From Shigella phage ESh21, in sequence record ON528731: a stretch of 64,000 bases of DNA; one strand, written 5' to 3'. Of the stretch, positions 1 to 64,000 are shown in pieces. Below the pieces are notes generated by a model, which was not told the origin of the DNA, did not search any database, and saw only the letters and a list, made by a program, of their open reading frames with translations. The translations under genes were made by a program, and so were the position numbers. Numbering within the stretch: position 1 is the stretch's first letter; each line of letters starts with the position of its first letter.

Positions 1-133
1 ATGATGTTACTTATGAACATGAAAGCCGTGAAGATAAAGACTTGTTTGCACTGTCAATTGACAAAGCTGAAACAATTTATCTTTTTACCTTGACTTTAAA
101 AACATTTGAATATGAAATATATCGGAGCACAAA

Positions 134-271
134 ATGAAACACTCTAAAGCATTTGAAGCAGTATTTGGTGATTCCCTGAAAGCAACTGCTGGTAAGTCTG
201 CTGAACATTACGAAACGAAGCGAGTTCGCACTGGTAAGACTGCTCGTAAAGCTGCCAAGAAAGCTGCTTAA
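134..271 (+). CDS. small basic hypothetical protein (45 aa)
   Basis: ATG at 134 with GGAG about 7 nt upstream; stop TAA 269-271; codon usage like neighbouring genes; below the 60-aa ORF-track cutoff; antisense ORF 77..316 looks low-complexity. Confidence 0.3.
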   Translation: MKHSKAFEAVFGDSLKATAGKSAEHYETKRVRTGKTARKAAKKAA

Positions 272-358
272 AATGTTTGACATGGGGGTATGAAGCATGT
301 AAGATTGTACTCCCAATAAGATTTGAATTGATAGTTAATTTGAGAAAGAGGTATTAAA

Positions 359-1207
359 ATGTCTAAAGTTGTTAAAATGAAATCTCCGGTAGAAAAATAC
401 AACGGTAAAGAACTTGAAACTTATCGTTACCTGCTGAAAGATATTTGGTTCTACTACCTGAATACTATTCCACGTCCTCAGAAGGGCAAGTCTGTAGACA
501 AACATTTCCCAGGCAAAGACTGTAATTACAGCGTTTCAATTCTGGCAAAAGACGGTAACAAGCTCTTTAAAGAGTTCACCAAGTCTAAAAAAAATCCAGA
601 TGGTTGGGATAAGGTCACTACAGAGACTGTTGATGCAGATGACTTTGAAGAGAAGTTTGGTTGTGAGCCTCCATTCGAAGCTGACACTTATTACATCCTG
701 AAGGTTAGCCGTTCAGCAGCTTACAAAGATGGTGCTGTATGGTCAGCAAAACAGAGTTTCCCTGTGATGCTGGTTGAAGAACTGAACGGTAAACGTGTTG
801 CGGTTAAGCAACCTATGAAGAAAATTAAGGCAGCAAAATCTGACAAGCATGACGATGACAAGACTTACGATGTTGTCTGTCCAGATATTGCAGTCGGTAA
901 TGGTTCTTTTGGTAGTGTGATTCTTTCGACTCACTTCTACACCTTCGAAGGTAACGTTCTAACTAAGCCAATTCAGGAGCAGTTTATCATTGATACTCTG
1001 GTTCCATACACTGGTGGTACTGGTGGTGCAACCGAGACTGAACTTGATGAAGACGAACTGGCACTGCTTGGTCTCGCAGGTGTTGAAGACAACGGTGAAA
1101 TCTCTGAAGAAGATGCAAAAGATTCTGATGATGATAAAGGTGGTGATGACGATGACGACCTACCAACACCGGATGATGATGATGACGATTTTGATACTGA
1201 AGATTAA
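359..1207 (+). CDS. hypothetical protein with poly-acidic C-terminal tail (possible ssDNA-binding or DNA-mimic protein)
   Basis: 282-aa ORF, RBS GAGAAAGAGG upstream; C-terminus DDDKGGDDDDDLPTPDDDDDDFDTED; sits next to RNase H-like gene. Confidence 0.6.
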   Translation: MSKVVKMKSPVEKYNGKELETYRYLLKDIWFYYLNTIPRPQKGKSVDKHFPGKDCNYSVSILAKDGNKLFKEFTKSKKNPDGWDKVTTETVDADDFEEKFGCEPPFEADTYYILKVSRSAAYKDGAVWSAKQSFPVMLVEELNGKRVAVKQPMKKIKAAKSDKHDDDKTYDVVCPDIAVGNGSFGSVILSTHFYTFEGNVLTKPIQEQFIIDTLVPYTGGTGGATETELDEDELALLGLAGVEDNGEISEEDAKDSDDDKGGDDDDDLPTPDDDDDDFDTED

Positions 1208-1226
1208 TTCTCAGTAGTTACTACAA

Positions 1227-1256
1227 AGCCCTGTACAGAACGTATAGGGCTTTTTC
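1227..1256 (+). terminator. rho-independent terminator
   Basis: hairpin AGCCCT...AGGGCT followed by TTTTT directly after stop of 359..1207. Confidence 0.6.
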
Positions 1257-1269
1257 GTATGGAGGTACA

Positions 1270-2310
1270 ATGAATCAGTATACACTTACAAAGCTCCCAG
1301 AAAGCGTTACACACGTCTTCATTGACGCAGACAGCATTGCTTACAAGGGTGCTTGTGTAGTTGAAAAAGCAAAGTACAAGTATGTGAATAAACTTACCGC
1401 TGAAGAGTCTGATGACTTTGATAGTGCTAAGTTATCTTCACAATGGTTAGCTGACCAGAGAGTTCTTACAGAGGAACTTGGACTTGACTTTGATGAAGAT
1501 GAATGGGAAAGACAGACTTGGAAGGAAGCCAAGAGTGAAAAAGAAGCTATTATGGCGACTCAGCAGGTTCTTCAAGAATGGCTTAAAGTTGTCGGTAAAG
1601 AGCGTCAATGGATGGGTTACCTGACTGAGAAGGGTGTTCACAAACACAAAGACATTAAAGGTCTTGAACATCAATACCAAGGTAACAGGAAAGATGCGGT
1701 GACACCTACGCACCTAGTTGCTTGTCGTGAGTATCTTCTGTCACGACCTGAGTTTAAGCTTCTCAAAGGTGGCTTTGAAGCTGACTCAATCGTTATTGCA
1801 AAAGCTGAAAAGATGGGTAAAAAAGCTGCTCTTATGAGTATTGATAAAGACCTTCGTCAAGCTGAAGGTACATATTGTATTGATATGACTTATGAGAAAG
1901 CACCACTTATCTTTATTGCTGATAATAACGTTGGAGAGATTTGGGATTGCCCTATCAAATCCAAACCAAAAGCTAAGAAGACAGTCGGAGTAGGCTTCAA
2001 ATTCCTCTGCTATCAAGCTGTAGCAGGTGATAATGCAGATAACTACTTTGGCCTTAAGGGTGCTGGTAAAGTTGCTGTAATGAACGCTCTGGAAGGTAAA
2101 ACAACCTACAGAGAATGTTTAGATGCTGTTTATGAGTTGTATGCAAAGAAAGACTCTTACACCTATGTGTCGTGGGACGGTCAAACAATTACCAGAACAC
2201 CTTTAGAGTTAATGCACCAGCACTTCTGGATTGCATACCAAGAGCGAAATCCAAAGGATGATTTCACGTTTGAAAAATATGGATGGGAGCCTACTATGAA
2301 TGAAGATTAA
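1270..2310 (+). CDS. rnh: RNase H / 5'-3' exonuclease (FEN family, T4 rnh-like)
   Basis: N-terminal HVFIDADSIAYKGA, central SIDKDLRQAEG, C-terminal GDNADNYFGLKGAGKVAV H3TH-like motif; pattern matches T4 RNase H (memory-based comparison). Confidence 0.65.
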   Translation: MNQYTLTKLPESVTHVFIDADSIAYKGACVVEKAKYKYVNKLTAEESDDFDSAKLSSQWLADQRVLTEELGLDFDEDEWERQTWKEAKSEKEAIMATQQVLQEWLKVVGKERQWMGYLTEKGVHKHKDIKGLEHQYQGNRKDAVTPTHLVACREYLLSRPEFKLLKGGFEADSIVIAKAEKMGKKAALMSIDKDLRQAEGTYCIDMTYEKAPLIFIADNNVGEIWDCPIKSKPKAKKTVGVGFKFLCYQAVAGDNADNYFGLKGAGKVAVMNALEGKTTYRECLDAVYELYAKKDSYTYVSWDGQTITRTPLELMHQHFWIAYQERNPKDDFTFEKYGWEPTMNED

Positions 2311-2809
2311 AGGTTTCGGTAATTGTCCTGTTTATGGTCATTGGGTATCTTTATGCGGGGAAGTTGACCCCGCTAAACTGTTCGGGTTTGTCTATCTAGT
2401 CTATTGTAAGAAAACTGGACAGTATTACATTGGTAAAAAACAGTTCAATAGTATCACTAAGAAGAAGGTTGCTGGAAAGACCAGACGTAAGGTTGTCACC
2501 AAAGAGAGTGACTGGATGGTTTACCAGACTTCTTCTGAGTACATTAAGAAAGATATTGAAGCTTTTGGTATGAAAGAGTTTGACTTCTACATTGTGCAAA
2601 CCTATTATACACGAGGTGGATTAGTCTACGGAGAAGCAAATCTCCAACATAAGTTCGATGTTATGACAAAAAGGATTGACTCGAAACTCAGACTCTTCTA
2701 CAATGCCAATATTGCAGCTATCAAGTTCCTTACAAAAGAAACTTATGAAGAAGCTGAGAAACGTATTAACAAAATCATGAAGCTTAACGAGAGAGAAAAT
2801 CATGTTTAA
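2300..2809 (+). CDS. GIY-YIG-like nuclease domain protein (DenA/endonuclease II-like)
   Basis: motif FVYLVYCKKTGQYYIGKK resembles GIY-(10-11)-YIG; 11-nt overlap with upstream gene. Confidence 0.45.
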   Translation: MKIKGFGNCPVYGHWVSLCGEVDPAKLFGFVYLVYCKKTGQYYIGKKQFNSITKKKVAGKTRRKVVTKESDWMVYQTSSEYIKKDIEAFGMKEFDFYIVQTYYTRGGLVYGEANLQHKFDVMTKRIDSKLRLFYNANIAAIKFLTKETYEEAEKRINKIMKLNERENHV

Positions 2810-3011
2810 ATCTATCAAGCACGACCATCAAGCTAAAATCGAAGCTGGCTTGGATAATCTGAAGACGGTTATTGCAAAGGCTAAAGAAGCCACTGAAACA
2901 GAGATGGATGCTCTGGAGTCTCAAATTCAGCACCTGATTAACAAACGTGTTGAACTGAAAGCCCGTCTGGATTATATTTTGTCTAAACAGGAATTGTTTC
3001 AGGAGGTTTAA
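2802..3011 (+). CDS. small hypothetical protein (coiled-coil)
   Basis: 69-aa ORF, translationally coupled to neighbours. Confidence 0.45.
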   Translation: MFKSIKHDHQAKIEAGLDNLKTVIAKAKEATETEMDALESQIQHLINKRVELKARLDYILSKQELFQEV

Positions 3012-3766
3012 TGTTTAATTCCAGAGAATCCGTAGTAAATTGGAATCTTCGTTGTGGTAATACTCCAAAGGTTCTATACAGCCCTGAATATTGGGAATCA
3101 CTGAAGAGTCAATCTCTTTGTATGTTGGAAGAAGCTAAAGAGTTAGTGTCAGCAGTTGAAGCAAAAGACCCTGTTGAAACCCTTGATGCTCAGGCTGATT
3201 TGCAGTATGTTTTAGATGGTTTGGTATTCTTGTCACAGCATGACCACGATGGTGCTATGGAAGCTGTTTGCCAGAATAACAACCTGAAATATACAGATAA
3301 CTATCAAGAAGCTGTACAACGTATGTTTGACATTGAGAAACGTACTGGTGATGAATGCTATCTACGCCCGTCAATGGTTGAAGGTAAAGAGTGGTTTGCA
3401 GTAGTACGTAAATCAGATGGTAAGATTATGAAGCAGTCTAATCTCCCAAAAGTTCAGCTTGCAGAGTTTATCGCAGAGGTTGAATCTAAAGAGTTATTCG
3501 TGGTAGTATCTGACACATGTGTTATCTGTCAGGGCTTACTAGGAAGTCTGAGAAGCCTTGGTGTAGATAACTTCACAGAAATTACTCCAATCAGTTCTAA
3601 AGCTGATAGAGATTTCTGTAGAGATAATGACTTGTGGGTTGCAGATATCGTTTACTACGATGGTGAGAAGTTCCATACGACCTCATACCCGAAGTTGAAC
3701 TATGATGCAAATAACCTGAAGAATTGGTTAAAAGGGGTAGGTTATAATGGATTCACAGAACACTAA
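3011..3766 (+). CDS. MazG-like nucleotide pyrophosphohydrolase domain protein
   Basis: LEEAKELVSAVEAKDPVETLDAQADLQYVLDGLVF resembles the MazG EExxE...D helix pair; ATGA overlap with upstream stop. Confidence 0.45.
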   Translation: MFNSRESVVNWNLRCGNTPKVLYSPEYWESLKSQSLCMLEEAKELVSAVEAKDPVETLDAQADLQYVLDGLVFLSQHDHDGAMEAVCQNNNLKYTDNYQEAVQRMFDIEKRTGDECYLRPSMVEGKEWFAVVRKSDGKIMKQSNLPKVQLAEFIAEVESKELFVVVSDTCVICQGLLGSLRSLGVDNFTEITPISSKADRDFCRDNDLWVADIVYYDGEKFHTTSYPKLNYDANNLKNWLKGVGYNGFTEH

Positions 3767-4070
3767 TAAAGCAGAGGTGGCTCAGGAGAGCCATTTCTCA
3801 AACTATAATATTTCTATGACAGTATTCATGAATGATTCACTGTTAGCGAAATATGGTGAAACTCCAGATACACTTCTGGATAACGAACAAGTTCTTAAAG
3901 CTGTCCTGTACAAATATGGCTTTAACATTGATAAAAAGTTCTCTTATGAGATTTGTCAGCACAGAAATACTTATGGTCAAGTAGTTGTAGCTCCTCTGTT
4001 TATTGGTGTAGAACGCACAGATGAGCAGTGGACTTATTTAAAACGAAATCTGGATAGATACCATGTCTAA
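3747..4070 (+). CDS. hypothetical protein
   Basis: 107-aa ORF in operon context. Confidence 0.45.
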   Translation: MDSQNTNKAEVAQESHFSNYNISMTVFMNDSLLAKYGETPDTLLDNEQVLKAVLYKYGFNIDKKFSYEICQHRNTYGQVVVAPLFIGVERTDEQWTYLKRNLDRYHV

Positions 4071-4398
4071 AGCTAAAAAGTTGACTATTGAAGATGTTAA
4101 ATCTGGTGTAGAACTAGGTGTTGACAAATATGGAGAACCACTCCACTTCGGTGACTTTGTAATGTATACAGAAGATTGCAAAGGTCGTAGTGATATTAAG
4201 TTTGGTCGTGTTGTTTCTAAAGTTCGTGGTAACTTTTCAATTGCAAGGATTGATGACAATATCCATGAAAAACTTGAAAGAATCTTCAGTGACCAATATG
4301 GTAGCTGGTATTGCAATGCAATGTCTAAAGGCTCAATTACCAAAGTATCTCAAAGATTCTACGAACTCTGGGATAATCAAAAGATTTTTAGCATTTAA
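4063..4398 (+). CDS. hypothetical protein
   Basis: 111-aa ORF, 8-nt overlap with upstream gene. Confidence 0.45.
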   Translation: MSKAKKLTIEDVKSGVELGVDKYGEPLHFGDFVMYTEDCKGRSDIKFGRVVSKVRGNFSIARIDDNIHEKLERIFSDQYGSWYCNAMSKGSITKVSQRFYELWDNQKIFSI

Positions 4399-4405
4399 TC
4401 TCTAA

Positions 4406-4429
4406 GGGGTCTCTTCGGAGACCCTTTTC
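4406..4429 (+). terminator. rho-independent terminator
   Basis: GGGTCTC-TTCG-GAGACCC hairpin followed by TTTT. Confidence 0.7.
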
Positions 4430-4447
4430 ACCTGTAGGATTCAAATA

Positions 4448-6682
4448 ATGATTAAAACTATTCGCAAATCTAACGGAAACGTTGTAACATTCGAGCCTGA
4501 ACGTTTGAATAAGTGGGCTTCATGGGCTGACAAACGAGGTATTATCTGGTCAGAAGTTACAATGGAAGCTATGAAACGTGTCTATGAAGGTTGCACCACT
4601 AAAGAAATGCACCAAGCTATGATTGACGTTTGTATTGATAAGCAAAGTCAAGAATACTCTGACATGGCTGGACGACTTCTGTTAGGTATTATCTATAAAG
4701 AAGCTTTTGGTGGATTCACTAAAGTTCCAAATCTTTACGTATTTGTTAAGAATATGGAAGAGTCAGGTTTATGGGAGAAGATGGATTACTCACGAGAAGA
4801 GTTAGAATACCTTCAAGGCTTCATCGTTCACTCAAAAGATATCTCATATGGTTATGCAGTACTGAAACAGTTCCGTGACAAGTACGGAATCCGTGACATT
4901 AAAACTGGACAACTCTTTGAGTCACCTCAGTTTATGTTTATGGGAATGGCTATGAAAGCCTTTGAGAGACAGCCTAAGCACCGTCGCTTAGAGGATGTTA
5001 TCAAGCTGTATACTTATCTGTCAGACTTGAAAATTAATGCTCCAACTCCTTACCTGAATGGTTTGAGAGCTACTAAGTCAGGTTATGCTTCATGCTGCTT
5101 GATTAAAGCTAACGATACCGCTGAATCACTTGGTATTGCTACAAAGGTAGCTTATGATATGACTACAAAGCAAGCTGGTATTGGTATGCTTATGGAGACC
5201 AGAACGATTGGTGACGGGATTCGTCAGAATACCATTGAGCATATGGGGAAACTCCCTTATTATAAGCTTGTACGTGCTGCTGTAGAGGCTAATAAACAAA
5301 AGAGTCGAGGTGGTTCAGCGAACAACTTCTACACTGCTCTTGACCCTCAGATTGAAGATTTACTTCGTCTGAAGCACCCTACAACGGTTACTTCAAAGCG
5401 TATTAATGAGATGGATTACTCATTTGGAACAAACGATTACTTCTGGCAATGTGTGCAGTACGATACAGATTGGCTACTGTTCTCTTACAAGGACGCTCCA
5501 AAATTGTATGATATGTTCTATACAGCAAGTGCAGATGAGTTTGCAATGGCTGTTGGACATGCGGTTCACACTGGTGTTAAACATAAACGAGTAAAAGCTC
5601 GTGAGATTGCTAAGTTGTTTATCCAGCAACGTTATGCAACTGGTCGTGTTTATCCGTTCTTTACGAACAACGCAAACACACATACGCCGTTCAAAGAACC
5701 TTTGAAAATGTCTAACCTGTGCATGGAAATTATATTGCCAGTTTATGGATTTGAGAAAGAGACAGACCTTTACAGCTACAATGCTGCTAAAGAAGATGGT
5801 GAAGTAGCTCTTTGCTTCCTAGCTAGTTTGGTTGCAGGGAGAATTTCAGAAGATGAATACGCTGACGTTGCTTATTATGCTCTTGCAATGGTTGACTCCG
5901 TTATTGACCTTATGGATTACCCGTATCCGTCGATGTGTAACCATGTACAGAAACGTCGCTCTGTTGGGATTGGCCTTACAAATGTGGCTCATTACCTTGC
6001 AAAGAACTACGTGAACTACTCTTCAAGGGCTGGTAAAACGAAGCTACATGAACTTGCAGAGATGCACTCATTCTATCTGCATGAGGCTTCACTGAGACTG
6101 TCTAAAGAGCGTGGTGTACCTGAGTACATGAAGTTTACTAAGTACCCTGATGGTTGGGTTCCAACTAAGACAGCTAACAAGAAGATTGATGAAAAACATG
6201 ATGCAAAACTAAGATATGATTGGGATGACTTAGCACAACGTATCAAAGAAAATGGTGGAATCCGAAACTCTGTATTAGAAGCTTACATGCCTAACGAGAG
6301 TTCTTCACTAGCAACTAATACGACAAATGGCTTGTACCCAATCCGTGACTTTATTTTAACTAAAAAGTCTGCAACTGGTAACGTACTGTTTATCGTACCA
6401 GACTACGAAGAGTTGAAGTATGTCTATGAAATTGCTTGGGATATTGACACATTTGATATGATTGATTGCTATGCAATTGTTCAAAAATTCACTGGTCAAG
6501 CTATCTCTTCAGATTTCTATGTTGACTACTCGAAGTCTAAGAAGGTATCATTAGAGCAAGCTCTGAAGTACATGATTTATGCTAACTCAGTTGGTATGAA
6601 AACCATGTATTACCTTAACAGTCGTATTGGTGTTGGTAAGTCAGCACTACAAGATACTTACTGTGAAGGTTGTGGTGTTTAG
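4448..6682 (+). CDS. nrdA: ribonucleotide reductase class Ia large subunit
   Basis: 744 aa; N-terminal ATP-cone-like region; C-terminal CEGCGV redox tail; adjacent nrdB. Confidence 0.9.
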   Translation: MIKTIRKSNGNVVTFEPERLNKWASWADKRGIIWSEVTMEAMKRVYEGCTTKEMHQAMIDVCIDKQSQEYSDMAGRLLLGIIYKEAFGGFTKVPNLYVFVKNMEESGLWEKMDYSREELEYLQGFIVHSKDISYGYAVLKQFRDKYGIRDIKTGQLFESPQFMFMGMAMKAFERQPKHRRLEDVIKLYTYLSDLKINAPTPYLNGLRATKSGYASCCLIKANDTAESLGIATKVAYDMTTKQAGIGMLMETRTIGDGIRQNTIEHMGKLPYYKLVRAAVEANKQKSRGGSANNFYTALDPQIEDLLRLKHPTTVTSKRINEMDYSFGTNDYFWQCVQYDTDWLLFSYKDAPKLYDMFYTASADEFAMAVGHAVHTGVKHKRVKAREIAKLFIQQRYATGRVYPFFTNNANTHTPFKEPLKMSNLCMEIILPVYGFEKETDLYSYNAAKEDGEVALCFLASLVAGRISEDEYADVAYYALAMVDSVIDLMDYPYPSMCNHVQKRRSVGIGLTNVAHYLAKNYVNYSSRAGKTKLHELAEMHSFYLHEASLRLSKERGVPEYMKFTKYPDGWVPTKTANKKIDEKHDAKLRYDWDDLAQRIKENGGIRNSVLEAYMPNESSSLATNTTNGLYPIRDFILTKKSATGNVLFIVPDYEELKYVYEIAWDIDTFDMIDCYAIVQKFTGQAISSDFYVDYSKSKKVSLEQALKYMIYANSVGMKTMYYLNSRIGVGKSALQDTYCEGCGV

Positions 6683-6737
6683 TTTCAATAACTATGAGGG
6701 TCGTAAAAGACCCTCTAAAATTAACTTTGGAGAGTCT

Positions 6738-7013
6738 ATGATAGACTTAATAGAATCCGCAAGAAATAAAGCAGAAGGCAAATCTGTTTATCTGATGTAT
6801 AAGCCAAGAAATACACTTTACTATGTTGCCAGTACAGAGGTAATGGTAAAGCAGGATGATGATTCTTGGAAGAAATGTGTGAGATATATTGACTGCTTTA
6901 ATGGCGGCAAAGAATATGTTAGAGCACCTGAGTTATTTAATATGGAAAACTGGCTAGTCCTTACAAGACAAGCTGCGAGAGATATGTTCAGAACAGGAAA
7001 ATTACCAGAATGA
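6738..7013 (+). CDS. hypothetical protein
   Basis: ATG 6738 after GGAGAG; longer ORF-track version 6627..7013 overlaps nrdA 3' end, so a downstream start is preferred. Confidence 0.4.
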   Translation: MIDLIESARNKAEGKSVYLMYKPRNTLYYVASTEVMVKQDDDSWKKCVRYIDCFNGGKEYVRAPELFNMENWLVLTRQAARDMFRTGKLPE

Positions 7014-8083
7014 TTAATTCACATCCAATCTTCTTAGGTGAAGAACGTAAGACTTTTGATTCACTTAATAAATACTATCCAAAAATCTTTGAACTGTATA
7101 AGCAGCAGAAAGCTCAAGACTGGTCTGAAGAGGAATTTCCATTTGAGCAATCACGCTTAGACTTTGAGAGTGTCCCTCAGTCAATGTCTGGGGTTATGCT
7201 TGAAATTCTTAAATGGCAATGGGAAGCAGATACCCAAGTTGCCAAGAGTTTAGCATTCGCTTTTGCACCGTTTATCTCTGATGACATTTATGCAACTGCA
7301 ATCATGAAGCAATCTGAAATTGAGAACCTTCATGCTTTAACTTATTCTGAGATTGTTCGTCAGTGTATCAAGAATCCTGAAACAATCCTTGATGAGATTA
7401 ACAATAACGTTGCTGTTCAAGACCGTCTGAAGACAGTGAACAGAACTTTACAAGAACTACTTGACGAAGGTATCAACTATCGTTTAAGTTACGTTCGTCA
7501 GGAACTGACAGATAAAGACCCTTTACATTTCCATAAGGCAATCTTAAAGGCTCTCTTTGCAGTGACTGCTTTGGAAGGCATTTCCTTCATGGCATCTTTT
7601 GCATGTACTTTTGCACTGGATGCACAAGATAAGTTCCAAGGTATTGCACAAGCTGTTCAAAAGATTATGCTTGATGAAATTATTCACACCAAAATTGATA
7701 TCGAAGTGTTGAAAGAAACTCTGAAGGATGAGAACTGGCAGGAAGCATTCAGACAGATTATGCCAGAGATTAAAGTTATTCTGGACGAAGTTGTTGAATG
7801 TGAAGAGAAGTGGTCTTACTATATCTTCTCTGAAGGTCGAGCAGTTGTAGGTTTAAACACAAAACTTCTTCACGAATGGGTTTACTATAATGCTGCACCG
7901 CTGTATGATATGTTTGGAATCCCAAGAGATTTCGTAGCTCCTAAAGAAGCTCCACTTGCTTACATGATTAAGAAGATGGAAATCGACAAAGAGCAAAATG
8001 CTAACCAAGAACAGCAAAATGGTGCTTACTTGCTTAACACAGTTGTAGATGATTTATCTTCAGGATTTTTAGAGGTTCCTTAA
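7010..8083 (+). CDS. nrdB: ribonucleotide reductase class Ia small subunit
   Basis: 357 aa; ferritin-like di-iron radical subunit pattern; ATGA overlap with upstream gene. Confidence 0.85.
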   Translation: MINSHPIFLGEERKTFDSLNKYYPKIFELYKQQKAQDWSEEEFPFEQSRLDFESVPQSMSGVMLEILKWQWEADTQVAKSLAFAFAPFISDDIYATAIMKQSEIENLHALTYSEIVRQCIKNPETILDEINNNVAVQDRLKTVNRTLQELLDEGINYRLSYVRQELTDKDPLHFHKAILKALFAVTALEGISFMASFACTFALDAQDKFQGIAQAVQKIMLDEIIHTKIDIEVLKETLKDENWQEAFRQIMPEIKVILDEVVECEEKWSYYIFSEGRAVVGLNTKLLHEWVYYNAAPLYDMFGIPRDFVAPKEAPLAYMIKKMEIDKEQNANQEQQNGAYLLNTVVDDLSSGFLEVP

Positions 8084-8328
8084 TGACTTATGTAATTTAT
8101 TCAAAAGACGGTTGCCCTCAGTGTGTAACCGCAAAGAATTTTGCTCAAGCTCGTGGGATTGACCACATTGTAAGAATGCTTGGCAAAGACTATGAACTCC
8201 AAGATTTGATGGGCATTGCAAAAATGCCAGTTCGTCAAATGCCGTTCATCATGAAAACGGAAGATACAGTTTTAACTCCTGTAGGTACTTTACAAAACTT
8301 CATGGCAGAGGTGAATAATGCTGGATAA
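8083..8328 (+). CDS. glutaredoxin/NrdH-like redoxin
   Basis: 81 aa with CPQC active-site motif near N-terminus; directly follows nrdB. Confidence 0.7.
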   Translation: MTYVIYSKDGCPQCVTAKNFAQARGIDHIVRMLGKDYELQDLMGIAKMPVRQMPFIMKTEDTVLTPVGTLQNFMAEVNNAG

Positions 8329-8524
8329 AATCTTTAAAGGCTTCAAAGAAGATGCTCCTATGCTTCTCTGGGTAATTTTCTTGCTGAACATGTTCATTGA
8401 CTTTAAACAAGGTTTAATGTTCGGGTTTATGCTAGTATGGCTAATCATTGAAATTCTAGACATTCAGTTTGGATGGAGTACCAAGGTTAAAAACTTCCTT
8501 GATAATCTCTTAAACAAAAATTAA
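8318..8524 (+). CDS. small membrane protein (holin-like candidate)
   Basis: 68 aa, two hydrophobic segments (LLWVIFLLNMFI, FGFMLVWLIIEIL). Confidence 0.4.
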   Translation: MLDKIFKGFKEDAPMLLWVIFLLNMFIDFKQGLMFGFMLVWLIIEILDIQFGWSTKVKNFLDNLLNKN

Positions 8525-8529
8525 AATAA

Positions 8530-8552
8530 GGGTCTCTTCGGAGACCTTTTTC
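8530..8552 (+). terminator. rho-independent terminator
   Basis: GGGTCTC-TTCG-GAGACC hairpin + TTTTT. Confidence 0.7.
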
Positions 8553-8567
8553 ATATCAGGAGTTAGA

Positions 8568-10712
8568 ATGGTTAAAGTACAAATTATCAAAAAGAACGGC
8601 TCACTGGAAAAACCAGATATTAACAAAATCTTGACAGCCGTTGAGAAATCAGCTAATCGTGTTGGCTACAAAGAACTTCCACTAGAAGTTATCCATGCTT
8701 TAGAAGCAGCTTTCAAGAGGATTCTTGCAAAGGCATCTAATCAGAATGCTTTACTAATCTCTGTAGATGACATTCACAGTATTGTAGAAGGTGCTCTGGC
8801 TGTCACTAACCATGAGATTTATGAGTCATACTCAACGTATCGTAACTACCGTAAAGAGGTGGCACAGAATTGGGATTATCTGTATCAGAAGACTAAAGAC
8901 ACTCTCTTCTTAGGTGACCGTGAGAATGCTAACTTTGACAGTAGCTTAATCTCTACAAAGGGTTCTATTATTCGTGGATACCTGACAAAAGAAATCTTTA
9001 AACAGTATCACTTAACACCAGAAGAAATAAGAGCTATTGAAGATGGATTTATCTACATTCACGACCTAAGAGACTTGGTATTTGGTGGAATCAACTGTTG
9101 CTTATTTGATATTGGCAAAGTCTTGGAAGGTGGCTTTGAAATGTCTGGTATTGAATACTGTGAACCAAAGTCTGTTCTGTCAGCTTTACAGGTTATCGGT
9201 GACGTTGTTCTATCAGCAACTGCACAGCAATTTGGTGGATTCACTATCCCAGAGATTGATAAGATTTTAGTACCATATGCTAAGAAGTCTCAGAAGTATC
9301 ATGAGGAAATGGCTATTGCTTATGGAATCCCTCAAGACAAGATTTACCACTATGTCAAGAACCAGTTACAAATTGAGTTAACTCAGGGCTTTCAATCCCT
9401 TGAGATGAAACTTAACACTGTCCCTTGCAGTCGTGGTGACTTTGCTTTTACAACTTTAACATTTGGATTACTTGAACCAGATATATCAAATCATGATAAC
9501 CGTCTACAATATATGATTGCTAAGACTATCTTGGATGTTCGTATGAATGGTCAAGGTAAAGCCAAGAAACCAGTAGTATTCCCTAAACTGGTATATATCT
9601 ATGATGAGAAAAGACACTCTCTGGATATCTGGCAAGGTCAACTTTATGGAAAAGCTATTGAGTGTTGCTCTAAAGCAATGTACCCAGACTTCCTGAGTGT
9701 ATCTGGTCATGGTGCTGCAGCAGATGCTTTTAAACGCTCGGGTAAAGTGATTTCACCGATGGGTTGCAGGGCTTATCTGTCACCATACCTTGATGAAGAT
9801 GGTGGAGAGTTCTATGTAGGACGTGCTAACATTGGTGCTGTCTCACTGAACTTGCCAATGATTTATCAGTATGCTAAGGAGAATCAACTTGATTTCTTTG
9901 AAGAGATTGACAAGTACCTTGAAATGATTCGAGCATTCCACCAGAAGCGTTATGAAATGATTGCTAACATGCCAGCAAGTTCTAACCCTCTGGCGTTTAC
10001 TCAAGGTGGACTGTACAAAGGTCATAAGAAACCAACTGACAAGATTGGTTGGGATACTGTGAAATCCTTCACAGCTTCTTTTGGTGTTACCGCACTAGAT
10101 GAGCTTTCTGTTTTGGCTGGAGAAGGTAGACTTCATGAGTCATCTTCAGAAGGTATTGCACATCAAGTTATGGAGCACCTAAACACCAAGCTGGAGCAGT
10201 TTAAGCAAGAAGATGGATTCTTATATGCCCTTTATGGTACACCTGCTGAGAGCCTTTGTGGTACGCAATTGAAGCAGTTTCGTCACATGTTTGGAGTTAT
10301 TAAAGGTGTCTCCGATAAAGAGTACTTTACAAACAGCTTCCACATGAACGTAGCAGCAGATATTACACCATTTGAGAAGCAAGACTTAGAAGAACCTTTC
10401 TTCCATTCCTGCAATGGAGGGCATATTCAATATGTTCGTATTGCTAACCCAGAGAATCATAAAGCTATTGAAGCATGTGTTACAAGGGGTATGGGTAAGG
10501 GCTTCTATCAAGGTGTTAACTTTGACTTAGCAATCTGTGAAAATTGTGGTCACCGTCCAAGTGCAGATGTTGAAGAATGTCCTAAGTGTCACTCACATGA
10601 TATCTCTGTTATTAACCGTGTTTGTGGGTATCTTGGTTGGACTAAAATCAAGGGAACCTCAAGAATGAACGATGCAAAAATTGCAGAGATTAAAGACAGA
10701 AAATCTATGTAA
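8568..10712 (+). CDS. nrdD: anaerobic ribonucleoside-triphosphate reductase
   Basis: 714 aa; C-terminal zinc ribbon CENCGH...CPKCHSH and glycyl-radical motif RVCGYLG. Confidence 0.9.
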   Translation: MVKVQIIKKNGSLEKPDINKILTAVEKSANRVGYKELPLEVIHALEAAFKRILAKASNQNALLISVDDIHSIVEGALAVTNHEIYESYSTYRNYRKEVAQNWDYLYQKTKDTLFLGDRENANFDSSLISTKGSIIRGYLTKEIFKQYHLTPEEIRAIEDGFIYIHDLRDLVFGGINCCLFDIGKVLEGGFEMSGIEYCEPKSVLSALQVIGDVVLSATAQQFGGFTIPEIDKILVPYAKKSQKYHEEMAIAYGIPQDKIYHYVKNQLQIELTQGFQSLEMKLNTVPCSRGDFAFTTLTFGLLEPDISNHDNRLQYMIAKTILDVRMNGQGKAKKPVVFPKLVYIYDEKRHSLDIWQGQLYGKAIECCSKAMYPDFLSVSGHGAAADAFKRSGKVISPMGCRAYLSPYLDEDGGEFYVGRANIGAVSLNLPMIYQYAKENQLDFFEEIDKYLEMIRAFHQKRYEMIANMPASSNPLAFTQGGLYKGHKKPTDKIGWDTVKSFTASFGVTALDELSVLAGEGRLHESSSEGIAHQVMEHLNTKLEQFKQEDGFLYALYGTPAESLCGTQLKQFRHMFGVIKGVSDKEYFTNSFHMNVAADITPFEKQDLEEPFFHSCNGGHIQYVRIANPENHKAIEACVTRGMGKGFYQGVNFDLAICENCGHRPSADVEECPKCHSHDISVINRVCGYLGWTKIKGTSRMNDAKIAEIKDRKSM

Positions 10713-10723
10713 GTAATTGACAA

Positions 10724-10763
10724 GGTAGTGTAGGTCTTGATAGGCTTGCACTACCTTTTTTAT
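10724..10763 (+). terminator. rho-independent terminator
   Basis: GGTAGTG...CACTACC stem followed by TTTTTTATT. Confidence 0.6.
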
Positions 10764-10776
10764 TGGAGAGAATAAA

Positions 10777-10959
10777 ATGTTGGAAGTTGGGAAAGTCTAC
10801 CTGTTTGTTGGTAAAGTTGGTGGCACAACTCTTGAAGCAAAACTGAAATACATTCTTGACAATGGCTATGTAGTCTCTTGGCAGACTTCAAATGGCACTT
10901 GGTACGATGAGAAGTTAACAGGTGAGTTCTGGAAAGTCTATCAAGAGGTAACACCATGA
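10777..10959 (+). CDS. small hypothetical protein
   Basis: 60-aa ORF with GGAGAG RBS. Confidence 0.35.
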   Translation: MLEVGKVYLFVGKVGGTTLEAKLKYILDNGYVVSWQTSNGTWYDEKLTGEFWKVYQEVTP

Positions 10960-11213
10960 GTTATGACTTCTGGCATAACTTTTGGATGTGGGTTATTGGC
11001 ATTCTCTTAGTAGCTATGATAGGTTATGCTGCATACTATGCTTATCACACTTCTATCTGGATGGAGGCAAACCACTGTCAACAAACTTCACAGAGTAGAG
11101 AGTACACTTATTATGTGTCAGTTCAGGCAGGGAATACAACAATCCTAGTCCCACAAACTGGTACAGAGTACTTGTATACTTGTGATAACAATCAGTCAAT
11201 ATGGTGGTACTAA
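10956..11213 (+). CDS. small membrane protein
   Basis: 85 aa, N-terminal TM helix WMWVIGILLVAMIGYAAYYAY; ATGA coupling. Confidence 0.4.
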   Translation: MSYDFWHNFWMWVIGILLVAMIGYAAYYAYHTSIWMEANHCQQTSQSREYTYYVSVQAGNTTILVPQTGTEYLYTCDNNQSIWWY

Positions 11214-11307
11214 ATGATAAAAGAATTTTTATTGATAACACTAATAGGTTCGACTACACTAGGATTCTGTTTAGGATTACTTTACACACACTTTGCAGGA
11301 AATAAAA

Positions 11308-11700
11308 ATGATAAAACTAACTAAAGATATGAAAGAGTTCTTAGTAGAGTATGCTCTTGAGTTTGGGAGTTCTTCTAAAGAACATCGTCGTGGAAGCACT
11401 TTCTACATCTCAGCAGAGTGCTTGATTACTTCAGAGGTCTTTGCAGATGCTATTGATTCCAATCTACAACTTCCTCAAGAACTTGACGGGTTAGTTGTAG
11501 TCCTTCACGGTACTTGGTCTGATGACGATGGTACAGATGTAGGTTGCTTCGAGATTCACAGCCACCAGCAAATCATGAATCCCAAATACGTAGCTTTAAT
11601 AACAAGAGCACAGGAAGATGAATTGCTAACAGACTTCATCAAAGAACACTGTGAAGAGTATGTTGTTAAATATGAGAAGGTAGATTTTGAGGTGATTTAA
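11308..11700 (+). CDS. hypothetical protein
   Basis: ATG 11308 after GCAGGA; ORF-track start at 11293 is a TTG. Confidence 0.5.
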   Translation: MIKLTKDMKEFLVEYALEFGSSSKEHRRGSTFYISAECLITSEVFADAIDSNLQLPQELDGLVVVLHGTWSDDDGTDVGCFEIHSHQQIMNPKYVALITRAQEDELLTDFIKEHCEEYVVKYEKVDFEVI

Positions 11701-12185
11701 TGAATTACATGGAAATACGAAAATTTGATACAGCTAACGGTGAAGGTGCTCGTGTCAGTCTTTTTGTAGCTGGATGCCGACACCACTGTGAGGGTTGCTT
11801 TAACAGGGAATCTTGGAAGTTTAATGCAGGAAAAGAGTTTACTTACGCAAACCTTTATGGCATTATGCAGCTAATGAATGATAATGCTATTAGTGGGCTG
11901 TCAATACTTGGTGGAGAGCCTCTGGATGAGAGAAACATTCAAGAAGTCACCAACATATGTAAACGTATTAAAACTGTTTACCCAGAAAAGACTATATGGC
12001 TTTGGACAGGATTCCAGCTTCATGAAAAAATTAATAAAGAAGTGATGAAATATGTTGACGTAGTGATTGATGGTAAGTATGATGCTTCTAAACCAACGAA
12101 TAAACCGTATCGTGGTTCAGACAACCAAAACTTGTGGAGAAAAGAATATGGCTGGCAAGGTGACTGTCAATGGAGAGCAGAGTAG
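11700..12185 (+). CDS. nrdG: anaerobic RNR activating enzyme (radical SAM)
   Basis: CRHHCEGCFN radical-SAM cysteine motif; downstream of nrdD. Confidence 0.85.
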   Translation: MNYMEIRKFDTANGEGARVSLFVAGCRHHCEGCFNRESWKFNAGKEFTYANLYGIMQLMNDNAISGLSILGGEPLDERNIQEVTNICKRIKTVYPEKTIWLWTGFQLHEKINKEVMKYVDVVIDGKYDASKPTNKPYRGSDNQNLWRKEYGWQGDCQWRAE

Positions 12186-12214
12186 CGGTGGATTCAAACG
12201 CGGTGAGTTTGTTA

Positions 12215-12468
12215 TGTCGTACTGTAACATGTCACTATTTGGTAGCTACAAAGTAAATCCAGAAACCCTTGAAGAGTGGAAAGTCTATACTAAAAGTCTG
12301 TTTGATTCCACTGGTATGGAAGCATTGAAATGTATTGAGGATGCTGGAGTATTTAAAGTAAAATACAAAGCACATTTCTCAAATTTTTACGCGACAAACT
12401 TATGTGTTGATGATAAAGTTGTCGCAGTTACTGAAGAAGAACTTAATAAGTTCTGTATTAAACTTTAA
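12215..12468 (+). CDS. hypothetical protein
   Basis: ORF 12067..12468 overlaps nrdG; internal ATG 12215 after GGTGAG chosen as start (uncertain). Confidence 0.35.
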
Positions 12469-12483
12469 ATGAGAGAGATTAAA

Positions 12484-12741
12484 ATGGGAATTTTTAGTAA
12501 CATGAAAGCTGGTTTCTTAGCGGCACTGGCAAAAGCAGCAGCAATTGTTTCTATGACGGGTAAGCAGGTCGGTGTAGATGCTTCAGCAGTTGCACAGGTT
12601 CTTGCAAGCCAGATTGAACAGCAGCCTTACATTCACGTTGGACGTGGTAAAGGTGGTAAGAGACAAGCTCACCGTCCATCTGGTGCAGCAGCAATTAAAC
12701 GTGCAGCTAAAAAAGCTCGCAACCGTAAACGTAGCAAATAA
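12484..12741 (+). CDS. small protein with basic Lys/Arg-rich C-terminus
   Basis: ATG 12484 after GAGAGAG; C-terminus KRAAKKARNRKRSK. Confidence 0.4.
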   Translation: MGIFSNMKAGFLAALAKAAAIVSMTGKQVGVDASAVAQVLASQIEQQPYIHVGRGKGGKRQAHRPSGAAAIKRAAKKARNRKRSK

Positions 12742-12753
12742 GGGATAGCCAAC

Positions 12754-13065
12754 ATGGAAAAGCTTTATAACACTCGTAAGATTCAGATTGCAGTTCTGTG
12801 CCAATTTATGGTTGAGAAATATAATGCACATTATTGTGGCACAGGTTTTCTAGCTTTTGGTGGTGAATATATCCCGTTTAAGAAAGCTGTAAAGATGTAC
12901 AATGAGTCACTAGCTAGTGACAAAGAGGTAAAACAACTTAAGCTGACTTATGACAAGAAAGCTAAGAAGATTGTATGTCTGAACCATTCAATCAAACCTA
13001 CAGATTACGTTACAAGCAACATCGGTGAAGAAGGTTTCTTCAAAGTGTTGAAAGTCGCACAGTAA
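12754..13065 (+). CDS. hypothetical protein
   Basis: 103-aa ORF. Confidence 0.45.
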   Translation: MEKLYNTRKIQIAVLCQFMVEKYNAHYCGTGFLAFGGEYIPFKKAVKMYNESLASDKEVKQLKLTYDKKAKKIVCLNHSIKPTDYVTSNIGEEGFFKVLKVAQ

Positions 13066-13078
13066 AAGTATATGATTA

Positions 13079-13107
13079 GGGAACTGTAAAAGGTTCCCTT
13101 TTTATTT
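13079..13107 (+). terminator. rho-independent terminator
   Basis: GGGAAC-loop-GTTCCC + TTTTTATTTT. Confidence 0.65.
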
Positions 13108-13117
13108 TGGAGAAATC

Positions 13118-13633
13118 ATGTACTACTCAAACCTTAAACGTGCTGCTGCAATGTCTGTTTTACGTCTTGATTTTGATGAACGTCAAGAGTTCATTGAGTC
13201 TCACCAATATGACCCTTCAAACTCTAATCACATGGTTCTTTGGAATCGTGGGAAGTACCGTGATAGTTCCCTCTTTGCATATTACCCTCACTACACTATT
13301 GACAACCTCTATGAGTACTGTGTTGTAAAGAACACTATAGCTACCCTTAATAAGCTTTGTAGATATTCTGGAAAGAAAGCTTTCACGTTAGGCCACCATA
13401 AGCCCGTGACAAAAGGTGGAGAGCACCATTGCTCGAACTGGTTTATCCAGACTAAAGAAGATAACCAGAAGCAAGGAGAGAAGCTTCCAGAAGCTCCTAA
13501 GATGACTTGGGAAGAACAGGAAGCATATCTTATAAATAATATGCCACCAATGCTTGACAGGGAATATGCAGTTCTGGCAATATCTCTCTTGTTGAAGTTC
13601 GAGACTGTTTATGAGGCGACTTATAATGGCTAG
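13118..13633 (+). CDS. hypothetical protein with HNH-like (His-Me finger) motif
   Basis: GHHKPVTKGGEHHCSNWFIQTKEDN resembles HNH HH..P..GG...N core. Confidence 0.4.
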   Translation: MYYSNLKRAAAMSVLRLDFDERQEFIESHQYDPSNSNHMVLWNRGKYRDSSLFAYYPHYTIDNLYEYCVVKNTIATLNKLCRYSGKKAFTLGHHKPVTKGGEHHCSNWFIQTKEDNQKQGEKLPEAPKMTWEEQEAYLINNMPPMLDREYAVLAISLLLKFETVYEATYNG

Positions 13634-13904
13634 AGAACAATGGGAAATCAAAGAACTTATTAGTGAAGGTGGTAACGGTTGTGAAATGTACATGATACGT
13701 GGTCACGTTCCAAATGCCCTTGCACTTGAGATGGTAGACCATCAATCTAATGGCTACTACAAAGAGTTTGGAGAGCCAAACATTGAACGCACTTGGACAA
13801 AACCAGTTCCAGATGGTACAGGTAACTGTTCAGTGATTTATCATACTGTAGACCCAAAGAAATGCAAAACAGCTATGGCTGTAACCTTTGTAACTTTTGA
13901 TTGA
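13611..13904 (+). CDS. hypothetical protein
   Basis: 97-aa ORF overlapping upstream stop. Confidence 0.4.
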   Translation: MRRLIMAREQWEIKELISEGGNGCEMYMIRGHVPNALALEMVDHQSNGYYKEFGEPNIERTWTKPVPDGTGNCSVIYHTVDPKKCKTAMAVTFVTFD

Positions 13905-13916
13905 GAGATATTAAAT

Positions 13917-14798
13917 ATGAAAACTATTATTAGTGTACTGTTACACTCACGTAAAAAAGGTGCTCACCAAGAAGAGTTCAACATTATCCAGTTTCCGTCT
14001 GGAGAAATTGGTGGTAACTTCTCAGAAGACCTAGTAGCCTATGCTGAACAGAATGCTTCCCAGATTGAGAATGTAATCCTCACTGTACAGGGTTACGACA
14101 AAGATACTCTGTTTGCTTTAGCTCTGGCGAAAGAAGCTATTGACAAACTAATTCCTCAGAAATCAACTATGAAGACTGCTGTATTTGGCTTCTTACCAAA
14201 TGCTCGTTATGACCGTCACATGTTTAAAGGTGATGCAGCAGCATTGAAAGTCTTTGCAAATCTGGTAAATGCTATGGAGTTTGATGCAGTATGTGCTTTA
14301 GATACTCACAGCAACGTAGCAGAGAACTTGTTTAAGTGCTTCCATAACCTGCCCCAGAAAGAAGCAGCAGTACACTTTGCAAGTGACCCACGTATTGATT
14401 TCTTAGTGGCTCCAGATGCAGGTGCAGCCAAGAAGACTGAAGAGGCTGCTAAAGAGGTTGATAAGCCATATATCACAATGGCTAAGATTCGTAATCTGAA
14501 AACTGGTGAAATCACTGGTATGCGAATCCTTGATGATGTAGACTTAACTGGTAAAGCTGTCATGATTCTCGATGATATCTGTGATGGTGGTCGTACCTTT
14601 GTAGAAGCTGCAAAACATCTTCGTGAAGCTGGTGCAAGCCGTGTAGAACTTTATGTAACTCATGGGATTTTCTCAAAAGGTGTTGAAAATCTTCTTGACA
14701 ATGGCATTGACCATATCTACACTACAAACTCGCTAGGGGATGCTGAAGACCGTGGTCTGAATCAGTTCTCACAAGTAACTGTAGCAAACATTGAGTAA
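13917..14798 (+). CDS. prs: ribose-phosphate pyrophosphokinase (PRPP synthetase)
   Basis: 293 aa; PRPP-binding loop VMILDDICDGGRT resembles the DD(I/L)xDTGGT motif. Confidence 0.8.
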   Translation: MKTIISVLLHSRKKGAHQEEFNIIQFPSGEIGGNFSEDLVAYAEQNASQIENVILTVQGYDKDTLFALALAKEAIDKLIPQKSTMKTAVFGFLPNARYDRHMFKGDAAALKVFANLVNAMEFDAVCALDTHSNVAENLFKCFHNLPQKEAAVHFASDPRIDFLVAPDAGAAKKTEEAAKEVDKPYITMAKIRNLKTGEITGMRILDDVDLTGKAVMILDDICDGGRTFVEAAKHLREAGASRVELYVTHGIFSKGVENLLDNGIDHIYTTNSLGDAEDRGLNQFSQVTVANIE

Positions 14799-14846
14799 TA
14801 AACTTTGAAGGGGCTGAAAAGCCCCACTATTGAGAGAGATAAAATT

Positions 14847-16673
14847 ATGTCTAAATCAGTTTATGCAGTACCAGCAGGTCTTAATGCGGATGCTTACAAA
14901 GCTGGCCATATCTACCAGTACCCAAGTGCTACACAGTATCTGATGCTAAATCTTACACCTCGTGGTGATAAGTGGTTTAACACTCCACTTGATATTGACG
15001 GTGTAGTTGCTTTTGGTATTCAACGTTTCGTTAAAGATTACTTAGTAGACCACTGGAATGCTACCTTCTTTGAACGAGATAAGAAAGAAGTTGTTGACGA
15101 AATCTTAGAAATCATGAACGGTGTTCTCGGTGCAGATGCGATTGGTCGTGAGCATTGGGAAGAACTTCACGATTTAGGCTATCTGCCAGTCGAAGTCTAC
15201 TCTGTAGAAGAGGGTACAGTGGTTCCAATGCGTGTTCCAATGATTATCTTCAAGAATACTGTAGAGGGCTTCCATTGGGTAGCTGGATATCTGGAAGATG
15301 CTTTCTCTGCTGAAATTTGGAAAGCTTCTACGATTGCCACTATTGCATTACACTACAAACGCATCTGTAAGCAATGGGCTGATGTAACCTGTGATAATGA
15401 CTTCCATTTACCTTGGCAGTGTCATGATTTTGCAATGCGTGGTATGTCAGGCTTTACAGATGATGCTTTTAACGCTGTAGGTCACCTGACAAGCTTTAAA
15501 GGTACTGACAGCTTCCCTGCTGTCTACACTGCTAAACGTGCTTATGGTCAGTTTATGGAAGTAAGTGATATCGGCAACTCTGTACCAGCTACTGAACACT
15601 CTGTGATGTGCGCAAACATTTCATGGAATATGAAAGACTTGTCAGAGGAAGATATTCATTCACAGTACATCATGCAGTCTGATAGCTTGCTGGATGCAAA
15701 ACGTTGGCGTGGTGAGGTTAAAACCTTTGAGCATTTACTGGTAGACGTATATCCAACTGGTATTGCAAGTGTTGTTTCAGATACTTACAACTTCTGGCGT
15801 ACTGTTACAGAGATTCTCCCAGAACTCCGTGAAGTTATCCTGAAGCGTGAAGGTAAACTGGTAATACGTCCAGACTCTGGAGACCCCATTCACATTGTTG
15901 CTGGTTATCGTGCTGTTGAGTGGGAAAATGCCAAGAGTATGTTCTACAAACATATGAAAGAAATTGCACCGAACAATGATAAACTCCTGAATCTTATTCA
16001 GTATTGTGAGTTGCAGGATATGGGTTATGGGTTTGCTGCATGGCTTATCTCTGAAGGTTATGAGTTAGTTGTTGATAAAGAAGATTTTGAAACTGCTGAA
16101 ACAGTTAACTTGAAAGATTTTAATAAGACCGGAAATATTGTTGTTAAGCGTATGCTGACAGCAGAGATTGATGGGGCTATCCCAACTCTCTACAACATCT
16201 TTGGTGGTCGTGTGAACAGTAAAGGTTACAAAGTACTGGATGAGCACATCGGTTTAATCTATGGTGATTCTATCACCCTTGAGCGAGCTAATGAGATTCT
16301 TGGTCGTCTTGCTGACAAAGGTTTTGCAAGCTCTAACGTGGTCTTTGGTGTTGGTTCATACACTTACCAGTACCTGACTCGTGATACCTTTGCATTTGCT
16401 GTCAAGGCTACTCTTGCTCAGATGGACGGTGAAGAAATCATGCTGGCAAAAGACCCTAAAACTGACAGTGGTCTTAAGAAGTCTGCTTTTGGTGGTGTAG
16501 TTCCTATGTGTGACGGTGATAAACTGGAAGCTGTAGACGGCTTTGGCTTTGCAGAGTTTGAAGGTGTACTGGATAATCCAGAATGTGCTTTGAAGTTGGT
16601 GTTTAGCAACTCTCAACCATATGGTTATGTAAACCTTCGTGATGTTCGAAATAACATTGACAAACAACTCTAA
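14847..16673 (+). CDS. nadV: nicotinamide phosphoribosyltransferase (NAMPT/NadV)
   Basis: motif VIRPDSGDP characteristic of NAMPT/NAPRT type II PRTases; start 14847 after GAGAGAG preferred over 14805; C-terminal extension relative to typical NAMPT. Confidence 0.8.
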   Translation: MSKSVYAVPAGLNADAYKAGHIYQYPSATQYLMLNLTPRGDKWFNTPLDIDGVVAFGIQRFVKDYLVDHWNATFFERDKKEVVDEILEIMNGVLGADAIGREHWEELHDLGYLPVEVYSVEEGTVVPMRVPMIIFKNTVEGFHWVAGYLEDAFSAEIWKASTIATIALHYKRICKQWADVTCDNDFHLPWQCHDFAMRGMSGFTDDAFNAVGHLTSFKGTDSFPAVYTAKRAYGQFMEVSDIGNSVPATEHSVMCANISWNMKDLSEEDIHSQYIMQSDSLLDAKRWRGEVKTFEHLLVDVYPTGIASVVSDTYNFWRTVTEILPELREVILKREGKLVIRPDSGDPIHIVAGYRAVEWENAKSMFYKHMKEIAPNNDKLLNLIQYCELQDMGYGFAAWLISEGYELVVDKEDFETAETVNLKDFNKTGNIVVKRMLTAEIDGAIPTLYNIFGGRVNSKGYKVLDEHIGLIYGDSITLERANEILGRLADKGFASSNVVFGVGSYTYQYLTRDTFAFAVKATLAQMDGEEIMLAKDPKTDSGLKKSAFGGVVPMCDGDKLEAVDGFGFAEFEGVLDNPECALKLVFSNSQPYGYVNLRDVRNNIDKQL

Positions 16674-16687
16674 CTGAGTATTATAAG

Positions 16688-16710
16688 AGGCTCCTACGGG
16701 AGCCTTTTTA
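16688..16710 (+). terminator. rho-independent terminator
   Basis: AGGCTCC-TACG-GGAGCCT + TTTTT. Confidence 0.7.
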
Positions 16711-16726
16711 ATTTCTGGAGAATGCT

Positions 16727-17062
16727 ATGAAAATTAAGCAGATGAATATCAACCTTATCTTAGAAGAACGTTGGGAAAACATCAAATGTACTGAAGATGG
16801 TTATAAGTTTGTTAACAAGATTATGCAGGAAGCTCAGACTCAACTTGCTTCTGAGATTCATACAACGATTACTTTGAAGGTTTACATCAAAGGTCTTCCA
16901 CAAAATCACCAAGAAGCCCTTGACCTGTTCTGTGAACACTTCTATAATCCGAACAAAAGAATCCTTGAAGATAATTTTGCAGTCTCTTCAAGCATCGTTC
17001 ATGACAGAAGCTTTATCCTGTTCAAAACTGTAGGAGAGAATGTATGCAAGGTTATTGGTTAG
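16727..17062 (+). CDS. hypothetical protein
   Basis: 111-aa ORF. Confidence 0.45.
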   Translation: MKIKQMNINLILEERWENIKCTEDGYKFVNKIMQEAQTQLASEIHTTITLKVYIKGLPQNHQEALDLFCEHFYNPNKRILEDNFAVSSSIVHDRSFILFKTVGENVCKVIG

Positions 17063-17223
17063 AGATTATCTTATCACTTGGTTGTATTGTTGCTATTGCA
17101 GTATTGCTTTGCAAGTACTTTGCAGAGACTGAACCATGTAATGAGTGTGAAGGTTCTGGAATAGCTGGTATTGGGCATTGTTGCCCTTACTGTAACGGAA
17201 CTGGAAAGAAATTTAAAAAGTAA
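17044..17223 (+). CDS. small membrane-anchored zinc-ribbon protein (59 aa)
   Basis: RBS TAGGAGAGA; N-terminal TM helix then CNECEGSG...CCPYCNGTG (CxxCxGxG-like); below ORF-track cutoff. Confidence 0.35.
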   Translation: MQGYWLEIILSLGCIVAIAVLLCKYFAETEPCNECEGSGIAGIGHCCPYCNGTGKKFKK

Positions 17224-17224
17224 C

Positions 17225-17254
17225 TTGACAGAGGTATCTATAAAAGAATATAGT
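17225..17254 (+). promoter_or_regulatory. sigma70-type promoter
   Basis: TTGACA - 18 nt - TATAGT upstream of rIIA. Confidence 0.5.
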
Positions 17255-17286
17255 TACCTCACCAAACAACAAAGAGGAATCCTGTT

Positions 17287-19656
17287 ATGCGTATGGTAAA
17301 TGACCACGCAGAGATTATCAAAAGTTCAGACACTTTAGAAACTTCTCAAGCTCAGATTAAGATGACACCTGAAATGTTTAGTCTTCTGAGTTCTGGTGTA
17401 TACACCTACAAAGAACGTGCTGTAATTCGTGAGTTATCCTGTAACGCAGTAGATGCTCACATTGATTCAGGTAATAGTGATAAACCTTTCTTGGTTCACT
17501 TACCAACTCGTTTTGAGCCGTACTTTGAAGTTCGAGACTTTGGTACTGGATTGACCCATGATAAAGTAATGAAACTTTACATGACCTACGGAGAGTCAAC
17601 AAAGAATGACTCAAATGACTACATCGGTGCTATGGGTATCGGTTCAAAGTCACCGTTTGCAATTGCTCAATCATTCACTGTATCAAGCTACGTTGATGGT
17701 GTTGTTAACAAGTACTCTGTATATCTTGAGAATGGTATTCCTCAAGTTACTAAACTGACTACTAACCCAACAACTGAACCAAATGGTTTAGCAGTTCGAG
17801 TAGCAGTCTCTGAGAGTCGCATTTCTAAGTTCCAAGAAGAAGCAAGTAATGTATTCTCATACTTTAAAGTTAAACCAGATTGCAACATTGAGTTCTTCGA
17901 TATTCTTGCAGCAATGACTTCAATCTCTCGTGAAGATGGTGTTTATGATGCAATGAAATACAAAGAGGGTTGGCGCTCAAACAATAACAGTGTTCACTTC
18001 AACGTTGTAATGGGGAATATTGCATACCCTGTTGAAATGGGTGAATTACTTGGTTCAGAATTTACAACGGTTCTGCCTCAGTTCTTCCGTAGTTCTGTAG
18101 ACCTTGTAAACATCTACATGCCGATTGGTTCAGTGGCTATTGCTGCATCTCGTGAAGCATTGCAGATGAACGACACTACCAAAAACAAAATTGTTGAAGC
18201 AGTTAAAAAGATTACTTCAACTATTGTTGAGGATGTTATTAAAGAGGTTGCAGACAAACCCACGTTGATTGACGCTGCACAAGCTTATGATGATATGAGG
18301 AAGAATGCTCGTGAAATATTCTATCACGTTAATGATAAGTTAGAGTGGCAAGGTCAGAACTTAGCAGACCTTGAACGTAAACTTTTGGGTATTCGCCGTG
18401 GTCAATTGGCTGAGACTGATGGTTCACCATCCTTCTTAAAAGATGAGAATGGTAACTTCCGTCTTGACAAAGATGGTAATCAGGTTCCTAATATCGGTAA
18501 CTTGTATGAACCTGTTGCATACTACAAATACAGCAGTCTTGAGAATCGTATTCGTGCAACTTCAGCCACGCATACACAAGACTCTGCAATGTTTAGTATC
18601 TTCGGTGCAATGAGTAAAGATAAGTTGAGCAATTACCTGTTCCTTATCAATGACCGTCGAAACAAGAATGGTACTGAAAAGACAACTGGTAAGAATCAGA
18701 TTATTCGTGGTGCTTGCCGTGACCGTGAACAAGAAGAGTCAAACTTCCGTCGCTACAATGGTATTGCATTCCTGTTTAACAGTCAGGAACAATTTGATGC
18801 GTTTGTAACGCTACACATGCTTGATAAGAGTCTGCTAAGTGTTCACAATATGTCATCTAAAGAGCACCATTACGAGAAACGTACAATTACTCGTGGAGTT
18901 GTTAAACTCTACAAAGCTTTTGTCTTCAATGATGACCAAGTAGGTTACTCAGAAGTTAAAGAGAACTTTGATGAGATTGAAGAACCACAACTTTACATCA
19001 AAGCACAAAGTGATGAAGTAATTGGTGGCTTGTTCTCATGTTCTCCAGAGACTGCTGCTAAACTCGTGACAGAGTTAACTGGGCAGTCTGTGTATGTCTT
19101 CCGTAAAGCAAACTGGAAGAAAGTACCGGAAGACTGGATTGAAGTAACTGAACAAGTCTTCAAAGATTATGTTGACAGTTCTCATTGGGTAGATTACCAT
19201 CGTCACATGATTTACCAGTGGGCTGCAAATAAGTGTGACCTGACTGATAAACATATTATTTCTCGTGAATTTACGTTTAATAATAAGAAGAAGTCTAAAG
19301 GTTATGTTTACTCCAAGGATATCAAATTTACGATGTTCTTAGAAGGTAACGAAGACGCTGTAGAAGCAATGTTTGGACGTTTGGCTTACTCTGCTGGGAC
19401 TATTGCTTATGAGGGTACTAGCAGTGTTCTGGAGTCCTTACGTAAAGCAATGCGGCCTAAGACTAAGATGAGACAGTCTCTTGACAAAGCTAAGAGCCGT
19501 CTTAAAAGGAAAATTGAGAAGTATTTTGAGCATCGTCGCACAGAAAACTTCTTGCTTTCTAACTTAGACTGGAATAAAGTATCACCTGTTGAGGTTGGTA
19601 AGTTCTTAGGGTTTGATGTTAAGCACATCCCAGAAGATACTAATTCTTGGTCTTAA
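17287..19656 (+). CDS. rIIA: rIIA protector from prophage-induced early lysis
   Basis: 789 aa; N-terminal VIRELSCNAVDAH and DFGTGL...IGAMGIGSKSPF match the T4 rIIA ATPase-like region (memory-based). Confidence 0.8.
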   Translation: MRMVNDHAEIIKSSDTLETSQAQIKMTPEMFSLLSSGVYTYKERAVIRELSCNAVDAHIDSGNSDKPFLVHLPTRFEPYFEVRDFGTGLTHDKVMKLYMTYGESTKNDSNDYIGAMGIGSKSPFAIAQSFTVSSYVDGVVNKYSVYLENGIPQVTKLTTNPTTEPNGLAVRVAVSESRISKFQEEASNVFSYFKVKPDCNIEFFDILAAMTSISREDGVYDAMKYKEGWRSNNNSVHFNVVMGNIAYPVEMGELLGSEFTTVLPQFFRSSVDLVNIYMPIGSVAIAASREALQMNDTTKNKIVEAVKKITSTIVEDVIKEVADKPTLIDAAQAYDDMRKNAREIFYHVNDKLEWQGQNLADLERKLLGIRRGQLAETDGSPSFLKDENGNFRLDKDGNQVPNIGNLYEPVAYYKYSSLENRIRATSATHTQDSAMFSIFGAMSKDKLSNYLFLINDRRNKNGTEKTTGKNQIIRGACRDREQEESNFRRYNGIAFLFNSQEQFDAFVTLHMLDKSLLSVHNMSSKEHHYEKRTITRGVVKLYKAFVFNDDQVGYSEVKENFDEIEEPQLYIKAQSDEVIGGLFSCSPETAAKLVTELTGQSVYVFRKANWKKVPEDWIEVTEQVFKDYVDSSHWVDYHRHMIYQWAANKCDLTDKHIISREFTFNNKKKSKGYVYSKDIKFTMFLEGNEDAVEAMFGRLAYSAGTIAYEGTSSVLESLRKAMRPKTKMRQSLDKAKSRLKRKIEKYFEHRRTENFLLSNLDWNKVSPVEVGKFLGFDVKHIPEDTNSWS

Positions 19657-19662
19657 AAGAGT

Positions 19663-19691
19663 TTGACAGGGGCTGAAAAGCCCCTTAGAAT
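19663..19691 (+). promoter_or_regulatory. sigma70-type promoter with GC hairpin in spacer
   Basis: TTGACA - 17 nt (GGGGCTGAAAAGCCCCT) - TAGAAT. Confidence 0.5.
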
Positions 19692-19726
19692 ACGAAACTG
19701 TTAATTAACTAAAGAGAGATATTAAG

Positions 19727-20836
19727 ATGACTACTAAAACTAAAGCACAAATCGACGCAGAAATCTATGCACTGGTAATGGAAGGTAAACTGACCAAGAC
19801 TGCCATTGCAAATCGTTACAAAACTTCAACTCGTTCTGTTGGTCGTGCTGTAGAACGTCACCAAGCAACTCTGGGTAAGGCTCCAGCTAAACCAGCCAAA
19901 ACTCTGAAGTCTATTGCAAAAGCTGCTAAGACTTCTAAGAAAGCAACTTCCAAGACTACTGTTGTAAAAGCTGTTAAGAAAGAAGAAGTCAAAGCCGAAC
20001 CAGTAAATGCTCTACATGATGCAATGCAAAGTAACAGCAAGATTGAGTACATGATTACTGGGGATTCTGTTATCATGACTTTCGGTGCAGAGTCTGAGAT
20101 TGTTGAATCAACTCATCCAAACTTTGCAGAAATCAAAGTAGCAGTCGTTTCAGGTGAGTACAAGAAAGCATTTGACCTTATGAATATCCGTAAGTCTATT
20201 GAGAACTTCACTCAGGGTGCTATCACTATCAAGGGTGATAACCTGTACTACGGTGCTGTTCAGATGCGTTCAACTCTGGTAGACCGTATCCTGACCATGA
20301 TGAAGAATGGTGATGAAGGATTTACCCATCTATTAGCGTTCTTCGAGAAGCTGATGGAAAACCCATCCAAAGATTCTGTAGAACAACTTTGGGGATTCGT
20401 ATCACATCTTGACGTTGAGATTGACGAAGAAGGTTACATTATTGGTTGGAAGAAAGTAACTAGCCGTGGTGGTAAACTGTTTGACTCTCGTACTTGCAAG
20501 GTTCCTAATGATTTGGGTAACATTGTAGAGATGCCACGTTGGATGGTTGATAATAACCGTAACGTAACTTGCTCTCAGGGTCTTCATGTTGGTGCTTGGG
20601 ATTATGTAACAAGCTTCTCTGGAGATACCATCCTGAAAGTTCGTGTACACCCACGAGATGTTGTATCAGTACCAACTGATTACCAAGATATGAAAATGCG
20701 AGCTTCCCGTTATGAAGTAGCAGCAATCGTGAATGGCCGTCGTGAAGTTGTTAAAGAGTGGGATGGTTCAGAAGCACTACACGTAGTTGTAGGTACTGCT
20801 GGTGAACTGATTTCTCAGCGTAAACGTGAAGTTTAA
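19727..20836 (+). CDS. rIIB: rIIB protein
   Basis: C-terminal VRVHPRDVVSVPTDYQDMKMRASRYEV matches the conserved rIIB C-terminus; Lys/Ala-rich linker near N-terminus. Confidence 0.75.
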   Translation: MTTKTKAQIDAEIYALVMEGKLTKTAIANRYKTSTRSVGRAVERHQATLGKAPAKPAKTLKSIAKAAKTSKKATSKTTVVKAVKKEEVKAEPVNALHDAMQSNSKIEYMITGDSVIMTFGAESEIVESTHPNFAEIKVAVVSGEYKKAFDLMNIRKSIENFTQGAITIKGDNLYYGAVQMRSTLVDRILTMMKNGDEGFTHLLAFFEKLMENPSKDSVEQLWGFVSHLDVEIDEEGYIIGWKKVTSRGGKLFDSRTCKVPNDLGNIVEMPRWMVDNNRNVTCSQGLHVGAWDYVTSFSGDTILKVRVHPRDVVSVPTDYQDMKMRASRYEVAAIVNGRREVVKEWDGSEALHVVVGTAGELISQRKREV

Positions 20837-20852
20837 TTAGTAAGAATCCTAA

Positions 20853-20880
20853 AGGGCTGCTTCGGCAGCCTTTTTTATTT
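20853..20880 (+). terminator. rho-independent terminator
   Basis: GGGCTGC-TTCG-GCAGCC + TTTTTTATTT. Confidence 0.7.
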
Positions 20881-20906
20881 GAAAAATGTGCAGGATGGTG
20901 TATAAT
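20879..20906 (+). promoter_or_regulatory. sigma70-type promoter
   Basis: TTGAAA - 16 nt - TATAAT upstream of 20914 gene. Confidence 0.5.
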
Positions 20907-20913
20907 TGTCTGC

Positions 20914-21486
20914 ATGTTTAACAAAATAGGAGACCCAATGAAGAAATTCATTTTAGGTTTGTGCTTATTATTAACAGCACATGTTGCTACAGCGTCAGAT
21001 TGTCCAGAACTAACAATTAGCCAGAAAGTTAACATGTTAAAGGCTTACAATTATGGCGAGAAAGAGATGGGACAAGGTTGGGGAATCCCATTAGCAGCTA
21101 TAGCCTTACAAGAGTCACAATTAGGTGTCAAGGTTGTTAATAAAAAGACTCACGATTATGGAGTGTTCCAGAATCATTTGAAGACTGTTGTAAAGCGTAA
21201 CAAGATTTCACCTAACGTTGCAAAGAGAAAGCTTATCAGTGATTTCCATTACTCAGCTAAAGAGGCTCACAAGGAACTTCTTTTCTGGACAAATGTACAT
21301 GGTCACCCAAATGGAAAGTATTCTATGAAGCGTGTCTTAGCATCTTATAATGCTGGTTACAAATATAAGATTCCAAAGGCTAGACAATACTCTCAAGACG
21401 TGTACAATAACATGCAACTGCTTGCTCAATGTGAGTTTGCAACAAACATTAAAAAGGTAAAATATGAGCGAATCAAAACAATTTGA
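20914..21486 (+). CDS. secreted protein with lytic transglycosylase (SLT)-like motif
   Basis: N-terminal signal peptide MKKFILGLCLLLTAHVATA; ALQESQLG...DYGVFQN resembles the SLT catalytic E-S ... GLMQ region. Confidence 0.4.
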   Translation: MFNKIGDPMKKFILGLCLLLTAHVATASDCPELTISQKVNMLKAYNYGEKEMGQGWGIPLAAIALQESQLGVKVVNKKTHDYGVFQNHLKTVVKRNKISPNVAKRKLISDFHYSAKEAHKELLFWTNVHGHPNGKYSMKRVLASYNAGYKYKIPKARQYSQDVYNNMQLLAQCEFATNIKKVKYERIKTI

Positions 21487-22159
21487 TAAGGTGCTGTGTC
21501 ATGCTTATGATATCAAACCTTTGGATTTAGATATCAGTTCTGCAAGCTGGTCAGAAACTGTTAAAGCTGACTTTGCAGATACAGCAAGATATGTTGTGTG
21601 TCGTTTTGAAGATTTTCACTCAACGATGACAAAGATTCCTTGTCAAGATTTGCTAACTGGTAAGACTGTGTATGTAAATCGTAACAGCCTCATCTTAGTT
21701 GCAAAAGACTTAGAAGCAAAACGTAAAATGGTTCTGGCAGATATTGACGGAGTTCTTACAAGCTTTGACAAAAGTCTTAATGCAACCTTGTTAGATGATG
21801 GTACTTACTCACAGTACACAAACTTGGTAGACTCTCACAGGGCTAAACCAACTTATGTTTTTAACATCCTATGTGGAATCTCACAGAATGCTGATATAGG
21901 ATTCTTAACTGCTCGTGGTGAATCACAAAGAGTGGTTACACATCTCTTCCTGAATGAGAACACAGACAGTGACTTCCTACTATTTATGCGTGGATTCGGT
22001 GACAATGAGATTAGTGCAGAAAGTTTGAAAGTTCGTATGCTTCAGTCTTGCATTCTACCTTACTATGATGTAGTATGCTTTATAGAAGATACAGTAAAGA
22101 ACGTGGCAAAGGTCGAAAGAATCCTTCCACACATTAAAACAATGTTAGTTAAAAACTGA
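21464..22159 (+). CDS. hypothetical protein with HAD-like DxDG motif
   Basis: VLADIDGVLTSFD resembles HAD phosphatase motif I. Confidence 0.4.
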   Translation: MSESKQFDKVLCHAYDIKPLDLDISSASWSETVKADFADTARYVVCRFEDFHSTMTKIPCQDLLTGKTVYVNRNSLILVAKDLEAKRKMVLADIDGVLTSFDKSLNATLLDDGTYSQYTNLVDSHRAKPTYVFNILCGISQNADIGFLTARGESQRVVTHLFLNENTDSDFLLFMRGFGDNEISAESLKVRMLQSCILPYYDVVCFIEDTVKNVAKVERILPHIKTMLVKN

Positions 22160-22170
22160 GAGATAAAACC

Positions 22171-22635
22171 ATGCAAAATATTATCACAGTAGCTATCGAT
22201 GCAACCGGAAACAAATCTGAAGTTGTTCGTCGTATCATCAAAGACAACTTTGAAGGTAAAATCTTCCGAGCAGTAAACGTCAAAGCTGACGGAGAAATTC
22301 GTGAGTATCGTGCTCTGCTGAATGTTTCTAAACACGTTAAAGGTGTTGGTTCTACAACTGCCCACAAAGAAAATCTGATGACCATCTATGATATGGGTAT
22401 GGCTTCAGAACTTGGTGCAGCAGGGATTGTAAAACAGGGAGCACCATACCGTTCCTTCAATCTGGAAACTGCTCTTATGCTTTCCTTCACAAGTGGTGAA
22501 AAGACTACCACTTATCTGTTTACTGATGCTGCAACGGTATCAGCTATCAAGGACAGCACCATTAAAGCTGGGGTTAACGCTGCTGCTAAAGCCTCAACAA
22601 TGGCTGCAAATGTGCTTGCTAAAGTTCTAGGTTAA
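22171..22635 (+). CDS. hypothetical protein
   Basis: 154-aa ORF with GAGA RBS. Confidence 0.5.
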   Translation: MQNIITVAIDATGNKSEVVRRIIKDNFEGKIFRAVNVKADGEIREYRALLNVSKHVKGVGSTTAHKENLMTIYDMGMASELGAAGIVKQGAPYRSFNLETALMLSFTSGEKTTTYLFTDAATVSAIKDSTIKAGVNAAAKASTMAANVLAKVLG

Positions 22636-22645
22636 GGTTAATATA

Positions 22646-22669
22646 GAGGCTCCTTCGGGAGCCTTTTTC
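22646..22669 (+). terminator. rho-independent terminator
   Basis: GAGGCTCC-TTCG-GGAGCC + TTTTT. Confidence 0.7.
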
Positions 22670-22687
22670 ATTTCTAGGAGAAGTTAA

Positions 22688-23035
22688 ATGACATTTAAAG
22701 AATTTTGTCAAGCTGCTTTTGTAATCATGTTTCTGTTAGGTGTTGGTGCTTGGGGAGGTTATACTTACAAGACCAGCCAAGTTAACGAGAAAGAGTTGAC
22801 TAATCAGAGATTGGTTAGTGTTGCTAAGGATGCTTACCAAGAAGGTTTAGCAAACCTTAGCGCTAATTACAAAAACGATTTGAAAGATGTGCTTGCTAAA
22901 AACAAACACACAAAAGAGGTATTAACTTATGAAAAAACTAAGACAGAGTTTCTTAATATTTGTGCTACTGAGTCTTATGTCAGGGTGTTCAATGAACAAG
23001 GTGAACAGTACCTTCAAAAACTCCCAAGTAAGTGA
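22688..23035 (+). CDS. i-spanin-like protein (N-terminal TM, coiled-coil)
   Basis: 115 aa; TM helix FVIMFLLGVGAWGGY then charged helical region; 3' part overlapped out of frame by a lipoprotein ORF. Confidence 0.4.
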   Translation: MTFKEFCQAAFVIMFLLGVGAWGGYTYKTSQVNEKELTNQRLVSVAKDAYQEGLANLSANYKNDLKDVLAKNKHTKEVLTYEKTKTEFLNICATESYVRVFNEQGEQYLQKLPSK

Positions 23036-23198
23036 GAGTGACAAGTACACTCAGGAAGAAACTAGGTACACTGTCAAAGGTACTAAGGGTGAAGACCTTG
23101 CTAGTGCTATGGAGTTTTATCGTGATGGATTCTATGAATGTGCTATCAAGGCAAACAATTTGATTGATATGATTTTGTTAGGGAATAAGCAGCAATGA
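22929..23198 (+). CDS. o-spanin-like lipoprotein
   Basis: 89 aa; signal peptide with lipobox-like LSLMSGC; starts inside 22688..23035 in another frame (Rz/Rz1-like arrangement). Confidence 0.4.
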   Translation: MKKLRQSFLIFVLLSLMSGCSMNKVNSTFKNSQVSESDKYTQEETRYTVKGTKGEDLASAMEFYRDGFYECAIKANNLIDMILLGNKQQ

Positions 23199-23464
23199 CA
23201 GAGAAGAATGAAACGTTCTATGTAGAAGGTTATCTACTACTCCCAAGACCAAGCAACACTTACATGAGAATTGACTTCTTACCAACAATCATGGATGATA
23301 TCATGTGTCACCTATTCATACAGGGAATCACGGCACAGTTAAAACATGTTGGAAGAGAATGTAAGATTCGTGTTGACAACCATCCTGAAATCAAAGAGAA
23401 TCACTATATCTGGTTCGGTGAAGATTCCAAAGAAATCTACGCAACGTTAAAAACGAGGGAATGA
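23195..23464 (+). CDS. hypothetical protein
   Basis: 89-aa ORF, ATGA coupling. Confidence 0.4.
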   Translation: MTEKNETFYVEGYLLLPRPSNTYMRIDFLPTIMDDIMCHLFIQGITAQLKHVGRECKIRVDNHPEIKENHYIWFGEDSKEIYATLKTRE

Positions 23465-23631
23465 TTGTGGACAAACAGAAGCTTCTTAACTTGATTGAAG
23501 AGTATGGTGATACCCGTTTTAATATTGGTATTGCACAGGTTAAAGATTCAATTGAAAACTCTACCTTATGGGAAGAAGCTTCAGAAGCAATCTTACAACA
23601 AATTAAAGAGGTAATCTCTAATGGAACTTAA
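23461..23631 (+). CDS. small hypothetical protein (56 aa)
   Basis: ATGA overlap with upstream stop, fills gap 23464-23621; below ORF-track cutoff. Confidence 0.3.
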   Translation: MIVDKQKLLNLIEEYGDTRFNIGIAQVKDSIENSTLWEEASEAILQQIKEVISNGT

Positions 23632-23947
23632 TGGTAAAACCATTGTAGCCGTATTCTCAGATAATGAGAAAGATATTGGTGTAGCCCAAGTGACATATGG
23701 CAATGGTGAGTTTCTATATGGTGTAATCGCCATGATTGGTACAAGAGGTGATACCCCAACATTCCAAGATTGTGTACATAAGCTTGAAGAGTCTGTTAGA
23801 AATCATTGGTGTCTCGTTTGGATGAACGATAATGATATCAAAGAGCGTTACGCTAAAATTGGTATTGACATTGTTGGAATTGAACATGTAGACTTGTATC
23901 AACTAACTGAAAAGGTGATGTATGAAAGCAATAATCACACGCTGTAA
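23621..23947 (+). CDS. hypothetical protein
   Basis: 108-aa ORF. Confidence 0.45.
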   Translation: MELNGKTIVAVFSDNEKDIGVAQVTYGNGEFLYGVIAMIGTRGDTPTFQDCVHKLEESVRNHWCLVWMNDNDIKERYAKIGIDIVGIEHVDLYQLTEKVMYESNNHTL

Positions 23948-24176
23948 GAAGACTAGAAAAGCACTTGGTGGTGCAATCTTTGTAGGTCGCCGAGAAGTAA
24001 TTCCATTTAGCGCAAAGATTTGTGAAGGTTCTGTGTTAGGGCATAGACATTTCAAAGATGGTGATTTCAAACATTACGTAGGCAAGTACCTGAGTGAGTC
24101 ATTGGGAGAGTACAAACAACGCCAATATAAAACTCACAATGATGTTTTCTTCCAAGAGGTAATTTCAAATGGCTGA
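23922..24176 (+). CDS. hypothetical protein
   Basis: 84-aa ORF. Confidence 0.4.
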   Translation: MKAIITRCKKTRKALGGAIFVGRREVIPFSAKICEGSVLGHRHFKDGDFKHYVGKYLSESLGEYKQRQYKTHNDVFFQEVISNG

Positions 24177-24369
24177 TTTCTGCAAAGATTGCTCTATTGA
24201 AATGTTTGGACGAGATACAGGAGACTTGAAAGGTCTTATCACTGAAGAAGATTTCAAAGCTGGTTATGCTATGCCAACACTCTGTGAAGGTTGTGGTGGA
24301 ATCTGGGTAGACCATGAAGGGCAACGTGTAAAACCTTCTGAAGATAAAGAATCGTGGGAGAAATGGTAA
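24169..24369 (+). CDS. small zinc-ribbon protein
   Basis: 66 aa with CKDC ... CEGCGG cysteine pairs. Confidence 0.4.
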   Translation: MADFCKDCSIEMFGRDTGDLKGLITEEDFKAGYAMPTLCEGCGGIWVDHEGQRVKPSEDKESWEKW

Positions 24370-24370
24370 C

Positions 24371-25165
24371 ATGGGCATTGTAAAAATCATTAAAGGTGAT
24401 ATCTTTGAAGCCTTTGATAACCAGAAGTTTGATATCATTGGTCACGGATGCAACTGCATGAACTTGATGGGTGCAGGTATTGCAGCAACAATCTCAAAAC
24501 GCTACCCAAAAGCTTATGAGACTGACGCTGAAGTTTATGAGACAGTTGGTGGTGAGAACCATAAACCTGTACATCTTATGCTTGGCAATATCTCTGTAGC
24601 ACGTTTCAAGCAGGGTCGAATTGCTAACCTATACACTCAGGTTATCACTGGTAAAGATGCACGTTACAATGCCTTAGAAGCAGCTTTGCAGCGTCTTAAC
24701 AACTACTGCAAAGTAAACCAGCTTAAGAAGGTTGGTCTTCCAATGATTTGTGCAGGGATTGGTGGTCTGGATATCTTTGCAGTTACTTCAATCATTAACC
24801 AGACAATGAAAGATGTAGACGTTTACCTTTATGTCTATGAAGAAACAATGCACAGACGACTAACCAATAACATAGTTGGTTGGAACAACTACAGTGAACC
24901 TCAACACTTTGATGGTGTCGCAGTTGTGAAGGATAATCAAGTTACACTACGGGTAAAACGGAAGGGTAAGGTGCATAAAAGTAACCCTCCGGTTGAGAAG
25001 TACTCTCTGAGTAACGCTCAAGTTACCCACCCGTTACATGACCACTGTTTGAGAGCAGTAACATTTGGTGACAATGCAAGTGTTTACCTTCTTGCACAAG
25101 ACCATGAAGAAGCTGATAAGATTATCTCTGATAAACGTTTTAGCTTTGTTGAAGCACGTAACTAA
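24371..25165 (+). CDS. macro domain protein (ADP-ribose binding/hydrolase-like)
   Basis: IKGDIFE...DIIGHGCNCMNLMGAGIAATISKRYP and GLPMICAGIGGLD follow the macro-domain GD(I/V)T, N-x6-GGGV, G-x-P-x-I-S-x-G pattern (compared from memory with E. coli YmdB). Confidence 0.55.
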   Translation: MGIVKIIKGDIFEAFDNQKFDIIGHGCNCMNLMGAGIAATISKRYPKAYETDAEVYETVGGENHKPVHLMLGNISVARFKQGRIANLYTQVITGKDARYNALEAALQRLNNYCKVNQLKKVGLPMICAGIGGLDIFAVTSIINQTMKDVDVYLYVYEETMHRRLTNNIVGWNNYSEPQHFDGVAVVKDNQVTLRVKRKGKVHKSNPPVEKYSLSNAQVTHPLHDHCLRAVTFGDNASVYLLAQDHEEADKIISDKRFSFVEARN

Positions 25166-25233
25166 GTAACTTTGTAAAGTATTCACAATAGAGTAAGCCT
25201 TTCTTGTTCTTGCAAACACAAGGTAAGGAGGGC

Positions 25234-25424
25234 TTTTTCATTTCAAAATCGTGCAGATAAAGGTCTATAAAGAAATCTGTAGAGTGAAATCAAAGTCAAC
25301 TCCAAAGGGAAAATTCATTTTCAATTTGTGCAGGTGAACTCCAAAGAGCTTTTTCATTTCAAAATTGTGCAGAGAAAAATCAGGTCGGGCAAGAAAATTC
25401 ATTTTCAATTTGTGCAGGTAGCCA
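25234..25424. repeat. tandem duplicated about 90-bp unit containing TTTTCATTTCAAAAT(C/T)GTGCAGA and AAATTCATTTTCAATTTGTGCAGGT
   Basis: two copies of each sub-repeat at 25234/25350 and 25309/25399, non-coding. Confidence 0.7.
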
Positions 25425-25427
25425 GAT

Positions 25428-25472
25428 ATAGCCAGCCAGCCCCACCACCCCCTCTTACTCCCCTTCCTCCCA
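25428..25472 (-). other. G-rich tract with G-quadruplex potential (C-rich on plus strand)
   Basis: plus strand CCAGCCAGCCCCACCACCCCCTCTTACTCCCCTTCCTCCC; minus strand has four or more G3-5 runs; atypical in AT-rich context. Confidence 0.5.
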
Positions 25473-25671
25473 AAAGTCAAGAGAAAAATTTGTAGCGGAT
25501 TAAAAAATAATTCTTGACTAGTTTTCTGTTTAGTGCTATGTGTACGCGCCCGTTTCATTCACAACATGCCAAAAATATTTTTAAAAATTTGCTTGACTCT
25601 AAAAAACCAGTCTTATAGTATTTGCATCAACGGGAAGCAATCCCAACAATCCTAAACTGGAGATTCAAAAA

Positions 25672-25878
25672 ATGTTATATCAACGGGAATTAATGATTGT
25701 CGATAATAACAAAACTAAAAAACGTCGCTTCTTTATGTTAATCTGTGACGTGTGGCAAAGAATATCTGAAAAGGATTATGACAAGTATGTTGATACATCA
25801 ATCAGGTCGGATTGTTATTTGACAAATCACACAAGACAGTTTACAAGACATACAGCAGTTTACTACTATGACGTTTAA
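25672..25878 (+). CDS. small orphan protein
   Basis: preceded by conserved CCTAAACTGGAGATTCAAAAA RBS module. Confidence 0.45.
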   Translation: MLYQRELMIVDNNKTKKRRFFMLICDVWQRISEKDYDKYVDTSIRSDCYLTNHTRQFTRHTAVYYYDV

Positions 25879-25890
25879 AAGGGCTTGACA

Positions 25891-26052
25891 ATGATTAAAG
25901 AAAGCAATGTAATACGTTACAAGGATTTAGACGGCTACCCTAAAACGGGAAAAGTTTTCTATCTTTACAAGTCAGTGATGGGTAATGACTGCATAGCCCT
26001 AACAAATGGCGACAAAATAACCATGAAAGATTTTATAAAAATTATTGCATAA
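25891..26052 (+). CDS. small orphan protein (53 aa)
   Basis: fills gap between cassette genes; weak RBS; below cutoff. Confidence 0.3.
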   Translation: MIKESNVIRYKDLDGYPKTGKVFYLYKSVMGNDCIALTNGDKITMKDFIKIIA

Positions 26053-35796: not shown

Positions 35797-36011
35797 TGTT
35801 CAATCCTCTTTAATCGTGCATTCCACTCTCTGTCAATCATTCTCTGGAATGTCTTACCTCTGGGAGTAACGTTCTTAAGTGATTCTTCAGTACATACTAA
35901 GATATCACCTCTGGCAAACTTGCCATAACACTGTTTAATCTTCTTGGCTCGTCTGTACTGCTCAGAAATAGAGAGCGTCCAGTATTCGCCTAGAGTTGTA
36001 AACTTTTTCAT
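35793..36011 (-). CDS. small hypothetical protein
   Basis: 72-aa ORF, ATGA coupling. Confidence 0.4.
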   Translation of the reverse strand: MKKFTTLGEYWTLSISEQYRRAKKIKQCYGKFARGDILVCTEESLKNVTPRGKTFQRMIDREWNARLKRIEQ

Positions 36012-36757
36012 TCTGTCACCATTGCGTTGTAGAATTGCCTTTGAATCTCTTCAGCAATCTGATAAGGTGTGAAACCAGCTTTTAACATCATCCTGACTGT
36101 GTACTCAATGTCATTCTTATTAACCACATGGTCTGTGACACTGATTGCTTCTTTTAACTCTTCCACATTCTTTTTAGCATCTTCACAAGTGCTGGTCAAC
36201 ATGGAGTCAAATTTCTTTTGTGGTGTAGTCCAAGCATGGCTATGTGGATTTGCATCACAGAAATACTTGAAGTAATCTCTGACATTATCTACAACCAGAG
36301 TTTGATGACCGACTTCTTTAGTTGTGTATCGAGACTCTTGCTCAGGTAAATCTGCAAGTCTGTGTGTAGGAGCCTCAATAGTAACATCAATCGCTCTAAC
36401 CTTTGGAGTTACCTCTTTCTTCAGAGTCGGAGTTGCCTCAAAAGTTGCCTTTTCAGACTCTTCATAATCTTCATCTTTAACAATCCCAGTATCTACCAAA
36501 GCAATACCAAGGAGGTCTCTAAAGCTTCCTGTGAATACCAGATTTTCTATATCAGCAGTTGAATAAACTTTACCAGCCCACAAATGTCCTTCTGCAAGGT
36601 TTTGAGAATCTGGGTACAGCTTGAAGTGTATATTTTTCAAAGGTCTGAAGTACACCACACCACTATCAGAGACATGCGTGACCGTAGCTGCAACTCTACG
36701 CAATGGGTTTTCCTTGACATATATAAAAATTGTGTCTGATTCTTTAACTTTGTTCAT
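36008..36757 (-). CDS. hypothetical protein
   Basis: 249-aa ORF. Confidence 0.5.
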   Translation of the reverse strand: MNKVKESDTIFIYVKENPLRRVAATVTHVSDSGVVYFRPLKNIHFKLYPDSQNLAEGHLWAGKVYSTADIENLVFTGSFRDLLGIALVDTGIVKDEDYEESEKATFEATPTLKKEVTPKVRAIDVTIEAPTHRLADLPEQESRYTTKEVGHQTLVVDNVRDYFKYFCDANPHSHAWTTPQKKFDSMLTSTCEDAKKNVEELKEAISVTDHVVNKNDIEYTVRMMLKAGFTPYQIAEEIQRQFYNAMVTE

Positions 36758-36827
36758 TTTATCTCTCCAATAAAAAAGGGAACCACCTTTCGATAGCTCC
36801 CATCATACAAAATTCTATATATTACTG

Positions 36828-37421
36828 TCAAGCATATCTTTTAGGCAGTAGTGTACTTTTTCTGCTTCGAACATCTTCAAGGATAGATATAAAGTCATCA
36901 GAAGCACCCTTCCAAGGGCTGAAGTTTGGGATGTGTTGACGAATAGCTTCAATAATCGTCTTCATACCTGTGTTCTTCATCCACCAATCTGAACTTGAGG
37001 CAGTCATAACAAAGAACTGCTCATCATCTGTTAAGATGACCTCTTTAGTGAATGGAGAAGTGTACGTAGTGATAATAGAACCACCATTCATATAATATGT
37101 ACGCTTGTGAACTTTATCAAGCATATCATGCAGGTCACCAAACAGTTTCACAACCTCTTGGTGGTTAATGTCTTTCTCAAGGTCTAAACGGTACTTCAGA
37201 AGTGCTTCATCAACTTCTTTAGATGAGAACTTAAAGTACTGCACATCTTCAATGATACATGCAGAGATGTTGTTCACATCCATAGTCAATTTGGCAATTT
37301 TTGCTGGTGAGTTAATGTTTGGCTGGAACGCAGCAAGCACACCCTGAACATTGCCGTAGTGTTGAACTAATGCAACTTGTGGAGAGTCAACTCCACCATT
37401 TTCTTTAATGTTTACACTCAT
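36828..37421 (-). CDS. hypothetical protein
   Basis: 197-aa ORF. Confidence 0.5.
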   Translation of the reverse strand: MSVNIKENGGVDSPQVALVQHYGNVQGVLAAFQPNINSPAKIAKLTMDVNNISACIIEDVQYFKFSSKEVDEALLKYRLDLEKDINHQEVVKLFGDLHDMLDKVHKRTYYMNGGSIITTYTSPFTKEVILTDDEQFFVMTASSSDWWMKNTGMKTIIEAIRQHIPNFSPWKGASDDFISILEDVRSRKSTLLPKRYA

Positions 37422-37422
37422 A

Positions 37423-37773
37423 CTATAGCTTCCTCACTAAATACTTTTTAAGTGGTGTCTTCGGTTTTTCAAAGACCTCAATAGAATTTATTTTAATACC
37501 CTCACCACGCATACCTGTGGATTGGTAGATATAGAACTCAAGCATCCCTATACTCTTAGCTGGCATATCATGCTTAACAAAAATGGTCACTGATTCTTTA
37601 CTTTTCAGTATTACTGTACCATCTTTATACACAAGCTTATCAGGTTGTTTATAGTCAAGCATGTCGAACATCAGAAATAATCTTTGCTGACACATATCAA
37701 GTCTTGATGATAGGGATTCTTGTATATCTGCGAAATTCTTATAAACAACTATGTGGAGCTTAAGCATCTGCAT
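37423..37773 (-). CDS. hypothetical protein
   Basis: 116-aa ORF. Confidence 0.45.
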   Translation of the reverse strand: MQMLKLHIVVYKNFADIQESLSSRLDMCQQRLFLMFDMLDYKQPDKLVYKDGTVILKSKESVTIFVKHDMPAKSIGMLEFYIYQSTGMRGEGIKINSIEVFEKPKTPLKKYLVRKL

Positions 37774-38053
37774 ATTCTCTGACGAAGAAGTAGTTGATTT
37801 TGTTATCAGATATCATAAGGTCATAGCAAGTAATCTCAAACTTACTCTTTTCAGCATCATAGCTTGTGTATGGCTCAGAAACTTGCTTTGTTGATACCTT
37901 CGGGTTATTAGGGTTTAAAAGGCCACCATAAAGTTTCTTAATGGCCTTTGTTACTACACCCCAGATAACATCATCAGTCAGTTCTTCGTACAGGTCAAAA
38001 TCAGCTTCATAGCTGAAGTCATTAATTGGAAAGATAACCTGTACTCTACTCAT
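37760..38053 (-). CDS. hypothetical protein
   Basis: 97-aa ORF. Confidence 0.45.
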   Translation of the reverse strand: MSRVQVIFPINDFSYEADFDLYEELTDDVIWGVVTKAIKKLYGGLLNPNNPKVSTKQVSEPYTSYDAEKSKFEITCYDLMISDNKINYFFVREYADA

Positions 38054-38054
38054 A

Positions 38055-38435
38055 TCAGATTACCTGTGTCACTTGCAGCGCTTCTGTTATAGAAATATCA
38101 CCAACTTTCTCTTCTTTGATAAAGGTGAAGGTTAGTAAGGTATCTTGCAGTTCTTCTTCAAGTGGTACTCCGTTCAGTTCATCATAGATAGATTGGGTAG
38201 TCCAGCCTTCCTGACCATCTGGGTAGTAAATGGCATATTTCGGGAAGTCAATACCACACCAACCAAAGACAGGACAACCATCTTCATCGTTATATCGGTG
38301 ATGTAGGACACTACCACTTTTCACAAAACGAAGTCGCAACTCACCGTTATGTTGGTACACAACTGCATTTGCTTCTTGCTCACCCATGTTTCCATGAGCA
38401 GAAACGTCAACAATTACTGGAATCTCTTTATTCAT
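38055..38435 (-). CDS. hypothetical protein
   Basis: start moved to ATG 38435 (MNKEIPVIVD) giving ATGAATAA overlap with upstream stop. Confidence 0.45.
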   Translation of the reverse strand: MNKEIPVIVDVSAHGNMGEQEANAVVYQHNGELRLRFVKSGSVLHHRYNDEDGCPVFGWCGIDFPKYAIYYPDGQEGWTTQSIYDELNGVPLEEELQDTLLTFTFIKEEKVGDISITEALQVTQVI

Positions 38436-38826
38436 AATAACCTCTCTCAGCTTTCTCAATCTTATCCAGAAGTTTATTGCACTGGTCGTTGTGGTAAATA
38501 GCCTCACGATTGTGCATTGCTTTCTGTTTCTCAAGTAGAGTTTTATAGTAACCTGATAACTGTGCTCTTGTCAAGGGGTGTTCTGAAATAATATCTAAAG
38601 AACTTTCACCGAGAGAGCAGAAAAGGCCATCATCGTTCACGTCATAAAGTTCGTTTGTGTAGAACCCTTTGTTAGCCATTGTGATAGGTGAACGCTCAAC
38701 GACCTCGACAATAAACTTGGTGACAACCTTACCTCCGTAAGTGATAAGTTTGCTTCCATAGACTCTGACCTTCATACCGCTTCTTGTGTACTTAAAAGTA
38801 CCAACATCATCAGCCCAAAGTTTCAT
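38428..38826 (-). CDS. hypothetical protein
   Basis: 132-aa ORF. Confidence 0.45.
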   Translation of the reverse strand: MKLWADDVGTFKYTRSGMKVRVYGSKLITYGGKVVTKFIVEVVERSPITMANKGFYTNELYDVNDDGLFCSLGESSLDIISEHPLTRAQLSGYYKTLLEKQKAMHNREAIYHNDQCNKLLDKIEKAERGYYE

Positions 38827-38841
38827 AGTTTTCTCCTAGAT

Positions 38842-38867
38842 ATAAAAAAGGCTCCCGAAGGAGCCTA
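38842..38867 (-). terminator. rho-independent terminator (minus strand)
   Basis: AGGCTCC-CGAA-GGAGCCT hairpin with T-run on minus strand, downstream of endolysin. Confidence 0.6.
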
Positions 38868-38875
38868 TGAATATA

Positions 38876-39340
38876 TTACTTTGGATATACCGCGTCAAGA
38901 TAAATCTTCGCTTCCATTCTACGTCTGTTTGTCAGACCTTTAGAAGCAACTTTCTTACCGTTGATGGTTACCTTATTCCACCACTGCATAGCTTCTGCAC
39001 AGCCAACTTTGTTACCAGCATTGTGACGCCTCATGAAGGTTGATTCCTTCATAGCCCCAATACCGATGTTGTAGGTTTCAATAACCAGTGCGTCAAATTC
39101 ATTCTGGGTAGTTGGAGCACTGATAGCTTTGTTCACAGCTACTACAAACTTCTCAACATCAGCAAGTAGATAACTGTTAGCTTGGGCTTCATTGATTTTC
39201 ATACCCATCTTGACAGGTTGACCATTGATACGGATTGTACCATAACCAATTGTAGGAATACCAGCAGAGTCTTTGTAGGCTTCTAAACGAAGCCCCTCAA
39301 AGAACTTGATAGCTTCCAATCCTTGAGGGGATAATTGCAT
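38876..39340 (-). CDS. endolysin (phage lysozyme, GH24-like)
   Basis: GLEAIKFFEGLRLEAYKDSAGIPTIGYG matches the lysozyme E...D...T catalytic region. Confidence 0.8.
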   Translation of the reverse strand: MQLSPQGLEAIKFFEGLRLEAYKDSAGIPTIGYGTIRINGQPVKMGMKINEAQANSYLLADVEKFVVAVNKAISAPTTQNEFDALVIETYNIGIGAMKESTFMRRHNAGNKVGCAEAMQWWNKVTINGKKVASKGLTNRRRMEAKIYLDAVYPK

Positions 39341-39342
39341 TT

Positions 39343-40227
39343 TTAACCTCCTACTACGTTAACCACTACAGTAGCTGGGTTTGAAGTAACACTTCCACCT
39401 GCTCCAGTAACTACACATACATAACTTCCTGCATCACCAGCAGTCGTAGTATTCTCTTTGGTGTAGGTTGCTGCTGTAGCACCAGAGATTTCTACATTAT
39501 CTTTCTTCCACTGGTAACCTGTAGCTCCGGTTGCAACAATATCAAGAGTCAGTGTGTCACCTTCAGTGATTTCTTGGTTTGCTGGCTGTTTAGTGATTAC
39601 TGGAAGTGCATTCACAGTAACTGTTGCAGCATCTGAAGTGACAGTTGCACCACCATCACCAGTAACTACACAGGTGTAAGACCCAGCATCAGCAGGGGTT
39701 ACGTTTGTTTTAGTGTATGTTGCAGAAGTTGCACCAGAGATGTTAGAAGCACCCTTCTTCCACTGGTAACCAGTTGCATTTGTAGCAACAACTGTCAAGG
39801 TTAGAGTACCACCCTCATTAACAGTTTGGTTAGTTGGCTGCGTGGTGATAGCTGGTGGCACAACTGCATCAATCAGTTTAGCATTCAGCATTGAGAAAGG
39901 TTTAACCCTTGCAAGCCATTCACAGTAAATAGTGTCAACATCTTTACCGTTGATGATTGCATACTGCAAATCCATGAAGAAGTCAGCAGTTCTCATTTGA
40001 GCACCTACAGAGTATAGTAGTTCTTCAGAGAATGGAACTGTGTAGCTTGGGGTGTAGTTTAAATCGGTAACCTCAGCAATGTCTGACTCAGGCCACGGAG
40101 AGCTATATGTCAGTGGTAGCACAGCTTCTTGATACGTTCTGAAGTCGTATCTCTTACCAGCTTTAACATTCGCAATAAAAACCTTTACGAACTCTTTAAA
40201 ATCTGGATATGTTTTTGCTTTAATCAT
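39343..40227 (-). CDS. protein with N-terminal paralog domain and two C-terminal Ig-like repeats
   Basis: two 80-aa repeats (TLTLTVVATNATGYQWKK...SYTCVVTG and TLTLDIVATGATGYQWKK...SYVCVVTG); N-terminal 120 aa paralogous to 40224..40592. Confidence 0.55.
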   Translation of the reverse strand: MIKAKTYPDFKEFVKVFIANVKAGKRYDFRTYQEAVLPLTYSSPWPESDIAEVTDLNYTPSYTVPFSEELLYSVGAQMRTADFFMDLQYAIINGKDVDTIYCEWLARVKPFSMLNAKLIDAVVPPAITTQPTNQTVNEGGTLTLTVVATNATGYQWKKGASNISGATSATYTKTNVTPADAGSYTCVVTGDGGATVTSDAATVTVNALPVITKQPANQEITEGDTLTLDIVATGATGYQWKKDNVEISGATAATYTKENTTTAGDAGSYVCVVTGAGGSVTSNPATVVVNVVGG

Positions 40228-40592
40228 TTATTAGCCTCTAATCTTGCGTTTAGTCTGAAATAACCTTTGTGTTGAGGTGATACATCACCAACTACAACAC
40301 CTTCAATCTTATAACCCTTTCCCATTACATACTGAATGTCCATTAAGAATGTCCCTAGACCAACAATATGAAACATCGGATAAAGTAACTCTTCAGAATC
40401 TGGTAGGTCAGTTTTTGGGATGTATTTAACGGTAGCTGTAGTTGGGTTGATATCCTTCTCAGGCCATTTACTATCACGCCATGTTAAGGGTGTCGGAAGT
40501 ACATCATCAAGATTATACCTTTCACCTTCTTGAACACTTTGGACATAAGATTGTAGGAAGCAATAAAAGTCTTTTCTACTCTTTGCCTTCAT
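40224..40592 (-). CDS. paralog of N-terminal domain of 39343..40227
   Basis: shared motifs SEELLY, FxMDxQY, LNAxL. Confidence 0.5.
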   Translation of the reverse strand: MKAKSRKDFYCFLQSYVQSVQEGERYNLDDVLPTPLTWRDSKWPEKDINPTTATVKYIPKTDLPDSEELLYPMFHIVGLGTFLMDIQYVMGKGYKIEGVVVGDVSPQHKGYFRLNARLEANK

Positions 40593-40607
40593 TATCTTTC
40601 CTTAACA

Positions 40608-40630
40608 AATAAAAAGGGGCTTTCGCCCCA
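40608..40630 (-). terminator. hairpin terminator (bidirectional-looking)
   Basis: GGGGC-TTTC-GCCCC flanked by A/T runs. Confidence 0.5.
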
Positions 40631-40635
40631 AAAAC

Positions 40636-41226
40636 TTAAGCCATCGTCTTAAGCATATTTTTAAGTTTTTTGAGATTCATTGTCTCGTCCAACTTAAATC
40701 CAAACCCATTGACGTAATCAATGAAATCAGATTTCTTACTCAGAGATAAAGCATATGACATATCAAAGTCATTACTTGGGGTTGATTCTGGTGAAGTGTT
40801 CACATCAAAAGAAATCTCTGTAGCAATGCTTTCACGCTCTCTCATATTATCAATAAGATTACATGTGTAGTTTGCTGGATAGAATGATGTTGAGCCAGAT
40901 ACATAACTATACTTTGAGTTATGGATGAGGTTAGAGAACACTTTGAAGAATGTCTCTGAATCGTGGCATACAAGCTTAAATTCACTATTAGCACCAAGAG
41001 CCATTAATGAATATGGGCTTTCACCATCAATTGTGTAGTCTGGATTTCTGGATTGTACAGTCACGCGCATAAGGTTGTTTGAAATAGTCTTCTGCTTAAA
41101 TGAGTTTGGAACATAGTGCATACCTCTTTCACACTGATTGACCAATTCTTTTAGAAGGTCATCAGAATACGGTGAAGTAATTGATACAGAACCATCACCG
41201 TTGTAATTAAAACTTACGTTTAACAT
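40636..41226 (-). CDS. hypothetical protein
   Basis: 196-aa ORF. Confidence 0.5.
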   Translation of the reverse strand: MLNVSFNYNGDGSVSITSPYSDDLLKELVNQCERGMHYVPNSFKQKTISNNLMRVTVQSRNPDYTIDGESPYSLMALGANSEFKLVCHDSETFFKVFSNLIHNSKYSYVSGSTSFYPANYTCNLIDNMRERESIATEISFDVNTSPESTPSNDFDMSYALSLSKKSDFIDYVNGFGFKLDETMNLKKLKNMLKTMA

Positions 41227-41453
41227 TTACCTGTTCTCCTACGGTTAATAATCTTGCTGCAATAGAGAAATGAAGCAAATTCACTGGAAGAAACCATTAA
41301 CACTTGTTCACTAGATTGAGCGATAGCTCTGAAATACATACCAGTTAAAGCATCATAGTGCTTATTCTTACCAATCGAAGCTATATACCCATGACTCTTT
41401 GCAGTTTGGTACAAATCAATAATATCTGTGATTTCTAATTGGGAGCTACACAT
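41220..41453 (-). CDS. hypothetical protein
   Basis: 77-aa ORF. Confidence 0.4.
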   Translation of the reverse strand: MCSSQLEITDIIDLYQTAKSHGYIASIGKNKHYDALTGMYFRAIAQSSEQVLMVSSSEFASFLYCSKIINRRRTGKC

Positions 41454-41596
41454 AAGTAATCCTCTTGTCGTCTATAATTTTGAAAATATAGGTACAAACC
41501 AATTTCAGAGGATGTATAGTGGATTGCTTCCACACGTTTTGATTCCTTACAGTGATTGGTATTATTACCTTTTTTCTTCTTTGTTAGTTTTCTCAT
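41436..41596 (-). CDS. small basic protein (53 aa)
   Basis: strong RBS AAGGAGA upstream of ATG at 41596 (minus); below cutoff; first gene of minus-strand block. Confidence 0.3.
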
Positions 41597-41695
41597 TTAG
41601 TCTCCTTTGTAGATAAAGCAGACCTACAGCTTTAAGTAAGATGGTACAGTAATCCATACAACAAGTCAAGAACTATTGCAACCTAAAAATTTTAC

Positions 41696-41724
41696 TTGAC
41701 AAGGGGATTGACAAGATGTAGTGT
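41696..41724 (+). promoter_or_regulatory. candidate sigma70-type promoter
   Basis: TTGACA - 17 nt - TAGTGT upstream of 41848 gene; weak -10. Confidence 0.35.
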
Positions 41725-41847
41725 AATAAAACACTTAGAAGATAACTTAAAAGACTCTTCTAAAAAGGCTATTTAAACAGATATCTTTCTGGATATCTAT
41801 CTCTTATCTTAAAAGCCTTTTAAGAAGTCTTCATAGTAGGAGGTTGA

Positions 41848-42219
41848 ATGACCAAAAGAACAAACAAAGGCCAGTTTAAAAAAGGTCAATCTGGTAACCC
41901 TTCTGGGAGACCAAAAGGTTCACGTAACAAGAGTTCTCTTGTAAAAGCTCAACTAACCATTGACAACTCAGCAGAGTTTGCTGCAAAGTTATTTGAAGCA
42001 ATTGTTACAAGGGATGCTACAAAGCTGGCAGAGTTTGGACTCAAGCCTGATGAAGTCAATTTGAAGTCGATGATGGAAGCTGGTAAAACTATCATGACTC
42101 ACTCAGCAGGTGAGATGAAAGCAATTGCAGCAGATGTTAAAGGTGGTGGTGAAAAGGGTGGAGAGAAACCACAAGACAACAAACCAACGTTCTCTGCTGT
42201 AGCAACTCTGAAGAAATAA
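41848..42219 (+). CDS. hypothetical protein with N-terminal GNPSGRPKG motif
   Basis: 123 aa; KGQFKKGQSGNPSGRPKGSRNK basic Gly/Pro-rich N-terminus. Confidence 0.5.
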   Translation: MTKRTNKGQFKKGQSGNPSGRPKGSRNKSSLVKAQLTIDNSAEFAAKLFEAIVTRDATKLAEFGLKPDEVNLKSMMEAGKTIMTHSAGEMKAIAADVKGGGEKGGEKPQDNKPTFSAVATLKK

Positions 42220-42297
42220 TTTAAAAAGGTGTTGACAGACTTTATTGGTTACTTTAGAGTCTGTCTCATCAACAACAATGAGAGAAGAGAGAGTATT

Positions 42298-43713
42298 ATG
42301 AGCGAATTATTTAACCACGCAAAATTACATGCTGGTTTGACTGAAAACGGTGCTGTTAACCATCTGACCTCAATGTCTGCCTTGGTAGACTTTTATAAGG
42401 CTGCTGGTTCAAGCCGTAACTACCCAGAGACTTTACCAAATCTGTTTTACAAAGCTCTGCGAGAAGATATCGATGTAGCGGTTCGAATCTTACTCCATAT
42501 GCGAGATGCGCGAGAAGGTATGGGAGAACGTAAAGCATTCAGAACTGTCCTCTCAGAATCTATCAGAACCAACATACTTGATGAGTTCCAAGTTCTGCGT
42601 ATCATGGCTAAGATTTCTGAACTAGGTCGTTATGATGACTTCAAAATCTTCGTAGGTACTCGTTACGAGACTGATGCTTTCAAGCACATTGAGCAAGGAT
42701 TGTTAGACCCAAATACTTCAGCGTTAGCTGCTAAGTGGTTGCCAAGGGTTAAGAAGCGTCACATGAATTTTGTAAAGCGTTTCTGCAAGTTTGCAAATCT
42801 AAGCCAGAAAGAGTATCGTCTGATGTTATCAGCACTGTCAGATACCGTAGAGCAAAAGATTTCTGCAAATGAGTTTGGTGAGATTGATTACAGCAAGCTT
42901 CCTTCACTGGCTGCTGCACGTTATCAGAAATTGTTCACACGAAAAGGTGGAGAACGTTATGCAGAGTATGTAAAAGCTCTGACAGAGGGTACTACCAAGA
43001 TTAACGCTGGTGCTGTTTACCCATATGATATCACCAAAGCTGTGAAGTACGGTCGTAGTGAAGTGGCTAATGAGCAATGGAAAGCACTGCCAAACTGGAT
43101 GAAGGATGGTGAAAACATTCTTTGCATGACTGACGTATCAGGCTCTATGACGTGTGAACGTCACGGTTCTGTAGATGCTCTTGATATTGGTGTATCTTTG
43201 GCGTTATACGTCGCAGAACGCAATACAGGGTGTTTTAAAGATGAGTTAATGGTTTACTCCACAAATCCATTCTTTATCACTCTAAGTGGCTCTCTGAAGA
43301 ATCGTATGGCTCAGGTCATGTCACATGTAGAGTATGGTTCAACAAACCTCCAAGCTGCTTTTGACAGGATTCTTGAAATTGGTAAAAGAAATAACTTGAC
43401 TCAAGATGCAATGCCACGTAAGCTTATCATCTTCTCTGACATGCAGTTTAACTCTGTTGATGGTCAGCGTGGTAATACTAACTTCGAAGCAATTCGTCGT
43501 AAGTATGAAGAATCAGGTTATGAAATGCCTCAGTTGGTATTCTGGTATCTGGCAAATCGTGGTGGTAACTGCGAAGTGTCTATTAAGGATAACGGAGTAG
43601 CAATGGTTTCAGGGTTCTCTCCAGCTACATTAAAGGCTCTACTTGGTGGTGAGAAGTTTGACCCAATCAGCGTAATGCTCAAAGCAGTAATGTCTGAACG
43701 TTACGATTGGTAA
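42298..43713 (+). CDS. vWA-domain protein (MIDAS DxSxS), Ro60/TROVE-like architecture possible
   Basis: C-terminal half has ILCMTDVSGSMT (DxSGS MIDAS) and IFSDMQFN; N-terminal half predicted helical; start 42298 after GAGAGAAGAGAGAG preferred over 42229. Confidence 0.55.
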   Translation: MSELFNHAKLHAGLTENGAVNHLTSMSALVDFYKAAGSSRNYPETLPNLFYKALREDIDVAVRILLHMRDAREGMGERKAFRTVLSESIRTNILDEFQVLRIMAKISELGRYDDFKIFVGTRYETDAFKHIEQGLLDPNTSALAAKWLPRVKKRHMNFVKRFCKFANLSQKEYRLMLSALSDTVEQKISANEFGEIDYSKLPSLAAARYQKLFTRKGGERYAEYVKALTEGTTKINAGAVYPYDITKAVKYGRSEVANEQWKALPNWMKDGENILCMTDVSGSMTCERHGSVDALDIGVSLALYVAERNTGCFKDELMVYSTNPFFITLSGSLKNRMAQVMSHVEYGSTNLQAAFDRILEIGKRNNLTQDAMPRKLIIFSDMQFNSVDGQRGNTNFEAIRRKYEESGYEMPQLVFWYLANRGGNCEVSIKDNGVAMVSGFSPATLKALLGGEKFDPISVMLKAVMSERYDW

Positions 43714-43731
43714 AAAGTTTTAAAAAGGGTA

Positions 43732-43760
43732 TTGACAAGGTTGTTGATACCCTGTAAGAT
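43732..43760 (+). promoter_or_regulatory. sigma70-type promoter
   Basis: TTGACA - 17 nt - TAAGAT. Confidence 0.5.
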
Positions 43761-43822
43761 GTTCTACATCGAAACGAAAAAGAGTTTTTCTAAAAGATTT
43801 TCAAAATGTTTTAAAAAACCTC

Positions 43823-43852
43823 TTGACAAACACTAAAAAATAATGTTATAGT
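43823..43852 (+). promoter_or_regulatory. sigma70-type promoter for tRNA array
   Basis: TTGACA - 18 nt - TATAGT, 27 nt upstream of first tRNA. Confidence 0.55.
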
Positions 43853-43878
43853 GGTTTCATAGAGTTTAAAAAGATTAT

Positions 43879-43955
43879 CTCTGTTTAGCTCAGCTTGGTA
43901 GAGCGTTCCGTTTGGGGCGGTAAGGCCAGAGGTTCAAGTCCTCTAACAGAGACCA
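43879..43955 (+). tRNA. tRNA-Pro (anticodon TGG)
   Basis: manual cloverleaf: acceptor CTCTGTT/AACAGAG, T-loop TTCAAGT, CCA encoded. Confidence 0.7.
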
Positions 43956-43962
43956 AATTAAT

Positions 43963-44037
43963 GTCGTAGAAGGCAAATGGTTAGCCACCTGACCTTCAAT
44001 CAGTTGCTCGCGGGTTCGAATCCCGTCTACGACTCCA
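43963..44037 (+). tRNA. tRNA, anticodon probably TTC (Glu), tentative
   Basis: acceptor GTCGTAG/CTACGAC, T-arm GCGGG-TTCGAAT-CCCGT, CCA encoded; anticodon loop CCTTCAA has C at position 33. Confidence 0.55.
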
Positions 44038-44122
44038 AATTTGACAGAAGACCAAATACAGCAAACAACTTTTACTTTTCGCGCATAGAAAACATAAAAA
44101 GCTTGGTCTGGTCATTAAGAAT
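44038..44122 (+). repeat. structured inter-tRNA spacer element (family CAGAAGACC...GGTCTGG), copy 1
   Basis: begins right after CCA; conserved ends shared with copies at 44200, 44604, 44685. Confidence 0.6.
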
Positions 44123-44199
44123 CGCGGGTATAGAGAAAGGGCGTCTCACATGTCTCATTAGCATGGCAACGGTTGGTTCGACTCCAACACCCGCCTCCA
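44123..44199 (+). tRNA. tRNA with anticodon CAT (Met or Ile2 or fMet)
   Basis: anticodon arm CATGT-CTCATTA-GCATG, T-loop TTCGACT, CCA encoded; C1-C72 mismatch. Confidence 0.6.
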
Positions 44200-44282
44200 A
44201 ATTTACAGAAGACCGTTTACAGCAATTTAAAAACAATTTTATCGGAAAATTAAAATGAATACGGTCTGGTAATGTTAAACAT
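44200..44282 (+). repeat. structured inter-tRNA spacer element, copy 2
   Basis: AAATTTACAGAAGACCGTTTACAGCAATTTAAA...ACGGTCTGGTAAT. Confidence 0.6.
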
Positions 44283-44359
44283 GGTTAGGAAGCACATAAG
44301 GCATGTGCGGTCGGCTGTTAACCGAATGGCACAGGGTTCGAATCCCTGACTAACCGCCA
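44283..44359 (+). tRNA. tRNA-Asn (anticodon GTT)
   Basis: D-arm GCAC/GTGC, anticodon loop CTGTTAA, T-arm CAGGG-TTCGAAT-CCCTG, CCA encoded. Confidence 0.7.
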
Positions 44360-44369
44360 AAATTTAAAT

Positions 44370-44457
44370 GCGTCGTTATCCCGTAGATGGAAGCGGTGGC
44401 GACTGTAAATCGCTTGTCATTACGACTCGGTAGGTTCGACTCCTTCACGGCGCACCA
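44370..44457 (+). tRNA. tRNA-Tyr (anticodon GTA), long variable arm
   Basis: 88 nt; anticodon arm GGCGA-CTGTAAA-TCGCT; variable stem GTC/GAC; resembles E. coli tRNA-Tyr layout. Confidence 0.6.
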
Positions 44458-44463
44458 AATAAA

Positions 44464-44541
44464 GGTTATGTAGTTTAATCTGGTTAAAATACCTCCCTGT
44501 CACGGAGGAAGATGTGGGTTCGAGTCCCATCGTAACCGCCA
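44464..44541 (+). tRNA. tRNA-Asp (anticodon GTC)
   Basis: anticodon arm CCTCC-CTGTCAC-GGAGG, T-loop TTCGAGT, CCA encoded. Confidence 0.7.
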
Positions 44542-44603
44542 ATTTTGAGAAGGGCTTTTTTAGCCCCTCCCTTAAAGAGTTCTTGTGAGTATTCTTTAAA
44601 GGA

Positions 44604-44685
44604 GCAGAAGACCAAATTCAGCAAGCAACAAAAATATTTCAAGCCAATTAATTTGAAAAATTTAAAACTTGGTCTGGTTCCAACA
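44604..44685 (+). repeat. structured inter-tRNA spacer element, copy 3
   Basis: GCAGAAGACCAAATTCAGCAAGC...CTTGGTCTGGTTCC. Confidence 0.6.
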
Positions 44686-50676: not shown

Positions 50677-52143
50677 ATGGCAGATATCACAGAAACACAA
50701 GAAAGCCTTCCTCCATTCAGAATGGGTGAGGTTGGGAGTCTTGGCCTTAAAGTTCGTTCAGGAAGAATCTATGAAGAACCTAGACAGGCTTTAAGATTCC
50801 CAGAAAGTATTAAGACTTTCCAACTTATGATGCGAGACCCAGCAGTAGCTGCATCTGTGAACATTATTAAAATGTTTGTCAGAAAGGTTAACTGGAGATT
50901 CGTACCACCGAAGGGTAAAGAGAAAGATGCGAAGCTAATTGAAAGAGCAGAGTTCTTCAACTCATTAATGAATGACATGGAGCATGATTGGGCTGACTTT
51001 ATTAACTCTGTTATGTCATTCTGTACTTATGGCTTCTGCGTAAATGAAAAGGTTTATAAGAAACGTCAAGGTAAGAAAGGTAAATATCCTTCCAAGTACA
51101 ATGATGGTTTAATTGGTTGGGCTAAGTTACCAATCAGAAATCAGTCAACACTGGATAAGTGGTATTTTGATGCTGACTACAGAAAAGTTACTGGAGTTAG
51201 ACAGAACCTGAGAAATGTCTCTTATATTACTGGTGCAATCAATCTTGCAGAACAACCATTGACAAGAAAACTCCCTAGAAGTAAATTCTTGCTATTCAAG
51301 TATGATGATGAATATGGAAACCCAGAGGGACGTTCACCACTCCTTAATGCTTATGTACCTTGGAAATATAAGGTTCAGATTGAAGAGTATGAAGCAGTTG
51401 GTGTATCAAGAGACTTAGTGGGTATGCCTAAGATTGGTCTTCCACCAGATTATCTGGATGAGAATGCAGAACCTGAAAAGAAAGCTTTCGTGAAGTATTG
51501 CAAAGATATCGTGAATGATTTAATTGCAAATGATAGAGCAGGTATTATCTGGCCTAGATTTATCGACCCAGAAACTAAAGAAGATATCTTTGAGTTCTCA
51601 TTAGTTTCTAGACAGGGTGCTAAGGCTTATGATACAGGTTCAATCATTGACAGATATTCTAAGCAGATTATGATGGCCTTTATGTCAGATGTTCTTGCTA
51701 TGGGACAATCAAAATATGGTTCATTCTCTTTGGCAGACTCTAAGACAAGCTTGTTAGCAATGTCTGTAGATATTCTTCTGAAGCAAATCAAGAACGTTAT
51801 TAACCGTGACCTAGTAGCACAGACTTACGCTCTGAATATGTGGGATGACGAAGAACACGTTGAGATTGTTTATGATGATATTGAAACTCCAGACCTAGAA
51901 GCTATTGGTGCTTATATTCAGAAGACCGTTGCAGTTGGGGCTATGGAAGTTGATAAGCCATTGTCTGATAAGTTAAGAGAACATATTGGTTTACCACCTG
52001 CTGATTCATCTAAACCTGTATCTGAAGAATTATCTCCTAACACTCAAAGTCGTTCTGGAGATGGTTATAAGACTGCTGGAGAGGGAACTGCTAAGACTCC
52101 TTCAGCAAAAGACCCAAGTACAGCTAACAAGGCAAACAAATAA
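50677..52143 (+). CDS. portal protein
   Basis: 488 aa immediately after terminase; position and size typical. Confidence 0.65.
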   Translation: MADITETQESLPPFRMGEVGSLGLKVRSGRIYEEPRQALRFPESIKTFQLMMRDPAVAASVNIIKMFVRKVNWRFVPPKGKEKDAKLIERAEFFNSLMNDMEHDWADFINSVMSFCTYGFCVNEKVYKKRQGKKGKYPSKYNDGLIGWAKLPIRNQSTLDKWYFDADYRKVTGVRQNLRNVSYITGAINLAEQPLTRKLPRSKFLLFKYDDEYGNPEGRSPLLNAYVPWKYKVQIEEYEAVGVSRDLVGMPKIGLPPDYLDENAEPEKKAFVKYCKDIVNDLIANDRAGIIWPRFIDPETKEDIFEFSLVSRQGAKAYDTGSIIDRYSKQIMMAFMSDVLAMGQSKYGSFSLADSKTSLLAMSVDILLKQIKNVINRDLVAQTYALNMWDDEEHVEIVYDDIETPDLEAIGAYIQKTVAVGAMEVDKPLSDKLREHIGLPPADSSKPVSEELSPNTQSRSGDGYKTAGEGTAKTPSAKDPSTANKANK

Positions 52144-52643
52144 TGGCAGAAGTTATCTCTATTTCAAATGCTACTAGAGTGCATTCCTATAGAGGTGTCT
52201 TAATTATCACTGATGATTTAACTATAGAGGCTGGCTCAAGAGTCAGCCTATCAGGGTATATTAGTGGTGGTGGAACCTCTGACGTTTTCACTATTTGCAG
52301 GTTACTTGATGCTCCAATGAACGGAAATCCGTTTATTTCAAACAATTGTAGCGAAATTGTTAAAATTCCATTTGACAGTTCATGCCTTTTGGGTGTAAAG
52401 TTATATAACTGTGAGAATAAACGTGTTAACGTTAATAGTGTTGAAGCTGCTTTCATTACCATTGATACAGCATTTCAATCTCCAATGACAGTAAACAAGT
52501 CTACTAACAGACTTGAATACATTTTTTCACAAAATGATTACAAAGTACTTGTCAAAGGTAAAGTTTATGATATGATTGTAAATGTGGTGGATGAATCTGG
52601 TAACCATTCAACAGTCCTTAAACAAAAAGTAAGGTTTAATTAA
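52143..52643 (+). CDS. hypothetical head-module protein
   Basis: 166 aa, ATGA coupling. Confidence 0.45.
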   Translation: MAEVISISNATRVHSYRGVLIITDDLTIEAGSRVSLSGYISGGGTSDVFTICRLLDAPMNGNPFISNNCSEIVKIPFDSSCLLGVKLYNCENKRVNVNSVEAAFITIDTAFQSPMTVNKSTNRLEYIFSQNDYKVLVKGKVYDMIVNVVDESGNHSTVLKQKVRFN

Positions 52644-52975
52644 TGGGAACATTAACTATTGATGGTAAGAATAAAATCCTAGCCACACTAACCCCGACGA
52701 CTATTGTATTACACAATGTAGACCCAACGGCAGACCCTACAGCAAATAAGGTTACTCAGCCAGTGGCTATCTTCTTTTCGGAACCTGATAATGGTCTAAT
52801 TGCCTCAGAAGATACGGTAAACATTACTGTTCCGGCTTCTGCAACGGTTTCACATTATAGCCTATGGGATGAGAATATCAAGTGCGTTGCAACAGGTACT
52901 TTGAGTAAACCTCAGTTCTTTGCTGAAGAAGGTATCTATGTTATCTCTTCAGTGTCCGTTGACTTAAACAAATAG
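52643..52975 (+). CDS. hypothetical head-module protein
   Basis: 110-aa ORF. Confidence 0.45.
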   Translation: MGTLTIDGKNKILATLTPTTIVLHNVDPTADPTANKVTQPVAIFFSEPDNGLIASEDTVNITVPASATVSHYSLWDENIKCVATGTLSKPQFFAEEGIYVISSVSVDLNK

Positions 52976-52986
52976 GGTGAGTAATA

Positions 52987-54324
52987 ATGAGTTCGAATAT
53001 CTTCAGGCTTGCTGATAGATTGTTCAACCAACCTTTACTAGCCACTGAATCATTAGCTCACTCAGCAGCGACTTATGTAAATAACCGCTTGCTAGGTGAA
53101 GTACAAGCAGCAGTAAACTTCGACAAACCTAAAGGTGAAGCAAGAAGTCTTTTAAAAGTTAAAGATGATATTGCTATCATCCCTATTATGGGTGGCCTAA
53201 CACATCGTATGACATTTATGGATGCTATGTGTACTGGTGGTCTGAGTTCTTATGAAGGTTTACGCAGAGGCTTCGACGAAGCTTTAGCAGATGAATCTAT
53301 TAAGACTATCGTACTGCATGTTGACTCAGGTGGTGGTGAAGCGTCAGGTTGCTTTGAGTTGGCACGTCACATCATGGCTTCAAGAGGCCAAAAGAAAATT
53401 ATCGCTTATGTAGATGAGTTCGCTTGTTCCGCTGCATATGCTCTTGCATCTTCTGCCGAAGAAATTATTTCATCACCAGACGCAGACGTTGGTTCAATCG
53501 GTGTAATTATGGTTCACCAAGAATTAACAAAGGCTTTTGAAAAGAATGGCGTTACAATTAACGTTATTAAAGCTGGTGAGTTTAAAGGTATGGGTTCTCC
53601 CTTCCAAGCACTTTCAGAAGAAAGCAAAGAAAGACTTCAAAAGAGAATTAATGACACCTATTCAACCTTTACAGGTTTTGTAGCTGAATCTCGTAATCTC
53701 TCTGAAGAAGCTGTAAAGAATACTGAGGCGAATGTTTATTCTGCTCAGGAAGCTCTTGAACTTGGTTTAATCAATTCAATCATGTCTCAAGATGATTTCT
53801 TAAATTACTTACAAGGTTCTGAAGAGGCTCCTGTAAGTTTAAACGTTGACAATTCAGGTGAAGAAATGACTGAACAAGAAAAGCAAGAACTAGAAGCTTT
53901 GCGTCTTCAGGTTGCTCAAATGAAAGCTAAAGAACAGGAAGCTACTCTGTCAGATTTAACTGGCAAGATTTCTGCTTCTGCTGAAGCTTTTGGGTTTGAT
54001 GCAAAAGAAGCTGCAACAGCTATTTTAGGTGCTGGTCTTGACAACCCTCTGAGTGTTCTGTTTATGAATGCTATGGAAGGTGCTAACCAGAAACTTAATG
54101 AAACTATCGCGTCCCATGCTTCTGCAATGTCTGAGAAGGACTCAGAAATCACTAAGCTGAAAGAAACTGCTGGTGCTGTTCTGGAACATTCTACAGCAAT
54201 GGAAGAAATTGGCAATAACGGTGAAGCAGATTTGGAAGAAGAACAAGAAGCTCCAAATGCTGATGCAAACACCGACCAACGCAAACTGGCTCTCCAGAAT
54301 GCTTTGAAATCTCTTATCAAATAA
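52987..54324 (+). CDS. prohead protease (S49/ClpP-like) fused to scaffold-like coiled-coil C-terminus
   Basis: N-terminal half resembles signal-peptide-peptidase/ClpP fold motifs (IVLHVDSGGGEASG, SSPDADVGSIGV); C-terminal half E/A/K-rich helical. Confidence 0.65.
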   Translation: MSSNIFRLADRLFNQPLLATESLAHSAATYVNNRLLGEVQAAVNFDKPKGEARSLLKVKDDIAIIPIMGGLTHRMTFMDAMCTGGLSSYEGLRRGFDEALADESIKTIVLHVDSGGGEASGCFELARHIMASRGQKKIIAYVDEFACSAAYALASSAEEIISSPDADVGSIGVIMVHQELTKAFEKNGVTINVIKAGEFKGMGSPFQALSEESKERLQKRINDTYSTFTGFVAESRNLSEEAVKNTEANVYSAQEALELGLINSIMSQDDFLNYLQGSEEAPVSLNVDNSGEEMTEQEKQELEALRLQVAQMKAKEQEATLSDLTGKISASAEAFGFDAKEAATAILGAGLDNPLSVLFMNAMEGANQKLNETIASHASAMSEKDSEITKLKETAGAVLEHSTAMEEIGNNGEADLEEEQEAPNADANTDQRKLALQNALKSLIK

Positions 54325-54336
54325 GGAACACAAATA

Positions 54337-54714
54337 ATGGCATATCAAGGTTTTACTAAATTAGGTGAAAGAGAACCTCTGAATGATATCATTCTATGGG
54401 AACAGATTACACCAACTGGTCACTCTCGTAAAGAGTATGCTCCTGTAGCCAGCACAGAATACCGTGTAGGTGAAGTTCTGAAAGCTGACGGCTCTAAAGT
54501 AGCTGCTGGTCAAGAAGCTCAGGCTGACTCTGTTTGTATCGTAAACTTCTATGCAGACCTGCAACTGTCTTACCACGGTCAGTTGAAAGTTGTTGGCATT
54601 TACCGTGACGCTGAACTGAAGGACATGCTTACACTGGAAGACAGTGTTGATGCTGCTGCTGTTAAGTCTGCCCTGAAAGCAAAAGGTATTGATTTCGTAC
54701 CAACTGGCCTGTAA
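54337..54714 (+). CDS. head decoration protein (lambda gpD-like)
   Basis: 125 aa between protease and major capsid protein. Confidence 0.5.
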   Translation: MAYQGFTKLGEREPLNDIILWEQITPTGHSRKEYAPVASTEYRVGEVLKADGSKVAAGQEAQADSVCIVNFYADLQLSYHGQLKVVGIYRDAELKDMLTLEDSVDAAAVKSALKAKGIDFVPTGL

Positions 54715-54745
54715 TTAATAATAAGACATTCTGGAGAATTTTATA

Positions 54746-55852
54746 ATGGCATTAACTAATTCTGAAAAAAGCAGATTTTTCCTTGCTGACCTGACTGGTG
54801 AAGTCCAGTCTATCCCAAATACTTACGGTTATATTTCCGGTTTGGGACTGTTCCGTTCTGCTCCACAGACTCAAACTACTTTCCTGATGGACTTGACAGA
54901 TTGGGATATCAGCTTGCTTGACGCTGTAGACCGCACTAGCCGTAAAGCTGAAACAAGTGCTCCTGAACGTGTTAAGCAGATTAGCTTCCCAATGATGTAC
55001 TTCAAGGAAGTTGAAAGCATCACTCCTGACGAAATTCAGGGTGTACGTCAGCCAGGCACTGCAAATGAACTGACTACTGAAGCAGTTGTACGTGCTAAGA
55101 AGCTGATGAAGATTCGTACCAAGTTCGATATTACTCGTGAGTTCTTGTTCATGCAAGCCCTGAAGGGTAAAGTAATTGACGCTAACGGTGTTCTGTACGC
55201 AGACCTGTACAAGCAGTTCGATGTAACTAAGAAGACTATCTACTTCGACCTTGACAACCCGAACTCTGATATCGATGCGCACATTGAAGACCTGCGTATG
55301 CACATGGAAGACGAAGCTAAGACAGGTACTGTAATTAACGGTGAAGAAATTCACATCGTTGTTGACAGAACTTTCTTCAGCAAACTTACCAAGCATCCGA
55401 AGATTCGTGACGCATATCTTGCACAGCAGACTCCTCTTGCTTGGCAGCAGATTACTGGTTCTCTAAGAACTGGTGGTTCTGATGGTGTTCAGGCTCATAT
55501 GAACACATTCTACTACGGTGGTGTTAAGTTTGTCCAGTACAACGGTAAGTTCAAAGACAAGCGTAACAAGACTCACACTCTGGTGAGCATTGACGGTGTG
55601 TCCGATGTTAATATCGGTGTAGGTCACGCTTTCCCTAACGTTGCAATGCTGGGTGAAGCAAACAACATCTTTGAAGTGGCTTATGCTCCATGTCCTAAGA
55701 TGGGTTACGCAAACACTCTTGGTCAGGAACTGTACGTATTCGAATATGAAAAAGACCGTGACGAAGGTATTGACTTCGAAGCTCACTCTTACATGCTTCC
55801 ATACTGCACACGTCCTCAGTTACTGGTTGACGTTCGTTCAGATGCTGCTTAA
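54746..55852 (+). CDS. major capsid protein (lambda gpE-like/HK97 fold)
   Basis: 368 aa, high-expression codon usage, position after protease and decoration genes. Confidence 0.7.
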   Translation: MALTNSEKSRFFLADLTGEVQSIPNTYGYISGLGLFRSAPQTQTTFLMDLTDWDISLLDAVDRTSRKAETSAPERVKQISFPMMYFKEVESITPDEIQGVRQPGTANELTTEAVVRAKKLMKIRTKFDITREFLFMQALKGKVIDANGVLYADLYKQFDVTKKTIYFDLDNPNSDIDAHIEDLRMHMEDEAKTGTVINGEEIHIVVDRTFFSKLTKHPKIRDAYLAQQTPLAWQQITGSLRTGGSDGVQAHMNTFYYGGVKFVQYNGKFKDKRNKTHTLVSIDGVSDVNIGVGHAFPNVAMLGEANNIFEVAYAPCPKMGYANTLGQELYVFEYEKDRDEGIDFEAHSYMLPYCTRPQLLVDVRSDAA

Positions 55853-55873
55853 TACAGATAAGGAGGGTTATTA

Positions 55874-56323
55874 ATGTGTTACACAGGCGACCCAGCCAAT
55901 AACCCTCTTGATAGAGTTAGAATCCTCTGCACCGATACTGACAATAACGAATTACTTATTGAACAGTCGGTGCTTGAGTGGTTCTACCAAGAATCTGGAA
56001 AGGATGAAAAGAAAGCAGCCATCAAAGCTCTTAAATATTTACTCTTTCAAGTAGCCAAGATGGGAGATGAGAAAGTTGGTGGTGTTTATTTACGTAACTC
56101 TTCCAGATTCAAATCTCTAAAAGCTGCATATGACGACCTAGTTAAAAGCTCTGTTAATGGAATCCCTTATGCGGGAGGTATTAATCAGTGCGACATTGAT
56201 ATGCGTCGTCAAAATCCTTGCTCTGTCAAGAAATATACTGAATACGGTGATGCTGCACGTTATTATGGTAGAGATTACTGTGAACGTGTGAATGGTGTAT
56301 TTGTTATCGAGCGAGATGAATAA
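55874..56323 (+). CDS. head completion / neck protein candidate
   Basis: 149 aa, position. Confidence 0.4.
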   Translation: MCYTGDPANNPLDRVRILCTDTDNNELLIEQSVLEWFYQESGKDEKKAAIKALKYLLFQVAKMGDEKVGGVYLRNSSRFKSLKAAYDDLVKSSVNGIPYAGGINQCDIDMRRQNPCSVKKYTEYGDAARYYGRDYCERVNGVFVIERDE

Positions 56324-56805
56324 TGGTTAAAAGGGTTATTCACCCCGCTAGAGCTAAATTAGTCGGGGCTATGAAGAACTTGCATACGGCTAATGCTCAA
56401 GTTGGGTATTTTCAAGAACAAGGTCAACATAGCTCTGGTTTTTCTTATCCTGCTTTAATGTATTTACACGAAGTTATTGGGGTTCCCTCTGCTTCTGGTA
56501 AAGTTTATCGTAGGCTGTTTGAAATTACTATGATGTTATCTCAACAGACCTTGTTAGAGCAGACTAAGAAGAATCTCTATAAGCAATTAAACAGTCTTAA
56601 TACTGACCCCTCAGATACTTTAGAAGCGTTTGCAAAGAGTGCTCAGAAAGCAATTAAAAGAGGTTTTGGTAATACGGCTATATTGCCTCCTAACGCTCCA
56701 TCTACAGTTAAAAAGAAAGGCTTTAATGCCCCTCTTGTGGAAACTGGAGATTTACGAGATAACCTTGCTTATAAAATTTCTACAAAGAAAGGTATTAAGA
56801 AATGA
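56323..56805 (+). CDS. head-tail connector candidate
   Basis: 160 aa, position. Confidence 0.4.
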   Translation: MVKRVIHPARAKLVGAMKNLHTANAQVGYFQEQGQHSSGFSYPALMYLHEVIGVPSASGKVYRRLFEITMMLSQQTLLEQTKKNLYKQLNSLNTDPSDTLEAFAKSAQKAIKRGFGNTAILPPNAPSTVKKKGFNAPLVETGDLRDNLAYKISTKKGIKK

Positions 56806-57203
56806 GGCTCTTGAACAGACACAGTTTTGTAGTTAAACGTAAGGTCTCTGAAGATGGTTATTACAATAACGATGGTGATTGGGTAGCTTCTCAGGATATT
56901 GTAGCAATTAACTGCAAAGGTAATATTCAACCTTATATCAAGGGTTCTGTAAAGAATGGTACTCAGATTGTTTTACCTGAAGGTATCAGATTAACAGATA
57001 CAAGAATCCTTTTCACTGTAGCTAAATTAAGAACGTCTGATGACGTTGATTGGACTGAATCTGACATTGTTATGATTGATGGACACGAATACGAAGTCTT
57101 CATGACGATGGATTGGTCTGAACAATTAGCTCACACATCCCATTATGAATATATCATCATTAGAAGGGATAAGATGAATGCAGTTAGAAACAGCAGAACT
57201 TGA
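56802..57203 (+). CDS. neck/tail completion candidate
   Basis: 133 aa, position. Confidence 0.4.
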   Translation: MRLLNRHSFVVKRKVSEDGYYNNDGDWVASQDIVAINCKGNIQPYIKGSVKNGTQIVLPEGIRLTDTRILFTVAKLRTSDDVDWTESDIVMIDGHEYEVFMTMDWSEQLAHTSHYEYIIIRRDKMNAVRNSRT

Positions 57204-57777
57204 AAAGGGGATTGTTAGAACTTTGGTAGATGTTATTGGTCACCGTTTAGCAAGAGATAAGAATAACAGACCAAACGTTATTAGGGCTTACCCTTCTGAC
57301 AATTCTAATGACAAAGGTTTAAAACCTGACCAGCCATTTATTACGGTTTATTGTCAAGATGCTACCACTCCTTATGGATGGGTTCTTGATAAGTTTGTGG
57401 AAGACGATGTAGTTTGTTACAGAATTGCTTTTCAGATTCCAGTATTAATTACCGTGAATGGTAAAGGTGCTCACAGTATTATGCTGGAGCTAAAACAAAG
57501 ATTAGAGATGAGTACGACAAGAGATTTATTAGCTCAAGAGACAGGTGCTTCAGTACTTGACACAGGGGCTATCCCAAATGACTACACTTATCTCAACACA
57601 GACTTTGAAAATTCTGCACCTCTTGTTGTAACCCTTGTAAAAAATTCAGTATTAAAAGATGAACATGGAAGTATTATTGAACATGTCATTGTGGATGGTG
57701 AATTAGTTTACGAGGAAGGACAGGAGCCACCAGAATATACTATCCATCTAGATGTAGACTCCAAAGGGGTAAAATAA
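57178..57777 (+). CDS. tail completion candidate
   Basis: 199 aa, position. Confidence 0.4.
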   Translation: MQLETAELEKGIVRTLVDVIGHRLARDKNNRPNVIRAYPSDNSNDKGLKPDQPFITVYCQDATTPYGWVLDKFVEDDVVCYRIAFQIPVLITVNGKGAHSIMLELKQRLEMSTTRDLLAQETGASVLDTGAIPNDYTYLNTDFENSAPLVVTLVKNSVLKDEHGSIIEHVIVDGELVYEEGQEPPEYTIHLDVDSKGVK

Positions 57778-59130
57778 ATGTGGAATCCAATTGTTAATGT
57801 AGATATTACATTGAACACAGCAGGGACTACAAGAGAAGGTTTTGGTTTACCATTATTCCTTGCTTCAACAGATAACTTTGAAGAAAGAATCCGTGGTTAT
57901 ACTTCATTAACAGAAGTGGCTGAAGACTTTGATGAAAGTACTGCTGCATATAAAGCTGCAAAACAGCTATGGAGCCAAACTCCAAAAGTAACTCAACTGT
58001 ATATTGGTAGAAGAACTATGCAATATACAGTTTCTATTCCTGATACAGTTGCTGAAGGAAGTGAATATTCATTAACAGTTGCTATTGGTGGTGGTGTTTC
58101 TCAGCCATTCCAATACACTGCAAAAGAAAGTGACACAGCACTTATTGTCTTGAGTGAGTTTAAATCACAGATTGAAGCAAGCCCAACAATTAAAAATAGT
58201 GTGAATGTTAGTGTAACAGGTACTGGTGCTTCTGCGACGATGATTATTACTAAAGCTGGTGATAATGATTTCGTAAAAGTAACATCTATCACGGCTACAA
58301 CATCTATTGCAGCTACAACTGCTGACACAGCTTCCGCTGCTCTGGCGTCCATCGAAACTTATTCAACAGATTGGTACTTCATCTCAGCAGAAGACAGAAC
58401 TCAACAGTTTGTCTTGGCAATGGCTTCAGAGATTCAGGCTCGTAAGAAGATTTTCTTCACAGCTAATGCTGACGTTAAAGCTTTGCAAGGAACTGAATTA
58501 ACCTCTGCAACCGATGTTCCGGCACAGTTAGCTAAAAATAGGTACACTCGTACAGTTTGCTTGTGGCATCACACATCTGAGTATGACTACCCAGAAATGG
58601 CTTACATCGCATATGGAGCACCATATGATGCAGGTTCAATTGCTTGGGGTAATGCTCAATTAACTGGTGTTGCAGCATCTCTACAACCTGCTAACCGTAG
58701 ACCACTGACAAGTATTCAGAAGTCAGCTTTGGATACTCGTAACTGTAACTTCATTGACCTTGATGGTGGAGTTCCTGTAGTGCGTAGGGGTATCACTTCT
58801 GGTGGTGAATGGATTGATATTGTACGTGGTGTTGATTGGCTTGAATCTGATTTGAAAACATCTCTAAGAGACTTGCTAATTAACCAGAAGGGTGGTAAGA
58901 TTACTTATGATGATACTGGTATTACCCGTATTCGTCAAGTCATTGAAACCTCTCTACAAAGAGCAGTTAACAGAAACTTCCTGTCATCTTACACAGTTAA
59001 TGTTCCTAAAGCCTCTCAAGTTGCTTTGGCAGATAAGAAAGCTCGTATCCTGAAAGATGTTACCTTCGCAGGTATCTTAGCAGGGGCTATCTTGGATGTT
59101 GACTTGAAAGGTACAGTGGCTTACGAATAA
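57778..59130 (+). CDS. tail sheath protein
   Basis: 450 aa followed by 148-aa tube-like gene, chaperone pair and tape measure (myovirus order). Confidence 0.55.
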   Translation: MWNPIVNVDITLNTAGTTREGFGLPLFLASTDNFEERIRGYTSLTEVAEDFDESTAAYKAAKQLWSQTPKVTQLYIGRRTMQYTVSIPDTVAEGSEYSLTVAIGGGVSQPFQYTAKESDTALIVLSEFKSQIEASPTIKNSVNVSVTGTGASATMIITKAGDNDFVKVTSITATTSIAATTADTASAALASIETYSTDWYFISAEDRTQQFVLAMASEIQARKKIFFTANADVKALQGTELTSATDVPAQLAKNRYTRTVCLWHHTSEYDYPEMAYIAYGAPYDAGSIAWGNAQLTGVAASLQPANRRPLTSIQKSALDTRNCNFIDLDGGVPVVRRGITSGGEWIDIVRGVDWLESDLKTSLRDLLINQKGGKITYDDTGITRIRQVIETSLQRAVNRNFLSSYTVNVPKASQVALADKKARILKDVTFAGILAGAILDVDLKGTVAYE

Positions 59131-59145
59131 TAGAGGTAAATTGGA

Positions 59146-59592
59146 ATGGCTATGTATCAGCAATATTCCCCTAAAGACGTTGTATGTAGCTGGAACGGCA
59201 TTGCTATCGAAGGCTTTGCCCCAGACTCATTCTTGCGTCTACAGAGAACATCACCACTTGTTACACCAGTTGTAGGTGCAGGTGGTCAAGTAGCTCTGAC
59301 AAGAAATGCAGATAAGACAGGTACTATTGAGATTGAGCTAATGCAGACTTCTCTCTCTAACCAGATGCTTTCTGCAATTCAAGCTAAACAAGATGACATG
59401 GAACTTGAAGAAGATATCTCATCTAACTTTGTAATTTATGACCCATCTGGTTCAGTTCTGGCAACAGGTATCAATGCTTGGTTGCAAGAGCTTCCACAGA
59501 TTGAATTAGGTCGTGACCAGAACTCGAAAACTTGGATTTTCGGTTGTGAGAAGTTAGATTACACTTCAACAATCCCTGCATCAAGCGTTTAA
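59146..59592 (+). CDS. tail tube protein
   Basis: 148 aa between sheath and chaperone genes. Confidence 0.55.
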   Translation: MAMYQQYSPKDVVCSWNGIAIEGFAPDSFLRLQRTSPLVTPVVGAGGQVALTRNADKTGTIEIELMQTSLSNQMLSAIQAKQDDMELEEDISSNFVIYDPSGSVLATGINAWLQELPQIELGRDQNSKTWIFGCEKLDYTSTIPASSV

Positions 59593-59603
59593 CAAATCCT
59601 AAT

Positions 59604-59645
59604 AAGGGGGAGACTGTAAAAGGTCTTCCCCTTTTGTGTTTTTAT
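59604..59645 (+). terminator. hairpin (attenuator-type terminator)
   Basis: AAGGGGGAGACT...GTCTTCCCCCTT + TTTTGTGTTTTT. Confidence 0.5.
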
Positions 59646-59668
59646 AGCATAACTTTTAAGGAATCACA

Positions 59669-60076
59669 ATGAAGACTGAAACAAAACATATTAATGGTAA
59701 GAAGGTGACGATTATCCTTCTTGGTGCAAGAGATGGTATCAAAATTTCTATGAAGCTTGGTAAGGTCGTTGTACCCACCTTTGCTCAGATGATTACCAGT
59801 CTTGCTGGTAAAGATGAGAATCCAGAAGCTCCTAAAGTTCCTTTCAAAGAACTGGTAGAAGCTTGCTTTGACAGAATTGATGAGTTAGATATTGACTCAA
59901 TGGCAGAATTACTATTTCAGGGGGCAACTGTTGATGACTTCCCACTGAAAATTGATAGTTACTTCCAAGCAAACTACGGTGAATTTATTGACTTCTTAGC
60001 CTTTGCTTTGGAGGCAAACTTCGGAAGTTTTTTCGAGGCAAGCATTTTCAAAAGCCTAACTTCTCAGGAAGCTTAA
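59669..60076 (+). CDS. tail assembly chaperone (G-like)
   Basis: 135 aa; contains slippery heptamer near 3' end. Confidence 0.55.
   Translation: MKTETKHINGKKVTIILLGARDGIKISMKLGKVVVPTFAQMITSLAGKDENPEAPKVPFKELVEACFDRIDELDIDSMAELLFQGATVDDFPLKIDSYFQANYGEFIDFLAFALEANFGSFFEASIFKSLTSQEA
60028..60034 (+). other. programmed -1 ribosomal frameshift site (T TTT TTC)
   Basis: X XXY YYZ heptamer in zero frame of 59669..60076; -1 frame is open from 60031 to 60312. Confidence 0.55.
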
Positions 60077-60084
60077 AGTATGTT

Positions 60085-60312
60085 ATGCAGACCCCGCTGA
60101 CTGACGGGGCTGTAGAATCAACTTATGAAGAAGCAGATGAGATGAAATTTGTGCTTGCCATTTATGGAATGGAAGGGTGTAAAGAAACACTCGACCAACT
60201 TTTCTCAATGACTTTCGTTGACCTATTATCTCTTCGTCAATATCTGGAAATCCAGAAGTCATACAAAGAAGAAATGGCCTATAACGAACTCAGAAAGGCA
60301 GGTAAAATTTAA
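60085..60312 (+). CDS. tail assembly chaperone frameshift extension (GT-like, T part)
   Basis: 75-aa ORF in -1 frame relative to upstream chaperone; likely expressed as fusion via frameshift. Confidence 0.45.
   Translation: MQTPLTDGAVESTYEEADEMKFVLAIYGMEGCKETLDQLFSMTFVDLLSLRQYLEIQKSYKEEMAYNELRKAGKI

Positions 60313-64000: not shown

Follow-up and report, generated by a model that had tools for sequence, protein, structure and literature searches.

A conserved four-unit direct-repeat array in a candidate transcription control region of Shigella phage ESh21 and related Ounavirinae

In phage phi29, an array of p4 sites separates the early promoters A2b/A2c from the late promoter A3, within an intergenic control region of ~200 bp. 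Iteron-type replication origins are represented by lambda ori, with the O protein, and by T4 oriE, with RepEB. Type III antitoxin (ToxI) arrays are made of 36-nt repeats, and phage pseudo-ToxI mimics exist. Rho-dependent terminators, e.g. lambda tR1, contain C-rich, G-poor rut sites. A gap in the genome of Shigella phage ESh21 shares features with each of these systems. To our knowledge, no p4-like protein is known in Felix O1-like phages.

The DNA analysed (64 kb, referred to as the window) belongs to a Mooglevirus (Ounavirinae, Felix O1-like) with 99% identity to Shigella phage ESh22. The gap at 25166-25671 is located 3' of a macro-domain gene and precedes a cluster of small genes. The first-pass annotation had described the gap as a regulatory hub with tandem 90-bp repeats, a G-quadruplex (G4)-prone tract and two promoters. 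The sequences it described were present, and its reading of the gap was supported in part: a control region is reasonable given the terminator t13, a strongly conserved repeat array, a conserved A/T-rich block and one or more good early promoters, and three corrections were needed, to the type of repeat, to the G4 tract as the core of the element and to the number of sigma-70 promoters. The whole gap may be a module that combines a transcription boundary with control elements (terminator, repeat array, C-rich tract, A/T-rich block and promoters P1 and P2), a reading that is credible and falls somewhat below an even chance.

The array consisted of four same-strand copies of a motif of ~27 nt (GCTTTTT or GAAAAWT, followed by CATTTTnnAwwyGTGCAgr), with start-to-start distances of 77, 39 and 45 bp. 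Unit A1 (GCTTTTTCATTTCAAAATCGTGCAGAT; 25232-25258, plus strand) scored 27.9 with a PWM built without the window, vs 20.3 for the best shuffle, and unit A2 (GCTTTTTCATTTCAAAATTGTGCAGAG; 25348-25374, plus strand) was identical to A1 at 25 of 27 positions. Units B1 (25309-25335, plus strand) and B2 (25393-25419, plus strand; motif and PWM match) were identical at all 27 positions (GAAAATTCATTTTCAATTTGTGCAGGT). A and B represent two versions of a single motif, with 18/27 positions (67%) in common. Two sub-repeats in two copies each had been noted before at these same places, correctly. The tandem duplication of 90 bp into which they had been grouped was not found: TRF detected no array in 25166-25671, the unit distances were not constant, and the two halves (116 and 81 bp) aligned at the units only, with 39 gapped columns. 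Degenerate extra units at ~25276 and ~25477, perceived by eye on a lattice of ~38.5 bp, were not recovered by half-site PWMs.

The motif, with up to three mismatches, had five matches in 64 kb vs 0.11 expected. The four gap units scored 28-29 vs 20 elsewhere in the window, and the four gap sites of Felix O1 scored 26-29, with the next best site at 11; the array occurs once per genome. Information content peaked at G(-6), TCATTTT (0-6) and GTGCA (13-17), spaced by roughly one helical turn, and the distances between units (37-45 and 73-77 bp) were out of helical phase. The array combined the sequence properties of protein-binding (operator-type) site arrays, i.e. a repeated, conserved and asymmetric motif, information content with a period of ~10 bp, and nearby promoters.

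The array was found in the same position after the macro/phosphatase gene in 14/14 sampled Ounavirinae, with four units in each except finno, which had three. Genomes with three or four units belonged to Felixounavirus, Suspvirus, Mooglevirus and Kolesnikvirus, and also included Hafnia phage Zyzzx. The array was kept in Erwinia and Hafnia phages despite flanking genes that were only ~54% identical, and took the form of a regular 37/37/39-nt tandem in the Erwinia phages. Pattern matches in IMG/VR were Ounavirinae in 30 of 31 cases. Since relatives across the subfamily share the same four sites, the array is old and not the result of a recent duplication. Mean pairwise identity of the units was about 0.91-0.96, and that of the adjacent gene was 0.86 at codon positions 1+2 and 0.72 at fourfold-degenerate sites. 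The units are under purifying selection, being better conserved than positions 1+2 of that gene's codons. As judged from the alignments, the array is an ancient, subfamily-wide set of four units that resemble protein sites and are subject to this selection.

That conservation bears on the proposal that the repeats are neutral leftovers of earlier duplications or, alternatively, coding sequence (a 97-aa ORF on the minus strand or a 55-aa ORF on the plus strand), which is highly improbable. The units are not neutral, because their conservation exceeds that of codon positions 1+2 in the gene next to them. Several pipelines do annotate ORFs in the gap, on either strand, and public records list 0-4 "hypothetical proteins" there; the annotated ORFs were inconsistent from one phage to another in strand, frame, start and stop and were interrupted by frame-shifting indels. 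The 97-aa ORF (25265-25558, minus strand; a hypothetical protein in ESh22) had been taken for a by-product of the repeats, and the alignment of relatives bore this out, as its frame, start and end were not conserved. Its substitutions per codon position were 0.66/0.93/0.93, without a third-position excess or codon-position periodicity, its variable tract carried 4-nt indels, and no Shine-Dalgarno sequence was seen by eye in front of it, so it was judged to be no gene. A small protein from the gap was rejected for lack of a conserved frame or codon periodicity, and the "hypothetical proteins" annotated in the gap are very likely artefacts, which is of relevance to genome annotation.

The 5 bp preceding TCATTTT were T5 or A5, and which units had which varied by lineage. 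The A5/T5 swap is equivalent in DNA, as an A-tract, but not in RNA, and it points to recognition of the units as DNA. The 3' flank of the units was uniform within a genome and lineage-specific (AGGTA, ATAGR or TTATAA), which suggests co-evolution with a phage factor and not with a conserved host protein. Sites for DnaA, CRP, Fur, IHF and PurR and pho boxes were rejected in an informal check by eye, which showed no consistent fit across units or lineages, and the reading of each unit as a sigma-70 promoter was rejected in the absence of a consistent -10 or -35 on either strand. Most likely, on the strength of these sequence patterns, the four units are docking sites for a putative DNA-binding protein beside early promoters.

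The A5/T5 swap also argues against an element acting at the RNA level (nut-like antitermination sites, a sponge for an RNA-binding protein, or a ToxI-like decoy), which is rather improbable. The tandem of the Erwinia phages comes near type III antitoxin repeat periods, and the downstream cluster contains many terminators that must be passed by some means. The gap is transcribed in Felix O1, where RT-PCR that was not strand-specific placed the maximum of its transcript ('ORF14') at 25 min and the peaks of ORF13 and ORF16, which flank it, at 5 min. Against an RNA element, the array lies 3' of a terminator without a plus-strand promoter in front of it, the A and B units are only 67% alike, and unit distances are irregular in the E. 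coli phages. Folding gave no signal on either strand (z-scores of -0.56, +0.76, +1.30 and -0.11), and the best Rfam matches reached 20 bits vs gathering scores of 50-64, with tRNAs as the only matches in the window at the gathering threshold; a structured non-coding RNA was rejected on both grounds. The scanned downstream genes had no Pfam match, and hence no toxin-like (ToxN-like) protein was recognised among them. Near-identical units, a constant period, and a terminator plus toxin downstream, which characterise ToxI-like arrays, were not found.

No counterpart of the array was found in any of 5,426 E. coli genomes. The idea that the array mimics an operator, iteron or type III antitoxin of a host or plasmid was rejected, with blastn against plasmids returning only chance matches (E of at least 0.6). 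When GTDB genomes (596 Gb) were scanned for a two-unit pattern, 35 scattered matches came back, none of them in Enterobacterales. A Lactococcus blastn match proved on inspection to be a single chance match.

The macro-domain gene is followed by an intrinsic terminator (25195-25243, plus strand) that consists of a hairpin and CTTTTTCATTT and overlaps A1. Its hairpin appeared in the MFE fold at 25195-25235, followed by a U run (CUUUUUCAUUU), as in intrinsic terminators. The homologous site of Felix O1 is t13 (7947..7994, -21.8 kcal/mol; PMC3185647). A simple terminator scan missed t13, which is attributed to interior bulges in the stem of the MFE fold. Hand-pairing with the aligned Felix O1 sequence showed that the stem uses G-U pairs, so t13 should work as plus-strand RNA only; on the minus strand these pairs turn into A-C mismatches, and leftward RNA would not be terminated.

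A C-rich tract (G-rich on the minus strand, GGGAGGAAGGGGAGTAAGAGGGGGTGGTGGGG) occupies 25436-25471, 3' of the array. The C-rich run had been called exceptional, and it is: the tract was the most C-rich 40-mer of the window (65% vs 42% for the runner-up). G4 prediction, proposed as a check, found a canonical motif (four runs of G3+, loops of N1-7) on the minus strand at 25440-25471, the sole one in the 64-kb window (0.065 expected); the tract likewise holds the sole canonical G4 motif of the complete Felix O1 genome. This uniqueness favours a G4 (or H-DNA or i-motif) tract as the functional core, a non-B DNA switch controlling the promoters, as does the SUSP2 tract, which by eye in the alignment is a near-perfect homopyrimidine mirror repeat. 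At 0.60 identity, the tract was also less conserved than any other segment of the gap. The G4 motif was present in 6/13 gaps and absent from those of Bas63, EF202P1, NBEco004, finno, M7, SB18 and Zyzzx. In Bas63, EF202P1, NBEco004 and finno the tract was replaced by unrelated sequence, and neither the Kolesnikvirus gaps nor that of Zyzzx had a canonical G4 motif. For these reasons the G4 tract cannot be the core of the element, although its motif is unique, and a non-B DNA switch is very unlikely; the single-strand DNA fold tool, moreover, does not model G4 structures.

The plus strand of the tract was the most C>G-skewed 78-nt stretch of the window (rut-like). A C>G tract was found 3' of the array in the Felix, Moogle, Susp, Kolesnik and Zyzzx lineages and was missing in Bas63-type phages. 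By its base composition, the more widely shared property of the tract is a C-rich, G-poor, rut-like plus strand and not G4. One IMG/VR contig ended within the C-rich tract. The tract may also disturb assembly.

The tract is followed by a nearly invariant block (AAAAGTCAAGAGAAAAATTTGTAGCGGATTAAAAAATAATTCTTGACT; 25472-25521, mean pairwise identity 0.92) that is A/T-rich and UP-element-like and ends in the -35 of P1. Its promoter readings, UP-element-like or, through CTTGACT on the minus strand (25480-25475), a leftward -35, are possible. Two TTGACT promoters had been proposed for the gap. TTGACT was present at 25514-25519 and 25593-25598, but only the second promoter, P2, passed the sigma-70 scan (-35 and -10 hexamers 16-18 bp apart, the second and sixth bases of the -10 being A and T). 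The putative P1 (TTGACT-N17-TATGTG; 25514-25542, plus strand) was recognised by alignment and was absent from the scan output. Relatives had TTGATT-N17-TAGTCG preceded by TGG; the -35 of P1 is good, and its -10 lacks T at -7 (hexamer position 6) in every relative. P2 (TTGACT-N17-TAGTAT; 25593-25621, plus strand) matched at 9/12 positions, had an A/T-rich upstream stretch and hexamers conserved in the alignment, and is predicted to drive early transcription of the small-gene cluster that follows.

A leftward promoter, P(L), was also considered, with the CTTGACT at 25480-25475, N17 and TAAGAG, the -10 being poor in ESh21; its geometry recurred in Bas63-type phages (TGgTAGCCT) and in Erwinia phages (TTGACG-N18-TATACT). 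Downstream of P2, a leader with a cassette-type ribosome-binding site (AACAATCCTAAACTGGAGA; 25640-25671, plus strand) precedes the ATG at 25672, and this leader was found again at 26117-26138. A motif scan detected a secondary motif, YTRTAGMG, at 25276-25284 (TCTGTAGAG, plus strand) and a second copy at 25490-25497 (TTGTAGCG). The Felix O1 gap had four copies of YTRTAGMG, and clusters of it also occurred in the non-coding region at 31.6-33.1 kb.

Two weaker same-strand copies of the array motif were found by PWM at 20875 and 20948 (20875-20967, plus strand; 73 bp apart), flanking a promoter and the start of an SLT-like gene (20914-21486). Their scores, 20.4 and 20.7 vs a shuffle maximum of 20.3, were near the chance threshold. 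The copy at 20875 overlaps a TTGAAA-N16-TGTATAAT promoter at its -35 and spacer. GTGCAGG had been noted in the spacer of the promoter at 20879, and it was indeed present, at 20888, inside this copy; by itself GTGCAGG was not enriched (8 vs 5 expected). The 20875-type copy was conserved in Moogleviruses and scored only 10-11 in Felix O1.

The same array could be read as a replication origin, in which the units would be iterons for a phage initiator, the A/T-rich promoter block the unwinding region, and the skewed tract a stabiliser of an R-loop primer for a T7-like replisome. The array is unique, subfamily-wide and made of direct repeats, it has at least three units in the same orientation, as expected of an iteron origin, and its lineage-specific changes are common to all copies, as in iterons. 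Promoters and A/T-rich DNA adjoin it, the latter ranking in the top 1% of 40-60-bp windows by instability. The replication proteins of Felix O1 include a gp4-like primase-helicase, a polymerase of the PolA type and an exonuclease resembling gp6, and the literature searched describes no replication origin for Felix O1-like phages. Conversely, no initiator or Rep-like gene appears in the annotation of the Felix O1 record, the unit spacing is not helically phased, and the G-rich non-template tract is missing in several lineages. Neither a locally least stable unwinding element nor a GC-skew inflection was found at the gap, at 25 kb. The 1.6-kb ORF-free region at 31.55-33.13 kb is a better candidate, with the least stable DNA (windows at 32.2-33.0 kb), a forest of TGTTAR repeats with an 11-bp period, and a skew switch. 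In Bas63, a segment of ~46-66 kb that includes the gap (64.07-64.57 kb) was scored uniformly non-essential. An origin at the gap is, on balance, unlikely.

A packaging site or direct terminal repeat (DTR) was rejected as well. The DTR of UAB_Phi87, mapped experimentally (PMC4837284), is in its record an exact end repeat of 542 bp, the first ~200 bp of which map to 47255-47456 of the window, in the tRNA region and not in the gap.

The preferred reading of the units as protein docking sites can be extended to a transcription model. Transcripts of the macro-domain gene would stop at t13, and the C-rich, G-poor plus-strand tract would load Rho onto read-through transcripts in the manner of a rut site, serving as a back-up terminator or insulator, the G4 potential of its other strand being lineage-specific. 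The four same-strand units of ~27-36 bp would bind a putative phage-encoded, sequence-specific protein. The invariant A/T-rich block would feed P1, with its good -35 and defective -10, and the canonical sigma-70 early promoter P2 would drive the small-gene cluster. The complex of protein and array upstream of P1 and P2 may set the timing or strength of transcription across the boundary, with an early-to-middle switch or early shut-off as the presumed output. The sequence analysis established the anatomy, uniqueness and conservation of the array, the selection on it and its lack of an RNA-structure or coding signal; from these we infer the binding of a protein, its phage origin and the transcriptional output.

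The position of the array between t13 and the promoters supports this model, as do the weaker copy on the -35 and spacer of another promoter and the late maximum of the gap transcript in the Felix O1 RT-PCR. A candidate regulator is ORF85 of Felix O1, an HTH_3 protein. The first downstream gene was rejected as encoding the cognate binder, as its PHROG family changed from genus to genus and it had no DNA-binding Pfam match. Counting against the model, the strong units lie ~95-280 bp upstream of the P1 -35, farther than a usual simple operator or activator site, their distances are out of helical phase, P1 is not a consensus sigma-70 promoter, and the RT-PCR did not distinguish strands. The near-chance scores of the copies at 20875 and 20948, and their weakness in Felix O1, also count against it, as does the resemblance of a unique direct-repeat array to a replication origin. 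The rut-like part of the model is not universal, because the tract is missing in Bas63-type phages.

Tentatively, the array, present in all sampled Ounavirinae and only there, may be the docking site of a putative phage protein that governs replication initiation or the early-to-middle switch, with the tract as a lineage-specific add-on; this is doubtful, being less probable than the composite module. In the case of replication, an iteron-like origin would serve a T7-type replisome without an RNA polymerase of its own; the C-rich tract, as the sole G4/H-DNA-prone sequence of the genome, would be an R-loop or insulator add-on. Replication initiation and the early-to-middle switch are both explicitly undescribed for Felix O1-like phages, and the genome paper of Felix O1 states that transcription timing and the passage of its many terminators are unknown (PMC3185647). 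Of the non-coding DNA seen around the early region, the best conserved lies in the gap, and the array (~190 bp, four units) offers a concrete, mutable handle on timing, terminator passage and origin. Felix O1-like phages serve to type Salmonella and are applied in biocontrol and therapy, and Bas63 is coming into use as a chassis for engineering.

Compared with type III antitoxins, the gap has short tandem direct repeats of ~36-39 nt in a phage of Enterobacterales, but it lacks the layout of promoter, array, terminator and toxin, and no host counterpart was found; its units vary in sequence and in spacing, and no single RNA fold is compatible with the A5/T5 swap. Iteron-type origins share with the gap about four genome-unique direct repeats beside A/T-rich DNA and promoters, with copies evolving in concert. 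They differ in that the gap units are 37-77 bp apart, and not about two helical turns, in that no initiator gene is annotated and no skew inflection was found, and in the more origin-like region at 31.55-33.13 kb. Rho-dependent terminators differ in that the tract is missing in Bas63-type phages, and resemble the gap in the ~50-80 nt of unstructured C-rich, G-poor RNA 3' of an intrinsic terminator and in a composition that is conserved while the sequence is not; Rho loading here is predicted from composition. The p4 sites of phi29 are inverted repeats that overlap promoters, whereas the Ounavirinae units are asymmetric direct repeats upstream of promoters. Common to both would be several A-tract sites in an intergenic control region, on which a nucleoprotein complex switches between transcription classes.

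The gap at 25166-25671 (506 bp) lay between the macro-domain "phosphatase" gene on its left (24371-25165; Pfam Macro, phrog_335) and the first gene of a plus-strand small-gene cluster on its right (25672-25878, plus strand). A repeat search returned a 27-nt motif in four copies on one strand, starting at 25232, 25309, 25348 and 25393 (units A1, B1, A2 and B2; start-to-start spacing 77, 39 and 45 bp). The units formed two subtypes (A1 vs A2, 25/27 identical; B1 vs B2, 27/27; A vs B, 18/27). The first-pass annotation had reported a tandem 90-bp duplication; its sub-repeats were real, but Tandem Repeats Finder reported no array within the gap and the claimed halves, of 116 and 81 bp, could be aligned at the units only, so the tandem description was wrong.

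Allowing up to 3 mismatches, the motif was found 5 times in 64 kb (0.11 expected), and the bare heptamer GTGCAGG was not enriched in the window (8 observed, 5 expected). With a position weight matrix built without the tested genome, the four sites scored 28-29 in the window and 26-29 in Felix O1, where the next best score in 86 kb was 11. Two weaker same-strand copies, at 20875 and 20948 (73 bp apart), flanked the promoter of an SLT-like gene (20914..21486). That promoter, TTGAAA-N16-TGTATAAT, lay within 20850-20970, 3' of the rIIB terminator, and overlapped the 20875 copy, which was kept among Moogleviruses but weak in Felix O1; the 20948 copy sat inside the signal-peptide codons.

Shigella phage ESh22 (Ounavirinae, Mooglevirus) was 99% identical to the region, and other Moogle-, Susp- and Felixounaviruses 75-87%. 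A whole-gap query matched 292 phage records, all of the Felix O1 group except one labelled Staphylococcus phage SA1. This 147-kb record (GU169904.1) carried a copy of the Felix O1-type gap at 128689-129190 with 79% identity; its label is suspected to be wrong, the record probably including Felix O1-like sequence through a mixed or mislabelled assembly. An alignment of 14 phages (Felixounavirus, Suspvirus, Mooglevirus, the Kolesnikvirus members Erwinia M7, Pistou and SB18, and the unclassified Hafnia phage Zyzzx) had in every case a gene-free gap of 460-520 bp immediately 3' of the macro/phosphatase gene. All but finno, which had three, contained four units, (GCTTTTT or GAAAAWT)CATTTTnnAwwyGTGC.... 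Spacing was constant per lineage (Felixounavirus, 73/39/45; most Moogleviruses, 75/41/45; Kolesnikvirus, 37/37/39; Zyzzx, 55/43/53). In distant Erwinia phages, blastn detected only the array region of the gap (window 25314-25416). In IMG/VR, scanning for the two-unit pattern gave 31 loci, 30 of them Ounavirinae with one array apiece and the remaining one, from a giant-virus bin, a repeat within coding sequence. No counterpart of the array was found in 5,426 E. coli genomes, in plasmids (chance matches only; one inspected) or in GTDB genomes, where the two-unit pattern gave 35 scattered matches, 0 of them in Enterobacterales.

Among nine Felix/Moogle/Susp-type sequences, mean pairwise identity was 0.91-0.955 for the four units and 0.92 for an invariant block, AAAAGTCAAGAGAAAAATTTGTAGCGGATTAAAAAATAATTCTTGACT (25472-25521), 3' of the C-rich tract. 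Corresponding values for the macro gene were 0.86 (codon positions 1+2) and 0.72 (fourfold-degenerate sites), so that array and block are under strong constraint.

Information content of the unit peaked at G(-6), TCATTTT(0-6) and GTGCA(13-17), about one helical turn apart, which places the conserved bases on one face of the helix. The 5 bases before TCATTTT were T5 or A5, in an order that differed by lineage (T,A,T,A; T,T,A,T; A,A,T,T). Because T5 and A5 are the same A-tract in DNA and are not equivalent in RNA, the units were read as DNA sites, putatively for a protein. The 3' flank of the units was uniform per genome and lineage-specific (AGGTA, ATAGR or TTATAA), a pattern suggestive of co-evolution with a factor encoded by the phage and not of reliance on a conserved host protein. 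A role of the repeats at the RNA level appears quite unlikely; no consistent A5:U5 pairing scheme was found across lineages. A structured RNA was rejected on fold z-scores (-0.56 and +0.76 for the two array strands; +1.30 for the right half, plus strand) and on Rfam, where nothing came near the gathering score. It is highly improbable that the repeats are debris or encode a small protein. Public records annotated zero to four ORFs in the gap, on either strand, varying among phages in start, frame and stop; the variable tract had 4-nt indels, substitutions per codon position were 0.66/0.93/0.93, and a gene was rejected on these grounds.

The C-rich tract (25436-25471, plus strand) was as exceptional as first described: its minus strand (25440-25471) carried a canonical G4 motif, the sole one of the window (0.065 expected), and a 40-mer there was 65% C (runner-up, 42%). 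The weight given to the G4 did not hold up, as this was the least constrained segment of the gap (identity 0.60), and a G4 as the functional core is very unlikely. In Felix, Moogle, Susp, Kolesnik and Zyzzx phages the plus strand 3' of the array was rich in C (32-38%) and poor in G (1-15%), and no other 78-mer of the 64-kb window had a stronger C>G skew than this segment. Such a composition, combined with little predicted structure, resembles that of a Rho-loading site. Bas63-type phages were without such a tract, so a Rho-type layer would not be universal. Coverage or assembly may be interrupted by the tract: IMG/VR contig 3300045988_009833 (~5890 to locus end) stopped within it, running into Nextera adapter CTGTCTCTTATACACATCT..., and the KhF1 GenBank record started at unit A1.

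The published Felix O1 intrinsic terminator t13 lay 5' of the array as a hairpin in the predicted fold; when the stem was paired by hand it contained G-U pairs, and t13 should therefore act on plus-strand RNA only. The invariant block was interpreted as two parts, a UP-like A/T stretch and the -35 of P1, the first of two claimed TTGACT promoters. P2 (25593; TTGACT-N17-TAGTAT; identity 0.69) passed the sigma-70 consensus and is an ordinary, strong-looking predicted promoter; P1 (25514), with TATGTG as its -10, did not pass. Every relative was without the -7 T at P1 (TATGTG, TAGTCG, TATTCG), so an activator may be needed. In Felix O1, RT-PCR that was not strand-specific had the old "ORF14" in the gap peaking at 25 min and ORF13 and ORF16 at 5 min. 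The gap is tentatively, at somewhat below even chance, a boundary and control module in the order terminator, protein-bound array, Rho-type insulator and P1/P2, in which the array-bound protein would set when or how strongly transcription enters the small-gene cluster. Leader AACAATCCTAAACTGGAGA occurred in that cluster at 25640-25661 and 26117-26138, ahead of successive small genes; with hairpin-plus-promoter units between genes, it makes the build of the cluster cassette-like, and the wV8 record annotates these repeats as DR repeats.

That the array is instead an origin of replication is unlikely. An origin would agree with the array being unique and with its units evolving in concert as iterons do, but there was no skew inflection at the gap, no initiator gene was annotated, PhageMaP scored Bas63 ~46-66 kb, including the gap, uniformly non-essential, and a better candidate lay at 31.55-33.13 kb. 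This 1.6-kb ORF-free region (31550-33130; Felix O1 counterpart, the 12.3-13.9 kb gap), between convergent gene blocks, contained dozens of CTTGTTAG/TGTTAA (TGTTAR) repeats of 11-bp period in both orientations, GGGCTATAKAG repeats, the least stable duplex DNA of the window and a GC-skew sign change. By its appearance, the region is a strong candidate for an origin or for a large nucleoprotein site of another type. The 8-mer YTRTAGMG (e.g. TCTGTAGAG or CTATAGAG) occurred at 25276 and 25490 and clustered at 31600-33150, and in Felix O1 at 8016, 8028, 8173, 8241 and 12441-13597, which hints at a second factor common to both non-coding regions. The gap was rejected as a genome end: the terminal repeat of UAB_Phi87, mapped experimentally (PMC4837284), is a 542-bp exact end repeat in its record, and its first ~200 bp mapped into the tRNA cluster, at window 47255-47456; the physical ends of this phage group are probably in the tRNA region. 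The tRNA cluster (43879-48614, plus strand) had 25 genes; among them, tRNA-Met, tRNA-Lys and tRNA-Gln were each present twice and tRNA-Leu three times.

The Felix O1 genome paper (PMC3185647) lists t13 as well as twelve direct repeats that are 24 bp or longer, the array not among them, and calls temporal control and terminator passage not understood. Repeats are not discussed in the wV8 paper, and nothing relevant was found in the Ounavirinae/Felixounavirus literature on origin, non-coding RNA or transcriptome; within the literature searchable, the array is apparently undescribed. It offers a concrete handle on regulation or replication in the Felix O1 group, with no unusual mechanism so far. 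Of the element first proposed, the existence stands, without the tandem duplication and the G4 emphasis, and the array is a genuine cis-element, strongly conserved and, in general kind, familiar.

Follow-up and report, generated by a model that had tools for sequence, protein, structure and literature searches.

Two neighboring minus-strand genes beside an endolysin gene in Shigella phage ESh21 raise the question of what their products do, and of why one N-terminal domain should occur there twice, once alone and once extended. We analyzed a 64,000-nucleotide stretch of the genome (sequence record ON528731), hereafter referred to as the window. The first-pass annotation of this stretch had described the two genes as paralogs that share a 120-aa N-terminal domain, with two tandem Ig-like repeats added to the longer product; it proposed a modular decoration or auxiliary adhesin system and suggested structure prediction as one check. 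The 2.5 kb around the pair has 98% identity to Shigella phage ESh22 and 78-86% identity to genomes of Mooglevirus, Suspvirus, and Felixounavirus (Ounavirinae), and the phage is a Mooglevirus-like member of Ounavirinae. The structural module also lies within the window, as does a 25-gene tRNA array. Features discussed below are listed in Table 1.

Table 1. Features of the gene pair, its surroundings, and its predicted capsid partner in the window.
Feature	Position	Strand	Basis or remark
Short gene, stand-alone paralog of the capsid-binding domain (CapBD), 122 aa	40224..40592	-	ORF; 34% identity to Hex-Dec CapBD
Long gene, Hex-Dec/gp20-type Hoc-like capsid decoration protein, 294 aa	39343..40227	-	phmmer vs PDB
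CapBD of Hex-Dec, residues 1-120, including R79 and R107	39868..40227	-	Alignment with Sf14 gp20 1-118
Ig-like domain 1, residues ~123-207	39607..39861	-	Pfam Ig_3/ig/V-set at 124-205; AF2
Ig-like domain 2, residues ~208-294	39346..39606	-	Pfam Ig_2/I-set at 209-289; 69% identity to Ig1
ATGA overlap, short-gene stop/Hex-Dec start	40224..40227	-	Read from sequence
Terminator-like hairpin directly upstream of the short gene	40616..40629	-	GGGGCGAAAGCCCC then T-run; corresponds to Felix O1 t38
Terminator-like hairpin directly after the endolysin gene	38849..38866	-	AGGCTCCTTCGGGAGCCT then T-run; corresponds to Felix O1 t35
GH24 endolysin, third gene of the block	38876..39340	-	PF00959 E=5e-39; phrog_7 endolysin
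Conserved 196-aa protein, phrog_4034	40636..41226	-	Directly upstream of the CapBD gene
Major capsid protein (MCP), predicted Hex-Dec binding partner	54746..55852	+	phmmer 9c2d_A E=7e-245

Both open reading frames were found exactly where the first-pass annotation had placed them, and the Pfam match of their neighbor (PF00959) agrees with its being an endolysin. Reading the sequence, we found that two terminator-like hairpins bound a three-gene block consisting of the short gene, the long gene, and the endolysin gene, and that a Shine-Dalgarno sequence rated good to strong (AAGGAAAG) precedes the short gene. In all relatives examined, Erwinia phage phiEa21-4 (gene 39) and the metagenomic loci among them, the 196-aa gene lies immediately upstream of the CapBD gene. 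The short gene ends and the long gene begins within an ATGA in which stop and start codons overlap, an arrangement that probably couples the translation of the two. Annotations of KPS64, Sf14, Moogle, Henu11, SEP1, Felix O1, and Bas63 have this 4-nt overlap as well; SUSP2 and ESCO49 are annotated with an overlap of 8 nt and a metagenome scaffold (L004) with one of 1 nt. From the sequence, we set aside a fusion of the short and long proteins through a frameshift at the ATGA: this position lacks a canonical slippery site, and a fused homolog appeared in no database match.

A gene pair that adjoins an endolysin gene and shares its flanking terminators, in an arrangement conserved across the subfamily, might be expected to belong to a lysis cassette, with the products acting as holin, antiholin, or spanin. 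However, the highest 19-residue Kyte-Doolittle mean was 1.22 for the short protein and 1.12 for the long protein, and we rejected a lysis role because neither protein has a transmembrane segment. In addition, the holin candidates of the Felix O1 authors lie elsewhere, the putative holin of phiEa21-4 lies downstream, and homologs of the long protein are virion components, as detailed below. A lysis function for the pair is thus exceedingly improbable.

Using phmmer against the PDB, we identified 9ncf_S (E=5e-256) and 9c2d_S (E=3e-170) as matches to the long protein, with both alignments starting at residue 1; the protein also matches phrog_3995 (E=1e-161). The PDB titles chain S of 9NCF, from phage Bas63, as “Immunoglobulin-like domain protein,” and chain S of 9C2D/9C3A, from phage Sf14, as “tail protein.” Sf14 gp20 and Bas63 Hex-Dec are monomeric decoration proteins that occupy, on a T=9 head, the centers of the hexamers adjacent to pentamers; their N-terminal 118 residues form the CapBD, and the facet-center hexamers of both heads lack decoration density (PMC11821841, PMC12609058). 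The CapBD of the long protein aligns residue for residue with residues 1-118 of Sf14 gp20, the domain that was modeled on the capsid. In Sf14, gp20 residues R79 and R107 form salt bridges to D221 of three capsid subunits (PMC11821841). Both arginines are present in the long protein of the window, and both are invariant in 39/39 long homologs. On the capsid side, the MCP encoded in the window aligns end to end with Sf14 gp34 (phmmer E=7e-245) and retains the Asp corresponding to gp34 D221, with its motif KIRD aligned to chain residues 218-221.

In the C-terminal part of the long protein, Pfam identified Ig_3 (1.4e-19), Ig_2 (8.8e-17), and I-set (1.2e-12), each on two stretches. The two domains align to each other with 69% aa identity over 83 aa (E=1e-33), and their DNA identity is also 69%. 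AF2 modeled the long protein with pLDDT 86 and both Ig domains with pLDDT 95-97; the two domains are all-beta, and Ig1 forms a beta-sandwich. The two tandem Ig-like repeats reported from the sequence were therefore borne out by Pfam, by their mutual identity, and by the predicted structure. Among relatives, the number of Ig-like domains ranges from one to four, and two-Ig forms were already named in 2025, namely KPS64 gp94, CHB7 gp95, SUSP1 gp121, and those of Sf13 and Sf17; the Ig-like domains of the homologs were not resolved by cryo-EM and are thought to be Hoc-like in their action (PMC11821841, PMC12609058).

Cryo-EM and mass spectrometry have revealed homologs of the long protein on virions (Sf14 gp20, Bas63 Hex-Dec, and Felix O1 gp36). 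In Felix O1, the ortholog is ORF79, since renamed gp36, a 31.6-kDa protein found in purified virions with 44% coverage. Taken together, the PDB matches, the retained Arg and Asp residues, and the virion ortholog indicate that the long gene adds one more two-Ig member to a structurally characterized family. Its product is almost certainly a decoration protein of hexamer centers that bears an outward Ig fiber, with its location on the head assigned by homology to the solved structures.

Most GenBank records, UniRef, and PHROG nevertheless label the genes of this pair as tail proteins (“tail protein,” “HK97 major tail subunit”). Matches to phrog_158 and phrog_853, annotated as “major tail protein,” would agree with such labels, but these tail-family matches cover only the Ig region, and Ig domains are promiscuous. 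In contrast, the cryo-EM models place a homolog on capsid hexamers (9C2D, 9NCF). We rejected a tail identity for the long protein because the solved structures place its homolog on the head, and we give almost no credence to the idea that both genes encode tail proteins; the Bas63 authors had already called the “tail protein” annotation wrong (PMC12609058).

As to the decoration role of Ig-like or Hoc type proposed in the first-pass annotation, this proved correct for the long gene, whose homologs are on virions according to cryo-EM and mass spectrometry, but the annotation did not recognize that the domain shared by the two proteins is the capsid-binding domain. It had also named absence of both proteins from virions, together with a lack of similarity to Ig-like or Hoc-type folds, as grounds against its proposal; because homologs do occur on virions and an Ig fold was found, the proposal was not overturned on these grounds.

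The short gene encodes a protein whose whole length aligns with residues 1-120 of the long protein (34% identity, 55% positives, E=4e-16). The Smith-Waterman score between the two was 145, whereas 1000 shuffles scored 27.1 +/- 5.0 with a maximum of 55 (z=23). The motifs SEELLY and F(F/L)MD(L/I)QY are common to both proteins, so the shared domain and both motifs had been read correctly from the letters. Across the paralogs, 35 positions are conserved in both, and there are 39 fixed differences between them. The short protein had no match in a Pfam search; it ends at residue 122 and has no Ig-like domain, and it matches phrog_4463 (“unknown function”) with E=3e-75.

AF2 modeled the short protein with pLDDT 79 and pTM 0.79. 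Using Foldseek against the PDB, we identified the two solved CapBDs as matches to this model (9c2d_S with TM 0.73 and 9ncf_S with TM 0.70, both at probability 1.00), and there was no further PDB match below E=0.6. Against BFVD, the model matched only CapBD proteins of Ounavirinae, including the CapBD homolog of the Erwinia phages (E=6e-4). As the fold matches are limited to CapBDs, the short protein consists of a CapBD and nothing else.

Compared with the long protein, the short protein has replaced both anchoring arginines, with Gly and Gln. In the R79 column, 45/46 short paralogs have G; in the R107 column, the same 46 sequences have Q (42), H (3), or R (1). However, this loss does not prove that capsid binding was lost, because the arginines are not universal in distant relatives and one divergent short paralog keeps the second of them: the R79 position is S or D in the distant single-copy relatives P0099, P0101, and P0103, whose sequences we read directly, and the divergent short paralog P0096 has Arg at the R107 position.

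To describe selection on the locus, we used pairwise Nei-Gojobori estimates among ten phages. The median dN/dS of the short gene was 0.12 at dS ~1; the corresponding medians were 0.10 for the lysozyme gene, 0.09 for the 196-aa gene, 0.044 for the CapBD of the long gene, and 0.18 for Ig domain 1. Of the 252 records that carry Hex-Dec, 232 have a full-length short gene. Purifying selection acts on the short gene, which is a real gene.

Amino-acid evolution in the short gene is about twice as fast as in the CapBD of the long gene (median dN 0.17 vs 0.084), and one lineage carries it as a deleted remnant and can do without it, as might be expected of a decaying, functionless relic of a duplication. 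We rejected a pseudogene or relic because of the dN/dS of 0.12, at a dS of about 1, and the intact length in 232 genomes. The strong Shine-Dalgarno sequence likewise argues against decay, as does the retention of the ortholog P0096 in a phage so divergent that dS saturates; a relic is highly unlikely.

The records lacking the short gene that we inspected were those of mio, fBSPA4, fKMPT1, Z31, and REP7, with origins in Denmark, India, China, and the USA. In all five genomes, the same ~180 bp are missing from the interior of the gene, and its start region is ruined. The identical deletion suggests that the gene was lost once, in the ancestor of a lineage that has been successful worldwide, and it leaves independent, recurrent losses of the short gene unsupported among the five genomes. 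The short gene is dispensable in nature.

The short gene arose within enterobacterial Ounavirinae by a tandem duplication that involved only the capsid-binding domain. In Erwinia phage phiEa21-4 and its relatives, a single CapBD gene lies between a gene of the 196-aa type and the endolysin gene, and its CapBD is fused to a Big_2 domain; because these Erwinia relatives carry a single copy, the duplication is the derived state. A single CapBD gene in the same synteny was also present in three longer metagenomic relatives in which it is flanked on both sides (within the set L007-L011). The CapBD of L007 and L008 carries an Ig domain, and that of L009-L011 carries a disordered tail rich in Lys, Ser, and Glu. 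No second CapBD copy was present upstream in the short Big_2-bearing contigs L006 and L012/13, which end near the CapBD gene. A divergent 87-kb metagenomic scaffold keeps the pair of short and long genes, and the duplication is therefore older than the split from that phage.

When 1.84 billion representative proteins were searched with a HMMER profile, 13 CapBD clusters were identified, among which P0102 is spurious (a repeat protein); a word-indexed search for CapBD relatives returned only those with at least 75% identity. As only 13 clusters were found by the profile search, the CapBD fold is essentially confined to Ounavirinae.

The orthologs of the short protein are Sf14 gp21, Bas63 bas63_0125, and Felix O1 ORF81/gp37; thus, both phages with solved capsid structures encode one. 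The short protein is assigned in neither structure (9C2D, 9NCF), and the short gene is not mentioned in the Sf14 and Bas63 structure papers (PMC11821841, PMC12609058), the Sf14 supplements, the Sf14 tRNA paper, or the wV8 paper. Table 1 of the Sf14 work lists only proteins already considered structural. Felix O1 gp37 is absent from a list of 17 virion proteins, though proteins of 9.7-13 kDa are included; that list comprises the top 17 proteins with coverage of at least 25%. Symmetry averaging would also smear out a monomer that sat on an icosahedral 3-fold axis. These absences are thus weak evidence against the short protein being in virions. With low certainty, we suggest that the short protein is no stable, ordered component of the mature head. 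The part of the first-pass proposal that joined both proteins in a modular system found no such footing: the short protein was assigned in neither capsid structure and is not on the Felix O1 list, and it is without the anchoring arginines.

Our overall explanation of the locus, which we consider likely, is that it encodes a Hex-Dec decoration protein and a duplicate of its CapBD alone. Following the solved homologs, the CapBD of the long protein, a largely helical domain of 120 aa, would be seated as a monomer, on a T=9 head, at the center of all 60 hexamers that adjoin a pentamer, where Arg79 and Arg107 would anchor it to Asp221 on three capsid subunits. From there, a short, flexible fiber made of both C-terminal Ig-like domains would project outward. 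In line with what is proposed for Hoc and hypothesized in the papers on the solved homologs, the role of this fiber is probably weak adhesion or aggregation, with mucus, glycans, or cell surfaces as targets, and not the stability of the capsid.

Hex-Dec occupies 60/80 hexamers, and a short protein that shares the CapBD fold, with 35 positions conserved in both paralogs, could be a second, Ig-less decoration protein that caps the remaining 20 facet-center hexamers or takes Hex-Dec sites at low occupancy. The ATGA overlap with Hex-Dec inside one terminator-bounded block would fit such a role, and Ig-less forms occur naturally, as in the truncated Hex-Dec of Z31 and in P0103 with its disordered tail. 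Moreover, the Asp221 side chains are displaced in facet-center hexamers (PMC11821841), so the loss of the arginines from the short protein could be an adaptation to that site. However, the other hexamers showed no density in the cryo-EM of Sf14 and Bas63, both of which encode the short gene; the protein is not on the Felix O1 virion list; and one worldwide lineage is without the gene. We therefore regard a second decoration protein as unlikely.

For the short protein within the Hex-Dec and CapBD-duplicate explanation, we tentatively propose that it may bind hexamer centers weakly or transiently during head assembly, or may compete with Hex-Dec and so tune the number of Ig fibers. The main alternative, which is also plausible though short of an even chance, is that the CapBD fold has been put to new use with some non-capsid partner. 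Somewhat more doubtfully, the short protein might still engage hexamers, whether transiently on procapsids or in competition, and thereby help to set which hexamers, and how many, carry Ig fibers. In the capsid literature examined, no dedicated paralogous regulator or “blank cap” has been described for a Hoc-type decoration protein.

For the long gene, little changes: the widespread mis-annotation as a tail protein is corrected, as the Sf14 and Bas63 structure papers had already done, and the main finding is known biology because two-Ig variants were described in 2025. What is new is the CapBD-only paralog, specifically its conservation, its selection, its loss of the arginines, its single natural deletion, and its derived origin; the literature examined makes no mention of this gene. 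Set beside a main finding published in 2025, this paralog is a modest lead. The restriction of Hex-Dec to 60/80 hexamers has so far been explained only by small side-chain shifts. A conserved gene that overlaps the Hex-Dec gene at an ATGA, encodes the CapBD alone, has no anchoring arginines, and has been deleted in one lineage is thus a ready-made natural experiment, either on what sets decoration occupancy or on the re-use of a capsid-binding fold for another purpose. Hoc-type proteins are used as display platforms.

Among known systems, a distant CapBD homolog (P0099-like) in the same synteny is found in phages of the genus Kolesnikvirus, as Erwinia phiEa21-4 gene 38 and the BIG2 protein of phiEa104. 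The record annotation of phiEa21-4 gene 38 is structural protein. It differs from the pair in the window in being single copy, without a short paralog, and in displaying a Big_2 domain rather than I-set/Ig_3. With T5 pb10 (PDB 5LXK, 8ZVI), the likeness is that of an Ig domain (E=2e-8 and 7e-8); the match is limited to the Ig region, and pb10 has a single Ig domain.

T4 Hoc resembles the long protein as a hexamer-center monomer with an outward series of Ig-like domains that is non-essential and for which roles in adhesion or aggregation have been proposed, and the Ig regions of the window match “Hoc-like” PHROGs and a Hoc model in BFVD (E=5e-8). However, the capsid binder is C-terminal in Hoc and N-terminal here, and the topology of the capsid-binding domain is distinct according to the Bas63 authors (PMC12609058). 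CapBD searches returned no Hoc by sequence at E≤10 and none among the significant fold matches (PDB, BFVD). We rejected membership in the T4 Hoc family because of the reversed domain order and because the CapBD has no sequence or fold match to Hoc; the long protein works like Hoc, yet it lies outside the Hoc family. A CapBD-only paralog of Hoc is described in neither of the two structure papers (PMC11821841, PMC12609058).

Bas63 (JohannRWettstein) Hex-Dec (9NCF chain S; PMC12609058) is of the same family as the long protein, occupies the facet-edge hexamer site, and has the same gene neighborhood, including bas63_0125; it differs in having four Ig-like domains and 460 aa. Sf14 gp20 (9C2D/9C3A chain S; PMC11821841) shares with the long protein a homologous CapBD from residue 1, R79 and R107, and a C-terminal array of Ig-like domains. 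Its gene adjoins the endolysin gene and is preceded by that of the short paralog gp21, and the Sf14 capsid protein is almost identical in sequence to that of the window, with a handful of substitutions in the alignment. Sf14 gp20 has three Ig-like domains and 372 aa, compared with two and 294 aa for the protein in the window, which in its number of Ig-like domains resembles KPS64 gp94, CHB7 gp95, and SUSP1 gp121.

Hex-Dec consists of a capsid-binding domain (CapBD) at its N terminus and then two Ig-like domains in the window, and we compared this region with that of Shigella phage Henu11. From 41136 to about 39877, the two sequences share 96–100% identity, except that the initial 90 bases of the 196-aa gene share only about 91%; past ~39877, across the Ig domains, the lysozyme gene, and further on, identity drops to about 65–89%. 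The change is sharp and falls at Hex-Dec residue about 117–120, within the CapBD/Ig linker. Judged from this alignment, the identity drop near 39877 is a recombination breakpoint. Henu11 has one Ig domain whereas the window has two; the position of the identity break in the linker and this difference in Ig number therefore indicate domain shuffling exactly at the domain boundary.

The short paralog, a CapBD-only gene, persists as a pseudogene remnant in a Felixounavirus lineage (mio, fBSPA4, fKMPT1, Z31, and REP7); in every member the start codon is ruined and the same stretch of about 180 bp is missing. In Shigella phage Z31, where the short paralog is missing, Hex-Dec is also split or truncated into a 134-aa CapBD open reading frame and a 55-aa fragment; as predicted from these reading frames, Z31 would display no complete Ig domains. 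One metagenomic lineage encodes a single CapBD protein (P0103) with a low-complexity Lys/Ser/Glu-rich tail of ~30 aa, which stands where relatives have an Ig or Big_2 domain.

A phrog_4034 protein of 183–205 aa is encoded directly upstream of the CapBD gene in all relatives examined, including distant single-copy ones, and may be a functional partner. Its sole annotation is a faint match to PF26097 (Phage_Inh_N) in one relative.

Coordinates of features in the window and in related sequences
Feature	Sequence	Coordinates	Strand
Ig repeats	window	39343-39861	
phrog_4034 protein	window	40636-41226	-
phrog_4034 protein	L026	1580-2197	
phrog_4034 protein	L009	5444-6001	
phrog_4034 protein	L012	2622-3173	
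Short-paralog remnant	L002	2806-2998	
Short-paralog remnant	L003	2805-2998	
Short-paralog remnant	L023	1797-1990	
Short-paralog remnant	L024 (Z31)	1605-1798	
Short-paralog remnant	L025	1605-1798	
Split or truncated Hex-Dec	L024 (Z31)	1798-2370	
P0103	L009	6001-6462	
DUF2828/DUF7788 vWA protein	window	42229-43713	+
25-tRNA array	window	43879-48614	+
Extra tRNA	window	43963-44034	
Gad1-family protein	L004	11510-12369	
Short paralog	GU169904.1	143193-143558	

Elsewhere in the window, the gene for a vWA protein with the PHROG label “RNA-binding protein” adjoins the tRNA array on its upstream side, and the grouping of vWA protein, tRNA array, and DUF5681 is kept in distant relatives. An extra tRNA was called by Rfam and not by ARAGORN; KPS64 has a tRNA-Glu annotated at the equivalent position. 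In L004, a divergent 87-kb metagenomic Ounavirinae-like phage, a Gad1-family protein (PF25705, anti-Gabija) is encoded a few kb downstream of the short paralog and Hex-Dec. In record GU169904.1, labelled “Staphylococcus phage SA1,” there are both Hex-Dec and a short paralog of the Felix O1 type, the latter at 77% identity; the assembly is probably chimeric or contaminated.

Outside phages, the top PDB match to the window Ig repeats is 9FLP, with E=5e-48 across nine stretches: GhpA, a grappling-hook protein from Aureispira, which is a predatory bacterium. Animal Ig domains match these repeats far more weakly than GhpA does.

Follow-up and report, generated by a model that had tools for sequence, protein, structure and literature searches.

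Does Shigella phage ESh21 (ON528731) encode a ribonucleoprotein (RNP) of the Ro60 type? Ro60/Y RNA particles occur in animals and in about 5% of bacteria, and what they do is still a matter of debate. In the 64,000-nt stretch of the phage genome analysed here (the window), a gene for a protein with a C-terminal vWA domain lies next to an array of tRNAs with structured spacers, and the original prediction, made from the sequence alone, took this arrangement for a Ro60-like protein with cognate tRNA-like RNAs, serving RNA surveillance or tRNA repair. We find that the fold of the protein, a covarying family of RNAs and the linkage of these RNAs to the gene support the Ro60-like reading, and from them we infer that the protein binds the RNAs.

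A phage protein with a predicted Ro60-type fold

The window comes from a Felix-O1-type myovirus (Ounavirinae): positions 41,800–45,800 are 96.7% identical to Shigella phage ESh22 and 84–87% identical to Mooglevirus and Felixounavirus genomes, and the order DUF5681 gene, Ro60-like gene, tRNA array, DUF7217 gene and terminase is kept in diverged Ounavirinae. The predicted 471-aa open reading frame is present at 42,298–43,713 on the + strand. The longest frame starts at a GTG at 42,229 (494 aa), and the length of the homologs, 471 aa counted from the ATG at 42,298, agrees with the latter start. Upstream of the gene, a consensus scan finds a sigma-70-like promoter candidate (TTGACA-17-TAGAGT, 10/12 matches) at 42,232–42,260 (+). 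Genes of this DUF2828 type occur in 709 of 50,697 phage records (~1.4%), metagenomic homologs number in the thousands, and the names given to homologs are "RNA-binding protein" in RefSeq and "Ro-like RNA binding protein" among actinobacteriophage annotators.

The protein matches two Pfam families, DUF2828 (E = 1e-25) and DUF7788 (E = 1e-43), as well as PHROG 850, 'RNA-binding protein' (E = 8e-172); a search of NCBIfam gave no match. Its N-terminal helical, TROVE-like part (42,298–43,107, +; residues ~1–270) carries invariant basic and acidic motifs (R69 D70 R72 G74 G76 E77 R78; G110 R111 D114; K146 W147 P149), and its DUF7788 vWA domain (43,120–43,662, +; residues 275–455) is placed both by Pfam and by hhalign to the Ro60 vWA domain. 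Within the latter, the MIDAS motif DVSGS lies at 43,132–43,146, T349 at 43,342–43,344 and D381 at 43,438–43,440 (all +). These five MIDAS residues (D279-x-S281-x-S283, T349 and D381) are invariant among 50 homologs with identity down to 41%, which, together with the hhalign match, bears out the intact DxSGS MIDAS of a C-terminal vWA domain.

An AlphaFold model built on the 50-homolog alignment (pLDDT 90.3, pTM 0.89) is helical up to about residue 263, as had been expected of the N-terminal half, and continues as an alpha/beta domain. When this model was compared with the PDB by Foldseek, the top nine entries were all of the Ro60 family (E = 1e-8 to 2e-6), including Ro60 of Thermus phage phiLo, Xenopus Ro60, further Ro60 complexes and D. 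radiodurans Rsr. Their alignments run over ~500–570 columns with TM-scores of 0.40–0.61 (0.53–0.61 in six of the nine), as against ~0.23 for vWA-only matches, and the structural match spans 393 residues, taking in the helical part and the vWA domain. The overall fold of the predicted model, helical repeats capped by a vWA domain, is thus superposable on solved Ro60 structures. As to the closed Ro60 ring, whose central cavity basic residues line, what the window protein shows is conserved Arg/Lys motifs within its helical part.

At the level of sequence, the relationship is recovered in part. Profile–profile alignment by hhalign of the window protein family with a Ro60 profile, built around gp220 of mycobacteriophage Bxz1, gives a probability of 90% (E = 1.5e-6) over residues 235–440 (Ro60 313–532), a stretch that corresponds to the last TROVE helix and the vWA domain; the N-terminal repeats were not aligned, and against a single Ro60 sequence the family profile aligned the MIDAS loop alone. 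No significant match came from searching PDB chains with the protein or with its profile; the TROVE entries reached E = 1.7 at best. The Pfam TROVE model (PF05731) has no match at E ≤ 1 in the window protein and the vWA_Ro60 model is also unmatched; in a positive control, Bxz1 gp220 matches TROVE at E = 9e-50. The predicted Ro60/Rsr architecture therefore stands as a fold and as homology of the vWA domain, and does not extend to a TROVE domain recognisable by sequence: of the two families that might have been expected in the N-terminal half, DUF2828 is found and TROVE is not. Because TROVE is unmatched and the sequence relationship is only partly recoverable, we describe the protein, on the basis of its predicted structure, as a divergent Ro60-type protein rather than as a demonstrated member of the TROVE family.

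Structured RNAs interleaved with the tRNA array

The tRNA array begins 166 nt 3′ of the gene, directly downstream as had been noted, and comprises 25 tRNAs called by ARAGORN and a tRNA-Glu (43,963–44,034) found by Rfam only. Its first block (Pro, Glu, Met, Asn, Tyr and Asp; 43,879–44,541, +) is interleaved with two short structured elements, S1 and S2. Ahead of the array of tRNAs and Y-like RNAs, a promoter candidate (TTGACA-18-TATAGT with TG; consensus only, 11/12) lies at 43,823–43,852 (+) and a weaker one, also by consensus only, at 43,732–43,760; a further promoter-like site (11/12 matches) lies at 45,215–45,243. Because the number of promoter-like sites in the region is not above shuffled expectation, the promoter-driven non-tRNA transcripts of the original prediction stay at the level of candidates.

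The repeated structured spacers are real: the window holds four copies of the pattern CAGAAGACC...WCAGCAA...GGUCUGG. S1 (44,044–44,115, +; repeat family D11/D12) consists of a closing stem AGACCAA/UUGGUCU, UACAGCAA and an A/U-rich loop, and scores 28.3 bits (E = 2.8e-4) with covariance model R1. S2 (44,205–44,273, +) combines a closing stem AGACCGU/ACGGUCU with UACAGCAA (R1 34.2 bits, E = 1.9e-5), and S3 (44,604–44,681, +) combines AGACCAA/UUGGUCU with UUCAGCAA (R1 21.6 bits, E = 6e-3), so that the stem itself varies between copies, from AGACCAA/UUGGUCU to AGACCGU/ACGGUCU. All three, the first of which lies 331 nt past the stop codon, have the closing stem and the motif in common with a longer element described below and lack its tRNA-like core; the 5′ half of S2 is 100% identical to the 5′ half of the long element. 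At gathering thresholds, Rfam has no match for the short elements, and Rfam 15 has no family for such short forms.

The long Y-RNA-like element occupies 44,691–44,818 (+), 978 nt past the stop codon, in a 423-nt gap without tRNAs between tRNA-Asp and tRNA-Lys. Its outermost parts are a helix UUAC/GUAA and an asymmetric internal loop AGA/G, followed by a 7-bp closing stem AGACCGU/AUGGUCU. The 5′ strand of this stem leads into the unpaired UACAGCAA (44,704–44,711, +) and then a V-like hairpin, a canonical T arm (GAAGG-UUCGAUU-CCUUC; 44,746–44,762, +), a loop-closed "acceptor" stem (ACACG-UUACGG-CGUGU; 44,763–44,778, +) and, after the two nucleotides UG, a D arm (GUGU-AAUGGUA-GCAC; 44,781–44,795, +). 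As read from the sequence, this permuted tRNA-like layout is the layout that defines YrlA. Positions 25–83 of the Rfam YrlA model (RF02553) align to the core at 44,740–44,797 with 21.1 bits, below the gathering score of 69 bits (E = 0.019 when 171 nt are searched), and the element lacks the GNCGAAN0-1G motif, at whose position it has the invariant CAGCAA. ARAGORN does not call the element as a tRNA, and the tRNA model gives the region 19 bits, in a different register, against a gathering score of 29; since it has neither an anticodon arm nor a free 3′ end, its acceptor strands being joined by a loop, it cannot act as a tRNA. Its folding energy as a single sequence is no better than that of shuffles (z = −0.96), and the structural argument therefore rests on comparative evidence.

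A very stable hairpin-closed RNA (44,814–44,962, +; MFE −50.4 kcal/mol, z = −5.7) follows directly on the Y-like element and precedes tRNA-Lys; its equivalent in Escherichia phage Bas63 keeps the closing stem with a different sequence. No open reading frame is conserved across the 423-nt gap; an 84-aa frame at 44,545–44,799, which might have accounted for the gap as coding sequence, was rejected because it is interrupted in Sf17 and in Bas63. Where one tRNA-like fragment had been claimed, there are two, at 44,746–44,795 and at 45,669–45,755, the latter a pseudo-tRNA. The only YrlA match that Rfam reports in the region at E ≤ 1 (47,547–47,670; 21.6 bits) is an artefact of tandem tRNAs over tRNA-His and tRNA-Phe, of the kind that Chen et al. 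warned of as false positives of Y-RNA models (2014, PMC4201824). Other gaps in the array (45,200–45,448, 45,526–45,763 and 45,854–46,100) show moderate folding, with z from −0.6 to −3.0.

A covarying RNA family linked to the gene

Using a descriptor of the T arm, closed acceptor stem and D arm, we found the same layout adjoining the gene in an Ounavirinae relative with 53% identity (L010), whose T and acceptor stems differ in sequence, in Klebsiella phage FBKp34, where the element lies between the gene and the first tRNA, and in mycobacteriophage Whirlwind, where it lies directly 3′ of the gene. Aeromonas phage APT65 and a Vibrio T4-like phage yielded related forms when we scanned for CAGCAA followed by a T loop. 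The elements of FBKp34 and Whirlwind reach 39.6 bits (E = 3e-5) and 38.3 bits (E = 7e-5) with the Rfam YrlA model. For RNAs from phages, the gathering score of 69 sets too high a bar, because the canonical YrlA beside the Bxz1 Ro60 gene itself reaches 32.5 bits; at gathering thresholds, Rfam found tRNAs alone in five related loci, and it holds no family matching the CAGCAA-motif RNA. The long and short elements of the window lie 3′ of the gene, on the same strand and within a few kilobases, where a cognate Y RNA would be sought.

First, the motif leads to the gene. We scanned IMG/VR for TACAGCAA followed, after 20–45 nt, by GGTTCRAWTCC, which gave at least 120 stretches. Among the 120 matches listed, 54 have a DUF2828 homolog inside the stored stretch, in all 54 cases on the strand of the motif, and the motif often begins 95–135 nt 5′ of the DUF2828 start codon. 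A control with the permuted motif TAACGACA also had at least 120 matches, and none of the 120 listed stretches contained a DUF2828 gene.

Second, the gene leads to the RNA. A covariance model built from 34 diverse elements was run over 1.02 Mb made up of 80 loci fetched by protein similarity alone and 11 other loci. At E ≤ 0.01 it gave 54 matches on the strand of the gene and 0 on the other strand, and 34 of the 80 protein-selected loci had a match; three further loci all contained elements, scoring up to 102 bits. In a covariance-model search of the whole window, the long element, itself a seed sequence, scored 86.9 bits and was the sole match at E ≤ 1e-4.

Third, the motif is enriched beside the gene outside the Felix group. 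Counted over the 300 nt next to the gene in 63 non-Felix loci, WCAGCAA has 59 sense and 5 antisense occurrences, where 4.5 are expected (~13-fold), and 49 of the loci have a sense copy within 600 nt. Within 5 kb, tRNAs accompany the gene in 24 of the 63 (132 tRNAs, all on the gene strand), and the linkage of the gene to tRNAs is hence looser than its linkage to the motif.

Fourth, the helices covary. RNAalifold recovered four helices from the diverse elements, with compensatory changes in 20 of 23 pairs. In 28 covariance-model matches, whose sources other than the window had been selected by protein similarity, pairing holds in 97.3% of cells and compensatory changes occur at 21 of 23 pairs. 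The covariation score of 0.734 compares with 0.07–0.12 for slid controls and is reached by 0 of 500 shuffles; these values are to be read with the knowledge that the seed elements were chosen by rules requiring helices and that alignments fitted to a model lean towards its structure. The closing stem has compensatory changes at all seven of its pairs, with pairing in 97.9% of cells. Strand bias, motif enrichment and the permuted control are unaffected by the choice of seeds. A separate test for a closing stem of at least 6 bp, which 49% of shuffles pass, does not discriminate and is excluded from the evidence.

Two further features bear on what the RNAs may do. The equivalents of U8, G10, A14, G18 and G19 of tRNA are invariant among the 34 diverse elements, so the long form probably folds into a tRNA elbow. 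Elsewhere in the family, the constant module of stem and motif carries A/U-rich loops or a conserved GAACCUUUCCGGAGGGGAAAGCAAAAACUCGCC block, and such alternative inserts fit, by analogy, the idea of modular Y RNAs.

A putative counter-defence RNP and its alternatives

A phenotype is on record for the ortholog of the window protein. The positional ortholog bas63_0130 of Bas63 (Escherichia phage JohannRWettstein, a Felixounavirus) encodes 471 aa and lies directly upstream of tRNA-Pro. In the PhageMaP preprint, its product gp130 is described as structurally Ro60-like and as required against the Ppl defence, with complementation of the defect (bioRxiv 10.1101/2024.10.10.617714). The same preprint suggests possible Y RNAs hidden among the Bas63 tRNA genes, naming no RNA, and proposes DNA degradation as the action of Ppl (bioRxiv 10.1101/2024.10.10.617714). 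The proposed DNA degradation weighs against the RNP reading that follows.

Given the fold, the RNA structure with its covariation and the strict linkage between gene and RNA, we consider it likely that the Ro60-type protein and the adjacent small RNAs form an RNP that protects the infection against host defence. The small RNAs would be transcribed together with the tRNA array and then cut out of the tRNA precursor. The protein would bind a module made of the bulged closing helix and then the single-stranded (U)ACAGCAA, so that CAGCAA would be the putative binding site, at the position that GNCGAA takes in a canonical Y RNA. The element at 44,691–44,818 would add a mimic of the tRNA elbow (T arm, closed acceptor stem and D arm), which may tether the protein to a putative tRNA-recognising partner or decoy such a factor, as in Rsr/YrlA. 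The output would be an infection shielded from host defence, probably because the RNP controls how RNA or tRNA is processed, degraded or repaired. We propose protection of the infection because of the Ppl phenotype of the ortholog and because neighbourhoods of the gene in other phages are rich in genes for tRNA and RNA repair: RtcB, an RNA ligase, an HD phosphohydrolase, YqeY and a hibernation factor in Listeria phage LP-048, an RNA ligase and a CCA-adding enzyme in CBB, and Thg1 and YqeY in a 302-kb phage.

More tentatively, DUF2828-type Ro60 proteins and CAGCAA-motif RNAs could make up a widespread phage counter-defence RNP, whose modular RNA would represent a second class of Y RNA that co-evolved with its own Ro60 lineage. 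A constant protein-binding stem would be combined with interchangeable heads (the tRNA-elbow mimic, A/U-rich loops and a third, conserved insert), and the heads would serve as decoys or tethers for different host factors, possible examples being tRNA-targeting nucleases, exoribonucleases and the Ppl system.

It is rather unlikely that the CAGCAA hairpins are mainly cis-acting sites, bound by the protein on its own mRNA or on the tRNA precursor for translational autoregulation or for guiding or protecting processing, with the tRNA-like element as one more such site. In several phages, a 33–36-nt CAGCAA hairpin does end just 5′ of the DUF2828 Shine-Dalgarno sequence (loci L159, L161, L167, L174, L194 and L205), and in the window the elements alternate with tRNAs in one apparent transcription unit. 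However, the window elements lie 330–1100 nt 3′ of the gene, outside its leader; tandem elements occur on either side of the gene; a plain operator would have no need of the complete tRNA-elbow mimic, tertiary-interaction nucleotides included, that the long form keeps; and phage Bxz1, with a canonical Ro60, likewise has one long RNA and one short. A cis-acting role does not conflict with protein binding and may exist alongside the RNP, and the minimal hairpin abutting the ribosome-binding site of the gene in some phages suggests autoregulation through the same site.

We regard it as very unlikely that the protein is a vWA/MIDAS adaptor, such as a MoxR-type co-chaperone or a direct Ppl inhibitor, whose likeness to Ro60 is structural and in which RNA plays no part. 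MIDAS sites usually bind protein ligands, the literature assigns no role to the MIDAS of Ro60, and the Ppl counter-defence phenotype alone requires no RNA. Against this, a gene for an AAA+ MoxR ATPase is absent from the window neighbourhood and from 16 others inspected, the 393-residue match to Ro60 includes the helical part besides the vWA domain, and the strand-specific linkage to a structured RNA family would be left unexplained.

That the tRNA-like element and the spacers are functionless remnants of tandem tRNAs or insertions in a rearranging array, beside a protein that acts without a dedicated RNA, is scarcely credible and is already largely refuted by covariation and linkage: the weak 19-bit alignment of the upstream half to a tRNA anticodon arm and T arm, the weak false matches that tandem tRNAs yield with Y-RNA models, the exact duplication of the 5′ half of S2 in the long element and the pseudo-tRNA at 45,669–45,755 would all suit decay, but the architecture recurs beside DUF2828 genes in unrelated phages, those of Enterobacteria, Klebsiella, Vibrio and Mycobacterium as well as many lineages known from metagenomes, all four helices carry compensatory changes, the acceptor strands pair together through a loop, CAGCAA is enriched even where tRNAs are absent (motif in 49 and tRNAs in 24 of 63 loci) and the permuted motif finds the gene in 0 of 120 listed stretches.

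If the Ro60-type RNP is the right reading, the locus would represent a much more divergent Ro60 lineage with its own putative structured RNA partners and a different conserved motif, and the coordinates given here would be those of the "missing" candidate Y RNA of a protein genetically shown to defeat Ppl. GNCGAA and CAGCAA would offer a natural comparison for RNA recognition by Ro60 rings. The elements are a candidate RNA family for Rfam, and they imply an annotation correction for hundreds of phage genomes, in which the element is unannotated or lies under spurious small open reading frames. If the tRNA mimic is a decoy or a tether, phage tRNA arrays, RNA repair genes and anti-defence would be joined in one mechanism.

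Comparison with known systems

The hypothesis of a phage Ro60 with cognate RNAs is not new, because the Bas63 preprint, the characterised Ro60 of phage phiLo and the prediction of YrlA RNAs beside TROVE proteins in 22 phages (Chen et al. 2014, PMC4201824) precede it, and the Ro60-like reading of this very protein has been published before in its outlines. What appears undescribed is the set of specific RNA elements, with the motif that they conserve and the family-wide linkage; a literature search on DUF2828, DUF7788 and PHROG 850 returned nothing relevant.

Bas63 is the closest case. Its region is 83.6% identical in nucleotide sequence to the window, with the gene at the matching position. 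It differs in that its element gap between tRNA-Asp and tRNA-Lys is annotated with two small reverse-strand coding sequences, and neither a family-wide RNA motif nor short forms are described in the preprint.

In Thermus phage phiLo, a phage Ro60 has been characterised together with the Y-like RNAs Yrl1 and Yrl2 (PMC12135203; PDB 9kop, 9l5y). Unlike the window protein, to which it is 16–18% identical, phiLo Ro60 bears the label of a TROVE-domain protein in the PDB; its Yrl RNAs, which are encoded 5′ of the gene, have the CGAA motif within a stem-bulge-stem.

With the tRNA genes and pseudogenes of phage arrays, the long element of the window shares canonical T and D arm sequences and a location within the array; it differs from tRNA genes in its circularly permuted order of T arm, acceptor stem and D arm.

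Bacterial Rsr with YrlA/YrlB, in Salmonella and Mycobacterium, and the Ro60 of cluster C mycobacteriophages (Bxz1 gp220) combine, as the window does with its predicted Ro60-type fold, a ring-fold vWA protein with a nearby RNA on the same strand. Upstream of Ro60 in Bxz1 lies an RNA whose closing stem leads straight into a GNCGAA-type motif, with a tRNA-like core after it, and a second, short hairpin with GGCCGAAGG comes next; the pairing of a long tRNA-like RNA with shorter hairpin RNAs is common to Bxz1, Rsr/YrlA and the window. The long element also shares with YrlA the closing stem, the single-stranded motif after its 5′ strand and the succession of V, T, closed acceptor and D modules. The systems part in three respects: the window protein matches DUF2828/DUF7788, not TROVE/vWA_Ro60 as in Rsr and Bxz1; unlike Rsr, it has no rtcBA operon in the window, its RNAs being interleaved with a phage tRNA array; and its RNA family has WCAGCAA where canonical Y RNAs have GNCGAAN0-1G.

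Duplication and variation of the CAGCAA module

Two of the CAGCAA elements in the window share an exact repeat: nucleotides 44198–44231, which include the 5′ half of short element S2, and 44684–44717, which include that of the long Y-like element (both + strand), are identical over 34 nt (100% identity). This identity suggests that the stretch was duplicated recently, or that a short element acquired the tRNA-like core by insertion.

In other phages with a DUF2828 gene, which encodes the Ro60-like protein, the CAGCAA module (a closing stem with single-stranded CAGCAA) takes further forms. A third type of conserved insert, GAACCUUUCCGGAGGGGAAAGCAAAAACUCGCC, replaces the tRNA-like core within the closing-stem module at loci L163, L167, L174, L183 (for example, 4716–4815), L194 and L213; this insert has no match in Rfam. 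Minimal CAGCAA hairpins of 33–36 nt abut the Shine–Dalgarno sequence of the DUF2828 gene on its 5′ side, just 5′ of the start codon, in L159, L161, L167, L174, L194 and L205, and may be autoregulatory operators.

Two small CDSs annotated as 'hypothetical protein' in Bas63, bas63_0137 and bas63_0138 (L011 3429–3703, reverse strand), overlie that phage's short element as well as its Y-like element and are probably spurious.

Other structured RNAs in the tRNA array

Directly 3′ of the long Y-like element, a 149-nt RNA with a 21-bp closing stem is predicted at 44814–44962 (+ strand; minimum free energy −50.4 kcal/mol, z = −5.7), with its 3′ end 2 nt ahead of tRNA-Lys. The sequence at this position differs in Bas63, where an equivalent closing stem is present. 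Long hairpins at 45408–45448 and 46020–46100 (both + strand) end a few nucleotides ahead of tRNA-Arg and tRNA-Leu, respectively, and possibly act in the tRNA precursor as leader or processing hairpins. Both carry the 3′ tail AAAGAU(N)UUAAU, and the same tail precedes tRNA-Lys (44950–44964).

The tRNA at 43963–44034 (+ strand), tRNA-Glu-TTC by annotation of relatives, was matched by the Rfam tRNA model (53.7 bits) and not called by ARAGORN. A degenerate tRNA-like sequence at 45669–45755 (+ strand), for which neither ARAGORN nor Rfam gave a tRNA call, is either a pseudo-tRNA or a tRNA-like RNA of unusual form. It combines a 7-bp acceptor stem and a T arm with a 5-bp 'anticodon' stem, whose loop of 9 nt is CCUCCAAAA.

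Three protein-coding ORFs annotated in relatives also sit within the array, all on the + strand: a 70-aa ORF overlapping tRNA-Arg(ACG) (46771–46983), a 75-aa ORF (47029–47256) and a 244-aa DUF7217 protein (47700–48434, E = 3e-82). A candidate sigma-70 promoter of near-consensus sequence, TTGACA-17-TATAGT, lies inside the array at 45215–45243 (+ strand), followed by around 200 nt of non-tRNA sequence and then tRNA-Arg. Rfam matches to permuted tmRNA here are weak (30 bits, below the gathering score of 47).

Neighbours of the DUF2828 gene in other phages

In four unrelated phages (L004, L005, L012 and L216), NAD salvage genes, encoding nicotinamide phosphoribosyltransferase and PRPP synthetase, lie a few kilobases or less from the DUF2828 gene. 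In L010, a diverged Ounavirinae relative, the sequence directly 3′ of the DUF2828 gene (9501–9563, + strand) matches the Rfam 'skipping-rope' RNA at 29.1 bits, below the gathering score of 36.7.

Follow-up and report, generated by a model that had tools for sequence, protein, structure and literature searches.

The analysed window, a stretch of 64,000 nt from Shigella phage ESh21 (sequence record ON528731), belongs to a Mooglevirus, a FelixO1-like myovirus, and is 99.1% identical to Shigella phage ESh22; identity over the region is ~87-91% to Mooglevirus phages (Moogle, Mijalis, Sf14-Sf19), and FelixO1 is ~80% identical at the protein level. The tail genes are arranged in the order sheath (57778-59130, matching DUF3383 / PHROG 205), tail tube (59146-59592), a pair of short open reading frames (59669-60076 and 60085-60312), and tape measure protein (TMP, 60312-62546). 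Further upstream are the genes for the head maturation protease, the major head protein, and the neck and completion proteins, and 3' of the tape measure gene are those for a Dit-like protein and the baseplate plug. The initial annotation had assigned the genes flanking the short ORFs to a tail module, and this assignment is confirmed; the pair lies between the tube and tape measure genes. The features of the locus are listed below.

59146-59592 (+), tail tube protein gene, directly after the sheath gene (Pfam KPP10_Orf10 structural protein; PHROG 280)
59669-60076 (+), short tail assembly chaperone gene ('G' equivalent), 135 aa (ORF, Pfam, PHROG)
60010-60014 (+), GGAGG resembling a Shine-Dalgarno (SD) sequence, with 13 nt between it and the heptamer; a candidate 5' stimulator of the dnaX type
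60028-60034 (+), slippery heptamer T_TTT_TTC, predicted site of the -1 shift (sequence, conservation)
60034-60312 (+), -1 segment ('T' equivalent), 92 codons and stop, predicted to be read after the shift (translation, PHROG)
60035-60076 (+), dual-coding overlap: last 13 codons and stop in frame 0, predicted linker of the long product in frame -1
60085-60312 (+), 75-aa ORF as mechanically called, from ATG 60085
60312-62546 (+), tape measure protein gene (Pfam TMP_3; PHROG 4036, 1452 bits)

The heptamer T_TTT_TTC sits in frame 0 of the 135-aa ORF (codons AGT|TTT|TTC, with a codon boundary at 60029), encodes Phe-Phe, fits the canonical X_XXY_YYZ, and is the sole in-frame X_XXY_YYZ within that ORF. 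It is followed by thirteen sense codons (60035-60073) and then by the TAA stop at 60074-60076, exactly the distance that the initial annotation had claimed. The final upstream stop of the -1 frame is at 59989-59991, and from 59992 this frame is open to the TAA at 60310-60312, taking in the 75-aa ORF; the earlier claim that the -1 frame is open from the heptamer through the downstream ORF thus also holds. A -1 shift at the heptamer would join 59669-60034 to 60034-60312 and yield a predicted fusion of 214 aa, made of 122 shared N-terminal residues and 92 new residues, with IDSYFQANYGEFIDFLAFALEANFGSFFR as the predicted fusion-specific tryptic peptide across the junction and IDSYFQANYGEFIDFLAFALEANFGSFFEASIFK as its zero-frame counterpart. 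Other routes into the downstream frame were considered and rejected: there is no further in-frame X_XXY_YYZ in the 83-nt joinable stretch (59992-60074), CAAAAG at 60049 is outside the slippery register, and the +1 frame, as a possible extension, closes within 28 nt past the stop.

The 135-aa ORF matched Pfam PF21822 (Phage_TAC_15) with 75.5 bits against a gathering cutoff of 22 (E=7.2e-21), residues 9-125 aligning on profile positions 1-124 of 127, and it also matched PHROG 1613, 'tail assembly chaperone' (E=5.5e-49). The C-terminal 75 aa of the predicted fusion matched PHROG 4963, likewise 'tail assembly chaperone' (E=3e-51). Furthermore, the profile of PHROG 3840 spans the predicted junction, with fusion residues 1-152 on profile positions 6-157 of 158, and its member sequences therefore include fusions joined there. 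The sequence search for solved-structure relatives returned none, the best E-value being 0.086 for an irrelevant match. At its 3' end, the stop of the -1 ORF overlaps the ATG of the tape measure gene in the sequence TAATG (60310-60314); the enteric clade retains this overlap, which is suggestive of translational coupling in the shifted minority of ribosomes.

Conservation was measured across 85 related loci of 23-100% protein identity, taken from GenBank records (Moogle, Sf17, ESh22, FelixO1, Mushroom, LPML1, and Pseudoalteromonas phage H101) and IMG/VR contigs. An in-frame T_TTT_TTY was present at the homologous F-F position in 85 of the 85 loci, in agreement with the conserved signal that had been claimed, and the -1 frame was open in all 83 evaluable loci, the other two ending at a contig edge. 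Among the close and intermediate loci, an in-frame TTTTTTC was found in 38 of 38 (TTTTTTT in H101), and 37 of the 38 carried an open -1 segment of ~92 codons ending at the tape measure start; L014 runs off the locus end after 80 open -1 codons. The heptamer and a long -1 extension were also present in 45 of the 47 distant IMG/VR loci (23-49% identity), the remaining two keeping the heptamer but reaching the contig end; one of the two peptide patterns with which distant loci were retrieved included 'FF', and this biases the dipeptide but not the use of TTT-TTY codons preceded by T. Depending on the locus, 8 to 44 codons lie between slip site and stop; the position of the heptamer in the protein is fixed, however, and in relatives of as little as 23% identity the slip site still falls at the same peptide position, N-F-x-x-F-F.

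To describe codon constraint around the slip site, the synonymous-difference fraction, i.e., the fraction of same-amino-acid pairs with different codons, was calculated over 34 unique Ounavirinae haplotypes. This fraction was 0.249 before the -1 frame opens and 0.198 where the -1 frame is open upstream of the heptamer; it was 0.000 at the two heptamer codons, 0.065 in the overlap after the heptamer, and 0.017 in the first ten codons of the -1 segment, and it rises again further downstream. These data indicate that the constraint starts at the heptamer, and not at the opening of the -1 frame nor at ATG 60085. The overlap stretch CGARGCAAGCATTTTCAAAARCCT is nearly identical even at ~45% protein identity, and the same is true of the 30-nt stretch AGTTTTTTCGARGCAAGCATTTTCAAAARCCT.

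The RNA on the 3' side of the heptamer yielded no stimulatory structure: 60035-60080 folds at -6.8 kcal/mol (z=0.09 versus shuffles), and the fold of 60035-60125 is not significant (z=-1.8). Shift efficiency may be low because such a structure is lacking. A hairpin at 60092-60109 was rejected as a frameshift stimulator, as it is ~58 nt downstream, which is too far, and is not conserved in FelixO1. On the 5' side, SD-like stimulators of -1 shifts act at a spacing of 9-14 nt (PMC5009743), and the 13-nt spacing of the GGAGG at 60010-60014 falls inside this range. The span 6-17 nt upstream of the heptamer was surveyed in 23 protein clusters at 60% identity, and GGAGG/AGGAG was found in 15 of the 23 against a background of 1.8%, an SD-like motif by the broader definition of Sharma et al. 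in 18 (background 13%), and GAG as the Glu codon within the element in 19 (background 43%), enrichments that are to be read with the shared ancestry of the clusters and the conserved peptide motif in mind. The motif persists whether the peptide reads L-E-A (ctG GAG Gca) or K-E (aAG GAG), and it is absent from the Erwinia-phage and LPML1-like Ounavirinae clades. The role of the SD-like element is uncertain because it is absent in these two clades and because it is partly forced by the conserved peptide motif; nonetheless, GGAGG is a plausible candidate for a frameshift stimulator. We would tentatively suggest, as a possibility somewhat short of a probability, that the Phage_TAC_15 frameshift uses a dnaX-like 5' SD stimulator that is under RNA-level selection and has been lost in some Ounavirinae clades. 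If true, frameshift efficiency, and with it the G:GT ratio, would depend on base pairing between mRNA and rRNA and not on the heptamer alone. No description of an SD stimulator for tail chaperone frameshifts was found.

A separate observation concerns 60019-60031 (+), where AACTT-CGG-AAGTT can form a 5-bp hairpin just 5' of the heptamer, overlapping its first bases. In the Erwinia and LPML1 clades the equivalent stem is retained with a different loop (AACTT-CTC-AAGTT), and the stem may simply reflect the N-F-x-S-F peptide.

Very probably, the tail assembly chaperone gene of this FelixO1-like (Mooglevirus) myophage is translated with a programmed -1 ribosomal frameshift of the G/GT type known from lambda. 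Under this model, most ribosomes would read 59669-60076 and produce the 135-aa chaperone, and a minority would slip with two tRNA-Phe on UUU (P site) and UUC (A site) of U_UUU_UUC, step back by one base, and re-pair with UUU UUU. Both slippery codons are read by tRNA-Phe(GAA), and after the -1 move both tRNAs pair with the cognate UUU. Reading would then resume in the -1 frame from 60034 (CGA GGC AAG ...) and continue to the stop at 60310-60312, giving the 214-aa fusion. The slip would depend on an intrinsically shifty heptamer, with no contribution from a 3' stimulatory structure. Sharma et al. placed H_HH.U_UU.Y heptamers among the ~15 most efficient in E. coli, and U_UU.U_UU.C gave >0.1% shift with no stimulator and is under-represented in E. 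coli genes (PMC4066793). By analogy with lambda, we infer that both products would coat the tape measure protein via their shared domain and that the C-terminal domain encoded in the -1 frame would recruit the tube protein, with the frequency of slipping presumably setting the ratio of short to fusion product. Both chaperones are expected to be missing from finished virions. A literature search on the fusion in FelixO1-like phages turned up neither protein-level data nor reporter assays in its support.

The window also carries 25 phage tRNA genes at 43879-48614 (+), equal to the 25 reported for Mijalis, and this cluster includes a tRNA-Phe(GAA) at 47609-47684, which decodes both codons of the slippery heptamer. 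In addition, a strong terminator-like hairpin of 12 pairs (6 G-C) followed by TTGTGTTTTT is located at 59604-59633 (+), in the 76-nt gap between the tube and chaperone genes; it may attenuate transcription, such that less chaperone and tape measure protein is made than tube protein.

A different reading of the locus involves no recoding, the 75-aa ORF being an independent gene started at ATG 60085 and the heptamer being incidental to a conserved Ser/Gly-Phe-Phe peptide. In ESh21, this ATG has AGGAAG 13 nt upstream, close relatives also have an ATG, and the Sf17, FelixO1, and ESh22 records annotate two separate CDSs; however, the downstream ATGs of the FelixO1 type have no SD, and three clades (LPML1-like, Erwinia phages, and H101) lack the ATG. 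In these, the -1 frame has its first ATG 37 codons past the slip (LPML1-like clade and H101) or 57 codons past it (Erwinia phages), yet the conserved -1 peptide begins directly after the slip. Moreover, a FelixO1-like contig (L025, IMGVR_UViG_3300045988_004167) carries a natural ATG>ATA change 13 codons past the slip, with the ORF and heptamer otherwise intact. From the missing ATG in diverged clades, the ATA in this contig, and the peptide that begins at the slip, it follows that the downstream segment is not generally an independent gene. The codon data point in the same direction, as the Phe and preceding codons show no synonymous variation across the 34 haplotypes (baseline 0.25), and the suppression of synonymous differences extends over the sequence ahead of the ATG. 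ATG 60085 is also within the stem of the predicted fold noted above, which, at z=-1.8, is not significant. The hairpin CCCCG-CTGACTGA-CGGGG (CCCCGCTGACTGACGGGG) at 60092-60109 (+) begins 5 nt after this ATG; its fifth pair changes from G-C to A-T in three loci, L005, L006, and L012 (CCCCA...TGGGG), a compensatory change, and the hairpin, absent in FelixO1, could mask independent downstream initiation or be incidental. The 75-aa ORF is thus probably not an independent gene, and, while some initiation at ATG 60085 in ESh21 is conceivable, a reading with no recoding at all is very unlikely.

The two ORFs could instead be joined at the level of the transcript, with RNA polymerase inserting an extra U at the T6 run in a subset of mRNAs. 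The run is homopolymeric, with 6 T here and 7-8 in some relatives, and UUUUUUU is avoided in all frames, possibly through slippage (Sharma et al., PMC4066793); however, the bacterial cases of transcriptional slippage have been described for runs of ~9 A or T (PMC5009743), and the run of only 6 T in ESh21 makes it unlikely here. Across 46 unique contexts the run is 6 in 30, 7 in 15, and 8 in 1, always in the X_XXY_YYZ register and with no drift to longer runs, and the SD-like element is enriched at the spacing typical of stimulators of ribosomal -1 shifts, which is irrelevant to RNA polymerase; transcriptional slippage is accordingly a highly improbable source of the fusion. As for a chance juxtaposition that has no function, 95 crudely called genes of the window, with 18,187 codon positions, contained 62 in-frame X_XXY_YYZ heptamers, and a lone in-frame heptamer therefore carries little meaning. 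Nevertheless, in only one of these 62 cases does the -1 frame continue far beyond the end of the zero frame (for 78 codons; the runner-up has 1 codon), and the persistence of this one in every locus down to 23% identity and its dual-coding signature also stand against coincidence. On these sequence comparisons, the chance reading is effectively refuted and retains almost no probability.

The G/GT-type class of tail chaperone frameshifts was reportedly defined by Xu, Hendrix and Duda (2004). G/GT-type frameshifting has been reviewed by Atkins et al. The initial annotation had proposed this type of arrangement for the ESh21 pair, and the sequence-level features tested, namely position, chaperone family of the upstream ORF, -1 frame, heptamer, conservation, synonymous-site suppression from the heptamer on, and the lack of a start in diverged clades, are in accord with the proposal. 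The lambda gpG/gpGT system itself is said to have been described by Levin, Hendrix and Casjens in 1993 and by Xu, Hendrix and Duda in 2004, 2013, and 2014. Lambda and ESh21 share overlapping ORFs between the major tail and tape measure genes and a -1 shift, predicted in ESh21, on an X_XXY_YYZ heptamer close to where the first ORF ends; the absence of a strong 3' structure at the ESh21 site is a further likeness. The two differ in that the heptamer is G_GGA_AAG in lambda and T_TTT_TTC in ESh21, in that the ESh21 chaperone is of the Phage_TAC_15 family and serves a contractile-tailed myovirus whereas lambda is a siphovirus, and in the candidate upstream SD-like stimulator of ESh21. Lambda produces gpG and gpGT in a fixed ratio of ~30:1; each of them binds the tape measure protein, and it is through the T domain that the major tail protein is brought in (PMC5009743).

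Contractile tails and a chaperone pair with a -1 frameshift, very probable in ESh21, upstream of the tape measure gene are common to phage P2 and ESh21. The -1 frameshift of P2 gpE/E+E' was reportedly described by Christie et al. in 2002; gpE/E+E' also uses a T-run heptamer, but it belongs to a different protein family from the ESh21 chaperone. The efficiency of the P2 frameshift is 2- to 3-fold above that of lambda (PMC5009743). E. coli dnaX resembles ESh21 in having a slippery heptamer with an internal SD-like sequence ~10-13 nt upstream. At dnaX, there is also a strong 3' stem-loop and ~50% of ribosomes shift; the stem-loop has no counterpart in ESh21, where the role of the SD-like sequence is putative.

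The closest parallels are Citrobacter phage Moogle, Mijalis, and Mushroom, which encode an orthologous pair (83% protein identity) with the same heptamer, flanks, and gene order; compared with these, the short ORF of ESh21 is two residues longer, with a 3-nt indel before its stop, and there is no other difference of note. The frameshift in this gene pair has already been annotated and published for the genus and is not new. It is stated in the genome announcements of Moogle and Mijalis (PMC4319497, PMC5543628), and a joined CDS is annotated in Moogle (CPT_Moogle67/68) and Salmonella phage Mushroom (FDH40_gp069/070). The records of ESh22, Sf17, FelixO1, and LPML1 have two separate CDSs or omit the second ORF, a matter of inconsistent annotation and not of differing biology. 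The main value of the analysis is in annotation. In the nearest genome (ESh22) and several RefSeq records, the pair is entered as separate genes or 'hypothetical proteins', although a joined, frameshifted CDS would be the right entry. The frameshift pair also gives firm footing to the placement of its neighbours in the tail module. The candidate SD-like stimulator across the Phage_TAC_15 family is the sole mildly new element in an otherwise well-understood mechanism, and the current view of phage tail assembly and recoding is unchanged.

Two further observations concern records and neighbouring genes. GenBank OK283618.1, 'Listeria phage LPML1' (L036), is classed in the Ounavirinae, and ~130 nt of its slip-site region are nearly identical to an IMG/VR locus (L031); the -1 ORF carries no annotation in this record. 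The LPML1 tail module groups with those of Erwinia/enterobacterial FelixO1-like phages, which casts doubt on a Listeria host. In ESh21, a 125-aa ORF at 54337-54714 (+), between the head maturation protease and major head protein genes, matches PHROG 4146, 'tail protease' (E=3e-76), an odd label for a gene located where one would look for a head decoration or scaffold protein.
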